Of a stretch of DNA of 64,000 nt, positions 1 to 64,000 are shown in pieces. This DNA is from Chthoniobacteraceae bacterium (GTDB lineage Bacteria > Verrucomicrobiota > Verrucomicrobiia > Chthoniobacterales > Chthoniobacteraceae). The notes under the pieces are model-generated. The model saw only the letters and a program-made list of their open reading frames with translations. It did no database searches and had not been told where the DNA came from. Numbering within the stretch: position 1 is the first letter of the stretch; every line of letters starts with the position of its first letter. Location: the NCBI GenBank assembly GCA_037190965.1, contig JBBCKI010000003.1, forward strand, positions 1 to 64,000, read 5' to 3'. The position numbers and the translations under genes are program-made.

Positions 1-216
1 GCTCCGGCTAAGATAGAGCGTTTGCGACTGCCCGTAGTTGCAGGAAATCTGCGGAGGCGTGCCCCAGGTGGATTTGCTGACATAGGTATCCGCACTGGCA
101 TGGTAGCCGCCACTGCCGTATTGGAAGACGGCTTCCACCGAGGTGGCGGAAGCCGACGGCAGCAGCCCGGCCAACACCAGCAGGGAGCCGAGGGAGAGAG
201 ATGCAATGGCTTTCAT
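1..216 (-). CDS. Secreted protein, 5' part only (runs off window start); possibly DNRLRE-domain-like
   Basis: Not in the ORF track. Manual translation from ATG at 216 gives MKAIASLSLGSLLVLAGLLPSASATSVEAVFQYGSGGYHASADTYVSKSTWGTPPQISCNYGQSQTLYLSRS, with no stop. It has a signal peptide and an FQxG..GY...DTY...NYG pattern. Confidence 0.7.
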   Translation of the reverse strand, partial: MKAIASLSLGSLLVLAGLLPSASATSVEAVFQYGSGGYHASADTYVSKSTWGTPPQISCNYGQSQTLYLSRS

Positions 217-342
217 AGAGATGGTGCCAATGGTGCCGTCCCGCCGCCAAACCGGCCATCCCACCCCGGTACTATTCGCCTCCCTATTTTCTGCTCCTTT
301 GGTAGTATGGCATTTTCCGCCCGGCTGGTTATCCTACGGAGT

Positions 343-2790
343 ATGAACCTTCCCGGCAGGCCCTCCGTCATCACCCGCACCCTCCTGCAAATCGGGATGG
401 CGATGACGCTTATCCTCGTCGCCACGACGGCTGCCGTGTATTGGAGCACACTCAAGGCGATCGAAGCCCGCGTGCTGGAGACGCTCTCCGAATACTCGCT
501 GGAACGCTCCAAACGGGAGGCACTCCTCTTCCACCAGGGGGAGGAAAACCTGCGTATGATGCAGGCAGAACTCCTCGCTTTGCTGAGGGCGGACCCGGGC
601 CAGGATGCCTCCCGTTTTGACGCGCTGATCGCCCGCGACGCCGACGGAGCATCCCGTTCCCGGCGGGAGCGGGTGGACCCGTTACGAAATGCCTCCACGT
701 GGGTTTCCGTTCATACAGCGCTCACCCCGGAGCTTCGCCGCCTGGTGCTGGCCAGCACGGAACTGACGGAACGCTTCCACCCGGCGTGGGCCGGGCAGTT
801 TGTCTCCCTGTATGTCTCCTCCCCGTTCGGGTTCAACACCGGCATCGCTCCCACGGAGCCAAACTGGGTCTGGTCCCTCCCTGCGGATTACAATCAGGAC
901 GACTTCGAATGGTACCGCGAAGCTTCGCAGAAAGCGAACCCCGGTCGCAGCGCCGTCTGGACGCGCCTTCAGGCCGATGAGGTGGACACCGAACACGGAG
1001 ACACCGCTTACGTCACCCTCAGCCATCCCGTGGACGTGGCGGGGCGGCACCTGGCCACGCTGCATCTCGACCTGGAGTTGGGAGGGTTGATCCAACGCAC
1101 CATCGCCTCGGAACGACCGGGGCTGGAGCATCTGGTCGTCCGAGGGGACGGGCAACTTGTCGCCTCGGCAAGGGTGGACCGGACGATCCTCAAACGGGGC
1201 GATTTTTACCTCCAGAAAGGAGCGGATGCACCATTGCGCTCGGTATACAAAACCGTCACAGCCCAGCCCCTGCTACCGTGGTCGGGGTATGATCCCGGAA
1301 GCGACACCTACATCGCCGCCAGTCGCCTGACAGGGCCGGACTGGCTCTTCATCTCCCTGCTCAAGGGGGCGGACCTACGGCGGCAAGCGTTTGCCTCCGC
1401 ACAGGGTATTCTCTGGGGCGGGCTCGGCTCGCTGGCGCTGGCGCTCTTTCTTCTCTCGCGCATTCTGCGGCGGCAGATCGCGCAGCCGCTGCACCAATTC
1501 CTGGAGATGACCCGCCGCATGGGGGCCGGCGAAACCGGCGTGCAGGTGGCATGGGCCACGCGGGATGAACTCGGGCAACTTGCCGCCTCGTTCAACGGGA
1601 TGGCCGCGCGCGTGGCGGAACGGGATGCCTCCCTGCACCAGCTCAACCACGAACTGGAGGAACGCATCGCCGCGCGCACGGAAGGGCTGCGGCAATCGGA
1701 GGAACGCTTCAGCCGCGCCTTTCACGGAAGCCACGCGCTGCTGGCCATTCTCGACATGGCGGATGGCCGGCTGCTGGACGTCAACGCCGCGTTTCTCGAC
1801 ATCTTCGGCTTTCAGCGGGAGGAACTCCTCGGGCGGCCGCTCGGCACGCTGCCGCTCTGGCCGGAAGCGGTCGCCCCGGAGGCTTTCCTGCGCCTCTGCC
1901 GGGAGGAGGGAAGCATCCGCAATGCGGAAACCGTCCTTCGCACCCGAACGGGAGAGACGCGCGTCGTCCTCCTCTCCGGCGACCGCGTAACCATCGGCAG
2001 TTCGGGGTGCATCCTCGCGGCAGGGACGGACATCACCGCCCGCAAGCAGGCGGAGTCCGACACCCTCCGCGCACTGGAGCGGGAGAAGGAACTCAACGAA
2101 CTCAAAAGCAAGTTCGTGGCGATGGTCTCCCATGAATTCCGCACACCGCTGGAGATGATCCTTTCTTCCACCGATATCCTCAGCCGTTACCTGGAGCGGC
2201 TCTCCCCTTCGCAGCGGGAGAAACACCTTGGCACCATTCAGGTGGCCGTGCGGCGCATGGCGACCATGATGGAGGAAGTGCTTCTTCTGGGTCGGTTCGA
2301 CTCCGGGCGGCTCCCGTGCCGTGCGGAAGATCTCCACCTAGCCGCCTGGTGCCGCCGCCTGGTGCGGGAAACGCGGGACGCCACCCCGGAACCGAGGGAG
2401 ATCCGCCTGGAACTGGGAGACTTCTCGCCAATGGTGCAAGCGGATGAAAGCCTTCTGAGCCACATCTTCACCAACCTGCTTTCCAACGCCCTCAAATACT
2501 CCCCGCCGGAGCAGCCCATTGATCTCCGCGTTTTTCAGGACGGGGCCGAGGCTGTTTTTGAAATCACGGACCACGGTATCGGCATCCCGGAGGAAGACCA
2601 CACCAAGCTATTCGAAGGATTCCATCGAGGGGGCAACGTGGGTAACCGGCTCGGCACCGGCATCGGGCTGGTGATCGTGAAACGGTGCGTGGAACTGCAC
2701 GGTGGCACGATTTCCTTCAGCACCCACCCCGGGGGCGGCACCACCTTCACCGTCCGGCTCCCGCTTTTCGAAAACCTTTCTGACACATGA
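343..2790 (+). CDS. Membrane sensor histidine kinase (periplasmic sensor, HAMP, PAS, HisKA, HATPase)
   Basis: Two TM segments, HAMP (DELGQLAASFNGM), H-box SHEFRTPL, N-box NLLSNALKYS, G-boxes DHGIGI and GTGIGL. Start at ATG 343 or 307 rather than the ORF start at 22. Confidence 0.93.
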   Translation: MNLPGRPSVITRTLLQIGMAMTLILVATTAAVYWSTLKAIEARVLETLSEYSLERSKREALLFHQGEENLRMMQAELLALLRADPGQDASRFDALIARDADGASRSRRERVDPLRNASTWVSVHTALTPELRRLVLASTELTERFHPAWAGQFVSLYVSSPFGFNTGIAPTEPNWVWSLPADYNQDDFEWYREASQKANPGRSAVWTRLQADEVDTEHGDTAYVTLSHPVDVAGRHLATLHLDLELGGLIQRTIASERPGLEHLVVRGDGQLVASARVDRTILKRGDFYLQKGADAPLRSVYKTVTAQPLLPWSGYDPGSDTYIAASRLTGPDWLFISLLKGADLRRQAFASAQGILWGGLGSLALALFLLSRILRRQIAQPLHQFLEMTRRMGAGETGVQVAWATRDELGQLAASFNGMAARVAERDASLHQLNHELEERIAARTEGLRQSEERFSRAFHGSHALLAILDMADGRLLDVNAAFLDIFGFQREELLGRPLGTLPLWPEAVAPEAFLRLCREEGSIRNAETVLRTRTGETRVVLLSGDRVTIGSSGCILAAGTDITARKQAESDTLRALEREKELNELKSKFVAMVSHEFRTPLEMILSSTDILSRYLERLSPSQREKHLGTIQVAVRRMATMMEEVLLLGRFDSGRLPCRAEDLHLAAWCRRLVRETRDATPEPREIRLELGDFSPMVQADESLLSHIFTNLLSNALKYSPPEQPIDLRVFQDGAEAVFEITDHGIGIPEEDHTKLFEGFHRGGNVGNRLGTGIGLVIVKRCVELHGGTISFSTHPGGGTTFTVRLPLFENLSDT

Positions 2791-3410
2791 AAACCATTCT
2801 CATCATCGAAGACGAAGAACGCACGCGCGAGAACCTGGCCATCATTCTGGAGATGGAAGGGTATCAAGTTCGCTCCGCCACAGACGGGCAGGAAGGGGTG
2901 CGCCTCGCGCTGCGGGAGCCGCCTGACCTGATCTTGTGTGACGTCACCATGCCAATGCTCAACGGCCATGCGGCACTGGAGCAGCTTCGCGCTCGGCCCG
3001 AGACGGCGGAGGTTCCGTTTGTCTTCCTTACCGCCCGCGGCGAACGGGCCGATTTTCGCACCGGCATGGATCTCGGGGCGGATGATTACCTCGTCAAACC
3101 GGTCGGCGCGAGCGAACTGCTGGCATGCGTGCAGGCGCGGTTAAAGCGTTCCGAACAGCGCGGGGCCGTCCCGTTTGCGCCGGACTTCAGTTCTCCCACG
3201 CCGCTGCTGGCACTGGGCCTCACACAGCGAGAGGCAGAAGTGCTCCTCTGGGTCGCGCAAGGCAAGAGCAACAGCGAAATTGGTACGATCCTCCAGGCTG
3301 CCGAAAACACTATCAAGCGGCACCTCCAGAATATCTTTGAGAAGATCGGCGTAGACAGCCGCCACGCAGCCGCCGTCAGAGCGCTGGAGCTCTTGCACGG
3401 ACAGCGTTGA
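2787..3410 (+). CDS. Response regulator, receiver plus LuxR-type HTH (NarL family)
   Basis: ILIIEDE, LILCDVTMP, DDYLVKP; C-terminal LTQREAEVLLWVAQGKSNSEIG. ATGA overlap with the kinase. Confidence 0.95.
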   Translation: MKTILIIEDEERTRENLAIILEMEGYQVRSATDGQEGVRLALREPPDLILCDVTMPMLNGHAALEQLRARPETAEVPFVFLTARGERADFRTGMDLGADDYLVKPVGASELLACVQARLKRSEQRGAVPFAPDFSSPTPLLALGLTQREAEVLLWVAQGKSNSEIGTILQAAENTIKRHLQNIFEKIGVDSRHAAAVRALELLHGQR

Positions 3411-3793
3411 ACGCAGAAGCTAGCCAAAGATCCGGGCTATTATGGCCCGGGCGCTGGATGGAGTTTCTTCGCCAGCTTCGTAATCGGCTATCCTTACGCA
3501 GACGTTCTCGAATTGGCCAGTTCCGTTATCCTCATCGACAATCTCGTGCATAGGGTAAAAATATTTTCATTTGCCTTAAATCCAAAACACGCGGGCAATT
3601 AGCCGCGGTGCTTGCGTAGAACAGCTCGCAGCGGCATGCGATGCAGCCCCAAAGGGAACCGAACTCCTCAGGATAAGGCGGGCCAACCTACGTCACGATA
3701 TCCATTTCAGAAAAATGTACCCCGAGCAGAATCGTCCACTAATCCGACAATTCTGTTCTTTCGCGAAACGTGATTTGAATGAACATTCCAGGC

Positions 3794-4708
3794 ATGAAGA
3801 AATCCTCCCTTCTTGCCGCCCTTGGAATCCTGATTTGCACGACCGCGGCCAGCCTCGCTGGCCCCTTGCTCCGCTATGAATTCAGCCAGACTGGCGCTGT
3901 ACAACAGAGCTCAGGAAGCCAACAGCTGGACTTGACGATTCTTAACTATAATAATCAGCCTGCTGATTACATCACTGCAGCCCCGGTACCGCGTGCCGGA
4001 ATGTCCACCGGCAATGCACTGAACTTGACGGCTGCAAACGTAGATGGCGGCCTGTCTCCGACAAATGTCACAAAGGGCGCCGCACAGGCCTCCTTGGGAA
4101 CGCCAGGCGGGTCAAACTCATTCCTTCAGGATGGCCTCGGTTCTTTTACCATTACAGCATGGGTGCTCAACTCTGCCTCTACCAATTCCGACGCCGTGCT
4201 GCGCCGCTTGTTCTCTTTGCGTGATGCAGCCAACCAGCCCATCATAGAGCTATCTTTGAACACTCCAAAAGATGCGAGCACTTACTCTTTGTCTCTTAGC
4301 CTGACGGGGGCCATCAGGCAGAACGACCTTACTTCGACCCTCTCCGTTCCCGCCAATAACGATACCTGGTTCTTCGTCTCCGTTTCGTATGATTCAACCA
4401 CCGGTCAGGTCAAATTCTATGTTGGCGAGGAAGGCGGACTCTTGAAAAGCACAACTGCATCAAACGTTGTCTCAGGAAATATCAACACCTTGCTAACCAA
4501 CGGCTCGACTTTGAGCATCGGGAATGTCGCGCAACAACACCAGCGCCGCTATGATGGCTATCTGTCGGATTTTTCTTTCTATGGAAGCGCGCTCTCAGCC
4601 CAGGAAATTGGAGAACTCCATGCCATCCCCGAACCGACAGTTTCACTTCTGATTGGAACCGGGCTCCTGTTGGCGATGCACCGCTCCTGGAAGCTGGGCA
4701 CCCGTTGA
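3794..4708 (+). CDS. PEP-CTERM exoprotein with LamG/concanavalin-like domain
   Basis: Signal peptide; LamG-like SFTITAWV and WFFVSVSYD...YDGYLSDFSFY; C-terminal IPEP + hydrophobic helix + basic tail. Alternative start 3779. Confidence 0.85.
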   Translation: MKKSSLLAALGILICTTAASLAGPLLRYEFSQTGAVQQSSGSQQLDLTILNYNNQPADYITAAPVPRAGMSTGNALNLTAANVDGGLSPTNVTKGAAQASLGTPGGSNSFLQDGLGSFTITAWVLNSASTNSDAVLRRLFSLRDAANQPIIELSLNTPKDASTYSLSLSLTGAIRQNDLTSTLSVPANNDTWFFVSVSYDSTTGQVKFYVGEEGGLLKSTTASNVVSGNINTLLTNGSTLSIGNVAQQHQRRYDGYLSDFSFYGSALSAQEIGELHAIPEPTVSLLIGTGLLLAMHRSWKLGTR

Positions 4709-4728
4709 TCTTCCAGAGGATAAAGGTG

Positions 4729-6696
4729 ATGATTCCCTCCCCTCTCTTGTTCAGAGTTTCCATGGCGCTTCTGTGCTCTGCGGCTGCATCGCAAGCCATG
4801 CCAATCTTCACTGATGGCAAGGAGCAAGCCGTCATTGTTTTGCCCGACAACCCTACCCAGGTGACTACTTACGCGGGCAAGGAGTTGGTACACTATCTCA
4901 ACGCCGCAACTCAAGGGGACTTCAAACTGAAGAAAGAATCCGAGTTGCATCCTAACGATGGCCCGTATCGCATCTACATCGGAGCCTCAAAGGCTGCCGC
5001 GGCCAAGGGGATAAGCATCAAAAAACTCCAGAAAAACCACTATGTTGTCTTTCCGGCAAAGGAAGCTCTCTATCTGATAGGGCGGGATGAAGCTGGAGCC
5101 GAAGCGCCCATTGACGACGGTGCCGAGATGGGGAGCCTTCTGGCCGTCTACGATTGGCTGGATCGTTCGGTAGGAGTACGTTGGTTCTGGCCAGGCGATC
5201 TGGGAACCGAGATTCCTCGTCATACGAAGCTTTCCACCCAGGAGGGAGAGCCTGTTTATGGAAAACCGGCGCTGGCATATAGCCGCCTTCGGTATTACCC
5301 TGCCCTCTACAATCGCAAGCGCCCTTCTGCCTACGGTCGGAGCAACAGCCTGGATGACCTCGGCTACCTGCGTACAAACGAGTGGTTTCGCCGCCATAAA
5401 ATCTATCGTACTGCCGGAGAACGCGCCTTCTACAGCCATGCCTTTGCGGATTTCTGGAATCGCTTCGGCAAGGAGCATCCGGAGTACTTTGCGTTACGCG
5501 TCGACGGAAAGCGCGGTCCGATAGACCAGCGGACAAATCTGACCCAGCTCTGCGTTTCAAATCCCGAGCTGCACAAGACGATTATTGCCGAATGGCTGCG
5601 GACACGCACCGAAGAAGCCCCCTGGATCAACGCGTGTGAAAATGACCGTCGAACCATCGATCCTTCCTGCTCGTGTGCCAATTGCAAAGCGTGGGATGTC
5701 CCCGAGGCCAAAGTCTCTGTGCTAAACAATCCCTGGCACATTGAATCGCGTTCTCCAGGGCAGATTGACCCCTATGAAAAGGTCTCCAGGACAGATCGCT
5801 ACATGCGCTTTCTCCTCGCGCTCCTGGAAGAAGGAAAAAAGCACGACCCGGACGCAAAAGTGGTTGGCTATGCCTACTCCTTCTACAGTGATCCGCCCGC
5901 TCATATAAAACTAAACAAAGATGTCGTGATCATCGTTGTACCGCCTTATCTATATCCTTTGGAAAAAGGAAAAGAAGGGGTGGTCAGAAAACTATGGGAT
6001 GATTGGAGGGCAACCGGGGCGACACTCATCTACCGGCCTAATGACTTTCTGGCCGGGCATCCCGTTCCATACATCTTTGCAAGCCAGTTTGGCGCCGATT
6101 TCAAACACTTCCTGGATACCGGGGTGCACTCAGCCATGTTTGATTCCTTCACAGGACTATGGGGCACGCAAGGGATTAATCTCTACATGTTGGGAAGACT
6201 GCAATCACGGCCGGATCTTTCCCCTGATGAGGTGATGAACGAATACTGCTCGGCCTTTGGCCCCGCCAGCGAAATTATCCGCGCCTATATCAAGCATTGG
6301 GAGAAGGTGACAGCCAAATGTACTCTTGCATTTCAGGATGAGATAAAAGGCGGGTATAACTATATGATGGTAGCCCCGCAGCGGATCTACACTCCCGGGG
6401 ATTATGCCGAAGGAAAGCGATTGCTGGCCCAGGCCGCTGAGGCAACCCAAAATAAAGATATCAGCGCCGGGCGCGTTGAATTTCTTCGAGCTTGGCTGGA
6501 ACATGCTGAAATCACAACGGAGGCGGTGACCGCTTATCGCACCCTGAATGCAAGCAGCACGCCGGATGAACGAGCGAAGTTTGGAAGCATGCTAAAGAAG
6601 GTTCGGCAATTCCGAGAGCAGAATGAGCACGCATTCATCGGAGCCGATTGCTCATTCATCAAGCAGGTTGAACCGTGGAATAACTGGAAGGACTAG
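4729..6696 (+). CDS. DUF4838-like secreted putative carbohydrate-active protein
   Basis: N-terminal AVIVLP...ELVHYL...GVRWFWPG domain; HPEYFAL..G.R and QLCVSNP; CxCxxC after END. Start approximate. Confidence 0.75.
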   Translation: MIPSPLLFRVSMALLCSAAASQAMPIFTDGKEQAVIVLPDNPTQVTTYAGKELVHYLNAATQGDFKLKKESELHPNDGPYRIYIGASKAAAAKGISIKKLQKNHYVVFPAKEALYLIGRDEAGAEAPIDDGAEMGSLLAVYDWLDRSVGVRWFWPGDLGTEIPRHTKLSTQEGEPVYGKPALAYSRLRYYPALYNRKRPSAYGRSNSLDDLGYLRTNEWFRRHKIYRTAGERAFYSHAFADFWNRFGKEHPEYFALRVDGKRGPIDQRTNLTQLCVSNPELHKTIIAEWLRTRTEEAPWINACENDRRTIDPSCSCANCKAWDVPEAKVSVLNNPWHIESRSPGQIDPYEKVSRTDRYMRFLLALLEEGKKHDPDAKVVGYAYSFYSDPPAHIKLNKDVVIIVVPPYLYPLEKGKEGVVRKLWDDWRATGATLIYRPNDFLAGHPVPYIFASQFGADFKHFLDTGVHSAMFDSFTGLWGTQGINLYMLGRLQSRPDLSPDEVMNEYCSAFGPASEIIRAYIKHWEKVTAKCTLAFQDEIKGGYNYMMVAPQRIYTPGDYAEGKRLLAQAAEATQNKDISAGRVEFLRAWLEHAEITTEAVTAYRTLNASSTPDERAKFGSMLKKVRQFREQNEHAFIGADCSFIKQVEPWNNWKD

Positions 6697-6703
6697 CCTG
6701 ATA

Positions 6704-7396
6704 ATGAGCCGCGCATCCTACTCTGCGAGACAAGTCAATGGCTTTACCCTGCTGGAGCTGTTGCTCGTCATCACAATCATCGGCGTCCTTCTTGTCCTCC
6801 TTTTGCCTGTTTTCGGGAGAATGAGAGACGCGGCTCAGCAGACGAACTGCATGGGGCAACTTCGCCAACTCTACGCAGGATTCGCCGCCTACGCGCAGGA
6901 CCATCGCGGATACCTCCCAAGAGGTGGGCGAAATGCCTCAGATGACAAGGGATTCGCAGCATGGGGTGGAACCGCCTGGATGAAGCCGACTACTGATCCG
7001 CAGGATGGGTTTCCCACCTACTGCGGAGGACAGGAGGCAGTCAACCGCCTCGTTGTCTGTCCGGCGAACCGGATGCGTGTGGAGGATGGCCATGCCTACA
7101 ACTACACACCCGAAGGCTATCCTTACATTTGCAACTATGAGGCGATGACAAATACTGGCCGCAGTGATAAGCCGGCAAACCTATGGAGAATCAAGACAAG
7201 TGAGCTGATTCTTCTTTTTGACTCCGGGGTTCAGGCTGAATGGAAGGGGCCGGGGCTTACTGCTGTCTCGGGGTGGGAGCGCATCGTCGCGCGCCATAAC
7301 AAGAAGTTCAATACCCTCTGGGCGGATGGCCGGGTCACCGGTATGGGCACCAATGAATTGCTCGAAGGCAATCTTATCCCTCAGGAACAGAACTGA
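6704..7396 (+). CDS. Prepilin-type N-terminal cleavage/methylation protein with H-X9-DG motif (PVC pseudopilin)
   Basis: GFTLLELLLVITIIGVL type IV pilin leader; C..QLRQL; C-terminal HNKKFNTLWADG. Confidence 0.9.
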   Translation: MSRASYSARQVNGFTLLELLLVITIIGVLLVLLLPVFGRMRDAAQQTNCMGQLRQLYAGFAAYAQDHRGYLPRGGRNASDDKGFAAWGGTAWMKPTTDPQDGFPTYCGGQEAVNRLVVCPANRMRVEDGHAYNYTPEGYPYICNYEAMTNTGRSDKPANLWRIKTSELILLFDSGVQAEWKGPGLTAVSGWERIVARHNKKFNTLWADGRVTGMGTNELLEGNLIPQEQN

Positions 7397-7407
7397 TTTT
7401 TTTTGAG

Positions 7408-10400
7408 ATGAATGGATTGCATGAGATGAATGTTGATGCAATTGAACCCTCTAATTGTTCAGTCATACAAACAGATCCCGCTGACCGCTTGAAAAAGGGC
7501 CCACTGGCCTTCTGGTTCCTCAATCATGATTTGGAGGAAACCATCCTGTTGGATCAGATGAAGGAGCTCAAGGCCAAAGGATTTGCGGGCTTTTTCCTCC
7601 ACTCCCGTGGCGGGTTAAAAGTGCCGTACGGATCCCGTCGCTGGCACACCATCATCAGTTATTGTGTGATGCAGGCGAAAAAGCTGGGATTGGAAGCCTG
7701 GCTCTACGATGAAGATCCATACCCATCCGGCGCTGCCGGAGGTCGCGTGACCATGGAGCATCCGGAGTACCGCGCTTCGGAGCTGTTGCCCATCGTCATT
7801 TCCGGGGGCGATGATGGAAAGCTAGAGCTCGATCTCCCCCAGGGGACGCTGATTGCCGCATATCTGGTGGCTGCTTCGGGCAGCATGGAACGGGTGGATG
7901 AAGCAGCCGGAATGATCCGTTCCCGCTGGTCTCAACACTTTTCAGCATTCGGGTATTATGCCCCGTATCATCATAACGGATCCCCCCACTGGCGCGCGGA
8001 GACATCCGCTCCGCATTATCGAATTCTAATGGAGGAACTTCCGCCAGGTTCGAAACTGATCGCTTTCATCAAGAATTCTGTCATTCAGAACCCCTGGGGC
8101 GAGTATCCCGATCTCTTGAATGCCGATGCTGTGGAGCTTTTCATCCGGTATACCCACGATACCTATGCAAAATTGCTGGGACCCGAATGCGGCGCCACGG
8201 TACCGGGCATCTTCACCGATGAGGCAAAGCTGAAGGGGCGGCTGCCGTGGTCTGACCGGGTGCCGGGATGGTTTCATGAGATAGCCGGAACGGATTTCTT
8301 TGGAGCCTTGCCGCATCTCATATTGACCATGGATGCCCGGACTCCCTTCTACCGCTGGGCCTACCGGAAAGCGCTCGCGCGGGGGTTCTGCGACGCGTTC
8401 GTTGAGCCGATGGTAAATGCCTGCCGTCGCCATAGGTTAATGTTAACGGGACACGTATCTCCCGAAGAAGACCCGGTAGGGCAGGCGCTTTGCATCCCTG
8501 GGTTGATGGGAGTCATCGGGCAGATGGATCTTCCCGGAACAGACTTGATCGGAGCCTCCCTTGGGAGCCGTGAGCAGCCACTGCTCCATTTTTCTCCCAA
8601 AGTTGCGAGTTCGGCTGCGCATGGCCATGGAAAACGCTGGGTGACATGCGAAGCGTTCGCCGTTTGCGATTGGGCGCAGGATCTGGCTTCCCTTACCCGG
8701 GCGGTGCATTGGCTCTATGCGCTGGGTGTAAACCGATTGGTGACGCACGGGCAATTCTACTCCATTGATGGTCTGCGCAAACGCGAAGCGCCACCCTCCC
8801 AGTTCATCCAAGCCTCGTATTGGGAGCACTTCGGCGCGTTCTCCGGAATGGTCGAGCTGCTTTCACGAGAGTTAGGAAAAGGCACCCATCAAGCACCTTT
8901 GCTCGTATACTACCCTGAAGATTCCTTCATGGCTATGATTGGAGGCGTTGCCGAAAAAGACGATGAAGCGTATCAACTGAGGAACGACCTTGGAGAGCTC
9001 GTTCATTCGTTGCTTACCCAAGGGTACGATTTTGACTTCGCGGATGAACCGCTTCTCCACGGCGTGACAGCCTTTGGAGGACAAGCCCGCCTTCAGGAGG
9101 AAAATTTCGAAGCCATTCTCGTACCGGGTCGCTACCTCTCGGAAGCCGCGTGGCAGAAGCTTCAACAGTTGGAAAGCGAGGGCGTGCCGGTCCTCTATAT
9201 GGAGGAGATGATTACTGTGCTTTCACCGCAAAGCCAGCCATGGAAGACGGGGGGCGGGCAGGGCGTCACCTGGGACTACCTCAGGCAGAATGTCGAACCG
9301 CTTTGGCAAAGCGAGGCGGACAACCTGATAGGGCATCTCCGCCGCACCGACGACGGGCCGCTTCTCTTTCTCTGCAACAATGGGGATAAGCAATTTCGAG
9401 GGCATGTCACGGCTGCCTTCCCTGGTCCCTATGAAATGTGCCACCCGCAAGAGGGTGTTTGGGAAACCACGGAGCAGCTTGATTTGCAATTGGCCCCGGG
9501 GCTTGGAGTGCTGATTCGCCAACAGACCCGTGAGTCAATGTCCATCCCGGTTATCGACCACAAAATTGAAGCCCTCAAAGTCCACTGGGGCGAGTGGCAA
9601 TGCAAGCCGTGCTCTGAGAATTGCGTGATACTGGGCGAATTCCGCGCAACGTCTCTTTCGACGAAAGATGCGCAACTGCCGACTATTGACGTCCTGCTCA
9701 ACGCTGAGTTTATCGATCTCCTCTCTCCCGCCTCGCTTACGAGCCCGCTGGTTGATCGACCGGGCGATCGTGCCTTTCTGGCAGCATTCGACTGGCACGC
9801 GGGAAATGCCCCCGTACGGCTCGTGTGCGATACTGATTTGGGTGAAGGTGGGATGGAGTTTTACCTCAATGGAATGCGGTTGCCCGAACCGACGCGTCGG
9901 AAGACGTTTGACCCGATGAACCGCGAAGTGAATCTCGCGTCGTTTGTTAAGCAAGGGAGAAATCACCTCCTCTGGATTCAACGATGCGGAGCGCATGATC
10001 GGCTGGCGCTCCCCTATGATGCGTTGAGGCTCTTTGGAGACTTCCATGTGGAGTTCCCTTTCGGCCGCCCCGCCCCTGCTCGCCTCACGGCGCGTCCGCC
10101 AGTCTACCGTTTGGGCTTCCCTACCCCGGCCTCGCAGATGGGACACCCACATTATGGAGGATTGATCGCGTACGAAAACCGAGTCCGCTTTGCCGAAACG
10201 TTGCCAGAGCGTTTGTCGGTGGAGTTCGAGCGAGTCTTCGAGAGCATGGAGGTGCGAATTAACGGATCGACCGCAGGCTGGATCTGGAGTGCGCCGTGGC
10301 GCGTCGAGATTCCTTCGAATCTGCTGAAAGCGGGAGCCGAAAATATCCTGACGCTGATCTGCTCCTGCAGCCCAGCCACCTACCTGCAGGCGCTTCAGAG

Positions 10401-10473
10401 ACCGAGCGGCTTCCTTGGGCCGATTCGCTGGCGATCCCGGGAGGCAACTCCGCGGAAAATCAAGAACCGATGA
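7408..10473 (+). CDS. Glycoside hydrolase, GH106 (alpha-L-rhamnosidase)-like
   Basis: FWFLN...GFFLHSRGGL...WLYDEDPYPSGAAGG, GIFTDE, CEAFA and GVNRLVTHG motifs; C-terminal beta-sandwich with SGFLGP. Substrate not determinable. Confidence 0.75.
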   Translation: MNGLHEMNVDAIEPSNCSVIQTDPADRLKKGPLAFWFLNHDLEETILLDQMKELKAKGFAGFFLHSRGGLKVPYGSRRWHTIISYCVMQAKKLGLEAWLYDEDPYPSGAAGGRVTMEHPEYRASELLPIVISGGDDGKLELDLPQGTLIAAYLVAASGSMERVDEAAGMIRSRWSQHFSAFGYYAPYHHNGSPHWRAETSAPHYRILMEELPPGSKLIAFIKNSVIQNPWGEYPDLLNADAVELFIRYTHDTYAKLLGPECGATVPGIFTDEAKLKGRLPWSDRVPGWFHEIAGTDFFGALPHLILTMDARTPFYRWAYRKALARGFCDAFVEPMVNACRRHRLMLTGHVSPEEDPVGQALCIPGLMGVIGQMDLPGTDLIGASLGSREQPLLHFSPKVASSAAHGHGKRWVTCEAFAVCDWAQDLASLTRAVHWLYALGVNRLVTHGQFYSIDGLRKREAPPSQFIQASYWEHFGAFSGMVELLSRELGKGTHQAPLLVYYPEDSFMAMIGGVAEKDDEAYQLRNDLGELVHSLLTQGYDFDFADEPLLHGVTAFGGQARLQEENFEAILVPGRYLSEAAWQKLQQLESEGVPVLYMEEMITVLSPQSQPWKTGGGQGVTWDYLRQNVEPLWQSEADNLIGHLRRTDDGPLLFLCNNGDKQFRGHVTAAFPGPYEMCHPQEGVWETTEQLDLQLAPGLGVLIRQQTRESMSIPVIDHKIEALKVHWGEWQCKPCSENCVILGEFRATSLSTKDAQLPTIDVLLNAEFIDLLSPASLTSPLVDRPGDRAFLAAFDWHAGNAPVRLVCDTDLGEGGMEFYLNGMRLPEPTRRKTFDPMNREVNLASFVKQGRNHLLWIQRCGAHDRLALPYDALRLFGDFHVEFPFGRPAPARLTARPPVYRLGFPTPASQMGHPHYGGLIAYENRVRFAETLPERLSVEFERVFESMEVRINGSTAGWIWSAPWRVEIPSNLLKAGAENILTLICSCSPATYLQALQRPSGFLGPIRWRSREATPRKIKNR

Positions 10474-11398
10474 TTCGGTTCCTATACTCGAGCGGAGAGG
10501 AACCGACCTCGCGTTTAAAGCGGCGGAAGAAGTAGGAGACCTCATCATACCCCACCTCGCTGGCCACACGGGTTACCGCCCAATCCGTGCTCTTAAGCAT
10601 GGCGCAGGCAGCTTCAACGCGCAGGTGGTTGATGTAGTCGATAATTCCCATCCCAAGGCGGTGGTTAAACACGCGCGAAAGATGCGAGGGACTGGCATGA
10701 AAGCGCTGGGAAAGCTCTTCAAGGGTGATCCGCTCACGAAAGTTTTCTTCCAGATAAACCATCACGGCGTTCGCCAGATCGTGACGTTGACCTCCGACCA
10801 AGCTGGCATCTTCGCGATTCGCACCATGATGAATCCGTGAGATGGCGACGATGAGATTCAGGAGGCTGCCGACCAAGGCTCCCTCCCAGTCCAGTTGCCG
10901 TTCCCGTCGTTCACGGATCATTGTATTAAAGATCGAGAGGAGCTGCTCTTGCTGCGTCCGTGTGGCATGGAGAAAGGTCGGCGGAACAAAGTCGGCCTGT
11001 CTGACGGGCTTTTGAAAAAGCTCGAAGGCGCCACTCGCCAGCGACAGAAAAACCTTCTGGTGAAGCAGCGTACGCCTGTCAAAGAGGCAATTGATGATGC
11101 CGAACCCTTGTGTATTCACATAGCGATGCCAGACACGCGGTTTGATGATGATGACATCTCCTACGACAAGCCGCCGCTTCCCTTCGGATGAAAGATGCTC
11201 TGCCGTGCCGCTCTCCACAAAAACCACTTCGTGGTAGACATGCTCATGCGCGAACGTCTCCTGCTGCTCCGGACAACGGCGAATGAGAATAGGATACCCC
11301 TCCTTGTCACCGGTCGTTTGATTGAGAGTGAAGACCTTCGGGCGGGCTGTATCCAACGACTTTGAAGGACCTGAAACCGGGATTCTGCGAGATTTCAC
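10460..11398 (-). CDS. AraC-family transcriptional regulator with cupin sensor
   Basis: HEHVYHEVVFV cupin; C-terminal double HTH ending VGYDEVSYFFRRFKREVGSSPLEYR. Confidence 0.93.
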   Translation of the reverse strand: MKSRRIPVSGPSKSLDTARPKVFTLNQTTGDKEGYPILIRRCPEQQETFAHEHVYHEVVFVESGTAEHLSSEGKRRLVVGDVIIIKPRVWHRYVNTQGFGIINCLFDRRTLLHQKVFLSLASGAFELFQKPVRQADFVPPTFLHATRTQQEQLLSIFNTMIRERRERQLDWEGALVGSLLNLIVAISRIHHGANREDASLVGGQRHDLANAVMVYLEENFRERITLEELSQRFHASPSHLSRVFNHRLGMGIIDYINHLRVEAACAMLKSTDWAVTRVASEVGYDEVSYFFRRFKREVGSSPLEYRNRIIGS

Positions 11399-11557
11399 AA
11401 GGAACCTCAGTTTAGCTCGAATCCGGCAAGTTCAAAAGAAAAAATGGCCTATCCCTGAACAGGTGGTCACGGACAAATTGGAGAACTACGGAAGAAGGCA
11501 AGATTACGGAGGGCCGGGGCAGCGCTTCTAATCGGCAATGCGTTCTGCAGGCCTCCC

Positions 11558-12412
11558 CTATCCAAGCTCAAAGGTGGTAACCCCATAAATCTGATCCCAT
11601 GGCAAATGGGGGGACTGCCCGGAAACCATGCGGGCACAGCCGAATTGTTGGCGCAATCCATGGCGTGCGGCCAATTCCAGGGCGGCAGGGTTGTTCTCTG
11701 GCACGTCGAGGAAGATCGGCTCCCCGGCTGTCTCACGAGAAAGCCCGATGAAAAGTGCGTCAGCCACCTCCGGGCCGTCCGCAAACAGGGGGCCGATCTT
11801 GAAACCCCGATGGCACGGCCGGATTACGCCGTACCCCCGCAGGCCGTTTCGTTCCTGCCAGGCAAGCGCATTTCCCCCGCGAGGATGAATCCATTTCCGG
11901 AGAAAGTCGCGACGGTTCGCTCCGAAATGCCGTTGGTCGAACGCCCGCAACTCTTCAAAATCGAGCGCCTTCGCATCAATCAGTTTGGAATTCGGCAACC
12001 CCGCCATGCCGATTCCCTCCATGCGCAGGTTACGGTGAGAGAAGTGGAACCCGCTCCGTCGGTAGTACTCCTGCATTTCAAATACCCCATCCAGTGCCAT
12101 CCCTCCCCCTTGCCCCAGGCGCTTTCTCAACTGATCTATAAAGAACCTCCAGAAGTCAGTTCCAAAGCCTCGCCTCCTCCACTCGGGACGGACAATAAAA
12201 AGCCCGACAAACCCGAGCCCTCCTTCATAAGCCACGGTCGAAGCTGTGCCGATAAGCTTCTCCTCCATATCCATCGCCCAGAAGCCGTCAGGGTCAGCCG
12301 CCCAAAACGCCTCCGCATCAGAAAGCCCAGGATTCCATCCTTCCGCTTCGGCCCATGCCAGCGCAACATCCAACTCTTCCCGACGAAGATGGCGGAACCT
12401 CGGAGAACTCAT
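11558..12412 (-). CDS. GNAT-family N-acetyltransferase (two-domain, YitH-like)
   Basis: AEGWNPG, FIVRPEWRRRGFG acetyl-CoA motif, KIGPLFAD, TTFELG end. Confidence 0.88.
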   Translation of the reverse strand: MSSPRFRHLRREELDVALAWAEAEGWNPGLSDAEAFWAADPDGFWAMDMEEKLIGTASTVAYEGGLGFVGLFIVRPEWRRRGFGTDFWRFFIDQLRKRLGQGGGMALDGVFEMQEYYRRSGFHFSHRNLRMEGIGMAGLPNSKLIDAKALDFEELRAFDQRHFGANRRDFLRKWIHPRGGNALAWQERNGLRGYGVIRPCHRGFKIGPLFADGPEVADALFIGLSRETAGEPIFLDVPENNPAALELAARHGLRQQFGCARMVSGQSPHLPWDQIYGVTTFELG

Positions 12413-12552
12413 GACTCAGATCATGTCATAAGATATTTCATCGGGTCAAATATGGATGATTCCGTTGAGAACGGAGGACGAGTGATGAAGAAGGAGGCAT
12501 GATTCAGCACGGGGCGACCGCTTGCGCTACGCTAGCCATCTCCGAGAAAAAC

Positions 12553-12586
12553 AAAATCCCGCCCCTTAACAAGGGGCGGGATTTTT
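12553..12586. terminator. Rho-independent terminator, probably bidirectional, downstream of the autotransporter
   Basis: AAAATCCCGCCCCTT-AAC-AAGGGGCGGGATTTT perfect hairpin with A/T tails. Confidence 0.85.
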
Positions 12587-12614
12587 CAACAATCAACCTG
12601 TCGGAAAACTTCGC

Positions 12615-15600
12615 TTAGAAGCTGATCCGGAAGCCGCCGTTGACGCTGTTCGCAGTGTAATTGGACCGGGCGAGATCGCCGGTATAGTAGGCGAACACGG
12701 CCAGGTTCGGGTTGAACTGTGCCGTGACACCCGCGTCGAGCAACAACCCGTCGCGGCCGATCTTGGCACCGTTTACCGAGAAGGAGCCGACACCCGAGGC
12801 GAAGCTCGATTCCACCGCAGGCGTGCTATCGAGGTACTCGTGCAACCACTGGGCGCGGACTTCAGGCGTAATCGTCACTCCGCAGACATTGAAGTCGTAG
12901 GAAGCTTTGATGCCGAGGGTCGACTTTAGCGAATCCTGATGCTGCCTCTTAAAGTGCAGCGGAGCATCCGAACCATGTTCCGTGAAGCTGCTCAGCCCAA
13001 TGTAGGTGTATTGCAGCGAGCCGATTGGCCCGAAGGTCAACCCACCGCACTTGAAGTCGTACCCGGTACCCAGCAGCGCGTCGAACTCGCCGCCGTTGGT
13101 GTCCCCACGCGCTTTTCCACCGAAGGTCGAGCGCCGGGTATCGTACGAATTATACGCGCCACCCGCGAGAGCGTTTACGTAGAATCCATCGTTAAACCAG
13201 GTGCCGTAGAGCGCGCCACGGCCGCTGTTGACTTCGACTTTGCCGCCGTCGTTGAGGTCGGAGCCAGTGTGGGTGTAGCCCCCAGCCACACCGACCACGA
13301 GGTTACTATTCACCCGGTAATCGGCACCGATGGTGATGCCGCCGGTCGAGAATTCGGAGCCGAGGGCGTTCCTGGTGTTCTCCACGTCGGCCCATTCACC
13401 CACGCCGGTCATGAAGAAGTTCCAGCGGCTTTCCGAGATCACCGGAGCAACAGCCTGCTTGCCGACGACGCTCCTGCCATCCCAACCCGCGAGGGTGAGA
13501 CCATCCTTCTCGTTCACAAGCGGCGCACCGTCATAGTTGATGCTGCCATGCGAGTTCGTGAGCGCCAAACCGTTGGTGCTGAAACCCGAACTTCCACGGC
13601 GGGCGTCTTCAAGCCGACGCTCGATGTTGCCGAACTGTAGTTGCGAGGTCGCGAATCCAATGTTGAAGATCGCGGCAAACTGCTCGGGCGAGAGTTTCGA
13701 GAGAGCATCCGGGACGTTATCGATCGAGAGATCGTTGAGCTTGTCGAAGAGACGATCCAGGCTCCGCTTGTTGGAAGCCTTGTCGAGCCCTCGGGCCACC
13801 GATTTCTGGTTCGGCGTAAGACCGGAGAGCTTCGAGAACTTCTGCTGCTCAAACTCGACAATCACCCTGTCGTCCTTGTAAACAAGCTTCGGCTTGAGCA
13901 TCGAAGCGGGCAGCTCGTTCTGAAGCTTGCTGAACTTGCCGCTAACGCCACCGTCAGCCGTGAGGATTGTCAACTTGTCGTCGCGTTTGGGCTTGTACTT
14001 GGCGACGGGATGCAGAATCGCATAGCCATCGAGTTCAGCCTCTCCTGCAACTTCGATCCTGCTATAGTTCTTCCTGGAGGCGAGCTGGACCAAGTAGGTT
14101 CCATCTTCCTGGTAGAAGCCACCCCCGATCCTCAGCGTTCCCGGAGCGGAAATATCGCCGCCGGTGATAAGGCCTCCGGAATGGTTGGTCACCGAACCGG
14201 CAACGTAGCCGGTGCCGTAGAACCCGCCATGGTTGTCGACATGAGAGGCGAGCGAACCAAAAAGCCCGACATTGCCGTCGGCAACGAAGAGCTCTCCTTC
14301 GAAGGTGCTGTTACCCGTGAGCACCCAGGTTCCTTCCCCACGCTTGGCAACCATGCCAGATCCCGTGATCTCACCGGCAAAGATTCCCGAATCGTGGGTA
14401 TATGCGCCCACGTCAAGAGTGCCGCCAGAACCCAGATCGACGACGCCAACCCCCGTGAGCATTCCCACGTCCTGATCAGTGCCGGCCAGGTCAAGCGTGC
14501 CGCCGAGGCCAACATAGTGATTGGAGAAACGCGACAGGACGTTGGAAGTCCCCGTCTGCAGAACACCATAGGCAACGTACGTCTCACCCGTATAGCTGTG
14601 AGCCGTCGTGTTGTTGAAGATGGTCGTCCCCTCTCCTTCCTTGATGAAAGAGCCATAGCCGCTGATTGAACCGTCAATCGTGTTGGTCACCCCGAGGGCG
14701 ACAAGCGAGCGAACGGTGCCATCGTTCTCAATCGCGTTGGAGAAGGTCTCTCCGTTGGCAAGCTTGATGCCGAGCGTCGCATCCTCGTAAACCAAGACAT
14801 CACTGGAGTCGGCAATCGAAGACCCCACCGTCACGCCGTCGCCGATCTGAAGGGTTCCCGTGGCGACAATCGTCTTCCCGGTGTAAGTGTTGGCCCCCGT
14901 GACTATCGTCGTGCCTGTGCCGTATTGGACGAAGTCGCCGGTCCCGCTAATCAGGCCGGAGATGGTGTTCACCCCATCGGCAACGGCAAAAACAATGCCA
15001 GCGTTGTCGATCTGGTTGGCAAACACGCCATCGTTGGCGAGCTTGATCCGGAGATTGGCGTCTTCATTGATGGAAACGAGGGAAGCACTATTGATTTCGC
15101 CGCTGACTCCATCGCCGATTTGCAACACCCCCTCGTAAACTTCGGTGACACCGTCGTAGGTGCTGGTCCCCGTGAGCGTCAGCTGGCTGCTTTGTCCCAC
15201 CTTGGTGAGCCACCCGCCAGAGCCGGTGATGCTGCCGCTAAAAGTAGTGAAGCTAGAATCGCTCGCGCCGACTTCAAGATAGGCATTGTCAATGCGGACC
15301 TCGCCGCCGCCATTTGCGCCGTCCGCGAGAGAAGCGATACGCTGGTCGGTGTCGCGGAGATCAAGCACGCCGTTTGAATCCACATAAACAGCGGAGGCGT
15401 CGGAAATAGCGAAGCTCACCCCTGCCTTTAATGTACCGCTCAGCACCGCCGTGGATCCTGTGTAGGTGTTCGAATCCTCGAAGACCGTCGTTCCCGTTCC
15501 AGCCTGAACGAAGCTGCCGGTTCCGCTGATCACAGCGTCGATGTAATTGGTGCCGGAGGCGATCGCCGCGACGAGGCCGCTGTTCTCGATGTCGCTGCGG

Positions 15601-16664
15601 AAGGTCCGGTTGTTGCCAAGATTGAGCGCGAGCGTCGCCCCCTCATCGATGTAGACGTCGCTGGAAGAACTGATTGACCCGGTCAATCCGTTACCGATCT
15701 GCAGGGTCCCCGACTGCACGTAGGTATCTCCGGTGTAGAGGTTCAGACCGGTGAGGATGGTCGTTCCCGTTCCGGCTTGTTCGAAGCGGCCGGCACCGGA
15801 CATCACGCCCGTGATCGTGTTGGTCCCGGAGGCAATGGCGCGTACGACACCTTGGTTGGTGATGACGTTGGCGAGCGTTCCGCCATCGGCCAAATTAACG
15901 GCCAGCGTGCCGTTGCTCTGGACGAAAACAAGCGAGAGCGAACGGATCGAACCACTCACGCCGTCGCCAATCTGCAACGTGCCGTTCTCGACGGTGGTAA
16001 AACCGATGTAGGAGTTCGACCCTGTAAGAATGGTCGTTCCGGTACCCTGCTGGGTAAACGCACCGATGCCGCTGATATTGCTCGAAACGATGTTGACGTT
16101 GGAGCCGGTCATCCGGACTCCGCCGTTGTTGACGATCCTGCTCGAAAAATTCCCCTGGTCCGCCAGGTTGATTTCGAGACGGCCCAACAGGCCGACCGTT
16201 ACCACGGTGTCGCCGCTCAGGGAGCCGGTCACCCCATCGCCCACCTGCAAGACACCGCGGGTGATGCTTGTGTCGCCGGTGTAAGTGTTTTCGCCAGTCA
16301 GGACGACGCGGCCGGTGGTCGTCTTGGAGACTCCCGCCGCTCCGCCAAGGCCCACCTGATGAACGGTACCGCTCTGAAGGAGATAAGTCCCGCTGGCAGT
16401 AATCGTCCCGGTTCCATCGCCGGTAATCAGACCGTCATTCCGGAGAGTAACGTTCTCGAAGCCCAACGAGGTATTTTCGACAACGAAGGGGGTCGGGTCG
16501 TTAACGTCGAGATTTGCAGCGAAAGCGCTCCCTGCCATCATGGAAGAAGCCAGGACCGCCGCGGACAAAGATTGCCTGAATGCGCGTCCAGTCGCATGAG
16601 GTTTAAGGTGAATGTCGACTTCCGTTCGATCACTCCGGTTTTTGATAGATGCTCGTTGTTTCAT
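12615..16664 (-). CDS. Autotransporter with passenger-associated beta-strand repeats
   Basis: Extended signal peptide; repeated GTGTTILTGxNxYTGxTxVxxGTLQIGDG units; C-terminal beta-barrel ending GFRISF. Confidence 0.93.
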   Translation of the reverse strand: MKQRASIKNRSDRTEVDIHLKPHATGRAFRQSLSAAVLASSMMAGSAFAANLDVNDPTPFVVENTSLGFENVTLRNDGLITGDGTGTITASGTYLLQSGTVHQVGLGGAAGVSKTTTGRVVLTGENTYTGDTSITRGVLQVGDGVTGSLSGDTVVTVGLLGRLEINLADQGNFSSRIVNNGGVRMTGSNVNIVSSNISGIGAFTQQGTGTTILTGSNSYIGFTTVENGTLQIGDGVSGSIRSLSLVFVQSNGTLAVNLADGGTLANVITNQGVVRAIASGTNTITGVMSGAGRFEQAGTGTTILTGLNLYTGDTYVQSGTLQIGNGLTGSISSSSDVYIDEGATLALNLGNNRTFRSDIENSGLVAAIASGTNYIDAVISGTGSFVQAGTGTTVFEDSNTYTGSTAVLSGTLKAGVSFAISDASAVYVDSNGVLDLRDTDQRIASLADGANGGGEVRIDNAYLEVGASDSSFTTFSGSITGSGGWLTKVGQSSQLTLTGTSTYDGVTEVYEGVLQIGDGVSGEINSASLVSINEDANLRIKLANDGVFANQIDNAGIVFAVADGVNTISGLISGTGDFVQYGTGTTIVTGANTYTGKTIVATGTLQIGDGVTVGSSIADSSDVLVYEDATLGIKLANGETFSNAIENDGTVRSLVALGVTNTIDGSISGYGSFIKEGEGTTIFNNTTAHSYTGETYVAYGVLQTGTSNVLSRFSNHYVGLGGTLDLAGTDQDVGMLTGVGVVDLGSGGTLDVGAYTHDSGIFAGEITGSGMVAKRGEGTWVLTGNSTFEGELFVADGNVGLFGSLASHVDNHGGFYGTGYVAGSVTNHSGGLITGGDISAPGTLRIGGGFYQEDGTYLVQLASRKNYSRIEVAGEAELDGYAILHPVAKYKPKRDDKLTILTADGGVSGKFSKLQNELPASMLKPKLVYKDDRVIVEFEQQKFSKLSGLTPNQKSVARGLDKASNKRSLDRLFDKLNDLSIDNVPDALSKLSPEQFAAIFNIGFATSQLQFGNIERRLEDARRGSSGFSTNGLALTNSHGSINYDGAPLVNEKDGLTLAGWDGRSVVGKQAVAPVISESRWNFFMTGVGEWADVENTRNALGSEFSTGGITIGADYRVNSNLVVGVAGGYTHTGSDLNDGGKVEVNSGRGALYGTWFNDGFYVNALAGGAYNSYDTRRSTFGGKARGDTNGGEFDALLGTGYDFKCGGLTFGPIGSLQYTYIGLSSFTEHGSDAPLHFKRQHQDSLKSTLGIKASYDFNVCGVTITPEVRAQWLHEYLDSTPAVESSFASGVGSFSVNGAKIGRDGLLLDAGVTAQFNPNLAVFAYYTGDLARSNYTANSVNGGFRISF

Positions 16665-17323
16665 ATGCGTTTCCAGATTTTTGAGGGATTTTTATCAAAA
16701 AATTGCAATTCCTAACAGATATTGGGCAAACGATTATCAATTCATCGCTCAAAAACCTCCAAAAAATCAACTAATCATTCGCAATGAAGTGGTCTCGGGA
16801 GACGAATCCCGCCACGCAGATCACTTTTAAATCATTGGGGAGGAATAGCTTACAAGCTTACCATCCCGCTGAAAAAAGTACGGAAGCCCCCTCTCCTGCT
16901 CCGTTGTTTCTTCCCGAAAACTGGCCGAAAATGAACAGAATTCCGCTAAGCAACCCCGAAAATTGGTCGGGAGTGCAGATAACAATGTTGATACAAACCG
17001 CTAATTCCGCGCCGAAGCGTGGATAAGCTCAGTGCATAGATATATCTCATTCCTTTTAAGATATACCGATCATGGTCGCTCAACACCGCTGAAGACATAG
17101 AAGGTCTAAAGCTGTTATATTTTTGCCTCAAATTTGAGAGAAGGTCAAATATTCCTTCCGCTGCCACTCGCATGTAGGGCGCTTAAACTTCTTTAGCCGA
17201 ATTGGAGGCTATAACCCGAAGCATTTGCTTTCGAGCCTTGCGGACGGATGGATCGATTTCGGATACACGCACCCGAATCCCCTCTTACGTTGATCATTCG
17301 TGTCGCAAACCTGAAAAATTTAG

Positions 17324-18070
17324 ATGTTTTCCCTACTCAAAAATGCGATGAGGCGACTCCGGACGGAGGGCGTCCGGAAAACCGGCCGCCTTGCTGTGGC
17401 TCGCGGCCGTGGACTGCTGCGATCATTCCTGGAAGACCGCAGGCGAGGCGTCTCCACCGCAAGGGCCGTCAAAGATCGCGAACTGGGGATTACCGACGCA
17501 CGCTGTCACTGGTATGTCGCGACAGACTACGAGACGTTCGAACGCGCCATGCGGCACGTCGAGTTTAGGCCAAACGAAGACGTCTTTGTGGATTTCGGAT
17601 CGGGGAAAGGGCGAATCGTCCTGTTGGCGGCACAATACCCGTTTCGCAGAGTGATGGGAGTGGAGTTCTCCCAAGCCCTCAACGTCGTGGGAAGGCGGAA
17701 CCTTCAACAGACAATGCACACCCTCAAATGCAAGGATGTGCAGCTCATCGATGCGAACGCCACGCAGTGGGCTGTCCCCAACGACGCGACTGTCCTATTT
17801 TTCTTCAATCCGTTTGACGGAGCGATCCTTGCCGAAGTATGCGCCAATATCCAGCGATCGCTGGCGGAGGCTCCGCGAAAAATTACGATCATCTACGTCC
17901 GTCCGGACAAATTCTTTGAGAAGGAAATCTCGTGGCAGAATTGGCTGACACGGAAAGTCGAAATTCCATGCGTGGAAGGAAAAGTATCCATCTATGAAAG
18001 CACTGCTTTGGCAGAGAATAATGCGGCAAGCGATTCCAGCAAAAAGGAGGTCACAGGTTCACTTCATTGA
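17324..18070 (+). CDS. Class I SAM-dependent methyltransferase
   Basis: FVDFGSGKGR motif I, GVEFS, FFFNPF. Confidence 0.85.
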   Translation: MFSLLKNAMRRLRTEGVRKTGRLAVARGRGLLRSFLEDRRRGVSTARAVKDRELGITDARCHWYVATDYETFERAMRHVEFRPNEDVFVDFGSGKGRIVLLAAQYPFRRVMGVEFSQALNVVGRRNLQQTMHTLKCKDVQLIDANATQWAVPNDATVLFFFNPFDGAILAEVCANIQRSLAEAPRKITIIYVRPDKFFEKEISWQNWLTRKVEIPCVEGKVSIYESTALAENNAASDSSKKEVTGSLH

Positions 18071-18091
18071 TTTCGAGTTGAACGATTTACT

Positions 18092-19300
18092 ATGGCAATA
18101 AATAAACTGGCATGTCAGACGATAGTGATCGGCGCCGGCCCCTACGGCTTGGCGGCTGCCGCGCATCTGCGGGCGGCGGGAATTGAGACGCGCGTTTTTG
18201 GCAGACCGATGGAATTTTGGGCCACCCAAATGCCAAAGGGCATGTTTGTGCGATCGGTCCGGAGTGCGTCCCATATTTCAGATCCAAAGCGCAAGCTGAC
18301 CTTTAATCACTACGAAGCCGAAAACAACCTGAGCTTTCAAGCGGTCGCCTCCCGCGAACGGTTTGTCCGGTATGGCACCTGGTTTCAGAAAAAGGTGGTG
18401 CCCGATCTCGACGGTCGAAATATTTGCAGCATCGAAAAATCCCCCAATGGCTTTCGGCTCGTTCTGGATGACGAAACCTCTTTTGAGACGGAGCGTGTCA
18501 TCGTCGCCACTGGAATTGCGCCTTTCACGCGGCGCCTCCCGCAGTTCCAATCATTGCCTGCGGAACTTGCCTCCCATACCTCGGAGCATTGCGACCTCGG
18601 CGTATTTTCGGGGAAGCGCGTGATTGTCGTCGGCGGAGGCCAGAGCGCGTTGGAATCGGCAGCGCTACTTAAGGAAGGGGGCGCGGAAGTGGAAGTGATT
18701 GTGCGCGCTCCACGGATCAACTGGCTCGACCAGCATGGCGTGTGGCTCAAAAGCCCTTACAATCCGTTGCGACCATTGTTGTACCCGCCTACCGATGTAG
18801 GGCCTCCCGGTTTTAACCTGATCGTCGCGCGCCCCAACCTCTTTCGGAAGCTACCACGGCGGTTGCAGACTGATATCGCCTATCGCTCCACGAGACCGGC
18901 GGGTTCGGGCTGGCTGCTCCCCAGGCTTAGGGAGGTGCCAATCCACACTGGCCGTCACGTTACCTGTGCAAACGCAAAGGGTGGGAAGGTAGGCTTGCGC
19001 CTGGATGATGGAAGCGATCACGATGCCGACCATATTCTGCAAGCCACAGGCTATGAAGTCGACATTCGGCGTTATGGCTTCCTTTCGCCCGATATTTTAC
19101 GGGGCCTGCGCATCACCGACGGCTACCCGGAACTCTCCACGGGATTCGAATCGTCTTGGCCCGGCTTGCACTTTATCGGTGCAACTGCCGTCCATAGCTA
19201 CGGGCCATTATGCCGCTTTGTCTCCGGAACCGACTTCTCAGCCCGGTTCTTGACGAAGCATCTTGTTAAAAAGATACCCTCAGCGATGGCTGGCGGCTAA
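18092..19300 (+). CDS. FAD/NAD(P)-dependent oxidoreductase (flavin monooxygenase-like)
   Basis: IGAGPYG FAD motif, VGGGQSA NAD(P) motif, ATGY. Confidence 0.85.
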   Translation: MAINKLACQTIVIGAGPYGLAAAAHLRAAGIETRVFGRPMEFWATQMPKGMFVRSVRSASHISDPKRKLTFNHYEAENNLSFQAVASRERFVRYGTWFQKKVVPDLDGRNICSIEKSPNGFRLVLDDETSFETERVIVATGIAPFTRRLPQFQSLPAELASHTSEHCDLGVFSGKRVIVVGGGQSALESAALLKEGGAEVEVIVRAPRINWLDQHGVWLKSPYNPLRPLLYPPTDVGPPGFNLIVARPNLFRKLPRRLQTDIAYRSTRPAGSGWLLPRLREVPIHTGRHVTCANAKGGKVGLRLDDGSDHDADHILQATGYEVDIRRYGFLSPDILRGLRITDGYPELSTGFESSWPGLHFIGATAVHSYGPLCRFVSGTDFSARFLTKHLVKKIPSAMAGG

Positions 19301-22300
19301 GGGTCAATACTCTTTCTGATTTCGGCGGCGAGGGCGGGGTCGAGCTTGGCTAGAGAATCACAGGTCTCGGAAGCAAGATCCTTCTCGCCCGCCTTGGCAT
19401 AGGCATTGGCAAGGTTGACGAAAGCCCTCGTGTAACTCGGCTGAGCTTTAATGCACTTCTTGAAGAGATCGATGGCTTCGCCGGTTTTACCGGTGAGCAG
19501 AAGCGTATAACCAAGATTATTCAATGCGTCGGCGCTTTGAGGATCGATCTCCAGCGCGGCATTGAAAGCCTCCATCGCCTTCCCGGATTCTCCCAGGTGA
19601 CCGTTCGCAACCCCCAATTCAATCCAGGCGCCCGCATGACGTGAGTTCAGGTCGATGGACTTCTTGAGCGAGGAAAGGCCGGCCGTTGGCATCCCGGAAG
19701 CATTCTGCAGATGACCAAGGATATACCATCCCGCCGAGGTATTGGGATGCTCTTTGAGGAGTTCCTTGATTTTCGTCTCCGCCCCCAACCGATCGTTCTG
19801 TTGTTGATAAAGATCCTGTAGACGCGTCCAGGCCGCCTCATTTTCCGGCATGCACCGGATGGAAGCGACAGATGCTTCGATCGCCTCGGGAAACTCCCGG
19901 CGTTTCTCATGACAAAGAGACCGGCAGATCCAGAAAATGCCAACGTTTGGGCTCAGCTCAGTAGCCTTCAGATTCATCTCGAGCGATTCATCGACGCGGT
20001 CGGCTTTGAGAAGGGCAAACCCCAGCATGCCATAAGAAGTTCCGCTTCCGGGGTCAGCCTTCACCGCGTTGCGCCCTATATCAATCGCTTCGTCATGCCG
20101 CCCCAGCATGCCATAGACAGTCACCAACTCCGTCTGAAGCTCAACACTCCGTGGCTCTTCCTTCAAGGCTTGCTGGAGCACCAGCAGCGCCTCGTCAAAC
20201 CTGCGCTGCTGGTTCAACGCCTGCGCCTTTTCGACGACTTGCTTGATGGCAAGAGGGGTCTCTATGACCGACGGAGACGGGGCGGCCTTCGCCATGGAAG
20301 GCTCTTCCGCATTCTTGTGAGGCTTCAGTGTCAACCGGGAATGCCAGCGGTCCAGAATCTCGCCCAGAGCGACGGCATCAGCGGCTGAATATTTCTCCTT
20401 GGGGGCGAGAATCTCGACCGTGACCAGGCATCCGTTGAAAAGCGCGGTATCTCTAAGCACGACAACCTCCCTGCCATATTCGTTCTTGTCGGCAATTCCG
20501 GTGCGAGCCCAGTGATTCCCCTTATTGTCGACGACTTCCGTTCTCACAAAACACCGCGGATCATTCTGGAAGAATGCCAGTTGATCCCTGATGAGATCCG
20601 AAGGTTTCTCGGGAGGGTTCGGAAATGCCCACGGAGGAAACGCGGCAATGTTCGCGGTCCATCCGGCGGGATCCGAAATGCCAATCCCTTCGGCGGCCGA
20701 GGTCGCCGTCTTCCGGATGGGAGTAATCATCGCCTCGCCGATATCCTTGAAACTGACGGAAAATAGATTCTCCGGGTGATGATAGTCCGAAGGAGTTTTC
20801 ACGAACGGTGTCGCCACCCTCGCAGGCACCGCCGGCCTTTGAGAGGCCTCTACCGCCGCCATAAAGAAAATCGCTCCCATCGAAAGAGGGATCGCGGAGT
20901 TTCCCAGCAAAGAAATCACCAAGGCGGCACTCCATTTTTCGCCCTCCCGCAACGCCTGGACGATACAAATGATCCCGGCGATCCCAGCCAGCATGCACCC
21001 CAGAAGACCAATGCCTCCAAGAGCAGCGCTCAAGCCGGAACCGCCATGATTGCTCATCGCCCCAATCCCCACCAGCAAAGCCACTGGAGCCGCAATGGTG
21101 GCGAAACTCCACCGCGCCCAGTGAGTCTGGGGCAGCTTAACCCCGGCGTCAGGCCGGCCGAACCGGGGAAAGGAGAACCGCGAGTAGGAGACCCCGGCTT
21201 TGCCTAGTCTTTTGACCAGATGGATCAGCAGCGAATGCAGAATGACGTCATTGGTGGTGTTGGTTCCATCGGTCGCGCGCAGCCGCCGGACGCTCTTCTT
21301 CCAAGTCGCCCGGACTTGATCCTCAGGCGTGGACTGGATCTCGGCGACGGCACCGACCACGTCGCGAAGCGCTTTCTCCCACGGAAAAAGTTCCGTAGCA
21401 TCCACGAGGGCGAGATTCCTGTGAGCCTCCTCGAATTCATCTTTCAGGCTGAACTCCAAGGCCACCAAAAGCCGATGGAAAGGAAGGGAATTATCGCGGG
21501 TCGCCTTCGCTAGAGCCGTGCGGCTGATTTCAAAGGCTTCATCCAATTCGCCTGCGGAAAGGGCGCCTGCGGCGGCAGCGCGAAGCGTCCATGGGGTGAC
21601 GCCGGGGTGGTCCCGCCAATCCCGCATCCAGTTCCACGCTACCCGGGGCCTCCAGCCAACCATGCAATCGCCAAGCTGTCCCCATAATTGCTCGTCCGCC
21701 TTGCTTTCCGGGGTCATCAAGCGCTTGGCCAGTTCCCGATTGTTAACCTGCTCCAGGCGCAGCAGATAGTGACCGATCGCCTCTCGGCGTGCGCCATTCT
21801 CCGCAGGCAGGGCAAGGAGTCGCTTTGCGATATACCATTTCCCGGTGAGGATGCGCTCCTCTGCCCATCGAACGGCAGCGGCAGGTTGCAAGCCAGGCTG
21901 GCGGACAGCCTCCTCCAAAGCCTTGATAAATAGCTTCCCGAAACCGAGTTCATGGCAGCAGTCCCTGAGGTAACCGAGCAACTCAGCAGAGAGCCCCTCC
22001 ATCGAACAAAGATCCTGGATAAGCGGTGCCGCTTCCTTTTTCTGCTTTTGTTTAAGATGAAGAAGAATCCGGACCGCCTGCATCGAGGGAGGAGGAAGGC
22101 CGGCGCTCGAAGTCTCGATCACCTTTTGCACCTCGCCCACGGTTCCGAACAGAACCAACCGCCTGATGAGGAGCAGCACACCGGCGGTGTACATCGGATC
22201 CCGGGAAATTGCCTCCCGAAGCAATTGAGTCGCCTTGGTCTTATTGCCAAGCCGCTCCTCGATGGTTGACCAGTTCTGCCACGCCTGCCCATTCTCAGGC

Positions 22301-25300
22301 TGGAGCTCTGCGGCCCGTTTCGCCGCGCGTCGAGCCTCGGCGATCTGTCCGTTGTTGTAATACCACTCGGCAAGCCTCTCGAACCCCCAGGCATAAGCGG
22401 GATCCCGCTTCACGGCAGCGCGCATCCGCTCAATCGCTTCGGAATTCCGTCCCCGAATCGCCTCGATCCATGCGGCCTGTCCTTTCAGGAAAACAGGCGG
22501 ATAATTCCCCAGAGCCTTGGCATTGCAAGTTTCCAACGCTTCTTCATAGCGTTTCTGAACTGCCAGCAATTCGCTTAAAAGAAGATAGGCGTCGGCCAAT
22601 CGGGGCCGTACATGCAGCAACGCGCGGACCCTCGCTTCCGCCTTCTCGAAAAAGCCCGCGTCTTTCAATGCCCGCGCATAGGTCAAAGAAACAACCGCAT
22701 CCCCCGACCGGGTTTCAGCCAGTTCCCCCAGAAACTCGACCAGATGTTCGGAACGCCCCTTTTCCGCGCACCAGGCGGCGTATTGCCCCCACGCCCACTG
22801 CATTTCGGGCGAGCGCCGCAAAGCGTCGCTCATCCGTGCAAACGCATCGTCGCAGGAGCCCTTGCGCCAAAGAATTCCCGCCAGGACAGCCTGAAGGACG
22901 GCGCTGGAAGGGTTCCTGCGAACAGCCTCGGTCAAAAGCGTGACGGCATCGTCGCCGCGCCCCTGCCGCTCCCGAAGCCAGCCAAGGCGCGCCCACCCGT
23001 CCCAGGCAGCGGGGTTGAGATCGATCGCTCGCTTCAAAGAATCCGCCGAGGCGTCGAGCTTGCCCGCGCGATCCTGAACGATGGCGAGGTCCATCCACGC
23101 AGGCGCGAGAAGCCCAAAGCGATCCCGGGCTTCCTCCGCCAGTTCCAATGCATGGACAATCTGTTGCCCCCGGAGGGCTAGCCGTACCGAACAATTCCAG
23201 AGGGGCCAACAATTGGCGCGTCTTGCCCGAAACGCGGCAAGCTTGTCGCTCATCTCCTGAGCGGAAAGCATGTTCACTCCGAAGTCGAACCACGCATAAA
23301 GTCCGGCTTCGAGGAAGAGCTGTGTGTTGAGTTGTTCCTCGATGAACTCCGCAACGATTTGCCTTTGATTGGCATCGGCAGCCAGCCCGTAAAGCTCCCG
23401 GATCGCCAGCTCATTATCGACACTCAACCGGATCGCCGTCTTGTAGGCCTCCCGGGCGTCCGTCGCATGGCCGGTCTCTTCGTAAACCTTGCCAAGCCAA
23501 GACCATGCGAGGCTGGAGTGAGGATTGGCCGCGCATCGCTCCTTCGCCTCGGAGAGCGCCTCGCCGCTTCGCCCCAGGGACAGGACAATGCGGATCAACT
23601 CGGCGCGGGCCGGAATTGAGCGAGGTTCGAGCCGCACCCACGCGCGGACATACGGCTCTGCAAACGCATCGCCCAATTCCAGGGAAGCTCCCGCCAGTTG
23701 CTCCGCAAACCCGACATGGAAGGGAAACGCCTCGACCTTTGCCTTACAATACTCGACGGCGGCAGCCGGTCCCTCCAGGGCGTTGATCAACCGCACGTGC
23801 TGCGCATGAGCATCACGAGAGAGCGGCTCCAGACGGGCGATCTCCGCCCAATAATTCCTCTCCCCTTCAATATCTCCTTCAAAAGCAGCCAGGCTGGCGG
23901 CCGTTCGCAGCCAGTAGCTCGGCTTTGCGAACTCTTTCGCAGCCTCAAGCAAACGATGCCCCTCCTCGCGCTCCCCTGCAATCGTCCGTTCATACGCGGC
24001 GAACGCCAGCAGGTTTCCGTCCTCAGACCGCAACTGCACGGCCTCGGCCAGCACCTCGAAGGCCTGGCGATCCTCGTAAATACTCCGCAGGACGGAGTAA
24101 AGAGTTTGCCCGGGATCCGACGACTTCGCACCGTAAGCCCGGAACCGCTCGCGGAGCGTTTCCAGCGCTTCTTCCCGACCGGCGGTGCCCGCAGCCTGAA
24201 AATAATCCCAGGCATAAAGTTCGACTTTATCGGCGCTCGTGGTGGCAAATTTGAACAGCTCCAACGCCTTCTCGTGCTGTTGGCGCATCCAAAGCTGCCG
24301 GCCCCAAAAGGAGAGCGCGCCCGACCCGCCCGGCACCATGGCGTGATACCGCCGGAACAGACGCCGGACCTCCGGAAAGTTCGCTTCATCCAGCGAAAGC
24401 TCCCCTGCCAGCGTCAGCAAAAACGAGGAATCCCAAGCCGACCGCCCCTCGACGGGAGCCTCCCATCGGGCGGCTCCCCGAAGCGAGTCCAACCGATTGC
24501 TCTGGTCCGAGAAATTCCGCTCGGCCTCCATCCGCGCGGCCGTCAAAAACGGATGCTTGAACCCCTCCTTCTCCATTGCCTCCAGGCAACGCAGCCGGTC
24601 GAGTTCGTTGGCATCATAATCCGCCAGAGCCAGCCGGGCGCCATACAGCAAAAAGGAAGGACATGACTCGCCCGCCATCGCATCGAATTCCTCCTTTGCC
24701 TGCCCCCGGTCATTGCGGGCAAGGGCAAGGTTGAAACGGTGAAAACCGTCGAACCCGCGTTGGACCTCAAGGTCCAATCCATCAAGCCGCTGCGATTCGG
24801 CCGGAGGCAGGACCAGCATTCCTCGCGGGCCAAAGACCTCATAGCGGGCAAGAAATTCCTGGGCGGGAACCCGGCGGTGATGCCGGAAATTGGGATCCCG
24901 GATCAGCAGCGTTTTCCAAAGCGCGTCATACCCTTCGACCACCTGTGCGTGGCCGCTGCCGACTTCCATTGTGGCCAGAAGAAAGGGAATCCCCCGATCG
25001 ATCAGTGCCCGACAATTCTCCCACGTCACCCGAAATTCGCGAACAAGCCACCCCCGTTCTTCCACCCACTGGCGCAGCCCGTGCATCTGGGTGCCGCCGT
25101 AACAAACCGCCTCGGCAATCTGGTCATGCGTCACATCCCAGTTCCAGTAGGCGGCGAGGCTTGCGAGAGACGCCGGGGCGCAGGTGTCGTTGTCCTGACG
25201 CACAAAGGGGACCGGCCATTTCACGCGCTTGGCACCCTCTTCGGGCGTGCGCAGGCGAGGCGCGACAAAGCCGTACAAAGTGCCGCCCACTTTTTCAGCA

Positions 25301-26178
25301 TACTCGGCGGCGCGGGAAAATTCCCCCAGGCCATACCAGGCGTCGGTCCTCCTTGCGTCCAACCATTCCATCAACGGCTTTTCCACCCAGGGCAAACGGC
25401 TTTGCGCCTGATCGCACAACTCGGGAATGACGGCAAACTTCTCGCGCTCATCCAAAGCCGTGATCCATTGGAGAAGGATCGCGCCGCTCTCGGTCTGTTC
25501 CGAGGCGCAGCGGAACAACTCTTCCGCTTCATCGTCCCGGTTTGCCATCAAAAACAGACTGGCGGCCTGTTGCACGGCGGACCGATTCCAGGGATGCAGA
25601 TCGAGGGCCTTCCGTACCGCGACCAGAGCACCCTCCCGGTCGTCAAGATACTCAAGGGCCAATGATTGCTCCGTCCATACCCACGCCGGGTCTGCCTCAA
25701 AATCATGGGCCTTCCGAAAGAAACTGAGCGCCGCCGACCGATCCTTGAAGAAAGCGCAGATCCGCCCCCGCAGGGCATTGACGGAGGCGCGGGTTGAATC
25801 CGACGCACCGGGGAGCGTTTCGAAATCCCGGAGAAGCTCCCATGCCGCCCACGGTCCCTTGCTGCCGAAACAGTCGCAGGCCCGAAAATATCGCGCCTCG
25901 GGAAGGTTCGGCTGGCTCCGATAAGAAGAAGCGATCAGCGCTGAAGCAAGCCGCGGAGCGCCAAGATTCCCGGCCAACCGCCCGCCGAAAATCCGTGCCG
26001 CCGTTCCTTTCCACTGCCTGGGACTCCCCCATTCCTTAAGAGCCTCCGCCGATTGCAGGTAGAGCCCTTGATCATAGAGCCGCTCCGCTGCTGCCAGGGC
26101 TTCTGCCGGGATTGGAATTAGTGACTTGAGATCAGACATGCTCTTTGTCTTCCGTGAGGTTTGGAATACAGGGGTCAT
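19297..26178 (-). CDS. Giant TPR protein with C39-like cysteine peptidase domain, three TM helices and a C-terminal TPR domain
   Basis: VPFVRQDNDTCAPASL (Q..C), GHAQVVEGYD (H), IRDPN (D); many TPR-like helical repeats; hydrophobic helices near 20850-21120. Alternative start 26139. Confidence 0.8.
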   Translation of the reverse strand: MTPVFQTSRKTKSMSDLKSLIPIPAEALAAAERLYDQGLYLQSAEALKEWGSPRQWKGTAARIFGGRLAGNLGAPRLASALIASSYRSQPNLPEARYFRACDCFGSKGPWAAWELLRDFETLPGASDSTRASVNALRGRICAFFKDRSAALSFFRKAHDFEADPAWVWTEQSLALEYLDDREGALVAVRKALDLHPWNRSAVQQAASLFLMANRDDEAEELFRCASEQTESGAILLQWITALDEREKFAVIPELCDQAQSRLPWVEKPLMEWLDARRTDAWYGLGEFSRAAEYAEKVGGTLYGFVAPRLRTPEEGAKRVKWPVPFVRQDNDTCAPASLASLAAYWNWDVTHDQIAEAVCYGGTQMHGLRQWVEERGWLVREFRVTWENCRALIDRGIPFLLATMEVGSGHAQVVEGYDALWKTLLIRDPNFRHHRRVPAQEFLARYEVFGPRGMLVLPPAESQRLDGLDLEVQRGFDGFHRFNLALARNDRGQAKEEFDAMAGESCPSFLLYGARLALADYDANELDRLRCLEAMEKEGFKHPFLTAARMEAERNFSDQSNRLDSLRGAARWEAPVEGRSAWDSSFLLTLAGELSLDEANFPEVRRLFRRYHAMVPGGSGALSFWGRQLWMRQQHEKALELFKFATTSADKVELYAWDYFQAAGTAGREEALETLRERFRAYGAKSSDPGQTLYSVLRSIYEDRQAFEVLAEAVQLRSEDGNLLAFAAYERTIAGEREEGHRLLEAAKEFAKPSYWLRTAASLAAFEGDIEGERNYWAEIARLEPLSRDAHAQHVRLINALEGPAAAVEYCKAKVEAFPFHVGFAEQLAGASLELGDAFAEPYVRAWVRLEPRSIPARAELIRIVLSLGRSGEALSEAKERCAANPHSSLAWSWLGKVYEETGHATDAREAYKTAIRLSVDNELAIRELYGLAADANQRQIVAEFIEEQLNTQLFLEAGLYAWFDFGVNMLSAQEMSDKLAAFRARRANCWPLWNCSVRLALRGQQIVHALELAEEARDRFGLLAPAWMDLAIVQDRAGKLDASADSLKRAIDLNPAAWDGWARLGWLRERQGRGDDAVTLLTEAVRRNPSSAVLQAVLAGILWRKGSCDDAFARMSDALRRSPEMQWAWGQYAAWCAEKGRSEHLVEFLGELAETRSGDAVVSLTYARALKDAGFFEKAEARVRALLHVRPRLADAYLLLSELLAVQKRYEEALETCNAKALGNYPPVFLKGQAAWIEAIRGRNSEAIERMRAAVKRDPAYAWGFERLAEWYYNNGQIAEARRAAKRAAELQPENGQAWQNWSTIEERLGNKTKATQLLREAISRDPMYTAGVLLLIRRLVLFGTVGEVQKVIETSSAGLPPPSMQAVRILLHLKQKQKKEAAPLIQDLCSMEGLSAELLGYLRDCCHELGFGKLFIKALEEAVRQPGLQPAAAVRWAEERILTGKWYIAKRLLALPAENGARREAIGHYLLRLEQVNNRELAKRLMTPESKADEQLWGQLGDCMVGWRPRVAWNWMRDWRDHPGVTPWTLRAAAAGALSAGELDEAFEISRTALAKATRDNSLPFHRLLVALEFSLKDEFEEAHRNLALVDATELFPWEKALRDVVGAVAEIQSTPEDQVRATWKKSVRRLRATDGTNTTNDVILHSLLIHLVKRLGKAGVSYSRFSFPRFGRPDAGVKLPQTHWARWSFATIAAPVALLVGIGAMSNHGGSGLSAALGGIGLLGCMLAGIAGIICIVQALREGEKWSAALVISLLGNSAIPLSMGAIFFMAAVEASQRPAVPARVATPFVKTPSDYHHPENLFSVSFKDIGEAMITPIRKTATSAAEGIGISDPAGWTANIAAFPPWAFPNPPEKPSDLIRDQLAFFQNDPRCFVRTEVVDNKGNHWARTGIADKNEYGREVVVLRDTALFNGCLVTVEILAPKEKYSAADAVALGEILDRWHSRLTLKPHKNAEEPSMAKAAPSPSVIETPLAIKQVVEKAQALNQQRRFDEALLVLQQALKEEPRSVELQTELVTVYGMLGRHDEAIDIGRNAVKADPGSGTSYGMLGFALLKADRVDESLEMNLKATELSPNVGIFWICRSLCHEKRREFPEAIEASVASIRCMPENEAAWTRLQDLYQQQNDRLGAETKIKELLKEHPNTSAGWYILGHLQNASGMPTAGLSSLKKSIDLNSRHAGAWIELGVANGHLGESGKAMEAFNAALEIDPQSADALNNLGYTLLLTGKTGEAIDLFKKCIKAQPSYTRAFVNLANAYAKAGEKDLASETCDSLAKLDPALAAEIRKSIDP

Positions 26179-26395
26179 ATTGAGCGCCCCCCGTTTTCGG
26201 TCAAGACCGGGCGTGAGGCAAAATTGCCTTTTTATAGCGTTTCTCGAAAATAATCTCCGAAAGGCAATGGGAGCGCCGCGCCAGAGGCCGCGCCGCCCCA
26301 GTGCCGCCGAAAATGATTTTTGAGAGACGATCTAACATCCGGGAAGGGTTCCAATGCCGATGCGACAGGCACATCGACTTAACCCTCTTCTCGCC

Positions 26396-27328
26396 ATGTT
26401 CCTACGCATCGACAAACTTCCCGTTGAACTCCCCGTCTCTCCCGAGGTGGACCCGATCGCCGCCAAAAACGTCCAGGAACTCCTGGGCGGAAGGTTTGGC
26501 GAGATGTCCACACTGATGAACTACACCTACCAGTCGTTCAACATGCGCGGACGCGACAAGATCCGCCCCTACTATTCATTGATCTCAAACATCGCGGCGG
26601 AAGAAGGCGGCCATATTGAAATTGTCTCAGCCGCCATCAATTCATGCCTGAACGGCCCGCGCACCGGTTTTGATGACTCGGAGAATCCTGCGGACGCCCC
26701 GCTGGGCGATTTGCCGGGTGGCACGTTTGGAGGGCACTATATTGCCGCCGCGCAGACAGCGCTGCCGGTCGACTCGCGAGGGATGCCCTGGACGGGAGAT
26801 TACGTTTTCTCCTCGGGAAACCTGATCCTCGACCTGTTGCACAACTTCTTTCTGGAAAACGGCGCGCGCACCCAGAAGCTGCGGGTCTACGAAATGACCA
26901 AGAACCCCGCGGCGCGGATGATGCTCGGGTATCTTTTCGTACGCGGCGGCGTTCATGCCCTCGCCTACGCCAAGGCCCTGGAATCGCTCACGGGCGTCGA
27001 CATGGGCAAAATGCTCCCCATCCCCAACATCGCCAACAAGACCTTCCCCGAGGCCCGCAAATTCATGGAGCAGGGCTCGCACCTCAAGCTCTACAAATTC
27101 TCCCCCAATGACTACCGGGACGCGGGCACAATCTGGACCGGCACGGCTCCGGAAGCCTACACAGAAGGCCTCGGGGGAGGCCGCGAACTGGAATTCATCG
27201 ATGCGCCCCCCTCCGGAGCCGATCTCGCAAATCTCGCGGGAATCGCGGCCAGTTTCGCCCCCAACTATGCGCCGGAGGAAATCTTCGAAATCGCCTCCAA
27301 ACTCTACGAAAAGGCGAAGGGAAAATAA
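26396..27328 (+). CDS. Manganese catalase family protein
   Basis: QELLGGRFGEMS, EEGGHIE and RGGVHALAY dimanganese ligand motifs. Confidence 0.92.
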   Translation: MFLRIDKLPVELPVSPEVDPIAAKNVQELLGGRFGEMSTLMNYTYQSFNMRGRDKIRPYYSLISNIAAEEGGHIEIVSAAINSCLNGPRTGFDDSENPADAPLGDLPGGTFGGHYIAAAQTALPVDSRGMPWTGDYVFSSGNLILDLLHNFFLENGARTQKLRVYEMTKNPAARMMLGYLFVRGGVHALAYAKALESLTGVDMGKMLPIPNIANKTFPEARKFMEQGSHLKLYKFSPNDYRDAGTIWTGTAPEAYTEGLGGGRELEFIDAPPSGADLANLAGIAASFAPNYAPEEIFEIASKLYEKAKGK

Positions 27329-27341
27329 GCAGCCCTGCCGC

Positions 27342-27704
27342 CTACTTCTGGAAGAGCATCCTCACGCCCACGACGATCATCAACACGGCAAAAATGCGGG
27401 TGAGCGTCTGATTGCTCAAAACTTTCAAGAGATCCGCGGCAAACCAGGCCACGGCTCCGCCCACCACCGCGCACGAGATTGCCACCGGCCAGTTCACCAG
27501 AGAATTCGCGTTGTTCTTGATCGTGGCGCAGATGGAAATGAGAATGATCGCCGTCAGTGACGTAGCGACAGCCTCCTTCTGCGCCAGCCCAAGCAACATG
27601 ACGAATGCGGGAACCATGATGATCCCGCCTCCAACGCCGCACACCGCCGCAATCACCCCGGCCACCAAGCCGACGAGAGCCGAGAGCAAAACAAGATCAA
27701 GCAT
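27342..27704 (-). CDS. Short TauE/SafE (TSUP) family membrane protein
   Basis: GVGGGIIMVP, AVATSL; about four TM helices. Confidence 0.8.
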   Translation of the reverse strand: MLDLVLLSALVGLVAGVIAAVCGVGGGIIMVPAFVMLLGLAQKEAVATSLTAIILISICATIKNNANSLVNWPVAISCAVVGGAVAWFAADLLKVLSNQTLTRIFAVLMIVVGVRMLFQK

Positions 27705-27713
27705 GGCACTAAT

Positions 27714-28553
27714 TTACGCGGACGGGGTGTCTAGGAAATTCTGCTCTCTGAGCCAGTACAGGCACGCTTGCGTCCAAGGGTGCGGTTTCCCGGGGTTGAA
27801 GGCGTCTTCGCCGAGGCCAATTCCGTGACGGCCGGTCTTGTAGACATGGAGATCGAAGGGCACCCCGCAATCGCGTAGCGCCCGGGCAAATGCCATGGAA
27901 TCGTCCACCATGACGACCGGGTCTTCCCACGTGTGAAACAGGAAGCAAGGGGGCGTCTCGCGGGTCACCTGCTTTTCATTGGAAAGCAGATCCACCAGTT
28001 CCGGAGAGGGGCTGTCGTCCAGCAGGTTCCGGCGCGAGCCCGCATGGCAGCTTGAGCCCATGGTGATGACCGGATAGCAAAGGATCCCCAAATCGGGACG
28101 GCTGCTCACTCGCTCCACGGGATCGGCGGAGTCCGGCTGACCGCAGTCGAAGTGTGTCAGCAAAGTCGAGGCAAGGTGCCCGCCCGCCGACGAGCCGATG
28201 ACGCCGATCCGCGTGGGATCGAGCCCCCACTCCGCCGCGTTTGCGCGAACGGTCCTGAGCGCCCTCGCGGCATCCCAAAGCATGACCGGATGGCGATAAC
28301 CTTGCGAGCCAAGCCGGTACTTCACCACAAATGCGGCGATCCCGTTCCCATTAAGCCACTTTGCGTACCCCTCCCCCTCATGGGCGGCAAGGTGCCCGTA
28401 GCCCCCTCCGGGGAAAACCACGATGCTTGCCCCGGTTGCCGTCCCCGGAACCGGCAGATAGGCCGTCAGTGTTGGAATATCGGAATCCGAGTCGCCAAGA
28501 GCGCCCGGGGCCTTGCCAGTCCAAAGAGGAGTCTCAACAGGAGCGAAATCCAT
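27714..28553 (-). CDS. Alpha/beta hydrolase (carbohydrate esterase-like)
   Basis: PGGGY oxyanion hole, GSSAGG nucleophile, D..V and GRHG catalytic His. Confidence 0.9.
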   Translation of the reverse strand: MDFAPVETPLWTGKAPGALGDSDSDIPTLTAYLPVPGTATGASIVVFPGGGYGHLAAHEGEGYAKWLNGNGIAAFVVKYRLGSQGYRHPVMLWDAARALRTVRANAAEWGLDPTRIGVIGSSAGGHLASTLLTHFDCGQPDSADPVERVSSRPDLGILCYPVITMGSSCHAGSRRNLLDDSPSPELVDLLSNEKQVTRETPPCFLFHTWEDPVVMVDDSMAFARALRDCGVPFDLHVYKTGRHGIGLGEDAFNPGKPHPWTQACLYWLREQNFLDTPSA

Positions 28554-28759
28554 GGACTCATTGAAGCGAAAAGTTCCACCCTTCGCCAGCGATATCTTGA
28601 TAGGAGGCGTAGCCCAACCCCGATTTTCCAGTGATGCCGCGAACCGTCATCATGAGGGGGATCTGTAGCCAGTAGCCATGGACACCCAATCCTCTCCCCC
28701 CGATGAAGACGCCCGCCATTGAACAGCCAAACGACAGGCCGGCCGTGGCCCTGCCCTCA

Positions 28760-31700
28760 TCAAAGGTCGCCGGCTGTCCATTTGACCGCAGCATCGAATA
28801 GCAAGTACCCATCGGTGCCAAGGGTGGCCCCATTAGCCAATGGGAATGCAACACGACGGCTCGGTGCGATTAAACCGAGCAGACCGGCATCCATTTCATA
28901 AGAGAAGATTCCAGCCTTGCCGGGAACACCAGCGATTTCCGCAACAGTCTGAGCGCTTGGGAGTGGTATCCCCCACGCATGATCGGTGGGAGCGCTCGTC
29001 AAGGCGACTGTCCCGCTTAGTCCAGCTGCTAAAGAATCGGCTGGATTCGAGATGGTGACATTAGTGGCTCCTGTCGTGATCCCATAATCCACGGCAGCCG
29101 TGGCACCCGTCATTCCCAAAGAGGGGTAGATGCTTCCTCCCCAGCAAAGAATGGGCACTTCACAGAGGCTGAAAGTGGATCCAATTGCAGGTGAGGAAGA
29201 GGAGGAAATAACGAGCAGATCCTTTCCAATAGCGTCGTTGAGGACAACGGCACCATCGTCGATCACTGTTACATTGTAACCGAGATTTTCCATTCTTAGC
29301 TTCAATGCGGCATCCTCAGCGTTTGGAACGGGGGTTCCCGTTACAAAGAGGATCTCTCCTGGAATGGTGGCTTTCTGGACAGTCACTGCTGAGGGAGCGG
29401 AGACTGCAACGCATCCATTGCTATCAGTCGCCTGAGCCACGAAGGTATACTCACCTGCCGGAATGTCGGATAGGGAGAGAGAGTATGGCGAGGTGAGGTC
29501 TTCGCCCAGTTTGTTTCCTGCGCGGTCGAAGAATTCCACCTTGTCGATGGTGGCTCCAGAGCCGGATGCTGCCGCGACAAAGCTAAGGGAGCCGGGTGCC
29601 GGGGTACTCGTCCCATTGAGCGGAGCAGTCAGCGCAACCGAGGGTGGCGTTAGGAAAAAGACGTTCGGCTTGCCATTGAGAATGGTGCTGTGGCTCGTGA
29701 TTGAGTTAAAGACGTTGTTCCCCATCCCAATCTTGAGATCGACGTTTGATGCAACAGCCCAACTTGCGGCCAGTGCAGTGCCTCCATTGGCGTTGAATGT
29801 GTTTCCATTCATGGAAAGCCAAAACACTACAGGAATGCTGGTATTTGAATTCGTTGGGTTCGCCAAATTAATGGCGCGAAAGTTCGCATTTGAGGAATTG
29901 ACGACGTTGTTATGAAATGAGATCCGATTGAAGTCATTTGTAACAGTCAGGAACTTCGTTCCACTTGTGGTGATCGTATTGCCTTCGAGATGGACTTCTT
30001 GCAGGGGGCTCCAGGCGCCTGTTTCAACGGTTGTGTTCGTGAGAGTGCATCCCCTGAAATTGAGGGTGGTCTTCTGCAATCGAAACGATGAGTTGACTAC
30101 CTCGGACTCGACGACTTCCGATGGAAGCGTCATGTTTGCCGTCAGAAATGTGCTGTTTTCAACATAGCAACGCTCCAGACTGAAGCGGTTGGTACTGGCA
30201 ACGGCGCCGTTGACATTACAATCGACCAACCTCGATCTTACCGGACCGCCGAGGATGTCGCACTGATAGAAATAGCCGAACTTAAAAGTGGTTGGATCCG
30301 TGTTATGGGAAACAGCTCCCCCGTAAAGATTATTATTCTTGATGCAATACTCACGATCGAGCCAGATCAGGTTGTGTGTTATAGCCAGCCTTGTTTCCCC
30401 TAGGACGTCGTTGTTGTAGACTCGAAAGTGAACCATTGTTTTGTACGGGCCGATATCAAAGGTGGCTTTTTTGAAGACGTTATCGCGAACGACAAAATTT
30501 GCCGACCGCGTCGTGGAATAGTACCCCATGACGTTCCGTTCGACGACAAAGTTGTGCCCAGCAAAAGCGACAAATTCATTGACTGGGTTTGTCCCGAAAA
30601 CATTATCGTGAAAATAGAGATCCTGCATTAGATCCCAGCCATCTTCCGCGTCGAAAGCACATTTCGCCATGGCCCAGCCAACGTTATTGAATGTGCATCC
30701 TGTTACGGTAAGGTTATGGAAGCCGGAGGGCACCATCCCAACGCACCGGACATCTTGAATATCGAGATCGATGAGATCGCAGTTATAGGGAGTCCTGATG
30801 TTGAAAAGTGAGACGCTGTCATTCGGAAGAGCGGTGGCACTGTAGAGGGTGAATTTTGCATAGCGCGCATTCGCTGGCGGATACATCCTCCGGTAGAAAT
30901 GACCTAATGTAGAACCAATGTAATTGTTGGATACATCGTAAAATGCGGCCCGGTAGATCCAGTTGTCCGGAAGTGGGTTACCTTGGTAACCAAGGTATTT
31001 CCCCAGTTGGAAAAATCCTTTGGAGCCCATGTAGGTGGAGATATCGACGGCGGTGTTGCAAGCCGTGCGGGTTGTCGAGGGAACGAGAAGTCCTGTCGTC
31101 TCGTCAATCTCGCCGAGTGTGAATGCTCCCACCGATTTGGGCGGGTTGTGACTAATCCCTACGTTAACGGGGCGCCGGGCATATTCGAAGCTGGTTGCAA
31201 CCCCATAGCCCGTGATTTTTTTAACCACAAGGTTCTCAAAGGAACAGTACTCAGCCCCTTGTCCCAAGAGAATCCCCACCAACCATTCGCTGTTCGGGCT
31301 GACACTGAAATTGTGGTTATCAAGATCTCCCTCGATGGTTCCGTTTTCGACGTGTGAATCGACGCAGTGGGCGATCTCCAGGATGTATCCCTTATCAAGA
31401 GAACTTGGATTGAGTCGGAGAGTGGAACCGTTGAGGTCAAGTGTCATCCCTGTGACCATCTTGACTGTACTGTTTTCGTCGATCCGATAGATACCCGTAG
31501 GAAGAATGACTTTCCGATAGCCGTTAGTCCCGGCCCAAACGAGCATGTTATTGAGCCCGCTGGTGGTGGCAACGGGATTCGTGTCGTTCGAGTAAATGCC
31601 AAAACTATTAAAGAGATCAACAGTAGTAGGACTATAAGTTTGACCTGCTGTAATGGGGTGTGTAACAGGATCTACCACTCGAAAGTTTTGGTACAGAACA

Positions 31701-32080
31701 TGCGACTTTCGCCCCTGTGAATCCGTGACCTGAATCGCCAGGCGCACTTCGCTCTTCGGGGTGGTGAAAACCGGGAGCGTGATAGTGTGGTCACCTCCTC
31801 TTACGGTCCGATTCTGATAATGCACGCCGTCAATCGAGAATGAGACCGTGAGTTTCTCGCTGCGGTCATTAAAGCGGTAGTCACGATTTTCATAATCGGT
31901 GACGTAGAAGTTTAAGGTCTGACGTTCGCCGACATTGATGGTTTTCTTTAGAGAATTAAGGGATACGTAGGGAGTTCGATTCTCAAATGCGAGCTCTGCC
32001 CTCAAGGGGGCTATTAACAAGAGAAAAAACGCCAGAAGAACTGGCACCGTTAATTTTAAGTAGAGATTCTGGGAGCTCAT
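28760..32080 (-). CDS. Large secreted right-handed beta-helix protein with Ig-like and C-terminal accessory domains
   Basis: Signal peptide; LPTGIYRI...LDLNGSTL pectin-lyase-like start; Asn-rich beta-helix repeats; PSVALTAP...KVEFF...GEYTFVAQATDSNG Ig domain. Confidence 0.75.
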   Translation of the reverse strand: MSSQNLYLKLTVPVLLAFFLLLIAPLRAELAFENRTPYVSLNSLKKTINVGERQTLNFYVTDYENRDYRFNDRSEKLTVSFSIDGVHYQNRTVRGGDHTITLPVFTTPKSEVRLAIQVTDSQGRKSHVLYQNFRVVDPVTHPITAGQTYSPTTVDLFNSFGIYSNDTNPVATTSGLNNMLVWAGTNGYRKVILPTGIYRIDENSTVKMVTGMTLDLNGSTLRLNPSSLDKGYILEIAHCVDSHVENGTIEGDLDNHNFSVSPNSEWLVGILLGQGAEYCSFENLVVKKITGYGVATSFEYARRPVNVGISHNPPKSVGAFTLGEIDETTGLLVPSTTRTACNTAVDISTYMGSKGFFQLGKYLGYQGNPLPDNWIYRAAFYDVSNNYIGSTLGHFYRRMYPPANARYAKFTLYSATALPNDSVSLFNIRTPYNCDLIDLDIQDVRCVGMVPSGFHNLTVTGCTFNNVGWAMAKCAFDAEDGWDLMQDLYFHDNVFGTNPVNEFVAFAGHNFVVERNVMGYYSTTRSANFVVRDNVFKKATFDIGPYKTMVHFRVYNNDVLGETRLAITHNLIWLDREYCIKNNNLYGGAVSHNTDPTTFKFGYFYQCDILGGPVRSRLVDCNVNGAVASTNRFSLERCYVENSTFLTANMTLPSEVVESEVVNSSFRLQKTTLNFRGCTLTNTTVETGAWSPLQEVHLEGNTITTSGTKFLTVTNDFNRISFHNNVVNSSNANFRAINLANPTNSNTSIPVVFWLSMNGNTFNANGGTALAASWAVASNVDLKIGMGNNVFNSITSHSTILNGKPNVFFLTPPSVALTAPLNGTSTPAPGSLSFVAAASGSGATIDKVEFFDRAGNKLGEDLTSPYSLSLSDIPAGEYTFVAQATDSNGCVAVSAPSAVTVQKATIPGEILFVTGTPVPNAEDAALKLRMENLGYNVTVIDDGAVVLNDAIGKDLLVISSSSSPAIGSTFSLCEVPILCWGGSIYPSLGMTGATAAVDYGITTGATNVTISNPADSLAAGLSGTVALTSAPTDHAWGIPLPSAQTVAEIAGVPGKAGIFSYEMDAGLLGLIAPSRRVAFPLANGATLGTDGYLLFDAAVKWTAGDL

Positions 32081-32370
32081 AAAAAAACACCATATTTTTT
32101 TCAACCGGATGATGCGGGAGAATTCCCAACGCTGAGAACGCGTCAACACAATAGCAAAATCGATATTACAAAAAGGATCTATTAGTCAAATGCATTTTCA
32201 CATATAGCCACCCTATAGAACTATCGGGCTATACCCGACAACCCGCATAGGTGCTTCTAGTGTTATATTTGGCAAACTCCTTAAACCTGAATTTCCGATC
32301 TTGGAGCAGGCGAAATCATGCAGAGCTTGAAGCAGAAACGGTTAAGAAGAAGCGAAGCCCCATCTCTTTT

Positions 32371-32521
32371 CCTCGTTACCAATCTCCAGATTGGTAATGC
32401 CATTGTCCCCGAATCTCTGATTCGAAAGCCTTGTCATCTCGTGCAGACAATCAGAACGAATAGGGTTGCGAACTGGAGTTTCGAAAACATGGGCGTTCCC
32501 AAACAGAGTTTGGGAACGAGG
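32371..32521. repeat. Intergenic nested palindromic element (REP/MITE-like)
   Basis: Ends CCTCGTT...AACGAGG; four internal hairpins, including TTACCAATCT-CC-AGATTGGTAA and CGTTCCCAAAC-AGA-GTTTGGGAACG. Confidence 0.75.
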
Positions 32522-32563
32522 AAAAAGTGGCCGGAATTATGACAAGAATTTAGCTAACACGCC

Positions 32564-33106
32564 CTAAGCCATCACGCTTTCAGCGATCTCCCGGGCTCTG
32601 GCCTCGCCAAAAAGCCGACGCACCAAAGCCAGACCAAAATCGAGAGCCGTCCCCGCGCCGCGCGAGGTGGTTAAATCTCCATCCTCCACCACCCGCTCAT
32701 CGCCCAGCGCTTGCGGCAATTCCCCATGCACCGAAAAGTGCGCCGTAAAGCGTTTCCCCGTCAGCAACCCGGCATCCGCGAGCACCGTCGGCGCGGCGCA
32801 GATTGCCGCCACGGATCTCCCCGCCTCCGCTTGAGCCCGGGCGAGTTGGGCGGCCCTGCCGTCGGCGCGCAACGCCTTCACCCCCGGACCGCCGGGAATC
32901 AGCAGTAGGTCGAAGTCCTCCCCCACGACATCGGACAGCGAGACATCGGCGCGCACAAAAATATCCGAACGGCCCACCACCAGGCGGTCGCCGCTTACCG
33001 AAGCAAGCACCACCTCCGCCCCTGCACGGCGCAGCAGATCGACCGGCGTAATGGTTTCGATCTCCTCAAATCCGGGAGCCAACAGGCAAAGCACACGTTT
33101 TTTCAT
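32564..33106 (-). CDS. DJ-1/PfpI (ThiJ/YajL) family protein
   Basis: GFEEIE, IPGG, AAICAAP catalytic Cys, TSRGAGT. Confidence 0.92.
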   Translation of the reverse strand: MKKRVLCLLAPGFEEIETITPVDLLRRAGAEVVLASVSGDRLVVGRSDIFVRADVSLSDVVGEDFDLLLIPGGPGVKALRADGRAAQLARAQAEAGRSVAAICAAPTVLADAGLLTGKRFTAHFSVHGELPQALGDERVVEDGDLTTSRGAGTALDFGLALVRRLFGEARAREIAESVMA

Positions 33107-33123
33107 TCCTATAAGATTCGCGT

Positions 33124-34647
33124 CTACCGATCGAACCGGTCCACCTGTTCTTTCACGGCCTGATCCATCCTGATCAACGGTGGCCATTCGCGCTTGAACC
33201 CCTCGCCCGCGAGTTTGCGCGTAGCGTCGAAGCCGAGCTTGCTTCCGGAGCCGATTTCACTCGTCGCATGGTCGAGAACATCGGCTGGGCCTTTGGTGAA
33301 GATGGAATCCCGCTGCGGATCGGTATTGGAGCAGAGGCAAAACAACACTTCGCTGGTGTTATGCACATCCACATCATGATCCACCACCACGATATATTTG
33401 GTGAACATCATCTGCCCCATCCCCCACAGGCCGTGCATAATCTTGTAAGCCTGCATCGGGTAGGTCTTTTTGATGCTGACGAACACCAGATTGTGGAAAA
33501 CTCCTTCCGCCGGAAGGGCAATATCCACGATCTCCGGAAAGTTCATCTTGAAGATCGGCAGGAAAATCTTCACGGAAGCCCCGCCCATGTAGAAATCCTC
33601 CATCGGCGGAATGCCGACGATCGTCGCAGGGTAAACCGCGTTCTTCCGGTGTGTAATGGCGGTCACGTGAAACACCGGGTACGGGTCCGGCAATGTGTAA
33701 TATCCGGTATGATCTCCGAACGGCCCTTCCTCGCGCAACGGCTCGCACGGGTCAATGTAACCCTCGATCACAAAATCGGCATTGGCGGGGACTTCAAGGT
33801 CGCACGTCTCGCACTTCACCAATTCGATCGACTTGCGCCGCAGATAGCCCGCCAGCAGAAACTCGTCCAGCCCGTCGGGCAGCGGCGCGGTGGCGCAGAA
33901 CGGGTACGCCGGATCTCCGCCCAGAACGATCGCAACGGGCATCCGCGTTCCCGTTTCGTAATAACGCCGCCCGTGGCGCGCACCGACCTTTTGCAATTGC
34001 CAGTGCATCCCCGTCGTCCTGTCATCATAGACCTGCACCCGGTACATGCCGACGTTGCGTTCGCCGGTGTCGGGATCCTGCGTCACCACGCATGGCAGCG
34101 TCACGAAACGCCCGCCGTCGAGCGGCCAGCATTTAAGGATCGGCAAATCGAGAAGCGTTGGCGGTTTCGGGTCCGTGCTGCCCTTCTTCCAATCCGGCGC
34201 TGCGGGCCAATCGCCCGTGTGCGTGGCAGGCGCGTCGAACCGATGGATCACCTCCTTGCACGCGCCGGTTTTCACACGCTTGGGCCGCGCATGTCGCAAC
34301 TCGATGGCGGTGGAAAAAAGCGAGATCGCCTCGCGCAGGCTTGTCGGCGGCTTCGCCTTCATCAGCGAGCCAAGTTCCTCCGCGACCGCGTCCACGGATT
34401 CCGCCCCCATGCTCAGGGCCATCCGCTTCCAGGAACCCATCGTATTGATCGCCACCGGAAAGGGCGAAATCTTCCCGTTCACCGTCGGTTTCTCGAACAG
34501 GAGCGCCTTGCCGCCGCCGGGCTGCTTCATCTCACGATCCGCGATTTCGGTAATTTCCAACTCCGTCGCGACGGGTCTTGAGATGCGTTTCAGTTCGCCC
34601 GCGCGATCAAGCGCTTCAATAAATTCGGAGTACGACGCGTAAGCCAT
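33124..34647 (-). CDS. UbiD-family decarboxylase (menaquinone biosynthesis type)
   Basis: LEITEIADR, NVGMYR, EGPFGDHTGYY, GIPPMED, KLGFDAT. Confidence 0.9.
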   Translation of the reverse strand: MAYASYSEFIEALDRAGELKRISRPVATELEITEIADREMKQPGGGKALLFEKPTVNGKISPFPVAINTMGSWKRMALSMGAESVDAVAEELGSLMKAKPPTSLREAISLFSTAIELRHARPKRVKTGACKEVIHRFDAPATHTGDWPAAPDWKKGSTDPKPPTLLDLPILKCWPLDGGRFVTLPCVVTQDPDTGERNVGMYRVQVYDDRTTGMHWQLQKVGARHGRRYYETGTRMPVAIVLGGDPAYPFCATAPLPDGLDEFLLAGYLRRKSIELVKCETCDLEVPANADFVIEGYIDPCEPLREEGPFGDHTGYYTLPDPYPVFHVTAITHRKNAVYPATIVGIPPMEDFYMGGASVKIFLPIFKMNFPEIVDIALPAEGVFHNLVFVSIKKTYPMQAYKIMHGLWGMGQMMFTKYIVVVDHDVDVHNTSEVLFCLCSNTDPQRDSIFTKGPADVLDHATSEIGSGSKLGFDATRKLAGEGFKREWPPLIRMDQAVKEQVDRFDR

Positions 34648-34791
34648 TGCGCCGTATTGAAGCCGAATCCCACGGTCGGCGCGAGCGCAATTGCACTCCG
34701 CCAGCGGCCTCTCCAAGACCCTCCGGATAAAACATCGTCCGGCGATTTTCGCTTGCGAACATCGCGTTCGAGAGGCAGCAATCATGGAGCG

Positions 34792-35919
34792 ATGCGTCCT
34801 CCCCGCCCCAACTTCCTCCCCTTTCTGGCGATCTGCTGCGCCGGCCTGAGCATCGGCCTGATCTTTTGGGCCCGGAATCGCGAGATCCCCAGAGGAGACG
34901 TGAACAGCCTGCCCACGCTTCCCGACCAAACTACCTCATCTTCCGGGGAGACCGCCCCTCCCCAACCAACTGAGGCCCCTCCGGAAACGCTCCCCTCGCC
35001 CGACGAAACCACGGCCCCAGGCGAGCCGACCGCTCCCGAGCCTCCGGAACCCGTCCGCCCTTCGGAAGAGGAACTGACCGGGCCGCTTCCAACCCGGGAC
35101 CCGGGCGAACAAGTCGCCAAAGCACCCGCGCTCCACGCGCCACTGGCCGCGGCCCCCACCGCTCTCGATCTCCCCTCGCTCGCGCAGCAACCCAAGCTCT
35201 GGCCGCCTCAAGTCACGCTTCGCGAGGCGGTCCGCTTCCCGGTCTTCCGCGACGGCGTGGAAAGCGGCAATATCCAGGTTCCCGCCGGTACCGTCGTCTT
35301 GCTGCGCAAGATTCACGCGAACGGAAAGCTGGAAGTGGAACATCTTAAATGGCTGACCACCGTTCCGGCGACGTCCACCGATTTGCTGGCGCGCATCAAG
35401 CAGGCCTCGGCCCCAGCGGCCCCGACGGCTCCAGCGGCCCCGACGGCTCCAGGGACCACCACCGCCTCACAAGCTGCGAAGCCGACCGCCACTCCTGTGC
35501 CGGCAGGTCCACCTCTTCTGGCCATCACCGTCAAACGGGACCGCCGCAGCGAAAACGGCCCCGGCGGCACCCCGCGCAGAATATGGCATTTCAGCGTCAG
35601 CGTGCAGAACCCCGGCAAAGAAAAACGCCCCAAACTGCAAGGCCACTTCTTCGCCATCACGCGAACCGCCGAAGGCGCCCTCGTCCTTGCCGCGACTGAA
35701 AAGCTGACCTGCGACCTCGACGCCAACGGAGAGATCACCCTCACCCCGCCCCCTCTCGATCTCGACGACTCCCGTCCCCTCGACAGCTTCGCCGTCGTGT
35801 TCCGCGATGCCTCCGGAGCCATCGCAGGCTCCACTTCCACCCGGGAATCGCTCACCAAAGACTGGGCAACCCTGGAAGCGATGTCGCTGGGAACGATCCT
35901 CCCCGCAGCTAAGCCCTAA
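34792..35919 (+). CDS. Hypothetical membrane-anchored Pro/Thr-rich protein
   Basis: N-terminal TM helix, Pro-rich linkers (internal 18-bp tandem repeat near 35412-35452), two small globular segments; GC-rich codon usage. Confidence 0.65.
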   Translation: MRPPRPNFLPFLAICCAGLSIGLIFWARNREIPRGDVNSLPTLPDQTTSSSGETAPPQPTEAPPETLPSPDETTAPGEPTAPEPPEPVRPSEEELTGPLPTRDPGEQVAKAPALHAPLAAAPTALDLPSLAQQPKLWPPQVTLREAVRFPVFRDGVESGNIQVPAGTVVLLRKIHANGKLEVEHLKWLTTVPATSTDLLARIKQASAPAAPTAPAAPTAPGTTTASQAAKPTATPVPAGPPLLAITVKRDRRSENGPGGTPRRIWHFSVSVQNPGKEKRPKLQGHFFAITRTAEGALVLAATEKLTCDLDANGEITLTPPPLDLDDSRPLDSFAVVFRDASGAIAGSTSTRESLTKDWATLEAMSLGTILPAAKP

Positions 35920-35959
35920 AGAGAAGCGAACCGCCCTGGGCCGTTGGTCACCGCCGCTT

Positions 35960-36140
35960 GTTGACTCATAATTAGGACACCCTGGCGGCTTTGTTTTTGG
36001 TGGTTGGTTTGGTTGCCCTTGCGGCGTTCCGGAGCGTAGCGGAGGGATACCCGCAAGGGTAATGGCATCTACCGCTTCCTCCCGCAGGAGTTCGGTGCGG
36101 TGCTCCAGAAGCGGTCTTCCAGGGCCCAATTTCCTTCATC
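35960..36140 (-). mobile_element. Putative 3' remnant and end of a decayed IS transposase
   Basis: Minus strand reads ...CCTCCGCTACGCTCCGG...GCCAGGGTGTCCTAATTATGAGTCAAC, resembling the C-terminal (RVS*) and end region of rve-type IS elements. Recalled pattern, not searched. Confidence 0.4.
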
Positions 36141-36355
36141 ATCGCAAAGGATCTAGGCTTCCTAGCTGGCTTTCGAGTTTCATTTTCTCCTCCTTTGGCA
36201 GCTCTCCCCGTCCAGAAGCCGTTGTGCGAGTGTGCGTCCCTGGCTACGGATTTGACGCCTGCCTTCGCGGTGGGGCGGAAAATCTCGCGTTGGGAATATT
36301 ACAATTTGCGGCTTGATAAAAAGTTCATAACATCTACATACACCCGGCATCGCGT

Positions 36356-36910
36356 ATGGAGAACGCCCACATACTTCCGATGGCTGAAAGGAGCTTTGAT
36401 CCCGTATATCACGGCACATCCCAAGAGAATTGGGAAAGTATCCGTCAGCAGGGGCGATTTGTCGTGGCTAAAGCCCGGATGGGGAAGTCACCGGGGTATT
36501 TGGGCGATGGTGTTTATTTCTATGAGTCTTCTCACGAAGACGCTTGGATTTGGGCGAAGGACGAAAAAAGATTCCCGCTTCCAGTCGTTGTCAAGGCCTG
36601 CATTCAGGCACTTAGATGCATTGACTGCTGCGATTGGAGTGTGGTGAAAGCTTTGGATCGAGCATATGTCAAGTTTGAGAAGAGGATGCGGAATGAGGGC
36701 CGAGAGCCTAAAGAGCCTTACTTTTTTCATTGGCTGGGTCGGCACGTGCTCAAAGAAATTGACTGTATTCGGGCCTGTCAAAGGCGCCCCAGTGCTCGCC
36801 GTGAGCTTTTATGGTCGCGGTTTGAAAGCAATCGCCTTGTGATTTGTGTGAAAAAGCCGGAAGTCATTGCAAAATTTGAAATTTTTGAGGAAAATCAGAA
36901 AGACTTATGA
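36356..36910 (+). CDS. ADP-ribosyltransferase-like toxin (CmdT-like) of a toxin-antitoxin-chaperone operon
   Basis: VYHGTS and GYLGDGVYFY motifs of HYx-class ARTs; C-terminal ICV strand; first gene of an overlapping three-gene operon ending in a SecB-like gene. Alternative start 36380. Confidence 0.75.
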   Translation: MENAHILPMAERSFDPVYHGTSQENWESIRQQGRFVVAKARMGKSPGYLGDGVYFYESSHEDAWIWAKDEKRFPLPVVVKACIQALRCIDCCDWSVVKALDRAYVKFEKRMRNEGREPKEPYFFHWLGRHVLKEIDCIRACQRRPSARRELLWSRFESNRLVICVKKPEVIAKFEIFEENQKDL

Positions 36911-37410
36911 AGGCGGAAGACATTGAAGCCAGATTAAACGCAGCTTTTGACGGGATGTCCGATGAGGAGTTCCGCGAGACGCTCGACGACGAAGAGATCG
37001 AGTACTTCTCGACGGTTGAACCCTTGGGGATTATCCCAAGCGCATCGCTTGTCAACGTCAATGTGGCCGCCGGTGCGGCGTGGGCAGCCTTGTTGGCCGA
37101 TTCCTTGCGCCGGAATGCAAGGGTGCAATGCGAGTTTATATCCGCGCACCTGCACTCTGATGCAGAAAAACAGCATTCTGACGCGTCGATAGAGTGGCTT
37201 TCTTCTGTTTTGAAAGATTGGTTGGGGGCGAAACCCTTGGAGAAGGCGATTGAGATTTCTTACGTTAAGCCCAATGATTTTTGGAAGTGTGAGCGCAGCG
37301 CAAAAGAGACCGATTGCTCCATTCCCCGAGTCCCCATGAAGGCATTTCAAGATACTTCAAGACCTGGAAAGGAGGCAGCAGAGAATGAACATCTCGCCCT
37401 TGCAGCTTAA
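36907..37410 (+). CDS. Putative antitoxin (CmdA-like) with C-terminal ssrA-like degron
   Basis: ATGA-coupled to the toxin; acidic helical N-terminus; C-terminus AAENEHLALAA; lies between toxin and chaperone. The role is inferred from position. Confidence 0.65.
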   Translation: MKAEDIEARLNAAFDGMSDEEFRETLDDEEIEYFSTVEPLGIIPSASLVNVNVAAGAAWAALLADSLRRNARVQCEFISAHLHSDAEKQHSDASIEWLSSVLKDWLGAKPLEKAIEISYVKPNDFWKCERSAKETDCSIPRVPMKAFQDTSRPGKEAAENEHLALAA

Positions 37411-37846
37411 ACATAGTTGGATTGAACGGCTCGATTTTCAATGCGCCTCTTTCGGGGAAGATGTGTCTGATACGTCAGATGTATCTGTAGAGGTTGACTA
37501 CGGACAGCATCCGTCGAACCCGCAGGAGTGGATGGTTGGGCTCACTACAGTCATTTCAAATTCTAACGAAGAAGAGGTGGCGAAATATTTGGCAACGGTC
37601 AAATTTGTTGGACTATTTCGAGTCGATGCTGAGTTGGAAAGAGAGAAGCAGTTGAAGATCGTGGCAGTTAATGCGCCGTCAGTCCTTTTCTCCGCGACGA
37701 GGGAGGTACTTGTGCAGATAACAGCTCGAAGCCCTCTTGGGCCTATTGAGCTCCCTACGCTTTCTTTCTTGGGGCACAATCTCACTGAGCCTGATGCGCC
37801 AGCGGAGGCGCGGGAAGGCGGCGTTGAGTCGCAGGGGAAGGCTTAG
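37385..37846 (+). CDS. SecB-like chaperone (TAC chaperone, CmdC-like)
   Basis: SPLQL N-terminus; YLATVKFVGLF strand; VNAPSVLFSATREVLVQITARSPLGPIELPTLSF matches the SecB NAP.ILFP..R......T.......LP..NF signature. Confidence 0.85.
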   Translation: MNISPLQLKHSWIERLDFQCASFGEDVSDTSDVSVEVDYGQHPSNPQEWMVGLTTVISNSNEEEVAKYLATVKFVGLFRVDAELEREKQLKIVAVNAPSVLFSATREVLVQITARSPLGPIELPTLSFLGHNLTEPDAPAEAREGGVESQGKA

Positions 37847-37859
37847 TTCTAAGAATACC

Positions 37860-37900
37860 AACAAACCCCGGCCTTCCAGAAGGAGGTCGGGGTTTTGTTT
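37860..37900 (+). terminator. Rho-independent terminator of the TAC operon
   Basis: CCCCGGCCTTC...GGAGGTCGGGG stem followed by TTTTGTTT, 14 nt after the stop. Confidence 0.7.
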
Positions 37901-38049
37901 AATGGGGTGTAGGCAAAACCAGCTCGGCGGCGGGCTATCGCTGAGGGTATTCACTGAGGCGCATCTGGTGGATCGATTGTTATTGCTGCTTTCTTCGCCA
38001 GCTCCCTATATCGCTCCAGATAGGTGCAGAGGAACACGTCAACAGGGAT

Positions 38050-38291
38050 GGCGTGCCGCTGGAGGGAGTCCAGAAGCTCCCTGATAGCGTAGCGGCTCCG
38101 GCGCGCCGCGTTTTCCGCGCCTGCCTTTACTCCGCCGCTTGATGCCGAGCAGCACCTTATTGGGTGCTTCCGGCCCCAAGCGGTCACCTTGGCGAACTCT
38201 CAAGCAGTTCGCCACGGGCTCTTTTCCCCGTCATTCGCGCGTATCTCTCGCGCATCTTCTCCGTGTATCCCTCAATGCTTGCTTCACTCAT
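38050..38291 (-). pseudogene. Frameshifted N-terminal fragment of an IS transposase (rve/integrase-core, ISNCY-like)
   Basis: From ATG 38291: MSEASIEGYTEKMRERYARMTGKRARGELL / EFAKVTAWGRKH / NKVLLGIKRRSKGRRGKRGAP / SRY, joined across about three frameshifts. Resembles the RY.......K..LLDEF..VTG..RK.A..L...RG....Y N-terminus of this family. Confidence 0.6.
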
Positions 38292-38455
38292 GGGCCATGG
38301 TGTCTCCATTTTGTGATGGCAACGGGCCCTTCCTGCCGACTCAAGTAACTATTTCGGTGTCCGCTTCAATAGGCAACACGCCCGGCAACTTCCTTGCAAA
38401 AAATACTGGATTTCCAATCCCCCGAGCCTTATACATCGCCCTCCACTGATTTTGG

Positions 38456-38530
38456 GCGCGGTTAGCTCAGCGGTAGAGCGCTTGCTTCACACGCAAGAAG
38501 TCACAGGTTCGAACCCTGTACCGCGCACCA
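38456..38530 (+). tRNA. tRNA-Val (anticodon CAC)
   Basis: Acceptor GCGCGGT/ACCGCGC, D-arm AGCTCAGCGGTAGAGC, anticodon arm CTTGC-TTCACAC-GCAAG, T-arm ACAGG-TTCGAAC-CCTGT, encoded CCA. Confidence 0.97.
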
Positions 38531-38572
38531 TTTTCGTGATTTTTTCAGGCTCGCAGCCTGACTTTGGGAGAG

Positions 38573-39898
38573 TCACTCAGCGGCTCCCACCACCTCCTCT
38601 ACCCCCAACCGTAGCGCTTCCACACACTGCGCGATCTGCGCTTCGCTCACGCAATACGGAGGCATGAGGGTGATGGTGTCGCGGATGGGGCGGGTCAACA
38701 GGCCATGCTTTCGGGCGGCGACGCAGACGCGGGCGCCGGTTTGCTCCTGCCAGGGGAACGGCTCGCCGCTGGATTGAGTGACCTCAAAGGCGGCAATAAA
38801 ACCGCATTGGCGAACATTGCGGATGTTGGGATGGCCGTCAAGGGTCGCGAGCGAACGGGCGAGTTGCGCGATTTTCTCCTGAACCCGATCCATCACGCAC
38901 TCCTCGCGGAAGATGGCAAGGTTGGCCAGGGCAGCAGCGCAGCCGAGTTGATTGGCCGTGTAGCTGTGGCCGTAAAAGAAGGATTTCAGCTCCGCATAAT
39001 CGCCAAGAAACGCTTCGTAGATTTCCTCGCGAACCAGCGTTGCCGCCAGCGGCAGGTAACCGCCGGTCAGCCCCTTGGCCAGCGCGACGAAATCCGGGAT
39101 GACCCCTTCCCGCTCGCAGGCAAACATCGTTCCGGTACGGCCAAAACCGGTCATCACCTCGTCGACGATGAGATACACCCCGTGGCGGTCGCACCAGGCA
39201 CGCAGCCGCGCCAACATTCCCGCAGGCCAGATCTGCATTCCCGCCGAGCCCTGGATGAGCGGCTCGATAACCACCGCCGTCACTTCTTTGGGGTCGATCC
39301 GGTCCTGATTGCAATCTCCGGCCCCGGAACGCGCCTCCAGTTCATCCATGGAAGCGACGTGCACCGTGGGAAACTGATGCGCGGCGAAACGCCCATGAAA
39401 CGCGCTGATCCCCCCAAGGCTGCTCGCCCCCATGGTGTCCCCATGATAGGCGTTGGCAAACGCGATGAAGCGCATCCGCTCCCCTTCCCCCCGCTGCTGG
39501 CGGGACTGGACGGCCATCTTCAGGGCAGCCTCGATGGCGGTGCTGCCGTCGTCGGAAAAGAAAACGCGGGTCAGTTCGGAAGGCGAGCCATCGGGATGGC
39601 TCCAAAGTGCCACCAATTCCTCCGCGAGCCGGATGGCGGGCGGATTGGTAAAACCGAGAAATGAAGTGTGCGCCACCTTGTCGAGCTGCTCCCGGATCGC
39701 GGCGTTGATACGCGGGTGGCGATGCCCGTGCAGGTTCGTCCAGATGGACGAATTCCCGTCGATATACTCGCGCCCTTCGCTGTCGCGCAGCAGCGTCCCC
39801 TCGCCCTCCACGAGAACAAGCGGTTCATGCCCCGGGGCGCACCAGTCGCGCATCTGCGTGAAGGGGTGCCACGAATGGCGCTTCTCGGCGTCGATCAT
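38573..39898 (-). CDS. bioA: Adenosylmethionine-8-amino-7-oxononanoate aminotransferase
   Basis: WHPFTQM, YHGDT, DEVMTGFGRTG, AKGLTGGYLPL (PLP Lys), GHSYTAN. Confidence 0.95.
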   Translation of the reverse strand: MIDAEKRHSWHPFTQMRDWCAPGHEPLVLVEGEGTLLRDSEGREYIDGNSSIWTNLHGHRHPRINAAIREQLDKVAHTSFLGFTNPPAIRLAEELVALWSHPDGSPSELTRVFFSDDGSTAIEAALKMAVQSRQQRGEGERMRFIAFANAYHGDTMGASSLGGISAFHGRFAAHQFPTVHVASMDELEARSGAGDCNQDRIDPKEVTAVVIEPLIQGSAGMQIWPAGMLARLRAWCDRHGVYLIVDEVMTGFGRTGTMFACEREGVIPDFVALAKGLTGGYLPLAATLVREEIYEAFLGDYAELKSFFYGHSYTANQLGCAAALANLAIFREECVMDRVQEKIAQLARSLATLDGHPNIRNVRQCGFIAAFEVTQSSGEPFPWQEQTGARVCVAARKHGLLTRPIRDTITLMPPYCVSEAQIAQCVEALRLGVEEVVGAAE

Positions 39899-40152
39899 TC
39901 CCCGCCCCGCGCCTCGATCATCTTTTCAATCAGGACGACGTCCTCGTAGGCCGCGCGGCGGCGCTGGTATTTGCGGAAGAGGACGTCGCGGAGTTCGATG
40001 AGATCCTCCATGAGCGGCGGCTCGTGATAAGTCCAGTCAAGGTCGCTCTTGAGCTTGGACTGAATGCGCCAATCGCCCCCGAATTTAATGGCCCGCACCT
40101 CGCGCTTTTCGCCTTCGGCGGTCCTCTCTGTCCAAATGTGCTTGTTGTGCAT
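39895..40152 (-). CDS. Small hypothetical protein coupled to bioA
   Basis: 85 aa, MHNKHIWTERTAEGEKREVRA...KYQRRRA; ATGA overlap with the bioA start; typical codon usage. Confidence 0.7.
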   Translation of the reverse strand: MHNKHIWTERTAEGEKREVRAIKFGGDWRIQSKLKSDLDWTYHEPPLMEDLIELRDVLFRKYQRRRAAYEDVVLIEKMIEARGGE

Positions 40153-40191
40153 GGCTGTGTCGTTGAGATTTGCGGCCAAACTTCTCTCACT

Positions 40192-41127
40192 TTGAAGGAA
40201 CTTGGCAAAATCATTTTGTATCTTGTCGCCACGGTCGTCCTTGGCGCCCTCCTCGCACCGCAACTTTATTGGGGGCTGATGTGGCTCAACGGCCATGGCC
40301 TGCTCCTCAATTTGGCCGATGTCGAGTTTCAGCGGGTCTTCCACCGCGGCATCCTGGTGGCCGCCATCGTTCTACTGTGGCCTCTGGTGAAATGGATCCA
40401 GATTCCCCATATCCGCGGGCTGGGGCTTCGACCGAACCCGCTCCGCTGGCAGGACCTGGCGATCGGCTTCCTCGCCTCGTTCCTCGTCATGGCGTTGCTC
40501 GCCGCCGTGTTGATCCATCTGGAAATTTACACGCTACGGAAATCGCCCAAATGGGATGAACTGAGAGCGGTCATGGTTTCGGCGGTGGTGGTTTCCCTTT
40601 TGGAGGAAGGCTTGTTCCGGGGCGCGTTCCTGGGGCTCCTGAACCGGACGATGCGCCCGTTCCTTTCGCTCTTTGCCGTCTCCTCGATCTACTCGGTCGT
40701 GCATTTTCTGAAACCGGACAAGGAACCCGTCACCGACGCCGTCATCACCTGGACTTCGGGTTTCCCTCTGCTTCTGGAAGCGCTGGAGCCCTTCAAATTT
40801 CACAACCTGTCGGAATTCCTGATCTTCTTCGGCGGCTTCGCCACCCTCTTTGCGGTCGGCTGGATCCTCGGCTGGACGCGCCTGAAGACCGGCTCTCTCT
40901 GGATGGCCATCGGCCTTCACGCAGGCTGGATCCTCGGCAAGATGGGCCTCGGAAAGATCGCCCGGCGCAAAATTACCGACACCCTTCCATGGCTCGGGGA
41001 GGACATCACCATCGGGCTGGTTTCCCTCGGCATGGTCATCCTCACCGGGCTGCTCGTCTGGTACTGGATCGGCAGGATTCGCAAAACGCCTCATGAACAT
41101 TCCGTGGCCCCTGCAAAGGTTGTTTAA
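40192..41127 (+). CDS. CPBP (CAAX/Abi) family intramembrane glutamic protease
   Basis: EEGLFRG, H and HAGW motifs; multiple TM helices; probable TTG start. Confidence 0.85.
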   Translation: MKELGKIILYLVATVVLGALLAPQLYWGLMWLNGHGLLLNLADVEFQRVFHRGILVAAIVLLWPLVKWIQIPHIRGLGLRPNPLRWQDLAIGFLASFLVMALLAAVLIHLEIYTLRKSPKWDELRAVMVSAVVVSLLEEGLFRGAFLGLLNRTMRPFLSLFAVSSIYSVVHFLKPDKEPVTDAVITWTSGFPLLLEALEPFKFHNLSEFLIFFGGFATLFAVGWILGWTRLKTGSLWMAIGLHAGWILGKMGLGKIARRKITDTLPWLGEDITIGLVSLGMVILTGLLVWYWIGRIRKTPHEHSVAPAKVV

Positions 41128-41845
41128 CGCGGCGACCCGGGGAGGCCGGAGTTTTCTCAACCTCCTCTACCCGCCGCACTGCATCCTCTGCCGGGCGGAA
41201 ACCGCCGCCCGCGAGTTTGCCTGCCGGCGCTGCCTCCGCACGGCCGTCCCCGTCGGCACCCCATGTTGCCAGGTCTGCTCCGCGCCCTTCGAAGGAGCCA
41301 TTGAGGGAACCTTCACCTGCCCTGCCTGCCGGGAGCAAAAATTTGCCTTCGGTTGCGCCGTGGCCTCCCGCCGCAATCAGGGATCCGCGCGAGAGCTTGT
41401 CCACCGGTTCAAATACCAGAACCAGCTCTACCTCCGGCACCTTTTGGCGGATTGGCTGCTGGAAGCCATCGCCGATCCCCGCCTCCAGACGCCGCAGCCC
41501 GATTGCCTCGTTCCCGTCCCCCTGCACCCCACCCGACAGCGCGAACGGGGGTTCAACCAGGCGCATCTTCTGGCAAAAATTGCGGCCCAAAAAAGCGGCA
41601 TCCCCCTGCTTCCCTCCCTGAAACGCATCCGTTTCACCCCCACCCAGACCCGGCTCGATCGAGAGGCCCGCATCGAAAACTTGCGCAATGCCTTTGGAAT
41701 GATCCAAACTGTGGATGTGCGCAACCTGCATCTGCTTCTCATCGACGACGTGCTGACCACCGGGTCCACCGTCAACGAATGCGCCCGTGTCCTCAAGACG
41801 GCGGGCGCGGCGTCCGTTCGCGTTGCCGCCGTCATTCGAGGTTAA
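41093..41845 (+). CDS. comF: ComF-family protein (zinc ribbon + phosphoribosyltransferase domain)
   Basis: CxxC pairs, VPVPLH..R..ERGFNQA, IDDVLTTGST. Confidence 0.9.
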   Translation: MNIPWPLQRLFNAATRGGRSFLNLLYPPHCILCRAETAAREFACRRCLRTAVPVGTPCCQVCSAPFEGAIEGTFTCPACREQKFAFGCAVASRRNQGSARELVHRFKYQNQLYLRHLLADWLLEAIADPRLQTPQPDCLVPVPLHPTRQRERGFNQAHLLAKIAAQKSGIPLLPSLKRIRFTPTQTRLDREARIENLRNAFGMIQTVDVRNLHLLLIDDVLTTGSTVNECARVLKTAGAASVRVAAVIRG

Positions 41846-41878
41846 AGCCGCACCCAACTTCAACGATTCACCAACCCT

Positions 41879-42724
41879 ATGGGTATTTTCCAACGTCCGA
41901 CGTTCATTTCAAAAAGCTCCAAAAAACTGGAGATCCCCGAGGGGCTCTGGGAAAAGTGCCCAAGCTGCAAGGAGGTCATCTCCAATCTTGAGCTTGCGGA
42001 GAACTACCACGTCTGCCCCAAGTGCGACCACCACTTCACCATCGGCGCGCATGACCGGCTCGCCAAGCTGCTCGACGCCGGGAGCTTCGAGGAACTCGAC
42101 GCCGACATGACCTCCGTCGATACCCTGAAATTCCAGGGAATGGCCTCCTACACCGACCGGCTCAAAACCTACCAGAAAAAGACCGGCCTTGTGGACGCTT
42201 TCGTCAGCGGGATGGGCAAGCTTGAGGGGCGGCGCATCGCCGTGGGCGTGATGGATTTCCGTTTCCTCGCCGCCACCATGGGCTCCGTCGTCGGCGAAAA
42301 GATCACCCGCCTGATCGAACGCGCCACGAAGGAACAAACCGCCGTCATCATCTTCTGCGCCTCCGGCGGCGCGCGGATGTACGAAGGGATGCTCAGCCTC
42401 ATGCAGATGGCCAAGACCTGCGGCGCTCTCGCGCTCCATCAGCAGGCCGGGCTACCCTACATTTCCGTCATGACTCACCCGACCACCGGGGGCGTCAGCG
42501 CCAGCTTTGCCACCGTGGGCGACATCAACATCGCGGAACCCAAAGCCATGATCGGCTTTGCCGGGCCGCGTGTCATCCGCGAGACCACGCACCAGGATCT
42601 CCCCGCCGGTTTCCAGACCGCCGAGTTTCTCGACCAGCACGGCCTCGTCGACATGATCGTGCATCGCAAGAAAATGAGGGACTCCCTCGCCGACGTGCTT
42701 GGTTACGTGCTCCCGGCGAAATAA
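41879..42724 (+). CDS. accD: Acetyl-CoA carboxylase carboxyltransferase beta subunit
   Basis: LWEKCPSC...VCPKC zinc finger, GSVVGEKI, SGGARM, PTTGGVSASF, GFAGPRVI. Confidence 0.97.
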   Translation: MGIFQRPTFISKSSKKLEIPEGLWEKCPSCKEVISNLELAENYHVCPKCDHHFTIGAHDRLAKLLDAGSFEELDADMTSVDTLKFQGMASYTDRLKTYQKKTGLVDAFVSGMGKLEGRRIAVGVMDFRFLAATMGSVVGEKITRLIERATKEQTAVIIFCASGGARMYEGMLSLMQMAKTCGALALHQQAGLPYISVMTHPTTGGVSASFATVGDINIAEPKAMIGFAGPRVIRETTHQDLPAGFQTAEFLDQHGLVDMIVHRKKMRDSLADVLGYVLPAK

Positions 42725-42744
42725 GAGCGTTTTACGCCCATCCC

Positions 42745-43992
42745 GTGAACTATCCGGACGCCGTCGCGTGGCTCTACTCCACGCAGGGGATTGGGATCAA
42801 GCTGGGGCTGGAGAATATCCAACGTCTGCTCGACCTGCCGGGGGCACGCCGCTTCTCAGAGCCGCGCCCGCGCATCCTCCATGTCGCGGGCACCAACGGC
42901 AAAGGCTCCGTCTGCGCCATGCTTGACGCGATCTGCCGCGCGGCGGGGCTGCACACGGGGCTTTACACCTCACCGCATCTCGTCACCTATCGGGAGCGGA
43001 TCCGGGTCGATGGAGCCATGATCCCCGAAGACGCCGTCGCCGCCGGGCTCACCCGTCTGCGCGAAGCCACCTCCGGCTGGGAACATCCCCCGACCTTCTT
43101 CGAACTCACCACCGCCCTTGCCCTCGACTGGTTCGCGAGACAGAGCGTCGAAATCGTGGTGCTCGAAACCGGTCTCGGCGGCAGGCTCGACTCCAGCAAC
43201 GCCGTCACTCCCGCCGTCTCGGTCCTCACACCGATCAGCTTCGACCACGCCCAATACCTCGGTAACACCCTGGCGAGCATCGCCGCCGAAAAGGCCGGGA
43301 TCATCAAGCCCCGCATCCCCGTCGTCAGCGCCTCCCAACCGGGCGAAGCCACGAAGGTCGTCGAAGAGACCGCAGCCCGCCTCGCCTCGCCCCTCCAATG
43401 GGTCACGGAGCCTGTCGCCTACGAGATCGCCCTTCCCGGCTCCCATCAGGCCTCCAACGCCGCCCTGGCCATCGCGGCGCTCCGAGCCGCGGCGATCCCG
43501 GTTTCTGAAGAAGCTATCCAACAAGGCTTGCGGGAAGTCGTCTGGCCGGGCCGCTTCCAGCGGCTCACCCTCCCCTCGGGAACCCCACTCGTCCTCGACG
43601 GCGCCCATAACGAAGCCGCCGCGGAACGACTGGTGCAGACCTGGCGTGAACTCTACGACGAAGAAAGGCCGATCATCATCCTGGGCGCATTGGGAGACAA
43701 GGATCTCACCGCCATCTGCCGGAACCTGGCCCCCCTCGCCGCCGAGTTTATCGTCACCCCCGTCGCCAACCCGCGTTCCTCTTCCGCCGAAGCGCTGGCG
43801 CAAATGCTTGGAGAATACGCACCCGGCGTCCCATGCGCTATCGCTGCCTCCGTCGAGGAGGCTCTGCATCTTGGGAATGCAAGAGCCTCAAAAACGGGGA
43901 AACGCCTCCTTGTCACCGGTTCGCTCTTCCTGATCGGCGAAACGATAACATTACTGGAAGGACGCGAGACGGAATTCAATAGCGCTCAATAG
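42745..43992 (+). CDS. folC: Folylpolyglutamate synthase/dihydrofolate synthase
   Basis: HVAGTNGKGS, YTSPHL, ETGLGGRLD, WPGRFQ, LDGAHN. Confidence 0.96.
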   Translation: MNYPDAVAWLYSTQGIGIKLGLENIQRLLDLPGARRFSEPRPRILHVAGTNGKGSVCAMLDAICRAAGLHTGLYTSPHLVTYRERIRVDGAMIPEDAVAAGLTRLREATSGWEHPPTFFELTTALALDWFARQSVEIVVLETGLGGRLDSSNAVTPAVSVLTPISFDHAQYLGNTLASIAAEKAGIIKPRIPVVSASQPGEATKVVEETAARLASPLQWVTEPVAYEIALPGSHQASNAALAIAALRAAAIPVSEEAIQQGLREVVWPGRFQRLTLPSGTPLVLDGAHNEAAAERLVQTWRELYDEERPIIILGALGDKDLTAICRNLAPLAAEFIVTPVANPRSSSAEALAQMLGEYAPGVPCAIAASVEEALHLGNARASKTGKRLLVTGSLFLIGETITLLEGRETEFNSAQ

Positions 43993-44027
43993 CGCGCAGT
44001 GCCCCAAGGCGTGGCCACAGCCCCCAA

Positions 44028-45938
44028 TCACTTGACCGGCCACGCATCACTCCGGAACGGAGAAGCCGGAAGATCAGCGCCATTGTAAAGATTGCATCCT
44101 TCGGGATTGTCAGCCCATGCGTATCGAACCGCGCATGGATTCGGTACCCGGGGGCTGAAAACCACGACGGTATCCCCTTCGATCGTCGCTTCCGCCCACT
44201 CAAACACGCGATTCTGGCCCGCGACGGCAAAATGGCGTAGCGCTCCGCCCTTCGCAACCAACTTGCCGCCGGTATGTCGGAAAGTGCAACGAATGTGCCC
44301 CCCGGTTTCAATGGTCATCCCGGAAAACAGAGGCCCCATGGGCACCATTTCCTGGTGGTAGACATCGTGCAAGGCGCTCTGGGCCAACCTGAGGCCCACA
44401 TCCTTTTTATTGCGTGGATGAATATCGTCGGCCCCTCCAATGTCGATGGCGACCGCCATTCCCGTTGCCTCCAGAGCCAGAACGGATGTCTGCGCCTCGC
44501 GGAGGGCCGCCCACTCGCTCTCGACCGGTTTCTGGGAGGGACTCAAATAGTTGGCCAACTGAACCTGAATAAACGGGAAATTTCCAGCCCCCCAAGCCCT
44601 TCGCCAATCATTGATCATCGCAGGCAACATTCGCCGATAGAGATTGGCCTCGCCCACATTCGATTCGCCTTGATACCAGATCACACCCCGGATGCCATAG
44701 GGGATCAAGGGGGCAAGCCGGTTATCGAACAGGATGGCAGGCGAATTCGGATTCCCGATGCCCCATGCCAGCTGTGGGGGGATCACCCGACCCCAGTTGT
44801 GTTCAACGCAGTAATGCCAGTCACCATGGAGGGGAATCCGCTCGGTTGGAGCGGCTCCGACCGGAGAGACCCACATTTCATGCACGGGCCCCGCCAGCCC
44901 ACCCCCATAAACGTGCGAACGCGCACGAACCGCGATCAGCAGGCCCCCGCTCGAATCCACCATTTCCCCGGCCACCCGATAAACACGCGGCACGCACCAG
45001 GAATCCTTGACCTCCCACCCGGTTGAGCCCACGTGATGACCGTTCGCCCAAGTTTCATCGTGCTTGTCGATGGCGCCCAGGCAAAGCTCCAGTTCTTTGC
45101 CAATCCAGGATGCGGGAATCTCCAGCTTCTTCCGGAACCAGAAAACGCCGCTGTAGTCATGGCCGTGGCTCTGCCAAAGGCCGGGTAAAGCCATGGTTTC
45201 CCATGCAGAGTGATCGAACGCGGGGGAAGCCCAGCCTCGCGGCAACCCAAGGTTGCCGGGGTCTTGAGGCGCATCGCACCGCTCCCATTCTTGAAAGGTT
45301 TGCAAGCCCGCGCGGCTGCCGCGCCGCCAGAGATACGATTCGTAAAACTGAATTTCATTCCGCCCTTCCGGGTCCAGCATGAGCGCCTCGCGGCTCGTCC
45401 AGGCCTGGACCCGGGTTCCGCCCCAGGCGTTGCAAATCAGCCCCACGGGCACCCCCAGCGCCCGATGCAACCGGCGGCCGAAGTACCCGCCTACCGCCGA
45501 AAAGGCAGCCAACGTCTCAGGGGTACAAAGCCGCCACTTTCCATCCACGGAATCAGTGCATCCGAGTTGCGCAGGCGTCGTCACCGTCAGCATTCGGACT
45601 TCGGGCAGCGAGGACGAATCGGGCATTTCATCCTCCCCGATCTGGTTGAGTTTCCACTCCATGTTGGATTGCCCGGAGCAGACCCAGACCTCTCCCACCA
45701 AAAGATCGTTCACTTCCACCACCCCCGAAGATGCTTCCACCGTGAGCTGGTGAGGACCTCCCTCCTTCAGAGGCGGCAGGCGCAGCAGCCACCGCCCGCT
45801 GGCATCGACCGTCGTTCCCGCTTCGTGTCCGGCCAACCTGACAACGACGTTGTCGCCGGGCGAACCGGTCCCCCAGATAGGAAGAGGGATATTACGCTGA
45901 AGAACCGCGTGATCCTGAAAGAGAGATGCCAGTTGCAT
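44028..45938 (-). CDS. Sialate O-acetylesterase (SASA) family protein with inserted sugar-binding domain
   Basis: GEVWVCSGQSNME, WYQGESN, DIHPRNK, VRYAWADNP. Confidence 0.9.
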   Translation of the reverse strand: MQLASLFQDHAVLQRNIPLPIWGTGSPGDNVVVRLAGHEAGTTVDASGRWLLRLPPLKEGGPHQLTVEASSGVVEVNDLLVGEVWVCSGQSNMEWKLNQIGEDEMPDSSSLPEVRMLTVTTPAQLGCTDSVDGKWRLCTPETLAAFSAVGGYFGRRLHRALGVPVGLICNAWGGTRVQAWTSREALMLDPEGRNEIQFYESYLWRRGSRAGLQTFQEWERCDAPQDPGNLGLPRGWASPAFDHSAWETMALPGLWQSHGHDYSGVFWFRKKLEIPASWIGKELELCLGAIDKHDETWANGHHVGSTGWEVKDSWCVPRVYRVAGEMVDSSGGLLIAVRARSHVYGGGLAGPVHEMWVSPVGAAPTERIPLHGDWHYCVEHNWGRVIPPQLAWGIGNPNSPAILFDNRLAPLIPYGIRGVIWYQGESNVGEANLYRRMLPAMINDWRRAWGAGNFPFIQVQLANYLSPSQKPVESEWAALREAQTSVLALEATGMAVAIDIGGADDIHPRNKKDVGLRLAQSALHDVYHQEMVPMGPLFSGMTIETGGHIRCTFRHTGGKLVAKGGALRHFAVAGQNRVFEWAEATIEGDTVVVFSPRVPNPCAVRYAWADNPEGCNLYNGADLPASPFRSDAWPVK

Positions 45939-46112
45939 GGGAAAAAATGAACCTTGGATGGTTATCGTCGTTCGTTTTGAAATAGGCATCCCACTTTTGG
46001 CTTTCAACCCGAAAATCGAGATTGGGAGCGAATAGGTGAGTCGCTAATTCGCCTTTCAATGGATAGGACGTGTGATCATTTTTCGACTTTGCAGTCGATA
46101 CGGCCTCTCACT

Positions 46113-46237
46113 TTAGCCTAAGAACGGTGATGGGAGAGGCGAGGCGTACCCCAATGGGTACGGTGAGCCTCGACGAAAGTCACTCGCGGCCAGCAGATTC
46201 GCCAGATCGCCCCGATCCATTGCCGTTTTTAGGTTTA
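46113..46237. repeat. Putative MITE-like element with imperfect terminal inverted repeats
   Basis: TTAGCCTAAGAACGGTGATGG versus the reverse complement of CCATTGCCGTTTTTAGGTTTA (16/21 identical); internal GTACCC-CAAT-GGGTAC hairpin. Confidence 0.45.
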
Positions 46238-46256
46238 GACATCCTGCCCAGGAAAA

Positions 46257-46730
46257 ATGCCGCTGATCGAAATCGAGACTTGGATTCAAGCCCCTGTCGA
46301 GCGGGTCTTCGATCTTGCCCGCAGCATTGATGCCCACAAGGCGAGCGCTGAAGGCACGAAGGAACGAGCCATTGAAGGCCGTACTTCCGGTCTGATCGAG
46401 ATGGGAGAGAGCGTTACATGGGAAGCGCGGCATTTCGGCGTCACGCAGCGCCTCACTGTGAGAATCACGGCATTCGATCGACCTCACCTATTTGAAGACC
46501 AGATGGTTCGAGGCGCATTTTCCTCGATGAAGCATTGCCACAGGTTTACCTCGAGCGGTGGCGGAACTCTGATGCAGGATGAATTTCATTTTGCCACGCC
46601 GCTTGGATTCATTGGACATATCGTAGAGCGAATGTTCCTCACAAGATATATGACGAACTTTCTGCTTAAGCGAAATCGCGCTTTGAAGCACCTCGCTGAG
46701 TCCGATGAATGGCAACGGTACATGCCGTAG
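46257..46730 (+). CDS. SRPBCC family protein
   Basis: IQAPVERVFDLARSID.H, VTWEARHFG, FEDQMVRGAF. Confidence 0.88.
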   Translation: MPLIEIETWIQAPVERVFDLARSIDAHKASAEGTKERAIEGRTSGLIEMGESVTWEARHFGVTQRLTVRITAFDRPHLFEDQMVRGAFSSMKHCHRFTSSGGGTLMQDEFHFATPLGFIGHIVERMFLTRYMTNFLLKRNRALKHLAESDEWQRYMP

Positions 46731-46915
46731 CAGTAGCCGGAAAAAATTAATTTAGGGCGCAAACACTCGCCGATTTCCTGGCCAAACGGTGCGGCAGCAC
46801 CGGTAGGCCGCTCGCGCCGTCTCGCCAGAGCGGCTTACCGATTTTCCCACCCTGCGGCCAACGGAAAAAAAATCCAACCACGAAGGTGCCTTCATACGAT
46901 TCGCAGGAACTTCTC

Positions 46916-47647
46916 ATGAAACCCCATCCCACCGTCACCCATCGTTACGCTCTTCCCGAGGAAAGACCGGGTTATGTCGAACAACTCTTCAACGAAGGAG
47001 CGAAGCATTATGACCCCATTGTGGGCTGGGGATTCCTTGGTACCGGCAATCGTTATCGCTCAGACGCCCTGAGGCGTCACGGCCTGAAGCCCGGGATGGA
47101 ACTGCTTGACGTCGCTTCGGGAACCGGACTGATGGCGGTGGCGGCAAAGACCATCCTCGGCAATGATGAGGCGATCACCTGCGTGGAACCTAGTGACGGG
47201 ATGAGGGCCGTCGCCATGAAGAAACTCAACGCCCGCTTTGTCAAAAGCGGCGCGGAATCGATGCCCCTGGAGAATTCGACTTTCGATTTCCTCACCGTCG
47301 GATACGCGCTGCGGCACTTTTCGGACCTTGAAACAACATTCGCTGAATTCCGCCGGGTATTAAAACCGGGGGGAAAGGTTCTGATCCTCGAAGCCACCCG
47401 CCCTTCCGGCCGCTTTGGCTCATTCCTCTTCCGCCTTTATTTTGGGCGCATCTATCCCCTCTTCGCCCGGCTTTTTACCGGGAGCCGAAAAGCGGAGGAA
47501 ATGATGGCCTACTTTTGGGAGACCATGGATACCTGTGTTCGACCGGAAGAGGTACAGCGCGCTTTGAAAGAGGCAGGATTCAATGAAGTAAAACGCCATC
47601 GGTTGATGGGATTCTTCAGCGAATACACCGCCGTGAAAAACGCTTGA
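46916..47647 (+). CDS. Class I SAM methyltransferase, UbiE/MenG-like
   Basis: LLDVASGTG, FDFLTVGYALRH, RVLKPGG. Confidence 0.85.
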   Translation: MKPHPTVTHRYALPEERPGYVEQLFNEGAKHYDPIVGWGFLGTGNRYRSDALRRHGLKPGMELLDVASGTGLMAVAAKTILGNDEAITCVEPSDGMRAVAMKKLNARFVKSGAESMPLENSTFDFLTVGYALRHFSDLETTFAEFRRVLKPGGKVLILEATRPSGRFGSFLFRLYFGRIYPLFARLFTGSRKAEEMMAYFWETMDTCVRPEEVQRALKEAGFNEVKRHRLMGFFSEYTAVKNA

Positions 47648-47683
47648 GGAGAAGCGCGGCCTTATCTCTCCTCAATCCCCTTT

Positions 47684-48946
47684 TCACTTCCCGATATTCT
47701 TTTTCAATGCCCGGTCGGCGGGTACATCTTCGCCCGCCCAGATTCTCTGCTGAGTCCATGGACGGCTCTTGGCCGTCCAGAATGGGTCCGAAGGCGGCAG
47801 TCCCAGATGCACCAACCCCACGGCGCAAACGTAAGGGCTGCCGGAGGAAATATAGGATTCTTTGATGGACGGCTGATGACCCACGGCTCCGATTCGCAGC
47901 CAGCCGGCTGCATCAAAAGTCCCCGGCGCTTCCGCCATTCGCCGAATGACGGCCGTTAACGCGGCTCTCACTGCCCCCGGGTCATTCCCGGCGGGTAGCT
48001 CATGCATCAACGCCATCAAGGACAACGTCTGAAACGCTCCAAACCGATAGGTGCTCGAGCGTCCAATAACAGGAAAAGTCCCTTCCGGTGAAATGAGGCG
48101 CTCCTGCACCTGAGCATAGCGTTTGGCTCGCTGGAGAAACACATCAAACTCATTTCCCAGCGGATGCTCTTTCTTCCTGCAGACCTTTACGATTTCCAAG
48201 AGCATCGGGTGAATCACGTAGCTGTTGTAATAGTCCCAGCGATAAACGGATCCGTCGCCATAGGTGCCGTCGCCCAGATACCATTTTGTATGCTTGCTCA
48301 GAGCCACTTCGATCGGCTTCATCTCGCATTCTCCGGTAAACTCCCATAACGCGACTTCGATAATGGCGGAGAACAGGAGCCAGTTATTCATCAGCGGTTC
48401 GATCTGTCGCGATGATTTCAACGCCGCCAGAACATGCTGCCGTTCACGTTCACCCAGGTTTCCCCATAGCTGATTGGGTGCGCGAAGTAACGCAAAGGCA
48501 ACATAGGCTGCATCCACCAGCGGCTGTTGGTCCCGGTTGAAGTTCATGAAATCGGGGGCATCGGGATCACAAGCGATTCCGAGCCCTCTCACTGCGAGTT
48601 CGATATAGCGAGCGCGAAGCTTCCCCTCCTCATCGTCGCCGGGGCCAAGCTCAAGCCAGGGTGCCATTCCAGCCAGGAGCCGTCCAAAGGCTTCGAGCGG
48701 TGCATAGGGATCCCGTTCTGGATCCAGCTTTGGAATTCGCTTTTTGAGGCGGTTCTCGCTGAGGCTCACCAATACCGGCTCAGCCAACCGGCTGAGGACT
48801 TTTACGGTATAGGCCCTCGCGGCAAGGCCGTCCTCCTGTGGACTTGGACTTGGTGAAGCGGCGTTCCCAACGGGAACCAATAGACCCAGAAAACAGGAGA
48901 ACAGATGATTGGCATTCACCCGAACCTTGTTCAAATAACCTTGCAT
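47684..48946 (-). CDS. DUF2264-family protein
   Basis: LEAFGRLLAGMAPWLE, QPLVDAA, NNWLLF, DYYNSYVIHPM, GRSSTYR. Start uncertain. Confidence 0.8.
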   Translation of the reverse strand: MQGYLNKVRVNANHLFSCFLGLLVPVGNAASPSPSPQEDGLAARAYTVKVLSRLAEPVLVSLSENRLKKRIPKLDPERDPYAPLEAFGRLLAGMAPWLELGPGDDEEGKLRARYIELAVRGLGIACDPDAPDFMNFNRDQQPLVDAAYVAFALLRAPNQLWGNLGERERQHVLAALKSSRQIEPLMNNWLLFSAIIEVALWEFTGECEMKPIEVALSKHTKWYLGDGTYGDGSVYRWDYYNSYVIHPMLLEIVKVCRKKEHPLGNEFDVFLQRAKRYAQVQERLISPEGTFPVIGRSSTYRFGAFQTLSLMALMHELPAGNDPGAVRAALTAVIRRMAEAPGTFDAAGWLRIGAVGHQPSIKESYISSGSPYVCAVGLVHLGLPPSDPFWTAKSRPWTQQRIWAGEDVPADRALKKNIGK

Positions 48947-49027
48947 AAGGTGAAAGAATCACGGATCGCCTCGATTCAACAGGAAAAATGGAAGCTCCTG
49001 GGATTCCGGTGCTCCCGCACCACTGTC

Positions 49028-50404
49028 TCATTGTACCTTATGCGCCCAGAAGCTCTGCCAGCGCGCCAACTGGGCCTGCACGTTTTTTGACGAAGGGGCG
49101 CCGACGTTCGTGCGAGCGTCGATCGAGCGGCGGACGCTGAGGCAATCGTAGACGTCGCCCTCGAAGGCGGGAGAGAGAGCTTTGTAATCTTCCAGCGCCA
49201 AGTCCGCGAGGCCGCAGCCGCGTTCCAGGCAAAGGGCGACGGTTTTACCGATCACCTCGTGAGCTTTGCGGAATGGGACTCCGTGCAGGACGAGGTAGTC
49301 GGCGAGGTCTGTGGCGAGGAGGTTCCAGTCGCTCACCGCTTCTTCCGTGTTGGCCCCATTGACTTCGATTTCCCGCAGCATGGCGGCGAAAATCTGGAGT
49401 GCGGCCTTGGCGGTGTCGATGGAATCAAAGAGCGGCTCCTTGTCCTCCTGCATGTCACGATTGTAGGTCATCGGGAGCCCCTTCATCGTCGTCAATAGCG
49501 AAACGAGATTCCCCACCAGCCGCCCGCTCTTGCCGCGCGTCAACTCGGCCACGTCGGGGTTCTTCTTCTGGGGCATGAGGCTGGAGCCGGTAGTGTAGGC
49601 GTCCGAGATGGTGACAAACTTGAACTCCGCGGAGGCCCAGAGGATGAGATCCTCGCTCAAACGCGAGAGGTGGATACCGACCAGCGCGAGGTCGGAAAGA
49701 ATCTCCACGGCAAAGTCGCGGTCGCTCACGGCATCCATGCTGTTCTGCGTAATGGCGGGGAAATCGAGCAGCCGGGCGATCAACTCACGGTCGAGGTTGA
49801 TCGTCGAGCCCGCGATGGCCCCGGAGCCGAGCGGCATGACGTTGATCCTTTTGCGGACGTCTGCGATGCGGTCGCGGTCGCGCCCGAACATCTCCACGTA
49901 CGCGAGGAGATGATGCGCGAAAAGAACCGGCTGTGCCCGTTGGAGATGCGTGTACCCGGGGATAACGACCTCCGCGTTGCGAGCGCCGAGATCGACGAGG
50001 CTTTTTTGCACCTCGGCCAGCAATGCGCCGATTTCGTCGGCTTCCTGGCGCAGATAGAGCCGGATATCGAGCGCCACCTGGTCGTTTCGACTGCGGGCGG
50101 TGTGCAGTTTCGCGCCTGGGTCACCGATGCGGCGGGTCAGTTCCGCCTCGATGTTCATGTGGACATCCTCAAGTTCGGGCTTCCAGACGAACTCGCCCCG
50201 GTCGATCTCATCGCGGATCTGCAGCAACCCCGAGCGGATAGCCTCCAATTCCTCAGACGTAATCAGCCCCGCCTCGACAAGCGCGGTGGCATGGGCGATG
50301 GACCCGGCGATGTCATGCCGGTAGAGCCGCCAGTCGAAGGAGATCGACTCGCTGAAATCTTTGAGCAATTGGGCAGTATCGGTCTTGAAGCGGCCTTTCC
50401 ACAT
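49028..50404 (-). CDS. argH: Argininosuccinate lyase
   Basis: MWKGRF, EDVHMNIE, HTARSRNDQV, GSSLMPQKKNPD. Confidence 0.97.
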   Translation of the reverse strand: MWKGRFKTDTAQLLKDFSESISFDWRLYRHDIAGSIAHATALVEAGLITSEELEAIRSGLLQIRDEIDRGEFVWKPELEDVHMNIEAELTRRIGDPGAKLHTARSRNDQVALDIRLYLRQEADEIGALLAEVQKSLVDLGARNAEVVIPGYTHLQRAQPVLFAHHLLAYVEMFGRDRDRIADVRKRINVMPLGSGAIAGSTINLDRELIARLLDFPAITQNSMDAVSDRDFAVEILSDLALVGIHLSRLSEDLILWASAEFKFVTISDAYTTGSSLMPQKKNPDVAELTRGKSGRLVGNLVSLLTTMKGLPMTYNRDMQEDKEPLFDSIDTAKAALQIFAAMLREIEVNGANTEEAVSDWNLLATDLADYLVLHGVPFRKAHEVIGKTVALCLERGCGLADLALEDYKALSPAFEGDVYDCLSVRRSIDARTNVGAPSSKNVQAQLARWQSFWAHKVQ

Positions 50405-50489
50405 ATAAAAATCGGTATTAGAGGGCGACGATCATGGACAAACCGGAGGAAACCGGAAAGCGGAAAACCGGACCCGAACGAGAGCGGAA

Positions 50490-51488
50490 TTACAATCCAT
50501 CCCGAACGACCCGCAACCCCGAGTCAAGCTGCTCTCCAAGCGCCTCGATCATCGTCGCCGGGTCTTCCAGCGCGGCGAGCGCTCCGAGGCGCGGCAGGAC
50601 GACAAGGCTGCAACTCTGCCCCAGTGACTGAAGCCGCCGCCCCTCCTCCAAAGGGGGATAGCCCGGCTCGCTCCCCCAGAAAAGCGTCACGGATTGATTG
50701 AGGGATGGCATCCTCGCCTCGAGGTCAAGATTGAGCTTACCGGAGTGCAGGTTACGGATCGCAAATTCCGCGCCTCCCTGTTGAGCGCAGGTCGTAAAGA
50801 CTTCCACCACCTCGTCGGTCAATCGCGAAGAATCCACAAAGCCGCCCATGGCCAGCCAGTTGCGCACCGCCGCGTGGGTGGACTGATAGTTACGATACAG
50901 GAAGCGCTGGAGCAACTCGGCCCTCGCCGCAAGGCGCGTGCTGCGGCGCAGCCTTGCCTGCCCGAAATTGTGGCCGCCCGTCGGCATGTGAAGAATGAGC
51001 CGCGAGACCAACTCCGGGTGCTGGCTGGCCAGTTGCACGCAAAAACCGGCGCTCAAACCGCTGGCGACGACAATCGGCATCTCGCCCCAACAGGTCGCGC
51101 GGATGAACTCCGCCAGCATCCGGACGTAATCGCTCGCGCTGGCCTGGATGTTCGGGCGTTGCGATTCGCCGAACCCGACGAGATCCGGGGCGATCACGCG
51201 AAAGCGCCCGGCAAACTCCGGATAAACCTTGGACCACTCGTACGAGGAACCGCCAAGGCAGATGCTGTGGAGAAACAAAAGAGGCTGCCCCTCGCCCGCT
51301 TCATGATAAATCAGGTGCCCAAGGCTGGTGTGAAGGACCTTGGTGGCGAAAACGGCGGGGGAAATCGTATCCGGCAGCGGTGATTTACCCGCCGGGCGAA
51401 TGGCGTATTTCAGGGCAAGAAAGATCGCGCCCAGGAGCCCGGCCCCGAGCCCTACGCCGACGAGCTTTTTCTTGTCCTTTTGTGGCAT
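50490..51488 (-). CDS. Membrane-anchored alpha/beta-hydrolase-fold protein, probably catalytically degenerate
   Basis: N-terminal TM; PLLFLH, APDLVGFGES; the elbow reads VASGLS and the usual His position reads GALAALE. Confidence 0.78.
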   Translation of the reverse strand: MPQKDKKKLVGVGLGAGLLGAIFLALKYAIRPAGKSPLPDTISPAVFATKVLHTSLGHLIYHEAGEGQPLLFLHSICLGGSSYEWSKVYPEFAGRFRVIAPDLVGFGESQRPNIQASASDYVRMLAEFIRATCWGEMPIVVASGLSAGFCVQLASQHPELVSRLILHMPTGGHNFGQARLRRSTRLAARAELLQRFLYRNYQSTHAAVRNWLAMGGFVDSSRLTDEVVEVFTTCAQQGGAEFAIRNLHSGKLNLDLEARMPSLNQSVTLFWGSEPGYPPLEEGRRLQSLGQSCSLVVLPRLGALAALEDPATMIEALGEQLDSGLRVVRDGL

Positions 51489-51589
51489 GGTTAAACGAGG
51501 GAAGATTCCTCTCCAAATCGCACCACGGCAATGCCGGAGTCCTATCTCCCCGCGAGAGTTTTACCGAAGGGAAAGAAGCGAGCCAAGCG

Positions 51590-51693
51590 CGAAAGCTGCG
51601 AAGACCGCAGCAGTCCAAGACGCTCCCGCGACTGCATGGCGCACCACGAAACGCGCCAGCGTCTTGGAGTGCGGCGGTTCCCCGCCGCTTTCG
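51590..51693. repeat. REP-like inverted repeat pair
   Basis: CGAAAGC...GCAGTCCAAGACGCTCCCGCG and CGCGCCAGCGTCTTGGAGTGC...GCTTTCG form a long imperfect palindrome just downstream of purM. Confidence 0.65.
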
Positions 51694-51710
51694 TACGCGG
51701 GACCTACAAA

Positions 51711-52787
51711 CTAAGCCAGCCGGACTTCTTTTTTTCCTTTTTCGATGCGGCCGATCGGGCGGCCTTTCGTCAGGCTCACAACCTCCCGGACATCGCGTTC
51801 GGCCACAACGAGCGTCATCCCGATCCCCATGTTGAAGACCTGGTACATCTCGTCGGCGTCCACCTTGCCGTTCTCCTGAATGATCTTGAAGAGAGCGGGA
51901 ACTTTCCACGCCTTCGTGTCAATGACCGCGTCACACCCGTCGGGCAGCACGCGCGGGAGATTGTCGATCAAGCCGCCGCCAGTGATGTGGGCGATCCCCT
52001 TGAGAATCCCCTCCGGCAGCGAGGCAAGCAGCGGCTGATAGTTCTTGTGCACGCGCAGCAACTCATCTCCGAGGCTCTTGGTCAGGCCGGGAACTTTCGA
52101 ATCGACCGTCAGCCCCATCGTTTCGAAAAGCACTTTGCGGGCGAGCGAATAACCGTTGGTGTGCAAGCCGTTGGAAGGCAGGCCGACGATGATGTCGCCG
52201 GGGTTGATCCGGCTGCCGTCGATCATCTTCTTGCGATCCACCACGCCGACGATGGTTCCCGCGAGATCGTACTCCCCGGGCTGATACATTCCCGGCATCT
52301 GGGCGGTTTCGCCACCGATCAGCGCGCATCCCCCCGCCTGGCACGCCTTGGAGAAGCCTCGCAGAATCTCTTCGAACACGGCGGGCTCCAGTTTCTCCGC
52401 CCCGATATAGTCGAGGAAGAAGAGCGGTTTCGCGCCGAGCACGGCGATGTCGTCGATGCAGTGATTGACGAGATCCTGCCCCACGGTGTCATGCTTCCCG
52501 GTGAGAAAGGCGATCTTGAGCTTCGTGCCGACGCCGTCCACGCTCGAGACGAGCACCGGGTCTTTCATCCCCTTGAAATCCGGGCGGAACAAGCCACCGA
52601 AACCGCCGATTTTCCCAAGCACCTCGGGTCCGTGCGTAATTTTGACCTGACTCTGGATGCGGCTCTTGACAGCGTTGCCGAGGTCGACATCGACTCCGGC
52701 CTGCGCATAGGCCTTTTTGGAAGGGGTGGCGGGCGACTTGCTGGCAGCCGCCTTTTTCGTTTTGGATTTGCTCGCTGGTGTGGCCAT
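51711..52787 (-). CDS. purM: Phosphoribosylformylglycinamidine cyclo-ligase
   Basis: YAQAGVD, DGVGTK, LIGGETAQMP, SNGLHTNGYSL, HITGGG, FNMGIG. Confidence 0.97.
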   Translation of the reverse strand: MATPASKSKTKKAAASKSPATPSKKAYAQAGVDVDLGNAVKSRIQSQVKITHGPEVLGKIGGFGGLFRPDFKGMKDPVLVSSVDGVGTKLKIAFLTGKHDTVGQDLVNHCIDDIAVLGAKPLFFLDYIGAEKLEPAVFEEILRGFSKACQAGGCALIGGETAQMPGMYQPGEYDLAGTIVGVVDRKKMIDGSRINPGDIIVGLPSNGLHTNGYSLARKVLFETMGLTVDSKVPGLTKSLGDELLRVHKNYQPLLASLPEGILKGIAHITGGGLIDNLPRVLPDGCDAVIDTKAWKVPALFKIIQENGKVDADEMYQVFNMGIGMTLVVAERDVREVVSLTKGRPIGRIEKGKKEVRLA

Positions 52788-52799
52788 CGCGGGTGAAAA

Positions 52800-54284
52800 C
52801 TAGTTGGCGGGACTGCCCGCCGGAGGAAAGAGTTGGGGTTGGGGATTGGGTTCGACGAGATGACTGATGCGTCCACGCCGCCGTTCCATGATGAACTTGT
52901 CGACATTCGGGTCTACCGGGATCGGGTAGTCCCCCGTAAAGCAGGCCATGCAGAAGCTGTCCGCAGGCTGCTCGGTAGCGCGCACCATCCCGGGGACATC
53001 AAGATAACCGATACTATCCGCACCGAGGTACTCCCGGATCTGATCGAGCGTGCACTGGTTGGCCAGCAGGTTGGCGGGGTCGGGGAAGTCGATGCCGTAG
53101 TGACAGGCAAACTTGTGCGGCGGGCACGAGATGCGCATATGCACCTCCTTGGCTCCCGCTTCACGCAGCGTGACGACGCGGGCCCGCGCCGTGGTGCCGC
53201 GCACGATGGAGTCATCGACGACAACCACCCGCTTTCCTTTCACCGCCTCCTTGATGAGGTTCAACTTCACCCGGACATTGAAATCGCGGATGAGCTGCGT
53301 GGGCTGCAAAAAGGTGCGCCCGATGTAGTGATTGCGGACAAAGGCGTGCTCGTAGGGAATCCCGAGTTCCTGGGCAAAACCGAGGGCGGCGTAGTTGCCG
53401 GAGTCGGGCACCGGAACGACCAAATCCGCCTCCGCCGGATGCAAACGGGCCAGTTCGCGGCCCATCGCGGTGCGCACCTTGGCGACGTTGATGTCGTTGA
53501 TGATGCTGTCAGGACGCGCGAAATAGACGTACTCGAAGATACAGAACGATTTCTTGGCGGCCTCAAACGGCCATTCGGAGCGGATGCCGTTCTCGTCGAT
53601 AATCACGACTTCGCCCGGCTCGATCTCGCGGATGAATTCCGCGTGAATGAGATCGAAGGCGCAGGTCTCCGAGGAGAGGACATAAGCTCCGTCCAGCTTC
53701 CCGAGCATCAACGGGCGGAACCCGAGCGGATCGCGGACGCCGATGATTTCGCGTTCTCCCATGAGGACCAGTGAGAACGCGCCGTGCACGCGGCGTAGCG
53801 CGGAAAGCACGGTGTCGGATTCGCCCGGCTTGGCAAGCAGATGAAGAATGATTTCGCTGTCAACCGTGGTCTGGAAAATGGACCCGGCCTGTTCGAGCTC
53901 TTCGCGCAAAACCCCGGCGTTGACGAGATTGCCGTTGTGCCCGATGGCGAGTTGCCCCCGGGCGCAATCAACGACCATCGGCTGGGCATTGGTGATGTTA
54001 CTCGACCCCGTGGTCGAATAGCGAACATGCCCGATCGCCCGCGTCCCCTTGAGCATGTCGAGGTCGCCAGGGGAAAACACCTGGGAGACCAGCCCCATCC
54101 CTTTGTGACAAACGAACGGCGTGTTCGGCCCCGTGGCCGTGACGATCCCCGCGCTTTCCTGCCCCCGGTGCTGGAGGGCGAAGAGGCCGTAATAAGTCAG
54201 TACGGCGGCGTTGGGATGGCCAATAACGGCAAAGACGCCACATTCATGAGCCGGTCGGTTTCTTTCAGTGCTTGCTTCAGACAT
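52800..54284 (-). CDS. purF: Amidophosphoribosyltransferase
   Basis: ECGVF, LQHRGQESAG, GHVRYST, VDDSIVRGTT. Confidence 0.97.
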   Translation of the reverse strand: MSEASTERNRPAHECGVFAVIGHPNAAVLTYYGLFALQHRGQESAGIVTATGPNTPFVCHKGMGLVSQVFSPGDLDMLKGTRAIGHVRYSTTGSSNITNAQPMVVDCARGQLAIGHNGNLVNAGVLREELEQAGSIFQTTVDSEIILHLLAKPGESDTVLSALRRVHGAFSLVLMGEREIIGVRDPLGFRPLMLGKLDGAYVLSSETCAFDLIHAEFIREIEPGEVVIIDENGIRSEWPFEAAKKSFCIFEYVYFARPDSIINDINVAKVRTAMGRELARLHPAEADLVVPVPDSGNYAALGFAQELGIPYEHAFVRNHYIGRTFLQPTQLIRDFNVRVKLNLIKEAVKGKRVVVVDDSIVRGTTARARVVTLREAGAKEVHMRISCPPHKFACHYGIDFPDPANLLANQCTLDQIREYLGADSIGYLDVPGMVRATEQPADSFCMACFTGDYPIPVDPNVDKFIMERRRGRISHLVEPNPQPQLFPPAGSPAN

Positions 54285-54319
54285 GCGCGGTGTGTGTCGG
54301 GCGGTGTACGAACGAGAAC

Positions 54320-56593
54320 TTACTGGGCTGACATACAGTTGGCGATGGAGGAACCCCAGACGCCTTGCAGGGCTGCGGTGTTCCAGTTCCAGACGCTGCC
54401 GTCCGCCTCGATCCTCAAATCACTTCCGCCCACGGTGCCGATACGGCGAACCGGGGTGCCGCGCCATTGGGCCAGCGCCTCGGCGGCAGCGGCATTGTTG
54501 GCGGAAACGGTGATGACGACGCGGGATTGCGATTCGTTGAAAAGAAGCACCTCGGCCTGAAGCCCGGTGACGCCGAAGTCAACCTTCGCGCCGACGGTCT
54601 TCGCCTTGTCCCCGCTGATGCAGTTCTCCGCCAGCGCGGCGGCGAGGCCCCCTTCGGAGCAGTCGTGGGCGCTCTTGACGAGCCCCATTTTGATCAGCGC
54701 GCGTAGCGTGTCGTGCAAGGCACGTTCCTGGACGAAATCAACTTTCGGCGGGACGCCTTCCTTGCGGCCATGCAGCACCTTGAGGTAGTGCGAACCGCCC
54801 ATTTCGCTGCCGAGATCGCCGAGCAGAAAAATCACGTCGCCCGAGTCCTTGAAGTGACTGGTGGTAACATGCTTGGGATCTTCGATCAAGCCGACCATGC
54901 CGACGGTCGGGGTCGGATCGACCGCGCCCGCCGGGCTCTCGTTGTAAAGACTGACGTTACCGCCCGTTACCGGGACATCGAACGCATTGCACCCTTCGGC
55001 GAGCCCTTCCACGCATTCGCGGAGTTGCCAGAAGTTATCGGGCTTGTGCGGATTGCCGAAATTGAGGTTGTCGGTCACGGCCAACGGAACCGCCCCGGAG
55101 CAGGCAAGGTTTCGCGCGGCTTCCGCCACGGCGACGCGAGCTCCCTCGCGGGGATCGAGCGCGCAGTAGGTGGAGTTACAATCGCTGGTGGCGGCAAGGA
55201 TCTTGCCCGCCTCGCGGACGATGAAGACGGCGGAATCGGAGCCGGGTAACACGGTCGCGCCAAGGCGAACCATGTGATCATACTGCCGGTAGACCCACTG
55301 CTTGGAGGCGATGGAGGGATCGGCAAGAAGCTTCTCCAGACCGGCTTCGATGTCGGTCGCGGGAATGCACGAAAGCGGCGTGGGAGCCGGGCGGGGTGCG
55401 ACCTCGCGGTGGTAAATCGGGGCGTCATCAGCAAGCTTGCTTGCCGGGATTTCGGCCACGACCACGTCGCCCGCCTTGACGCGCATCATGCCGTCGTCAT
55501 TAACGACGCCGACTTCCGCGTGCGGGAGGTCCCATTTTTCGAAAATGTCGCGGACAATCTGCTCCTTGCCCTTCTTGACGATGATGAGCATTCGCTCCTG
55601 CGACTCGCTCAGCATGATCTCGTAAGGAGTCATGCCCGCTTCGCGCTTGGGCACTTTTTCCAGGTCGATCTCGACGCCCGTGCCGCCACGGCTGGCGGTT
55701 TCGCAGGTTGAACAGGTCAAGCCTGCCGCGCCCATATCCTGGATACCGGCCACCGCGTCGGTGGCGAGGAGTTCCAGACACGCTTCGAGCAGAAGCTTTT
55801 CCTTGAACGGATCGCCCACCTGCACGGCGGGGCGGTCCTGTTTGGATTCCTCGGTCAATTCGCGGGAGGCAAATGCCGCGCCGGCCAGACCGTCACGGCC
55901 CGTCTCCGCGCCGACGTAGAAGACCGGGTTGCCGATGCCGCTGGCCGCGCCGCGCGCGATCTGCTCATGCTTGAGCACGCCGAGGCAGAAGACATTGACG
56001 AGCGGGTTCCCCTCGTAGCTTTCGTCGAAGTAAACCTCGCCGCCGATGGTCGGGATACCGATGCAATTCCCGTAATGCGCGATGCCGGAAACGACTCCGC
56101 CGAAAAGACGGCGGTTGTGTTTGACGTTCGGAGCCACCTCGCCCTTCTCGTCGGTCTTGCCGGAGATCGGCCCGAAACGGAGGGAGTTGAGGTTGAACAC
56201 CGGGCGCGCGCCCATGGTGAAAATGTCGCGAATGATACCGCCAACGCCCGTGGCCGCTCCCTGGAACGGTTCGATGGCGCTCGGGTGGTTGTGGCTCTCC
56301 ATCTTGAACGCCACGCCCCAGCCGTCGCCGATGTCGATGACCCCCGCGTTCTCCTCGCCCGCCTTCACCAGCACGGTCGGGCCGGTGGTGGGAAACTTGC
56401 GGAGCTCCGGCTTGGAGTTCTTGTAAGAGCAATGCTCGCTCCACATCACCGAGAAGATGCCCAACTCGGTAAAATTCGGCTCGCGGCCGAGGATGCTCTT
56501 GATGCGTTCGTATTCGTCCGGGGTGATGCCATGTTTGGCGATCACTTCCGGGGTGATTTCGGGATCCTTGGGAAGGTAGACGGCAGTGTTCAT
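54320..56593 (-). CDS. purL: Phosphoribosylformylglycinamidine synthase subunit PurL (small type)
   Basis: [40 protein letters not shown]. Confidence 0.97.
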
Positions 56594-57294
56594 GCGGCGG
56601 CGCGAACGCCCAGAGAGTTCAGGATGGATTCAAAGATAACCTTGCCGTCGGTGCTGCCGAGCGCTTTTTCACAGGCGCGTTCCGGGTGCGGCATGAGGCC
56701 GAAGACGTTGCGGGCGGCGTTGCAGATCCCGGCGATATTGTCGGCGGAACCGTTCGGGTTCGACGCGTCGGAAACAAAGCCGTTGGCGTCGCAGTACCTG
56801 AGGAGCACCTGCTGATTGCTGATCAATTCCTTCAGCGTGGCTTCGTCGGCGGTGTAACTCCCCTCCCCGTGGGCGATCGGAATGTTGAGCACCTGACCGG
56901 AGAGCGCTTGCGAAAGGAACGGATTGTTGACCGCCTCCACCCGTAGCGGGCGGTTTTCGCAGATGAAGTGCAGCGACCGGTTGCGAACGAGCGCGCCGGG
57001 AAGAAGGCGCGACTCCGTGAGCACCTGGAAGCCGTTGCAGATGCCGATCAGCAGACCGCCGTTCTGGGCGTAATCGGTGACGGCTTTCATGATCGGCGAG
57101 AACCGGGCGATGGCTCCGCAGCGAAGGTAATCGCCATAGGAGAACCCGCCCGGGAGAACGACGAGGTCGTACCCGGAGAGCGAAGTCTCCTTGTGCCAGA
57201 CGTAGTCGGTGGGGACACCGAAAACGTTCTGTAGCGCGTAATGACAATCCTGGTCGCAATTGGAACCGGGAAAACGGATGACGGCGGCTTTCAT
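56590..57294 (-). CDS. purQ: Phosphoribosylformylglycinamidine synthase subunit PurQ
   Basis: [30 protein letters not shown]. Confidence 0.97.
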
Positions 57295-57408
57295 GATTTC
57301 AGGAATTGGGACGATACCACATCCCGGGGCGTTTGTGGAGCGGCGTTGTCATTTCCGAGAAGAAGGGGTGGCTTCATCAGAATGACGGGAAGCGGCGGAT
57401 AACGAAAA

Positions 57409-57657
57409 TCAACGCTCGATCTGAAGCTCGTAGTCTTCGATGACCGGGTTGGAGAGAAGATCGCGGCAGACCTCGTGAAGGCGGGCCTCGGCATCAGCGC
57501 CGATGGCTTCGTCGTCGGAGAGTTCGATCTCCATAAACTTGCCGATCCGGACCGATTTTACCTGCGGAAACCCGTGGTGCGCCACTGCCTCCCGCACGGC
57601 CACTCCCTGCGGATCAAGAACGCTTTTCTTGGGCATGACGGTGACTCTGGCTTTCAT
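57409..57657 (-). CDS. purS: Phosphoribosylformylglycinamidine synthase subunit PurS
   Basis: VLDPQG, VRIGK, LLSNPVIEDY. Confidence 0.95.
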   Translation of the reverse strand: MKARVTVMPKKSVLDPQGVAVREAVAHHGFPQVKSVRIGKFMEIELSDDEAIGADAEARLHEVCRDLLSNPVIEDYELQIER

Positions 57658-57808
57658 AGGCCGCCAAACATTAGGAGGAGGCCTTCAAAGTTCAACCTAA
57701 AAAATGCCGGAAGCGGATGAACAGAAGACAAGGAGCCTGCCCGGCCCGCTCTATTGGAATTGCATTGCCCGGGGCGTCATCGAACTGTTTACTGCCCGTC
57801 ATTATCTT

Positions 57809-58282
57809 ATGAAAAAGCACTTTATCATCCTCCTTACGACCCTTCTTCCCCTCTCCCTTTGCGCGGCAGAACCCCCGGTGCGCCCGGACGTCGAAGAACT
57901 GCTGACATTGTTGAAGGTGGACAAGCAGATGGAGCAATCCATGAATGCGATGCGGGCAATGATGATGAAGAGCTTCCCCATGAAGGGGGACGAGGCCCAA
58001 AGGGCCGCCGACAAGAGCTTCGCCATGGTTTCAAGGGAATTCAGTTGGGAGAAACTGAAGGGCCACTTTGCCCAGATTTATTCCGAGGTGTTCACCCCCG
58101 AAGAAATCAACGGTCTCATCGCTTTTTACAAGAGCCCCATCGGCCAATCCTTTTTGGAAAAACAACCTCTCCTGATGGAGAAAACGATGGAAGTGACCCA
58201 GAAGAAATTGGCCGAACTGATGCCCAAACTACAGGCTGAAATTCAGGCCGACCTGTCGAAAGACAAGGCTGGGGCAAAATAG
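57809..58282 (+). CDS. DUF2059-family secreted protein
   Basis: Signal peptide; IYSEVFTPEEINGLIAFYKSPIGQ..LEKQP. Confidence 0.85.
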   Translation: MKKHFIILLTTLLPLSLCAAEPPVRPDVEELLTLLKVDKQMEQSMNAMRAMMMKSFPMKGDEAQRAADKSFAMVSREFSWEKLKGHFAQIYSEVFTPEEINGLIAFYKSPIGQSFLEKQPLLMEKTMEVTQKKLAELMPKLQAEIQADLSKDKAGAK

Positions 58283-58383
58283 GGATGCCTCAAAACCGGT
58301 GAGGCAAGCGACACTGTCGACGGCGAATGATACGATCAAATCGCTTGCCTTCCCGGAAAAATCGTCTAATATCAGCATTCGTA

Positions 58384-58593
58384 ATGTTAGGATTAAAAAT
58401 CGCCTTCTCCGTCTGCCTGGTGATCGTCTTCTTAGGGGGGATTTTTACCCTGAGAAATTTCGACAAGTGGTTTGGTGGCAGTGTCGATGTTCCCAGCGAA
58501 AACGAAAGTTCCCTGCTTCTGAACAAGAGTCAGGTGATTCTTATCTGGCTGCTGGCGATGAAGCTCTTCACCATGATGGTCTGGATTCTCTGA
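58384..58593 (+). CDS. Small two-TM hypothetical protein
   Basis: MLGLKIAFSVCLVIVFLGG...PSEN...QVILIW; two hydrophobic segments. Confidence 0.5.
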   Translation: MLGLKIAFSVCLVIVFLGGIFTLRNFDKWFGGSVDVPSENESSLLLNKSQVILIWLLAMKLFTMMVWIL

Positions 58594-58649
58594 GGTCGCC
58601 GCCTCCCGAAAACCTCGCTTTTTCCTCATGCAACGGGTAAACCCCGTGC

Positions 58650-58976
58650 ATGAAGCTTCGCCCGTCCGCTCCGGAACCGGCTCCGCTGCCGCGCAGCCAG
58701 AATTCGCCCCAGATCACGCAGCTTGAAAATCAGGTAGAGCGCCTGATGCTGATCACCGAGGCCCTCTGGTCCATTCTCAGGGAGCAACACGGTTACGGCG
58801 AAAAGGAGCTTCTGCGTCGAATCGTGGAGATCGACATGAAAGACGGAAAACTCGATGGCCGCGTCGCCCCCTCGCCTCCGGAGACGTGCCCGAAATGCAG
58901 CCGGGTGACCTCACGCCTCAGGATCTGCTGCATGTTCTGCGACGAACCCAGGATCGTCGATCCCTTCGCCCGCTAA
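58650..58976 (+). CDS. Hypothetical protein with coiled coil and C-terminal zinc ribbon
   Basis: LENQVERL..ITEALW, EID.KDGKLDG, CPKC...CMFC. Confidence 0.75.
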   Translation: MKLRPSAPEPAPLPRSQNSPQITQLENQVERLMLITEALWSILREQHGYGEKELLRRIVEIDMKDGKLDGRVAPSPPETCPKCSRVTSRLRICCMFCDEPRIVDPFAR

Positions 58977-58989
58977 CCACCCCTCATCA

Positions 58990-60843
58990 ATGATGGCCAC
59001 CCGCCCGGAAAACGCACTCTCCTCCAACGCGTTAACCGGCACACCGGGGGCCGAGCGAATCCGCATCTACGAGCTTTTCATCCGGCTCTTCGGAAATACC
59101 CACCGGGGGCTCAAAACCAACGGGACACTCGAGGAGAACGGCTGCGGCAAGTTTGACGATCTCGACAAGGCCACTCTGGAGTCGATCCGCGCCATGGGAT
59201 TCACGCACCTCTGGCTGATGGGCGTCGCCCGTCAGGCAACGGCAACCGACTACTCGATCCTGGGCCTTCCCGCTGACGACCCCGACCTGCTCAAAGGCCT
59301 CGCGGGGAGCCCGTATGCCCTGCGGGATGTGTACGACGTTTGCCCGGACTACGCCAGGCGCCCGGCGCGGCGTGTCGAAGAATTCAAGGCGCTGGCGGCC
59401 CGCATTCACGAGGCGGGGCTGAAGGTGATCATCGACCTCATCCCCAACCATGTCGCCCGCTCCCACGCCTCGGTGGTGGCACCAGAGGACGACTTCGGCC
59501 GCAATGATGACCCGAGCCGTTTCTTCAGCCCGAACAACAATTTCTTTTATCTCACACCGGGCGAGGACGGCCCGCCGCTGCGGCTCCCGACCGTGGATGG
59601 AGAGGGCCGCGCGCTGAGCGTGACCTGCAAGGTGCTGGGCGGGTGCGACGGGCTGTTTGAGGGCGAGCTGGAGCATGGACGCGTGACTGGCAATAACGTG
59701 GCGAACTGGCACCCGCACCCCAATGACTGGTACGAAACGGTAAAGCTCAACTACGGCTATGATTTCACCACCGGGCAGGCGGAATACCCGCACCCGGGAG
59801 ATCCGGCAAAGCCGGTGCCCGATACCTGGCACAAAATGGATCGGGTGATCGCCTGCTGGCAACGGCGGGGGGCGGATGGGTTCCGCTGCGACATGGCGCA
59901 CCTTGTGCCGGCGGAGTTCTGGGGTTGGGCAATCCCGCGGGCCCGGAAGCGCAAGCCCGGCGTTCTCTTCCTTGCGGAAGCCTACGATGACGATCCAGCA
60001 AAGGTCTCGCGGGAGTCCGCACTTTCAGCCTTGATCGACGCAGGGTTCGACGCGGTTTACGATCATCGCTCCTACCAGACGCTCAAGCGGCTCTATGACG
60101 GCCCTGGCTGGGCCAATGACCTCTGGCCATCCCTCGGTGCTCGCGCGATTCACTACGCGGAGAATCATGACGAAGTCCGCCTCGCCGCCATGGGCGAATG
60201 GGGCGGCGTGGGCCGGGAAGTAGGGCGGCCCGTGAGCGCGATTCTCTATGGGCTTTCGCCAGGACCGGTGCTCTTTTACAATGGGCAGGAAGTGGGGGAA
60301 CCGGCGGCCGAGTCGCTCGGCTTCGGCGGCGGCAACGGGCGCACCAGCCTTTTTGATTATGGGACCATGCCCGAATTGGTAAAATGGCGGGAAAACAAGC
60401 TCTCGCCTGATCAGGAGGCGTTGCGGGCCTTCTATGGCCGTCTGTTGCATTTGATCGGCGAGCCCGCATTCCGTGACGGCATCCTCTTTCGCCTCAACCC
60501 CGCCAACCTGCAAAGCCCCCGCTTCGGAAGGCTGCCGGGCGAAGCCGCCAGCGGCCATTGGATGTTCGCCTTCCTTCGCCACGACGCGGCCACGGGACAG
60601 GGATTTCTGGTGATCGCCAACCTTCACCCTGAAGCAAGCTTTCGCGACGTCCCGGTGATAATCCCCGACGAGGCGTTGCAAGAGCTCGGCTTGGAACCTG
60701 AGAGCCATGTTGTTTTTACGGAACGACTTTCCTCCTCGCCCCCGCTCCGGTTGTCAATGCCCGCCAGGGAGGTGCGCATTCCCGTGATCCCGCCATTGAC
60801 TCCCTTTTACATGGAATTTAGAGCGTTGAATCCCATCTTATGA
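58990..60843 (+). CDS. GH13 alpha-amylase family glycosidase
   Basis: DLIPNH, GFRCDMAH (nucleophile), LAEAY (acid/base), ENHDE. Confidence 0.92.
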   Translation: MMATRPENALSSNALTGTPGAERIRIYELFIRLFGNTHRGLKTNGTLEENGCGKFDDLDKATLESIRAMGFTHLWLMGVARQATATDYSILGLPADDPDLLKGLAGSPYALRDVYDVCPDYARRPARRVEEFKALAARIHEAGLKVIIDLIPNHVARSHASVVAPEDDFGRNDDPSRFFSPNNNFFYLTPGEDGPPLRLPTVDGEGRALSVTCKVLGGCDGLFEGELEHGRVTGNNVANWHPHPNDWYETVKLNYGYDFTTGQAEYPHPGDPAKPVPDTWHKMDRVIACWQRRGADGFRCDMAHLVPAEFWGWAIPRARKRKPGVLFLAEAYDDDPAKVSRESALSALIDAGFDAVYDHRSYQTLKRLYDGPGWANDLWPSLGARAIHYAENHDEVRLAAMGEWGGVGREVGRPVSAILYGLSPGPVLFYNGQEVGEPAAESLGFGGGNGRTSLFDYGTMPELVKWRENKLSPDQEALRAFYGRLLHLIGEPAFRDGILFRLNPANLQSPRFGRLPGEAASGHWMFAFLRHDAATGQGFLVIANLHPEASFRDVPVIIPDEALQELGLEPESHVVFTERLSSSPPLRLSMPAREVRIPVIPPLTPFYMEFRALNPIL

Positions 60844-61610
60844 AAACCGGCCTCCTCTTCCTCCTTGCCGCCACTCCTGCTCTTGCCCAAGACCCGGTCG
60901 CAGCCGATCCGGCCCACAACACGCTCCTGCTCGACAATGACCGAGTACGGGTTTTCGAAACCCGGCTCGCGCCGGGCGAGACGTCCGCGATGCACTCGCA
61001 CCCGGCGTTCGTGGCGTACAGCCTGACCGACGCGCAGGCAAAATTCACCTTCGAAAACGGCACCAGCCGGGAGGTGACGCTCAAACAAGGCCTCACCGCA
61101 TGGAACCCGCCGCTGACGCACTCCGTGCTCAATACCGGGACCACCGGGTTTCGCGTCCTGCACGTCGAACTCAAAGAAGCGCCTCAGCCCCCTGAAGTCC
61201 CCCGCCCTGTAGCCACGGAATCACATTACTTTAACGAGGCCGATCTGAAATGGGTGGACGCCCCCCCCGACTCGCTGCCAAAGGGATGCCGGATCGCGAT
61301 TCTGGAAGGAGACCCCTCGCGGCCCGGTCCGTTTACGATGCGCGTCAAATTCCCGGCAGGCAGCCGCATGCAGCCTCACTGGCACCCCGCCGACGAGCAT
61401 GCCACGGTGCTTTCCGGCGTCCTGAAAGTCGGCAAGGGAGACGCCTTTGATGAAAACAAGACCGCCGCGATCACCCGTTCCGGCTTTATGCTAATGCCCG
61501 CCGGCATGCACCACTTTGCCTTATTCCCGGAAGAAACCGTACTCCAGCTTCATGGCATGGGCCCATGGAAAGTAATTTATCTGGAAGAGGCGAAAGCGGT
61601 TACAAAATAG
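60840..61610 (+). CDS. Secreted tandem cupin-domain protein
   Basis: Signal peptide; cupin 1 MHSHP...HSVLN; cupin 2 PHWHPADE...MHHFA. Confidence 0.82.
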   Translation: MKTGLLFLLAATPALAQDPVAADPAHNTLLLDNDRVRVFETRLAPGETSAMHSHPAFVAYSLTDAQAKFTFENGTSREVTLKQGLTAWNPPLTHSVLNTGTTGFRVLHVELKEAPQPPEVPRPVATESHYFNEADLKWVDAPPDSLPKGCRIAILEGDPSRPGPFTMRVKFPAGSRMQPHWHPADEHATVLSGVLKVGKGDAFDENKTAAITRSGFMLMPAGMHHFALFPEETVLQLHGMGPWKVIYLEEAKAVTK

Positions 61611-61673
61611 AATACCGAGAGAAATTGGCGCAGTAGCGCCAACTCTCCGGTTTCCACTCTCCGCTTTCCGACC

Positions 61674-63233
61674 TCAATAGGATTTTGCCCAGAGCACCCG
61701 CTTCTTGCTAGGCTCGCCGCAAACCACGCACGCGCCCTCTTCTTCCACGGCATCAAAGGGAATGCAACGGATCGTCACTTTCAGGCGGCTCTTCACATCC
61801 TCCTCGCACTTCGGCGAGCCGCACCAGTGGGCCCGGGCAAAACCGCCGTGAATCTCCGGTTTCTGTGCGTTCTTCGCGGTGAAGAAGGCGTCGAACTCCT
61901 CGCGGGTATCGATGCAACGCGTATTGGCATTCCGGTACTCCAGCGCGCGGGCGTAGAGCGTGTCCTGAATGGACTGCAAGACCTCGGCAATCCGCCCCGA
62001 CGCGTCGGCCGCCGGGATGAATTCCTTTTCCTTGGCACTCCGGTCGCGACGGGCGAGCGCCACGGTCCCCTGCTCCAGGTCGCGCGGTCCGATCTCGATC
62101 CGCACGGGAATCCCCTTTTTGATCCACTCCCAGTTTTTGACCCCGCCACCGAGATCGCGCTTGTCGACCTCCACCACAACGGACTCCCCATGGAAACGTT
62201 GCGCGCGGAGTTCCCCGGCCAGCTTCTCCGCGGCCGCGATCACGGCGTCGCGGGTCTCCGGCTTCGGCGTCACGGGGAGGATCACCACGTGCGAAGGGGC
62301 GACACGCGGCGGGATGATCATGCCGTCATCGTCGGCGTGCGCCATGATGAGCGTCCCAATGAGGCGGGTGCTGACGCCCCAGCTTGTCGTCCAGGCAAAC
62401 TCTTCGCGCCCTTCGCGGGATTGGAAGCGGATGTTGCTGGCCTTGGCAAAATTCTGACCGAGGAAGTGCGACGTTCCTGCCTGGATCGCCTTGCGATCCT
62501 GCACCATCGCCTCGATGCAAAGGGTGGAGACGGCTCCGGGGAAACGCTCGCTCTCGCTCTTCTCGCCGCAGTAGACGGGCACCGCAAGATGCTCGCGGGC
62601 AAAGGTTTCGTAAACACCGAGCATCTTCTCGGTTTCCTCGATCGCCTCTTCCTTGGTCTCATGGGCGGTATGCCCCTCCTGCCAGAGGAATTCGGCGGTG
62701 CGGAGGAAAAGACGCGGGCGCATTTCCCAGCGGACGACATTGGCCCACTGGTTGATCAGAATCGGCAGATCGCGGTACGACTGCACCCATTTTGCATAGG
62801 TGGCCCCGATGATCGTCTCCGACGTGGGGCGAACCACCAGCGGCTCCGTCAGTTCGGCGGCGGGTGCCGGACGCATCTTGCCATCCGCGCCCACCTCCAG
62901 CCGGTGATGCGTTACCACGGCGCACTCCTTGGCAAAGCCCTCCACGTGGGCAGCCTCTTTTTCGAGGTAGCTGATGGGGATAAAGAGCGGGAAATAGGCG
63001 TTCTTGTGCCCGGTTTCCTTGAACATCACGTCAAGCTGCCGCTGCATCGCTTCCCAGAGGCCGTAGCCCCACGGCTTGATGACCATGCAGCCGCGCACGT
63101 CGGAGTTCTCAGCCATCTCCGCAGCGCGGACGACCTGTTGATACCACTCGGGAAAATCTTCGTCGCGACGGGGGGTGATCGCTGTTTTAACGGATTGGGC
63201 TTGGGCTTGGCCCTTGGGCTGGGACTGACTCAT
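61674..63233 (-). CDS. proS: Proline--tRNA ligase (archaeal/eukaryotic-like type)
   Basis: RPTSET, WANVVRWE, FLWQEGHT, QAGTSH, SWGVSTR; C-terminal TIRCIP...C..C...AKSY. Confidence 0.97.
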   Translation of the reverse strand: MSQSQPKGQAQAQSVKTAITPRRDEDFPEWYQQVVRAAEMAENSDVRGCMVIKPWGYGLWEAMQRQLDVMFKETGHKNAYFPLFIPISYLEKEAAHVEGFAKECAVVTHHRLEVGADGKMRPAPAAELTEPLVVRPTSETIIGATYAKWVQSYRDLPILINQWANVVRWEMRPRLFLRTAEFLWQEGHTAHETKEEAIEETEKMLGVYETFAREHLAVPVYCGEKSESERFPGAVSTLCIEAMVQDRKAIQAGTSHFLGQNFAKASNIRFQSREGREEFAWTTSWGVSTRLIGTLIMAHADDDGMIIPPRVAPSHVVILPVTPKPETRDAVIAAAEKLAGELRAQRFHGESVVVEVDKRDLGGGVKNWEWIKKGIPVRIEIGPRDLEQGTVALARRDRSAKEKEFIPAADASGRIAEVLQSIQDTLYARALEYRNANTRCIDTREEFDAFFTAKNAQKPEIHGGFARAHWCGSPKCEEDVKSRLKVTIRCIPFDAVEEEGACVVCGEPSKKRVLWAKSY

Positions 63234-64000
63234 AGTTGTTGCAAAAAGTTGCGGTAAAATTCGACGCCGCCATGGAGATCGTCGACACAAAGCCACTCAT
63301 CCTTGGTATGCGCCTGGGTAATGGAACCGGGCCCGGCGGCAACGGCGGGGACGCCCGCCGTGGAGAACACCGCCGCATCGCAAAACCAGCTTGCGCCGCC
63401 GCATTGCTTCCCGGCGCGCTCCAGCGTGGATACCAACGGATGCGCGGGGTCGGTCCAAAGCGGACGCGACTCACGATAAATGCCTTCCAGGCCGGGATCG
63501 ATTTTTCTGAATTCGGAGAGCAGGCGCTCACCGAGCGGCGAGTCGTCCTCGGCATAAAGCTCCGGGGTCGTCCGAATATCGACGGTGATCTCGCAAAAAT
63601 CCGGGACGATGTTCGTGCGGCTGCCGCCATGGATCGTTCCCACACTGAGTGTTGGCGACCCGAGCACCGGATTGGTCAACTTCGCAAATCGCGGCATCAA
63701 CCCCTCGCGCAGGTAGGTGATCACCTCCTGCATTTTATAGATCGCGTTCACGCCGGTCTCCGGAGCCGAACTATGGACTGCGACGCCGCGCGTCGTCAGC
63801 TTGAACCAGCAGGAACCTTTGTGCGCATGGACCACGGTAGGGCCGGTAGGCTCTCCAACAAGGGCGAAGCAATGCTCGGGATTCTCCGCGCAGTATTCCT
63901 TAACGAAGGCTTTGGAGCCATGTTGCCCGGTTTCCTCTCCCATCAATCCCACAAACCAGATCTCATGATCCAGAGAGGGAATCTGTTCCCGGAGTTCCCT
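63230..64000 (-). CDS. M20-family metallopeptidase/deacylase (ArgE/DapE-like), 3' part only
   Basis: GEETG, VGEPT, HSSAPETGVNAI, GPGSITQAHTKDE; frame runs off the window end. Confidence 0.88.
   Translation of the reverse strand, partial: RELREQIPSLDHEIWFVGLMGEETGQHGSKAFVKEYCAENPEHCFALVGEPTGPTVVHAHKGSCWFKLTTRGVAVHSSAPETGVNAIYKMQEVITYLREGLMPRFAKLTNPVLGSPTLSVGTIHGGSRTNIVPDFCEITVDIRTTPELYAEDDSPLGERLLSEFRKIDPGLEGIYRESRPLWTDPAHPLVSTLERAGKQCGGASWFCDAAVFSTAGVPAVAAGPGSITQAHTKDEWLCVDDLHGGVEFYRNFLQQL

Follow-up and report, generated by a model that had tools for sequence, protein, structure and literature searches.

The three genes at positions 36356..37846 of the window, the whole 64,000-nucleotide stretch of Chthoniobacteraceae DNA that we analysed, resemble the ADP-ribosyltransferase (ART) toxin, antitoxin and SecB-like chaperone of the CmdTAC anti-phage systems of Escherichia coli. 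They raise the question of whether the operon is simply another CmdTAC or whether its parts have different histories. We favour, at a probability of roughly 0.7, a toxin–antitoxin–chaperone (TAC) abortive-infection module that would work like CmdTAC through its ART, LAA and SecB parts, and whose degron-plus-chaperone cassette would have originated in a RelE-type TAC; this reading draws on sequence comparisons, structural models and analogy with E. coli systems. The ORF coordinates confirmed the three overlapping genes of the original prediction, all on the + strand, with 4 bp shared by genes 1 and 2 and 26 bp by genes 2 and 3. The features of the locus are as follows.

36356..36910, + strand: toxin gene 1, CmdT-like ADP-ribosyltransferase, 184 aa (ORF call, PADLOC, AF2, hhalign)
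36617..36634, + strand: CIDCCD, a version of the family's CLDL beta-strand motif (alignment columns; strand E76-90 in the model)
36907..37410, + strand: antitoxin gene 2, CmdA-like, 167 aa (ORF call, antitoxin profile, AF2)
37393..37410, + strand: C-terminal LALAA-stop degron of gene 2 (identity to the end of the host tmRNA tag)
37385..37410, + strand: 26-bp overlap of genes 2 and 3 (degron and chaperone start on the same bases)
37385..37846, + strand: chaperone gene 3, SecB-like, 153 aa (Pfam SecB, trees)
37863..37905, + strand: intrinsic-terminator-like hairpin with a T tail (14 pairs, 8 of them G-C)
35920..38390, no strand: low-GC lineage-specific insert, approximate extent (comparison with congener G1092, locus L217)
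38456..38530, + strand: tRNA-Val(CAC), flanking landmark (tRNA call)

The operon is a low-GC insert that was recently gained next to tRNA-Val, with approximate boundaries; it sits between a conserved ORF and the promoter region of the tRNA. Its GC content is 0.506, lower than that of the flanks (0.623 and 0.612), as had been noted, and than the genome-wide 0.59; 1.9% of equal-sized genome windows (n=8248) have GC as low, and GC3 in the operon is 0.51-0.58, compared with a median of 0.72 in long ORFs. In congener G1092 the operon is missing, and ubiD, tRNA-Val(CAC) and a shorter version of the upstream ORF are neighbours, with ~160 bp from ORF end to tRNA, which identifies the operon as a recent gain beside the tRNA. 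This empty-site arrangement was seen in one of the five fetched congener regions, the other four being rearranged or ending early, and a search for gene-1 homologues found none in the five congeners. No structured RNA or att repeats were found around the insert, and no prophage or defence genes were identified among the scanned neighbours. The terminator that had been predicted for the operon was found 3' of gene 3, its hairpin, at 37863-37895, being the longest of seven terminator-like sites in the region (3.2 +/- 1.6 in shuffles). Adjoining gene 1 we found no promoter consensus, and 5' of it no clear ribosome-binding site. All three reading frames are intact and keep their conserved residues. 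The host is verrucomicrobial, with Verru_Chthon_A over its cut-off and a tmRNA tag that matches that of Akkermansia. Contigs from a public run, possibly of the source sample, span the operon with zero differences, and in another run from that study coverage was limited to parts of genes 1 and 2.

Three other ORFs of the window drew attention. The upstream ORF (34657-35919, + strand) is Pro/Ala-rich, has a hydrophobic N-terminal segment and no Pfam match, and has shorter homologues that adjoin ubiD in three congeners. A second low-GC patch (28760-32149, - strand) holds a 1129-aa ORF with a Big_7 Ig domain, whose product is presumably a secreted beta-helix protein. A 149-aa ORF of no known family (39895-40344, - strand) lies beside bioA in most relatives examined.

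By sequence and predicted structure, gene 1 is an ART-fold homologue of CmdT. Two checks that the original prediction had proposed came out in part: PADLOC matched gene 1 to PD-T4-9_A (CmdT) weakly (E=6e-4) and gave no PD-T4-9_B match for the antitoxin, and Foldseek returned nothing for the toxin at E<=0.001, with ART-fold proteins heading its list. HMMER found 136 gene-1 representatives, the nearest 39% identical, which marks the outcome of word-index searches, where gene 1 and gene 3 each retrieved only themselves, as a limit of sensitivity. Among the 108 of these 136 homologues that were picked for near-full length (alignment A1), 96 matched PD-T4-9_A; weak matches to this model also occurred in 4 of 400 genomes from the class of G401. 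With E. coli CmdTAC represented by stand-ins, namely a Vibrio phage locus annotated PD-T4-9_A/B/C and two plasmid loci, the A1 profile matched all three stand-in toxins at 34-48 bits over most of their length, and hhalign aligned A1 with the PD-T4-9_A-annotated phage protein over 152 columns (prob 96.8). The AF2 model of the toxin (pLDDT 91.5) had its best fold matches in MbcT/NatT (Z 9.4) and PARP1 (Z 8.5), Z differences below 1 being ties. ESM Atlas returned unnamed look-alikes of gene 1, one set of which was 18% PARP, and the family profile had its best, weak matches among solved-structure sequences in PARP10. The toxin has a net charge of +5. A RES-Xre NAD+-degrading toxin–antitoxin pair, similar in fold alone, was ruled out by the lack of any RES or Xre match in Pfam and by toxin motifs of the H-Y type.

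Related toxins also occur in other settings. A large sister group (L021-L045, L065-L079, L207-L212) carries an HGC...HIQ motif with Gln at the third position, in most cases without a SecB in the nearest 1.2 kb; 3 of 34 of its loci (L026, L027, L038) have a downstream two-helix ORF of 58-73 aa that is like a tail-less antitoxin head. A CmdT-like toxin and a SecB are found together in a Methanothermococcus record (L071), and the genome of Methanocaldococcus jannaschii, an archaeal control, has a match to the PD-T4-9_A model too.

The YHGT, GDGVYF and CIDCCD motifs are present in gene 1 as described in the original prediction. H19, G50, Y54 and A63 are invariant in A1 and W66 is nearly so, and H19 and Y54 are invariant in all 45 chaperone-linked toxins. 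H19, Y54 and W66, which we take to have the roles at the NAD site that they have in PARP and diphtheria-toxin structures, are intact in the gene 1 toxin. At the third catalytic position the toxin has V162, where each of the three stand-in toxins has Q. In a set of 98 non-redundant toxin loci, from which 13 at contig edges were set aside, this position was hydrophobic in 31 and Q in 14 of the 45 SecB-linked loci (query included), and Q in 34 of the 40 loci without SecB. Thus, the missing third catalytic residue stood as an observation and fell as an oddity: judged from these alignments, E/D/Q has truly been lost from the third triad position, but as a subfamily trait. With Val there, the toxin may use another acceptor or be less active; it is likely to be an active ART. 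The supposedly unusual Cys cluster CIDCCD turned out to be the family's CLDL strand. Across the 108 aligned homologues, C88 is conserved in 101 and D90 in 94, position 91 holds L in 81, and C92 varies; strand E76-90 of the AF2 model spans the start of the motif. A metal-binding cluster was rejected because C88 is the lone conserved Cys there.

The middle gene has a CmdA-like architecture, with a head predicted as two helices, a flexible tail and an LAA end like that of SsrA. Gene 2 had no match to an HTH or any other Pfam family at E<0.1, and nothing in ESM Atlas. The lack of an HTH, noted before as a peculiarity, is shared by CmdA: according to the available text of the ECOR22 report (PMC11618068), ECOR22 CmdA is without an HTH, is predicted to have two N-terminal helices and an unstructured tail, ends in LAA and is ClpP-dependent. 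When the 17,183 ORFs of the genome were scored with a profile built from 43 antitoxins of related ART-SecB loci, gene 2 excluded, gene 2 came out on top (E=0.0011, residues 3-42). In the AF2 model, helices 3-15 and 19-28 have pLDDT >90 and the tail is mostly <70, with low-confidence helices at 53-106, and is like a chaperone-addiction segment; residues 1-40 have a net charge of -11. The related antitoxins have a median length of 99 aa, compared with 167 aa for gene 2. An hhalign comparison of the gene 2 family with canonical CmdA gave a prob of 0.6, and PD-T4-9_B matched none of 16 family members tested, a model that also misses the antitoxins of two canonical loci.

Gene 2 ends in LALAA, just as the host tmRNA tag AESNDLALAA does. 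An LAA ending is found in 5 of 5273 genome ORFs of 150 aa or more, and 34 of the 43 related antitoxins end in AA. The genome encodes clpX (over cut-off), and in both E. coli systems the LAA/AA end of CmdA and ClpXP are reported to be required (available text of PMC11618068 and bioRxiv 10.1101/2024.02.24.581848). Bases 37385..37410 encode both the degron, NEHLALAA-stop, and the start of the chaperone, MNISPLQL. Because the degron and the start of the chaperone lie on the same 26 bases, a degron-plus-chaperone cassette would move as one piece. The same-register degron/start overlap was found in 8 of 31 RelE-type TAC loci versus 0 of 44 other ART-type loci, and the two closest RelE-type antitoxins with the shared register end in GNEALALAA and TNEALALAA. 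Degron-over-start overlaps recur in RNase-type TACs at L273:1065-1523 (a viral contig), L150, L152, L003, L004, L006, L007, L151 and L158.

Gene 3 bore out its predicted SecB signature (Pfam SecB, 32.3 bits; cut-off 26) and is the sole SecB in the genome. It scores far below the NCBIfam cut-offs for housekeeping SecB and lies outside the solitary-SecB clade; a housekeeping SecB was ruled out by clade, NCBIfam scores and the overlap with the antitoxin. Counting its own genome, gene 3 had matches in 27 of 401 genomes of the phylum and 20 of 401 of the class. From a subset of these matches we retrieved 33 non-self loci, 32 of which have no ART and instead carry Gp49-like or MqsR-like toxins, with HTH antitoxins where checked. 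Pfam confirmed Gp49 for 7 toxins and an HTH in 5 of 5 antitoxins tested; 'MqsR-like' is the default label for the remaining toxins, 6 of 6 tested being without a Pfam match. The single ART system among the retrieved loci (L046/L159) has a canonical CmdC-type chaperone. In a second phylum, the gene-3 search matched 30 of 301 genomes, and of the best 7 matches to the gene-3 clade profile none lay beside an ART and 5 lay beside Gp49 or HTH genes. On CmdC models gene 3 scores E 4e-6, within the range of RelE-type chaperones (5e-8 to 0.03) and far weaker than ART-linked ones (3e-38 to 5e-13). In BLAST with gene 3, the top 26 of 75 non-self chaperones were all RelE-type.

To place the chaperone, we built trees on rows subsampled from 76, with four long branches omitted; one of them, of 51 rows, also took in canonical CmdC, an outgroup and more RelE-type rows. 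Gene 3 grouped with the RelE-type (Gp49/MqsR-like) chaperones at 98/97 in the 50-row tree and at 100/97 in the 51-row tree, rooted on solitary SecBs; 4% of 200 bootstrap trees held the RelE-type chaperones together without it. The toxin falls in a clade of 19 mainly Desulfobacterota TAC toxins (SH-aLRT 96; quick tree, 51 rows), and the chaperones of that clade form a separate clade (99/98 in the 50-row tree and 100/99 in the 51-row tree), in a pairing comparison that leaves out the loci of the four closest toxins (P0002, P0005, P0014, P0020). It is therefore probable, on sequence grounds, that the operon is a natural hybrid, formed when a RelE-type TAC supplied a cassette of degron plus chaperone to a toxin and an antitoxin head.

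That the operon is an ordinary, divergent CmdTAC whose genes were inherited together, and that host-lineage sampling and long branches produced the placement of its chaperone, is the less likely account, although several results leave room for it. In AU tests, trees that joined gene 3 to the chaperones linked to the nearest relatives of the toxin were not rejected (p=0.066 and p=0.090), nor was one that joined it to all ART-linked chaperones (p=0.64); this last constrained tree exceeded the quick tree by 7 lnL. The 'delta' chaperones, which are ART-linked, form a weakly supported sister group (87/79) of the RelE-type clade, the chaperone alignment has just 146 columns, gene 3 is a long branch, the bootstrap of the 51-row tree had not settled, and the RelE-type rows had been fetched by likeness to gene 3. 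However, the two careful trees, the CmdC-model scores, the BLAST rank and the register of the junction agree with each other in setting gene 3 among RelE-type chaperones, and the other verrucomicrobial ART-TAC that was found, L046, has its canonical CmdC-type chaperone far from gene 3.

The hybrid reading has precedents in part. Mixed pairings of chaperones with toxin–antitoxin pairs and TACs in Verrucomicrobia have already been published (PMC3581621, available text), and an engineered CmdTA-HigC hybrid works and broadens defence (bioRxiv 10.1101/2024.02.24.581848, available text). In the literature that we searched, neither a natural ART-TAC with an RNase-type chaperone nor an overlapped degron is described; Dataset S1 of Mets et al., on SecB neighbourhoods, may hold such hybrids. 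The CmdTAC architecture, mixed pairings and verrucomicrobial TACs are thus already known, and the sequence comparisons suggest as new the union of a toxin and a chaperone of different TAC families, with a shared degron/start overlap.

Is the operon then still to be classed as CmdTAC? The published rule for calling CmdTAC asks for a CmdT homologue, a second ORF and a SecB-like third gene (PMC9519451; PMC11618068), with CmdA excluded from the calling by the authors (PMC11618068), as the available texts have it. The operon has all three and so is filed as CmdTAC-type. Toxin followed by SecB within 1.2 kb was found in 44 other non-redundant loci, 43 of which have an antitoxin called between. Two features outside the calling rule set the operon apart: V162 departs from the E/D/Q third residue of the CmdT logo (PMC11618068, available text), and gene 3 stands apart from the CmdC clade and is no CmdC orthologue. 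Neither the RelE-fold toxin nor the HTH antitoxin of HigBAC and MqsRAC is present. CmdT homology, ART fold, antitoxin profile and SecB together support, from sequence and models, the predicted divergent CmdTAC-type system with two tested departures, third residue and chaperone clade; of the three grounds on which the original prediction had expected another target or trigger, the absent HTH and the Cys cluster fell away and the third residue held. That prediction had overlooked both the degron that resembles SsrA and the separate ancestry of the chaperone.

Some related loci depart from the three-gene pattern. On two metagenome contigs (L102:2465-3735 and L113:1265-2612), a CmdT-like toxin and a CmdA-like antitoxin without an AA degron precede a 138-140-aa non-SecB gene; these third genes share 55% identity, match nothing in Pfam or PADLOC and possibly represent a different third partner of CmdTA. 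On a viral contig (L166:1864-3365), a 343-aa ORF joins a CmdT-like toxin to its antitoxin ahead of a SecB, as a fusion or an assembly slip. One chromosome (OY759599.1; L055 and L056) carries two near-identical CmdTAC-like operon copies ~1 Mb apart.

By analogy with E. coli CmdTAC, the antitoxin head would help the toxin to fold and would block it, and a chaperone tetramer would grip and shield the antitoxin tail. A newly made phage structural protein would compete for the chaperone, freeing the antitoxin, which ClpXP would degrade via its LAA end. The toxin would then use NAD+ to mono-ADP-ribosylate single-stranded RNA, most likely mRNA, which would stop translation and abort the infection. 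With a chaperone that probably comes from the RelE-type lineage, the trigger protein is more likely to be set by that lineage than by CmdC. We regard the TAC switch itself as very probable from the sequence, and an anti-phage role, by analogy, as likely. The original prediction had taken a non-toxic gene 1 as grounds for refutation; according to the available text of PMC11618068, ECOR22 CmdT alone is non-toxic and its folding needs CmdA, so a toxin-alone test would mislead.

RNA is probably the toxin's target, again by analogy. It is unlikely that the same chaperone-gated switch acts on something other than mRNA adenines, such as NAD+ itself by depletion (as in RES/MbcT-like toxins), RNA ends, DNA or protein, even though MbcT/NatT head the fold searches and the family's best, weak matches among solved-structure sequences are to PARP10. 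The fold ranking involves ties and the motifs are H-Y, not RES; the toxin is homologous to CmdT over most of its length, and both CmdTs assayed in the literature, so far as the available texts go, modify mRNA. The Gln-to-hydrophobic change seen at V162, shared by most TAC-linked toxins, might allow other acceptors. Mono-ARTs with a hydrophobic third residue stay active, and some act on RNA, RNA activity being described for PARP10/11/14/15. A stress-response, addiction or decaying module without an anti-phage role, in which any unfolded-protein load titrates the chaperone, is still more improbable. TAC was originally framed as stress-responsive (PMC3581621, available text), and such a module would fit the lack of identified prophage or defence genes nearby and of a promoter consensus or clear ribosome-binding site at gene 1. 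Set against this are the intact frames with their conserved residues, the patchy distribution (0 of 5 congeners) and the presence of related toxins on 5 viral contigs, 3 of these with SecB. Moreover, the E. coli TACs assayed in the literature, two CmdTACs, HigBAC and MqsRAC, defend against phage (including PMC9519451, available text).

Evidence for the modularity of TACs has so far consisted of an engineered hybrid and of what mixed pairings imply. The locus would add a natural case with a concrete junction, indicating how sensor and degron can travel together, and would allow a direct check of whether the phage trigger is set by the chaperone alone. It also draws attention to a large and widespread subfamily of CmdT, marked by a hydrophobic residue at the third site and weakly detected by profile tools, for which RNA is a candidate substrate. 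We lean towards a natural sensor-swap hybrid into which the overlapped cassette was grafted, the chemistry of the toxin subfamily possibly differing from that of CmdT. Should the hybrid origin be removed, the locus would be another CmdTAC-like system in a new host.

Among known systems, the operon is closest to CmdTAC (PD-T4-9) of E. coli ECOR22 (PMC11618068) and O112ab:H26 (bioRxiv 10.1101/2024.02.24.581848) in gene order, as given in the available texts, in an ART toxin that is homologous over most of its length and retains H and Y, in an antitoxin that has no HTH, begins with two helices and continues into a flexible tail closing with LAA, and in a SecB-like third gene. Unlike CmdTAC, its toxin has Val in place of E/D/Q at the third site, its antitoxin is longer (167 aa) with no detectable PD-T4-9_B match, its chaperone belongs to another clade, and it adjoins tRNA-Val with no prophage genes seen among the scanned neighbours. 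With the RelE-superfamily TACs (HigBAC, MqsRAC and, in the same phylum, the Gp49/HTH_3 and MqsA-like systems L150, L152 and L003) it shares the chaperone clade and, with those of its phylum, an antitoxin end of NE.LALAA or similar and the 26-bp degron/start overlap, whereas their toxins are RelE-fold RNases and their antitoxins bear an HTH. RES toxins such as MbcT and NatT and the catalytic domains of PARPs share the ART fold (Z 8-9.4), but at 8-14% identity, without RES residues in gene 1 and with other partners. The engineered CmdTA-HigC of Mets et al. (bioRxiv 10.1101/2024.02.24.581848, available text) places an ART toxin–antitoxin pair under an RNase-type TAC chaperone, as the present operon probably does; the operon differs in being natural and in that its degron seemingly arrived with its chaperone.

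Follow-up and report, generated by a model that had tools for sequence, protein, structure and literature searches.

A putative CmdTAC-like operon with a tmRNA-tag-like antitoxin tail coded across the start of its chaperone gene

In the window, by which we mean the whole 64,000-nucleotide stretch of Chthoniobacteraceae DNA analyzed here, a putative antitoxin gene ends inside the chaperone gene that follows it, and the peptide at its end resembles a tmRNA (ssrA) tag. This raises the question of whether the double use of these bases is a by-product of compact gene order, a lock against loss of the tail, or a degron that the chaperone gene can offer to different partners. We favor the last of these, in which the operon is a CmdTAC-like TAC anti-phage operon and the overlap is a portable degron, not a lock, and we put the probability of this reading at roughly 0.6.

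The first gene of the operon (positions 36356 to 36910, plus strand) encodes a putative toxin of 184 amino acids (with a second Met at 36380), which profiles and motifs place with the CmdT-like ADP-ribosyltransferases (ARTs). It matches the PADLOC profile PD-T4-9_A with an E value of 6e-4 (6/6 aligned family members match this profile at some level) and Pfam PARP with an E value of 7e-4, which is below the cut-off; the best PDB matches of the toxin-family profile are PARPs (E value of 0.002). The motifs YHGT and LGxGxYF (H19 and Y54) are invariant in 6/6 aligned homologues, and of the CmdT triad H-Y-[E,D,Q] those two residues alone were placed in the window toxin. AlphaFold2 models of the toxin have pLDDT values of 43 and 41, which are too poor for fold comparison. 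The second gene (36907 to 37410, plus strand), which overlaps the first by 4 nt at an ATGA, encodes a putative antitoxin of 167 amino acids, called from its ORF and from its N terminus, which resembles other ART-TAC antitoxins (likeness of 16 to 28%). A long C-terminal extension, with eight aromatic residues past position 40, is presumed to be a putative ChAD. The antitoxin matched nothing in Pfam better than an E value of 0.18 and nothing in PADLOC, and a model of the chaperone tetramer with antitoxin residues 40 to 167 has a score of 0.02, which is uninformative for or against binding.

The third gene (37385 to 37846, plus strand) encodes a SecB-like TAC chaperone of 153 amino acids belonging to a clade with the N-terminal motif M-x-x-S-P-L-Q-L. 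It scores 32.3 bits against Pfam SecB (cut-off, 26), matches PADLOC PD-T4-9_C with an E value of 4e-6, and belongs to a family whose profile matches SecB structures (E value of 2e-13); it is the sole match to that family profile in the host genome. A terminator-like hairpin of 14 pairs (37863 to 37895, plus strand), found by consensus scan only, closes the operon. The gene order is that of TACs: three abutting ORFs with overlaps of 4 nt and 26 nt, a SecB homologue in third place, and then a terminator. The hairpin has T runs on either side and may act bidirectionally. The GC content of the operon is 47 to 52%, versus ~55 to 69% in its flanks. Beside it, as context only, lies a tRNA-Val(CAC) gene (38456 to 38530, plus strand), and the rest of the window was found to hold no long copy of the 3' end of this gene. 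Upstream lie a Pro/Ala/Thr-rich ORF of 420 amino acids with an N-terminal hydrophobic segment and without a Pfam match (34657 to 35919, plus strand) and a secreted-looking protein of 1129 amino acids with a region that is, by eye, a probable beta-helix (28760 to 32149, minus strand). Sequence searches for close homologues of the toxin and of the antitoxin each retrieved only the query itself; a protein atlas gave unnamed clusters (0.96), one of them with PARP in 18% of its members, and none for the antitoxin.

The antitoxin ORF ends in AAENEHLALAA, the final 11 codons of which, with the TAA stop, occupy 37375 to 37410 (plus strand); comparison with the host tag and a survey of ORFs mark this tail as an ssrA-tag mimic. 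Its last 26 nt (37385 to 37410, plus strand) are also the beginning of the chaperone gene, whose product starts MNISPLQLK, and one stretch of bases reads LALAA in the antitoxin frame and SPLQL in the chaperone frame. The chaperone ATG (at 37385) begins one base into an antitoxin codon, which makes the first position of each antitoxin codon the wobble base of a chaperone codon; the antitoxin stop takes its T from the Leu8 codon (CTT) of the chaperone, followed by AA. A Shine-Dalgarno-like AGGAGG, read from the sequence, lies within antitoxin codons 9 nt 5' of this ATG (37370 to 37375, plus strand) and presumably serves the chaperone. Logan contig X1, which may be the source sample, spans the junction with zero differences; contig X2 does not include it. 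Rereading the sequence bears out what an earlier note on this DNA had described, namely the tail, the double reading of LALAA and SPLQL, and identity at 7/11 positions with the E. coli tag AANDENYALAA.

The earlier note had proposed a comparison with the host's own tag. The host genome has one tmRNA (G000:C63 50832-51186), the tag of which ARAGORN matched to Akkermansia; this points to a verrucomicrobial host, here one from soil. The window tail is identical to this tag at 8/11 positions, with the tRNA-borne Ala counted, which is above the value for E. coli, and to the tag of a congener (G1090) at 9/11 positions by eye. The host's tag, rather than that of E. coli, is the relevant template. When 3113 host ORFs (crude calls, 100 amino acids or longer) are compared, the window tail alone reaches at least 6/11 identities to either tag (the next best have 5 and 4), and only the window antitoxin ends in LALAA. 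Part of the likeness comes from the chaperone gene, because its ATG-A forces [NDHY][ED] at tail positions -8 and -7 (here Asn-Glu), and the Glu counted among the seven E. coli matches is therefore dictated by the chaperone start codon. LALAA fits the free C terminus [LFYW]-[LAR]-L-A-A, an ssrA-like consensus derived from E. coli and called C-motif 1, which Beardslee and Schmitz (PMC10862746, in the text available to us) give as the strongest pentapeptide consensus for E. coli ClpXP. The host has clpX (610 bits; cut-off, 371) and, adjoining it on C43, clpP, and SspB (PF04386) was not found in the host genome, which is 97% complete. By analogy with CmdA, from which this estimate is drawn, the window tail is very probably a functional ClpXP degron. 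The constitutive degron proposed by the earlier note thus has the support of published CmdA tests and of the host clpX and clpP genes, and as an idea it is already in print.

How widely the overlap recurs bears directly on what it might be for. Of 130 loci gathered by chaperone similarity, 123 have a start and an upstream ORF, and these give 77 clusters at 60% identity; the other 7/130 loci, which have no start or no upstream ORF, were dropped before the counts, as were the duplicates L063, L156, and L160 and, separately, L168, which comes from the unpublished genome G801 and supports none of the claims made here. The antitoxin runs at least 8 nt into the chaperone gene, in the window's frame, in 46/77 clusters, and by exactly 26 nt in 31/77, in a sample that was drawn with this chaperone clade's profiles, comes mostly from one phylum and from metagenomes, and consists of related clusters. 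In 42/46 overlapped clusters, a CTT codon of the chaperone underlies the stop. Endings in Ala and in Ala-Ala are found in 42/46 and 33/46 of the overlapped clusters and in 18/31 and 11/31 of the others. The overlap occurs with HTH_3, MqsA, HicB, DUF2442, or unclassified antitoxins, so the conservation that the earlier note had proposed to look for among homologues extends beyond its claim to unrelated antitoxins. The remaining 31/77 clusters, the canonical CmdC clade among them, have no such overlap, and it is therefore dispensable. The CmdC-like clade (L032, L150, and L152) has zero overlap. In 12 viral ART-TAC loci, some of them near-duplicates, the 10 called antitoxins all end in AA and none has this overlap; one shows, in the other frame, a candidate overlap of 31 nt. 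A relic Ala-Ala-stop was found in 0/21 non-overlapped chaperone genes, and a stop alone in 5. PD-T4-9_C is matched in 1/401 genomes of the phylum, and a GTDB scan gave 2 loci; a search of E. coli DNA found nothing, and E. coli cmdAC junctions lie outside the compared set.

Several of the gathered loci have features of their own. The chaperones of L017, L016, L020, L023, and L162 have a duplicated N-terminal motif, with the overlap on the extra upstream copy and the structural copy left free, and they look as though degron coding and the beta-strand role had been separated. DUF2442 antitoxins with the TAC arrangement and a 26-nt overlap are found in L125 and L134 (metagenome), HI1420-type antitoxins in L085 and L127, and an unclassified pair in L158; judged from sequence, these are possibly undescribed TAC types. 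An MqsRA-type TAC on a plasmid (L153, NZ_CP020372) lies immediately 5' of DISARM drmA, and several further TAC loci adjoin restriction-modification-like genes.

Recurrence of this kind might come about with no cassette transfer at all, if the overlap simply followed from operons that are tightly packed and coupled in translation, with a degron selected as it is for TACs in general and a Leu codon of the chaperone offering the easiest site for Ala-Ala. A 4-nt overlap is found in 221/416 overlapping host pairs and in 9/77 TAC clusters, and, once the chaperone peptide is set, chance puts a stop here with a probability of ~0.14 and an AA ending with one of ~0.17. Furthermore, in L017, L030, and L162 the motif register shifts and yet the overlap, counted from the ATG, keeps a length of 20 or 26 nt, a constancy that could reflect translation rather than the peptide. 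However, an overlap of exactly 26 nt, seen in those 31/77 clusters, joins only 1/1986 same-strand neighbor pairs in the host genome, and, where syntenic loci with differing TA heads are compared, no DNA is better conserved than the junction. On balance, we consider a by-product or coupling unlikely, if worth keeping in view.

The syntenic loci come from the nearest relatives of the window chaperone. In a quick chaperone tree (LG+G4, unrooted, with 35/74 forks open), it is sister to the chaperones of L068 and L069 (SH-aLRT of 99; 45 to 47% identity), which serve Gp49-family toxins in Gp49/RelE-HTH pairs whose antitoxins are unrelated to the window's. Downstream of L069 are the same genes as in the window (aminotransferase and CPBP-like). 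Within the cassette, the only DNA match to L069 is positions 37375 to 37424 (86% over 50 nt), and 8 of the last 11 residues of the L069 tail are the same as in the window. Upstream of the last 12 residues, neither L068 nor L069 is in the top 10 of 119 in likeness to the window antitoxin. ChAD homology with these relatives beyond the last 12 residues gains no support from protein comparison, and a 10/15 DNA block lying 30 to 45 nt further upstream is only suggestive. It thus seems that the degron moves together with the chaperone gene, and we read the window operon as a hybrid: its head is CmdTA-like, while the closest relatives of its chaperone work with Gp49/RelE-HTH pairs. That an exchange took place, and in which direction, is what we infer from this arrangement. 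Consistent with mixed partners, the 16 ART-TAC chaperones are weakly rejected as a single clade (AU P = 0.03, with an ART group that was defined once a previous tree had been inspected). The overlap requires 13 changes on the unrooted tree, where gain and loss are indistinguishable.

ART-type TACs also allow each tail to be compared with the tag of its own host. Six clearly called ART-type TACs lie in host-assigned genomes; L206 was left out because its antitoxin frame is unclear (its candidate tail is not tag-like) and L209 because no chaperone was seen. By eye and over the tmRNA-encoded residues, the tail resembles the tag of its own host in 6/6 cases, exactly so in three: L187/G708 (10/10), L032/G327 (10/10), and L203/G941 (9/9). 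The partial matches are L190/G658 (8/10), L217/G777 (7/10), and the window (7/10, or 8/10 to its congener G1090). Since most tags in the phylum share their final five residues, the informative part lies upstream, where identities are 5/5 for L187, 5/5 for L032, 4/4 for L203, 3/5 for L190, 2/5 for L217, and 2/5 for the window. Taken as a prediction, L217 is a partial miss, as it fits the tags of two other hosts better (8/10). Only 3/37 non-ART loci with a known host tag reach 7 identities (L036, L148, and L165), and most share just the terminal Ala residues, while L012 has an unusual three-residue core in common with its own host's tag. Among the six ART-type TACs, the overlap is found in the window's only, and the other five end in AA without it, which means that the window antitoxin may have had its degron before it met this chaperone.

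Such whole-tag likeness might instead descend from captured tmRNA tag DNA of the host followed by synonymous drift, not convergence. The exact peptide identity in L187, L032, and L203, at positions that vary between hosts, would fit capture. Against it, the DNA likeness ends at the tag codons, with flanks unmatched, and about half of the codons (5 to 6 of 9 to 10) differ synonymously, which favors selection on the peptide over recent capture; in addition, L187 and the window carry the leading Ala, which tmRNA does not encode. We regard capture as improbable and conclude that tracking of the host's whole tag probably reflects real selection. Four of the other ART-type TACs, L187, L190, L203, and L217, have antitoxins of 86 to 99 amino acids, near-exact host tags, and chaperones distant from the window's (the chaperone start of L217 is uncertain, with a possible frameshift). 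Many related ART-like genes in this class, with YHG[CT] and WLG motifs (among L183-L209 and L219-L232), have no SecB gene in the flank examined, and several are followed by an ORF of 60 to 90 amino acids; these are probably a two-gene ART toxin-antitoxin family. At L178 (G679:C3:91886-92289), we noted a tmRNA whose predicted tag, at 20 residues, is unusually long.

Codon usage across the overlap indicates what each frame is selected for. We held the chaperone peptide and the stop position fixed and redrew synonymous codons in the 43 clusters with an overlap of at least 20 nt. AA endings were observed in 31/43 (expected, 7.2), LAA in 9/43 (expected, 0.9), A[LF]AA in 8/43 (expected, 0.3), and [LF]A[LF]AA in 7/43 (expected, 0.1), an excess whose significance is overstated because the clusters are kin, although saturation of third positions is to be expected below 60% identity. 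The chaperones that begin M-x-x-[SA]-P-L-x-[LIV] comprise 22 with the overlap and 11 without it; CTT stands at codon 8 in 22/22 versus 2/11, as the stop requires, and codon 6 has a final G in 21/22 versus 4/11. The overlap is under selection in both reading frames.

Selection in both frames is not the same as a lock. The earlier note had argued that the overlap would make the degron hard to lose without altering the chaperone, locking trigger and sensor together. On a lock reading, the overlap would be kept since a degron mutation would otherwise free cells from the system. Part of this stands: of the single-base changes in the window overlap, 0/78 are silent in both frames, 15/20 of those that destroy AA alter the chaperone, and deletion of the tail takes the chaperone start with it. 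In contrast, 5/20 AA-destroying changes leave the chaperone unchanged, because the first antitoxin codon position is the chaperone wobble base, as do 9/26 LAA-destroying changes, and three chaperone-silent changes abolish the stop, adding two residues. Endings in TA, AS, SD, or NR are present at some of the overlapped loci, the 31 clusters without overlap get by with no lock (Ala is nevertheless the last residue in 18 of them), and nonsense changes in the toxin would be an easier escape. An anti-escape lock is, in our judgment, improbable. That SPLQL and the start codon alone yield the tag likeness, with the antitoxin frame unselected, is very improbable indeed, for although SPLQL lines up with a structural element, strand beta-1, of housekeeping SecB and ATG-A constrains two tail positions as described above, the chance of [LF]A[LF]AA given the peptide and stop is 0.023 at the window locus, the same ending far exceeds expectation across the clusters, and non-overlapped ART antitoxins bear the same tails.

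We return to the portable degron. SPLQL is also found in non-overlapped loci, so it is a structural motif that happens to suit Ala-Ala-stop: in this clade the conserved beta-1 strand of S-P-L-Q-L followed by K, N, D, or E gives, when read one base back, a hydrophobic tail and Ala-Ala-stop, so that the chaperone gene itself would carry the degron. TA heads of different families could then be exchanged upstream of the chaperone and still end in a degron. That the overlap is such a degron kept through partner exchange has, we estimate, about even odds. For the operon as a whole, phage defense of the CmdTAC kind with an RNA-directed ART is likely. By analogy with CmdTAC, the SecB-like tetramer would bind the aromatic extension at the antitoxin's C terminus until a phage structural protein titrates the chaperone and exposes the tail. 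The exposed host-tag mimic would deliver the antitoxin to ClpXP, and the freed ADP-ribosyltransferase would probably modify mRNA. Binding, degradation, and phage sensing in the window operon are all modeled on that system.

More tentatively, this chaperone clade may hold a ready-made alternate-frame degron while TAC antitoxins copy the whole tmRNA tag of the host, a combined proposition that we consider somewhat doubtful. If it is true, any TA pair landing upstream in frame becomes protease-triggered, which helps explain the repeated recruitment of unrelated TA families into TACs. It would also imply an SspB-independent reader of the upstream half of the tag in this phylum, and a phage that blocks antitoxin turnover would pay the same cost as one that blocks ribosome-rescue proteolysis. 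A second-frame degron is a concrete, testable route for joining SecB-like chaperones to many TA pairs, it bears on the origin of chaperone-addiction tails, and it has a natural syntenic test pair in the window and L069. Host-matched whole-tag tails may limit which hosts suit a mobile TAC. On the practical side, anyone who recodes a chaperone of this clade or tags it at the N terminus will alter the antitoxin degron.

Much of the framework is published. In the portions of these sources available to us, CmdA ends in LAA and is degraded by ClpP, CmdC protecting it until a capsid protein competes (Vassallo 2024, PMC11618068), and an AA-to-DD change in CmdA and clpX, clpP, and lon strains were tested (Mets 2024, 10.1101/2024.02.24.581848), so the degron inference and the DD test of the earlier note are already in print for CmdA. 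Likewise, for the portions available, a review (PMC8165232) covers the Val-Ala degron of mycobacterial HigA1, Guillet 2019 reports the SecB(TA)-ChAD structure, Bordes 2016 (PMC5105189) shows that other TA pairs can be given ChAD tails by laboratory grafting, and Sala 2013 (PMC3581621) proposes independent TA-chaperone associations with no mechanism stated and mentions 4-nt overlaps in two loci. In the literature searched, which was mainly open text without supplements and was available in part, we found neither dual coding nor mimicry of a whole host tag described for TACs; the conserved double reading, the proposed natural exchange of heads, and the host-matched tags did not turn up there.

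Compared with CmdTAC (PD-T4-9), the window operon has the same order of an ART-like toxin, a small helical antitoxin whose long tail ends in LAA, and a SecB-like chaperone, and ClpXP-dependent activation is the mechanism to be expected here too. The differences are that its chaperone falls outside the CmdC clade (PD-T4-9_C E value of 4e-6 versus 3e-38 for L032) and that its antitoxin has no match to the CmdA profile PD-T4-9_B at an E value of 1, a profile matched by 1/6 aligned ART-TAC antitoxins. The operon works like CmdTAC by its anatomy, but because of these two differences we do not file it as a strict CmdTAC member. Three CmdTAC-type plasmid and phage loci have gaps of 3 to 12 nt in place of the window's overlap, and the CmdTAC papers, as far as their text was available, mention the terminal AA or LAA and not a whole-tag mimic. 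The tmRNA tag has the same length as the window tail and, in the host's case, the 8/11 identity given above, whereas the window tail is genome-encoded and constitutive. In the M. tuberculosis HigBA1-SecB(TA) system, for which our sources were also partial, a C-terminal extension holds both the chaperone-binding site and the ClpX degron, as is presumed for the window. That system has a RelE-type toxin and a Val-Ala degron rather than an ART and an Ala-Ala tail, dual coding is unreported in the text available, and the grafting done there in the laboratory has its suggested counterpart here in a natural exchange.
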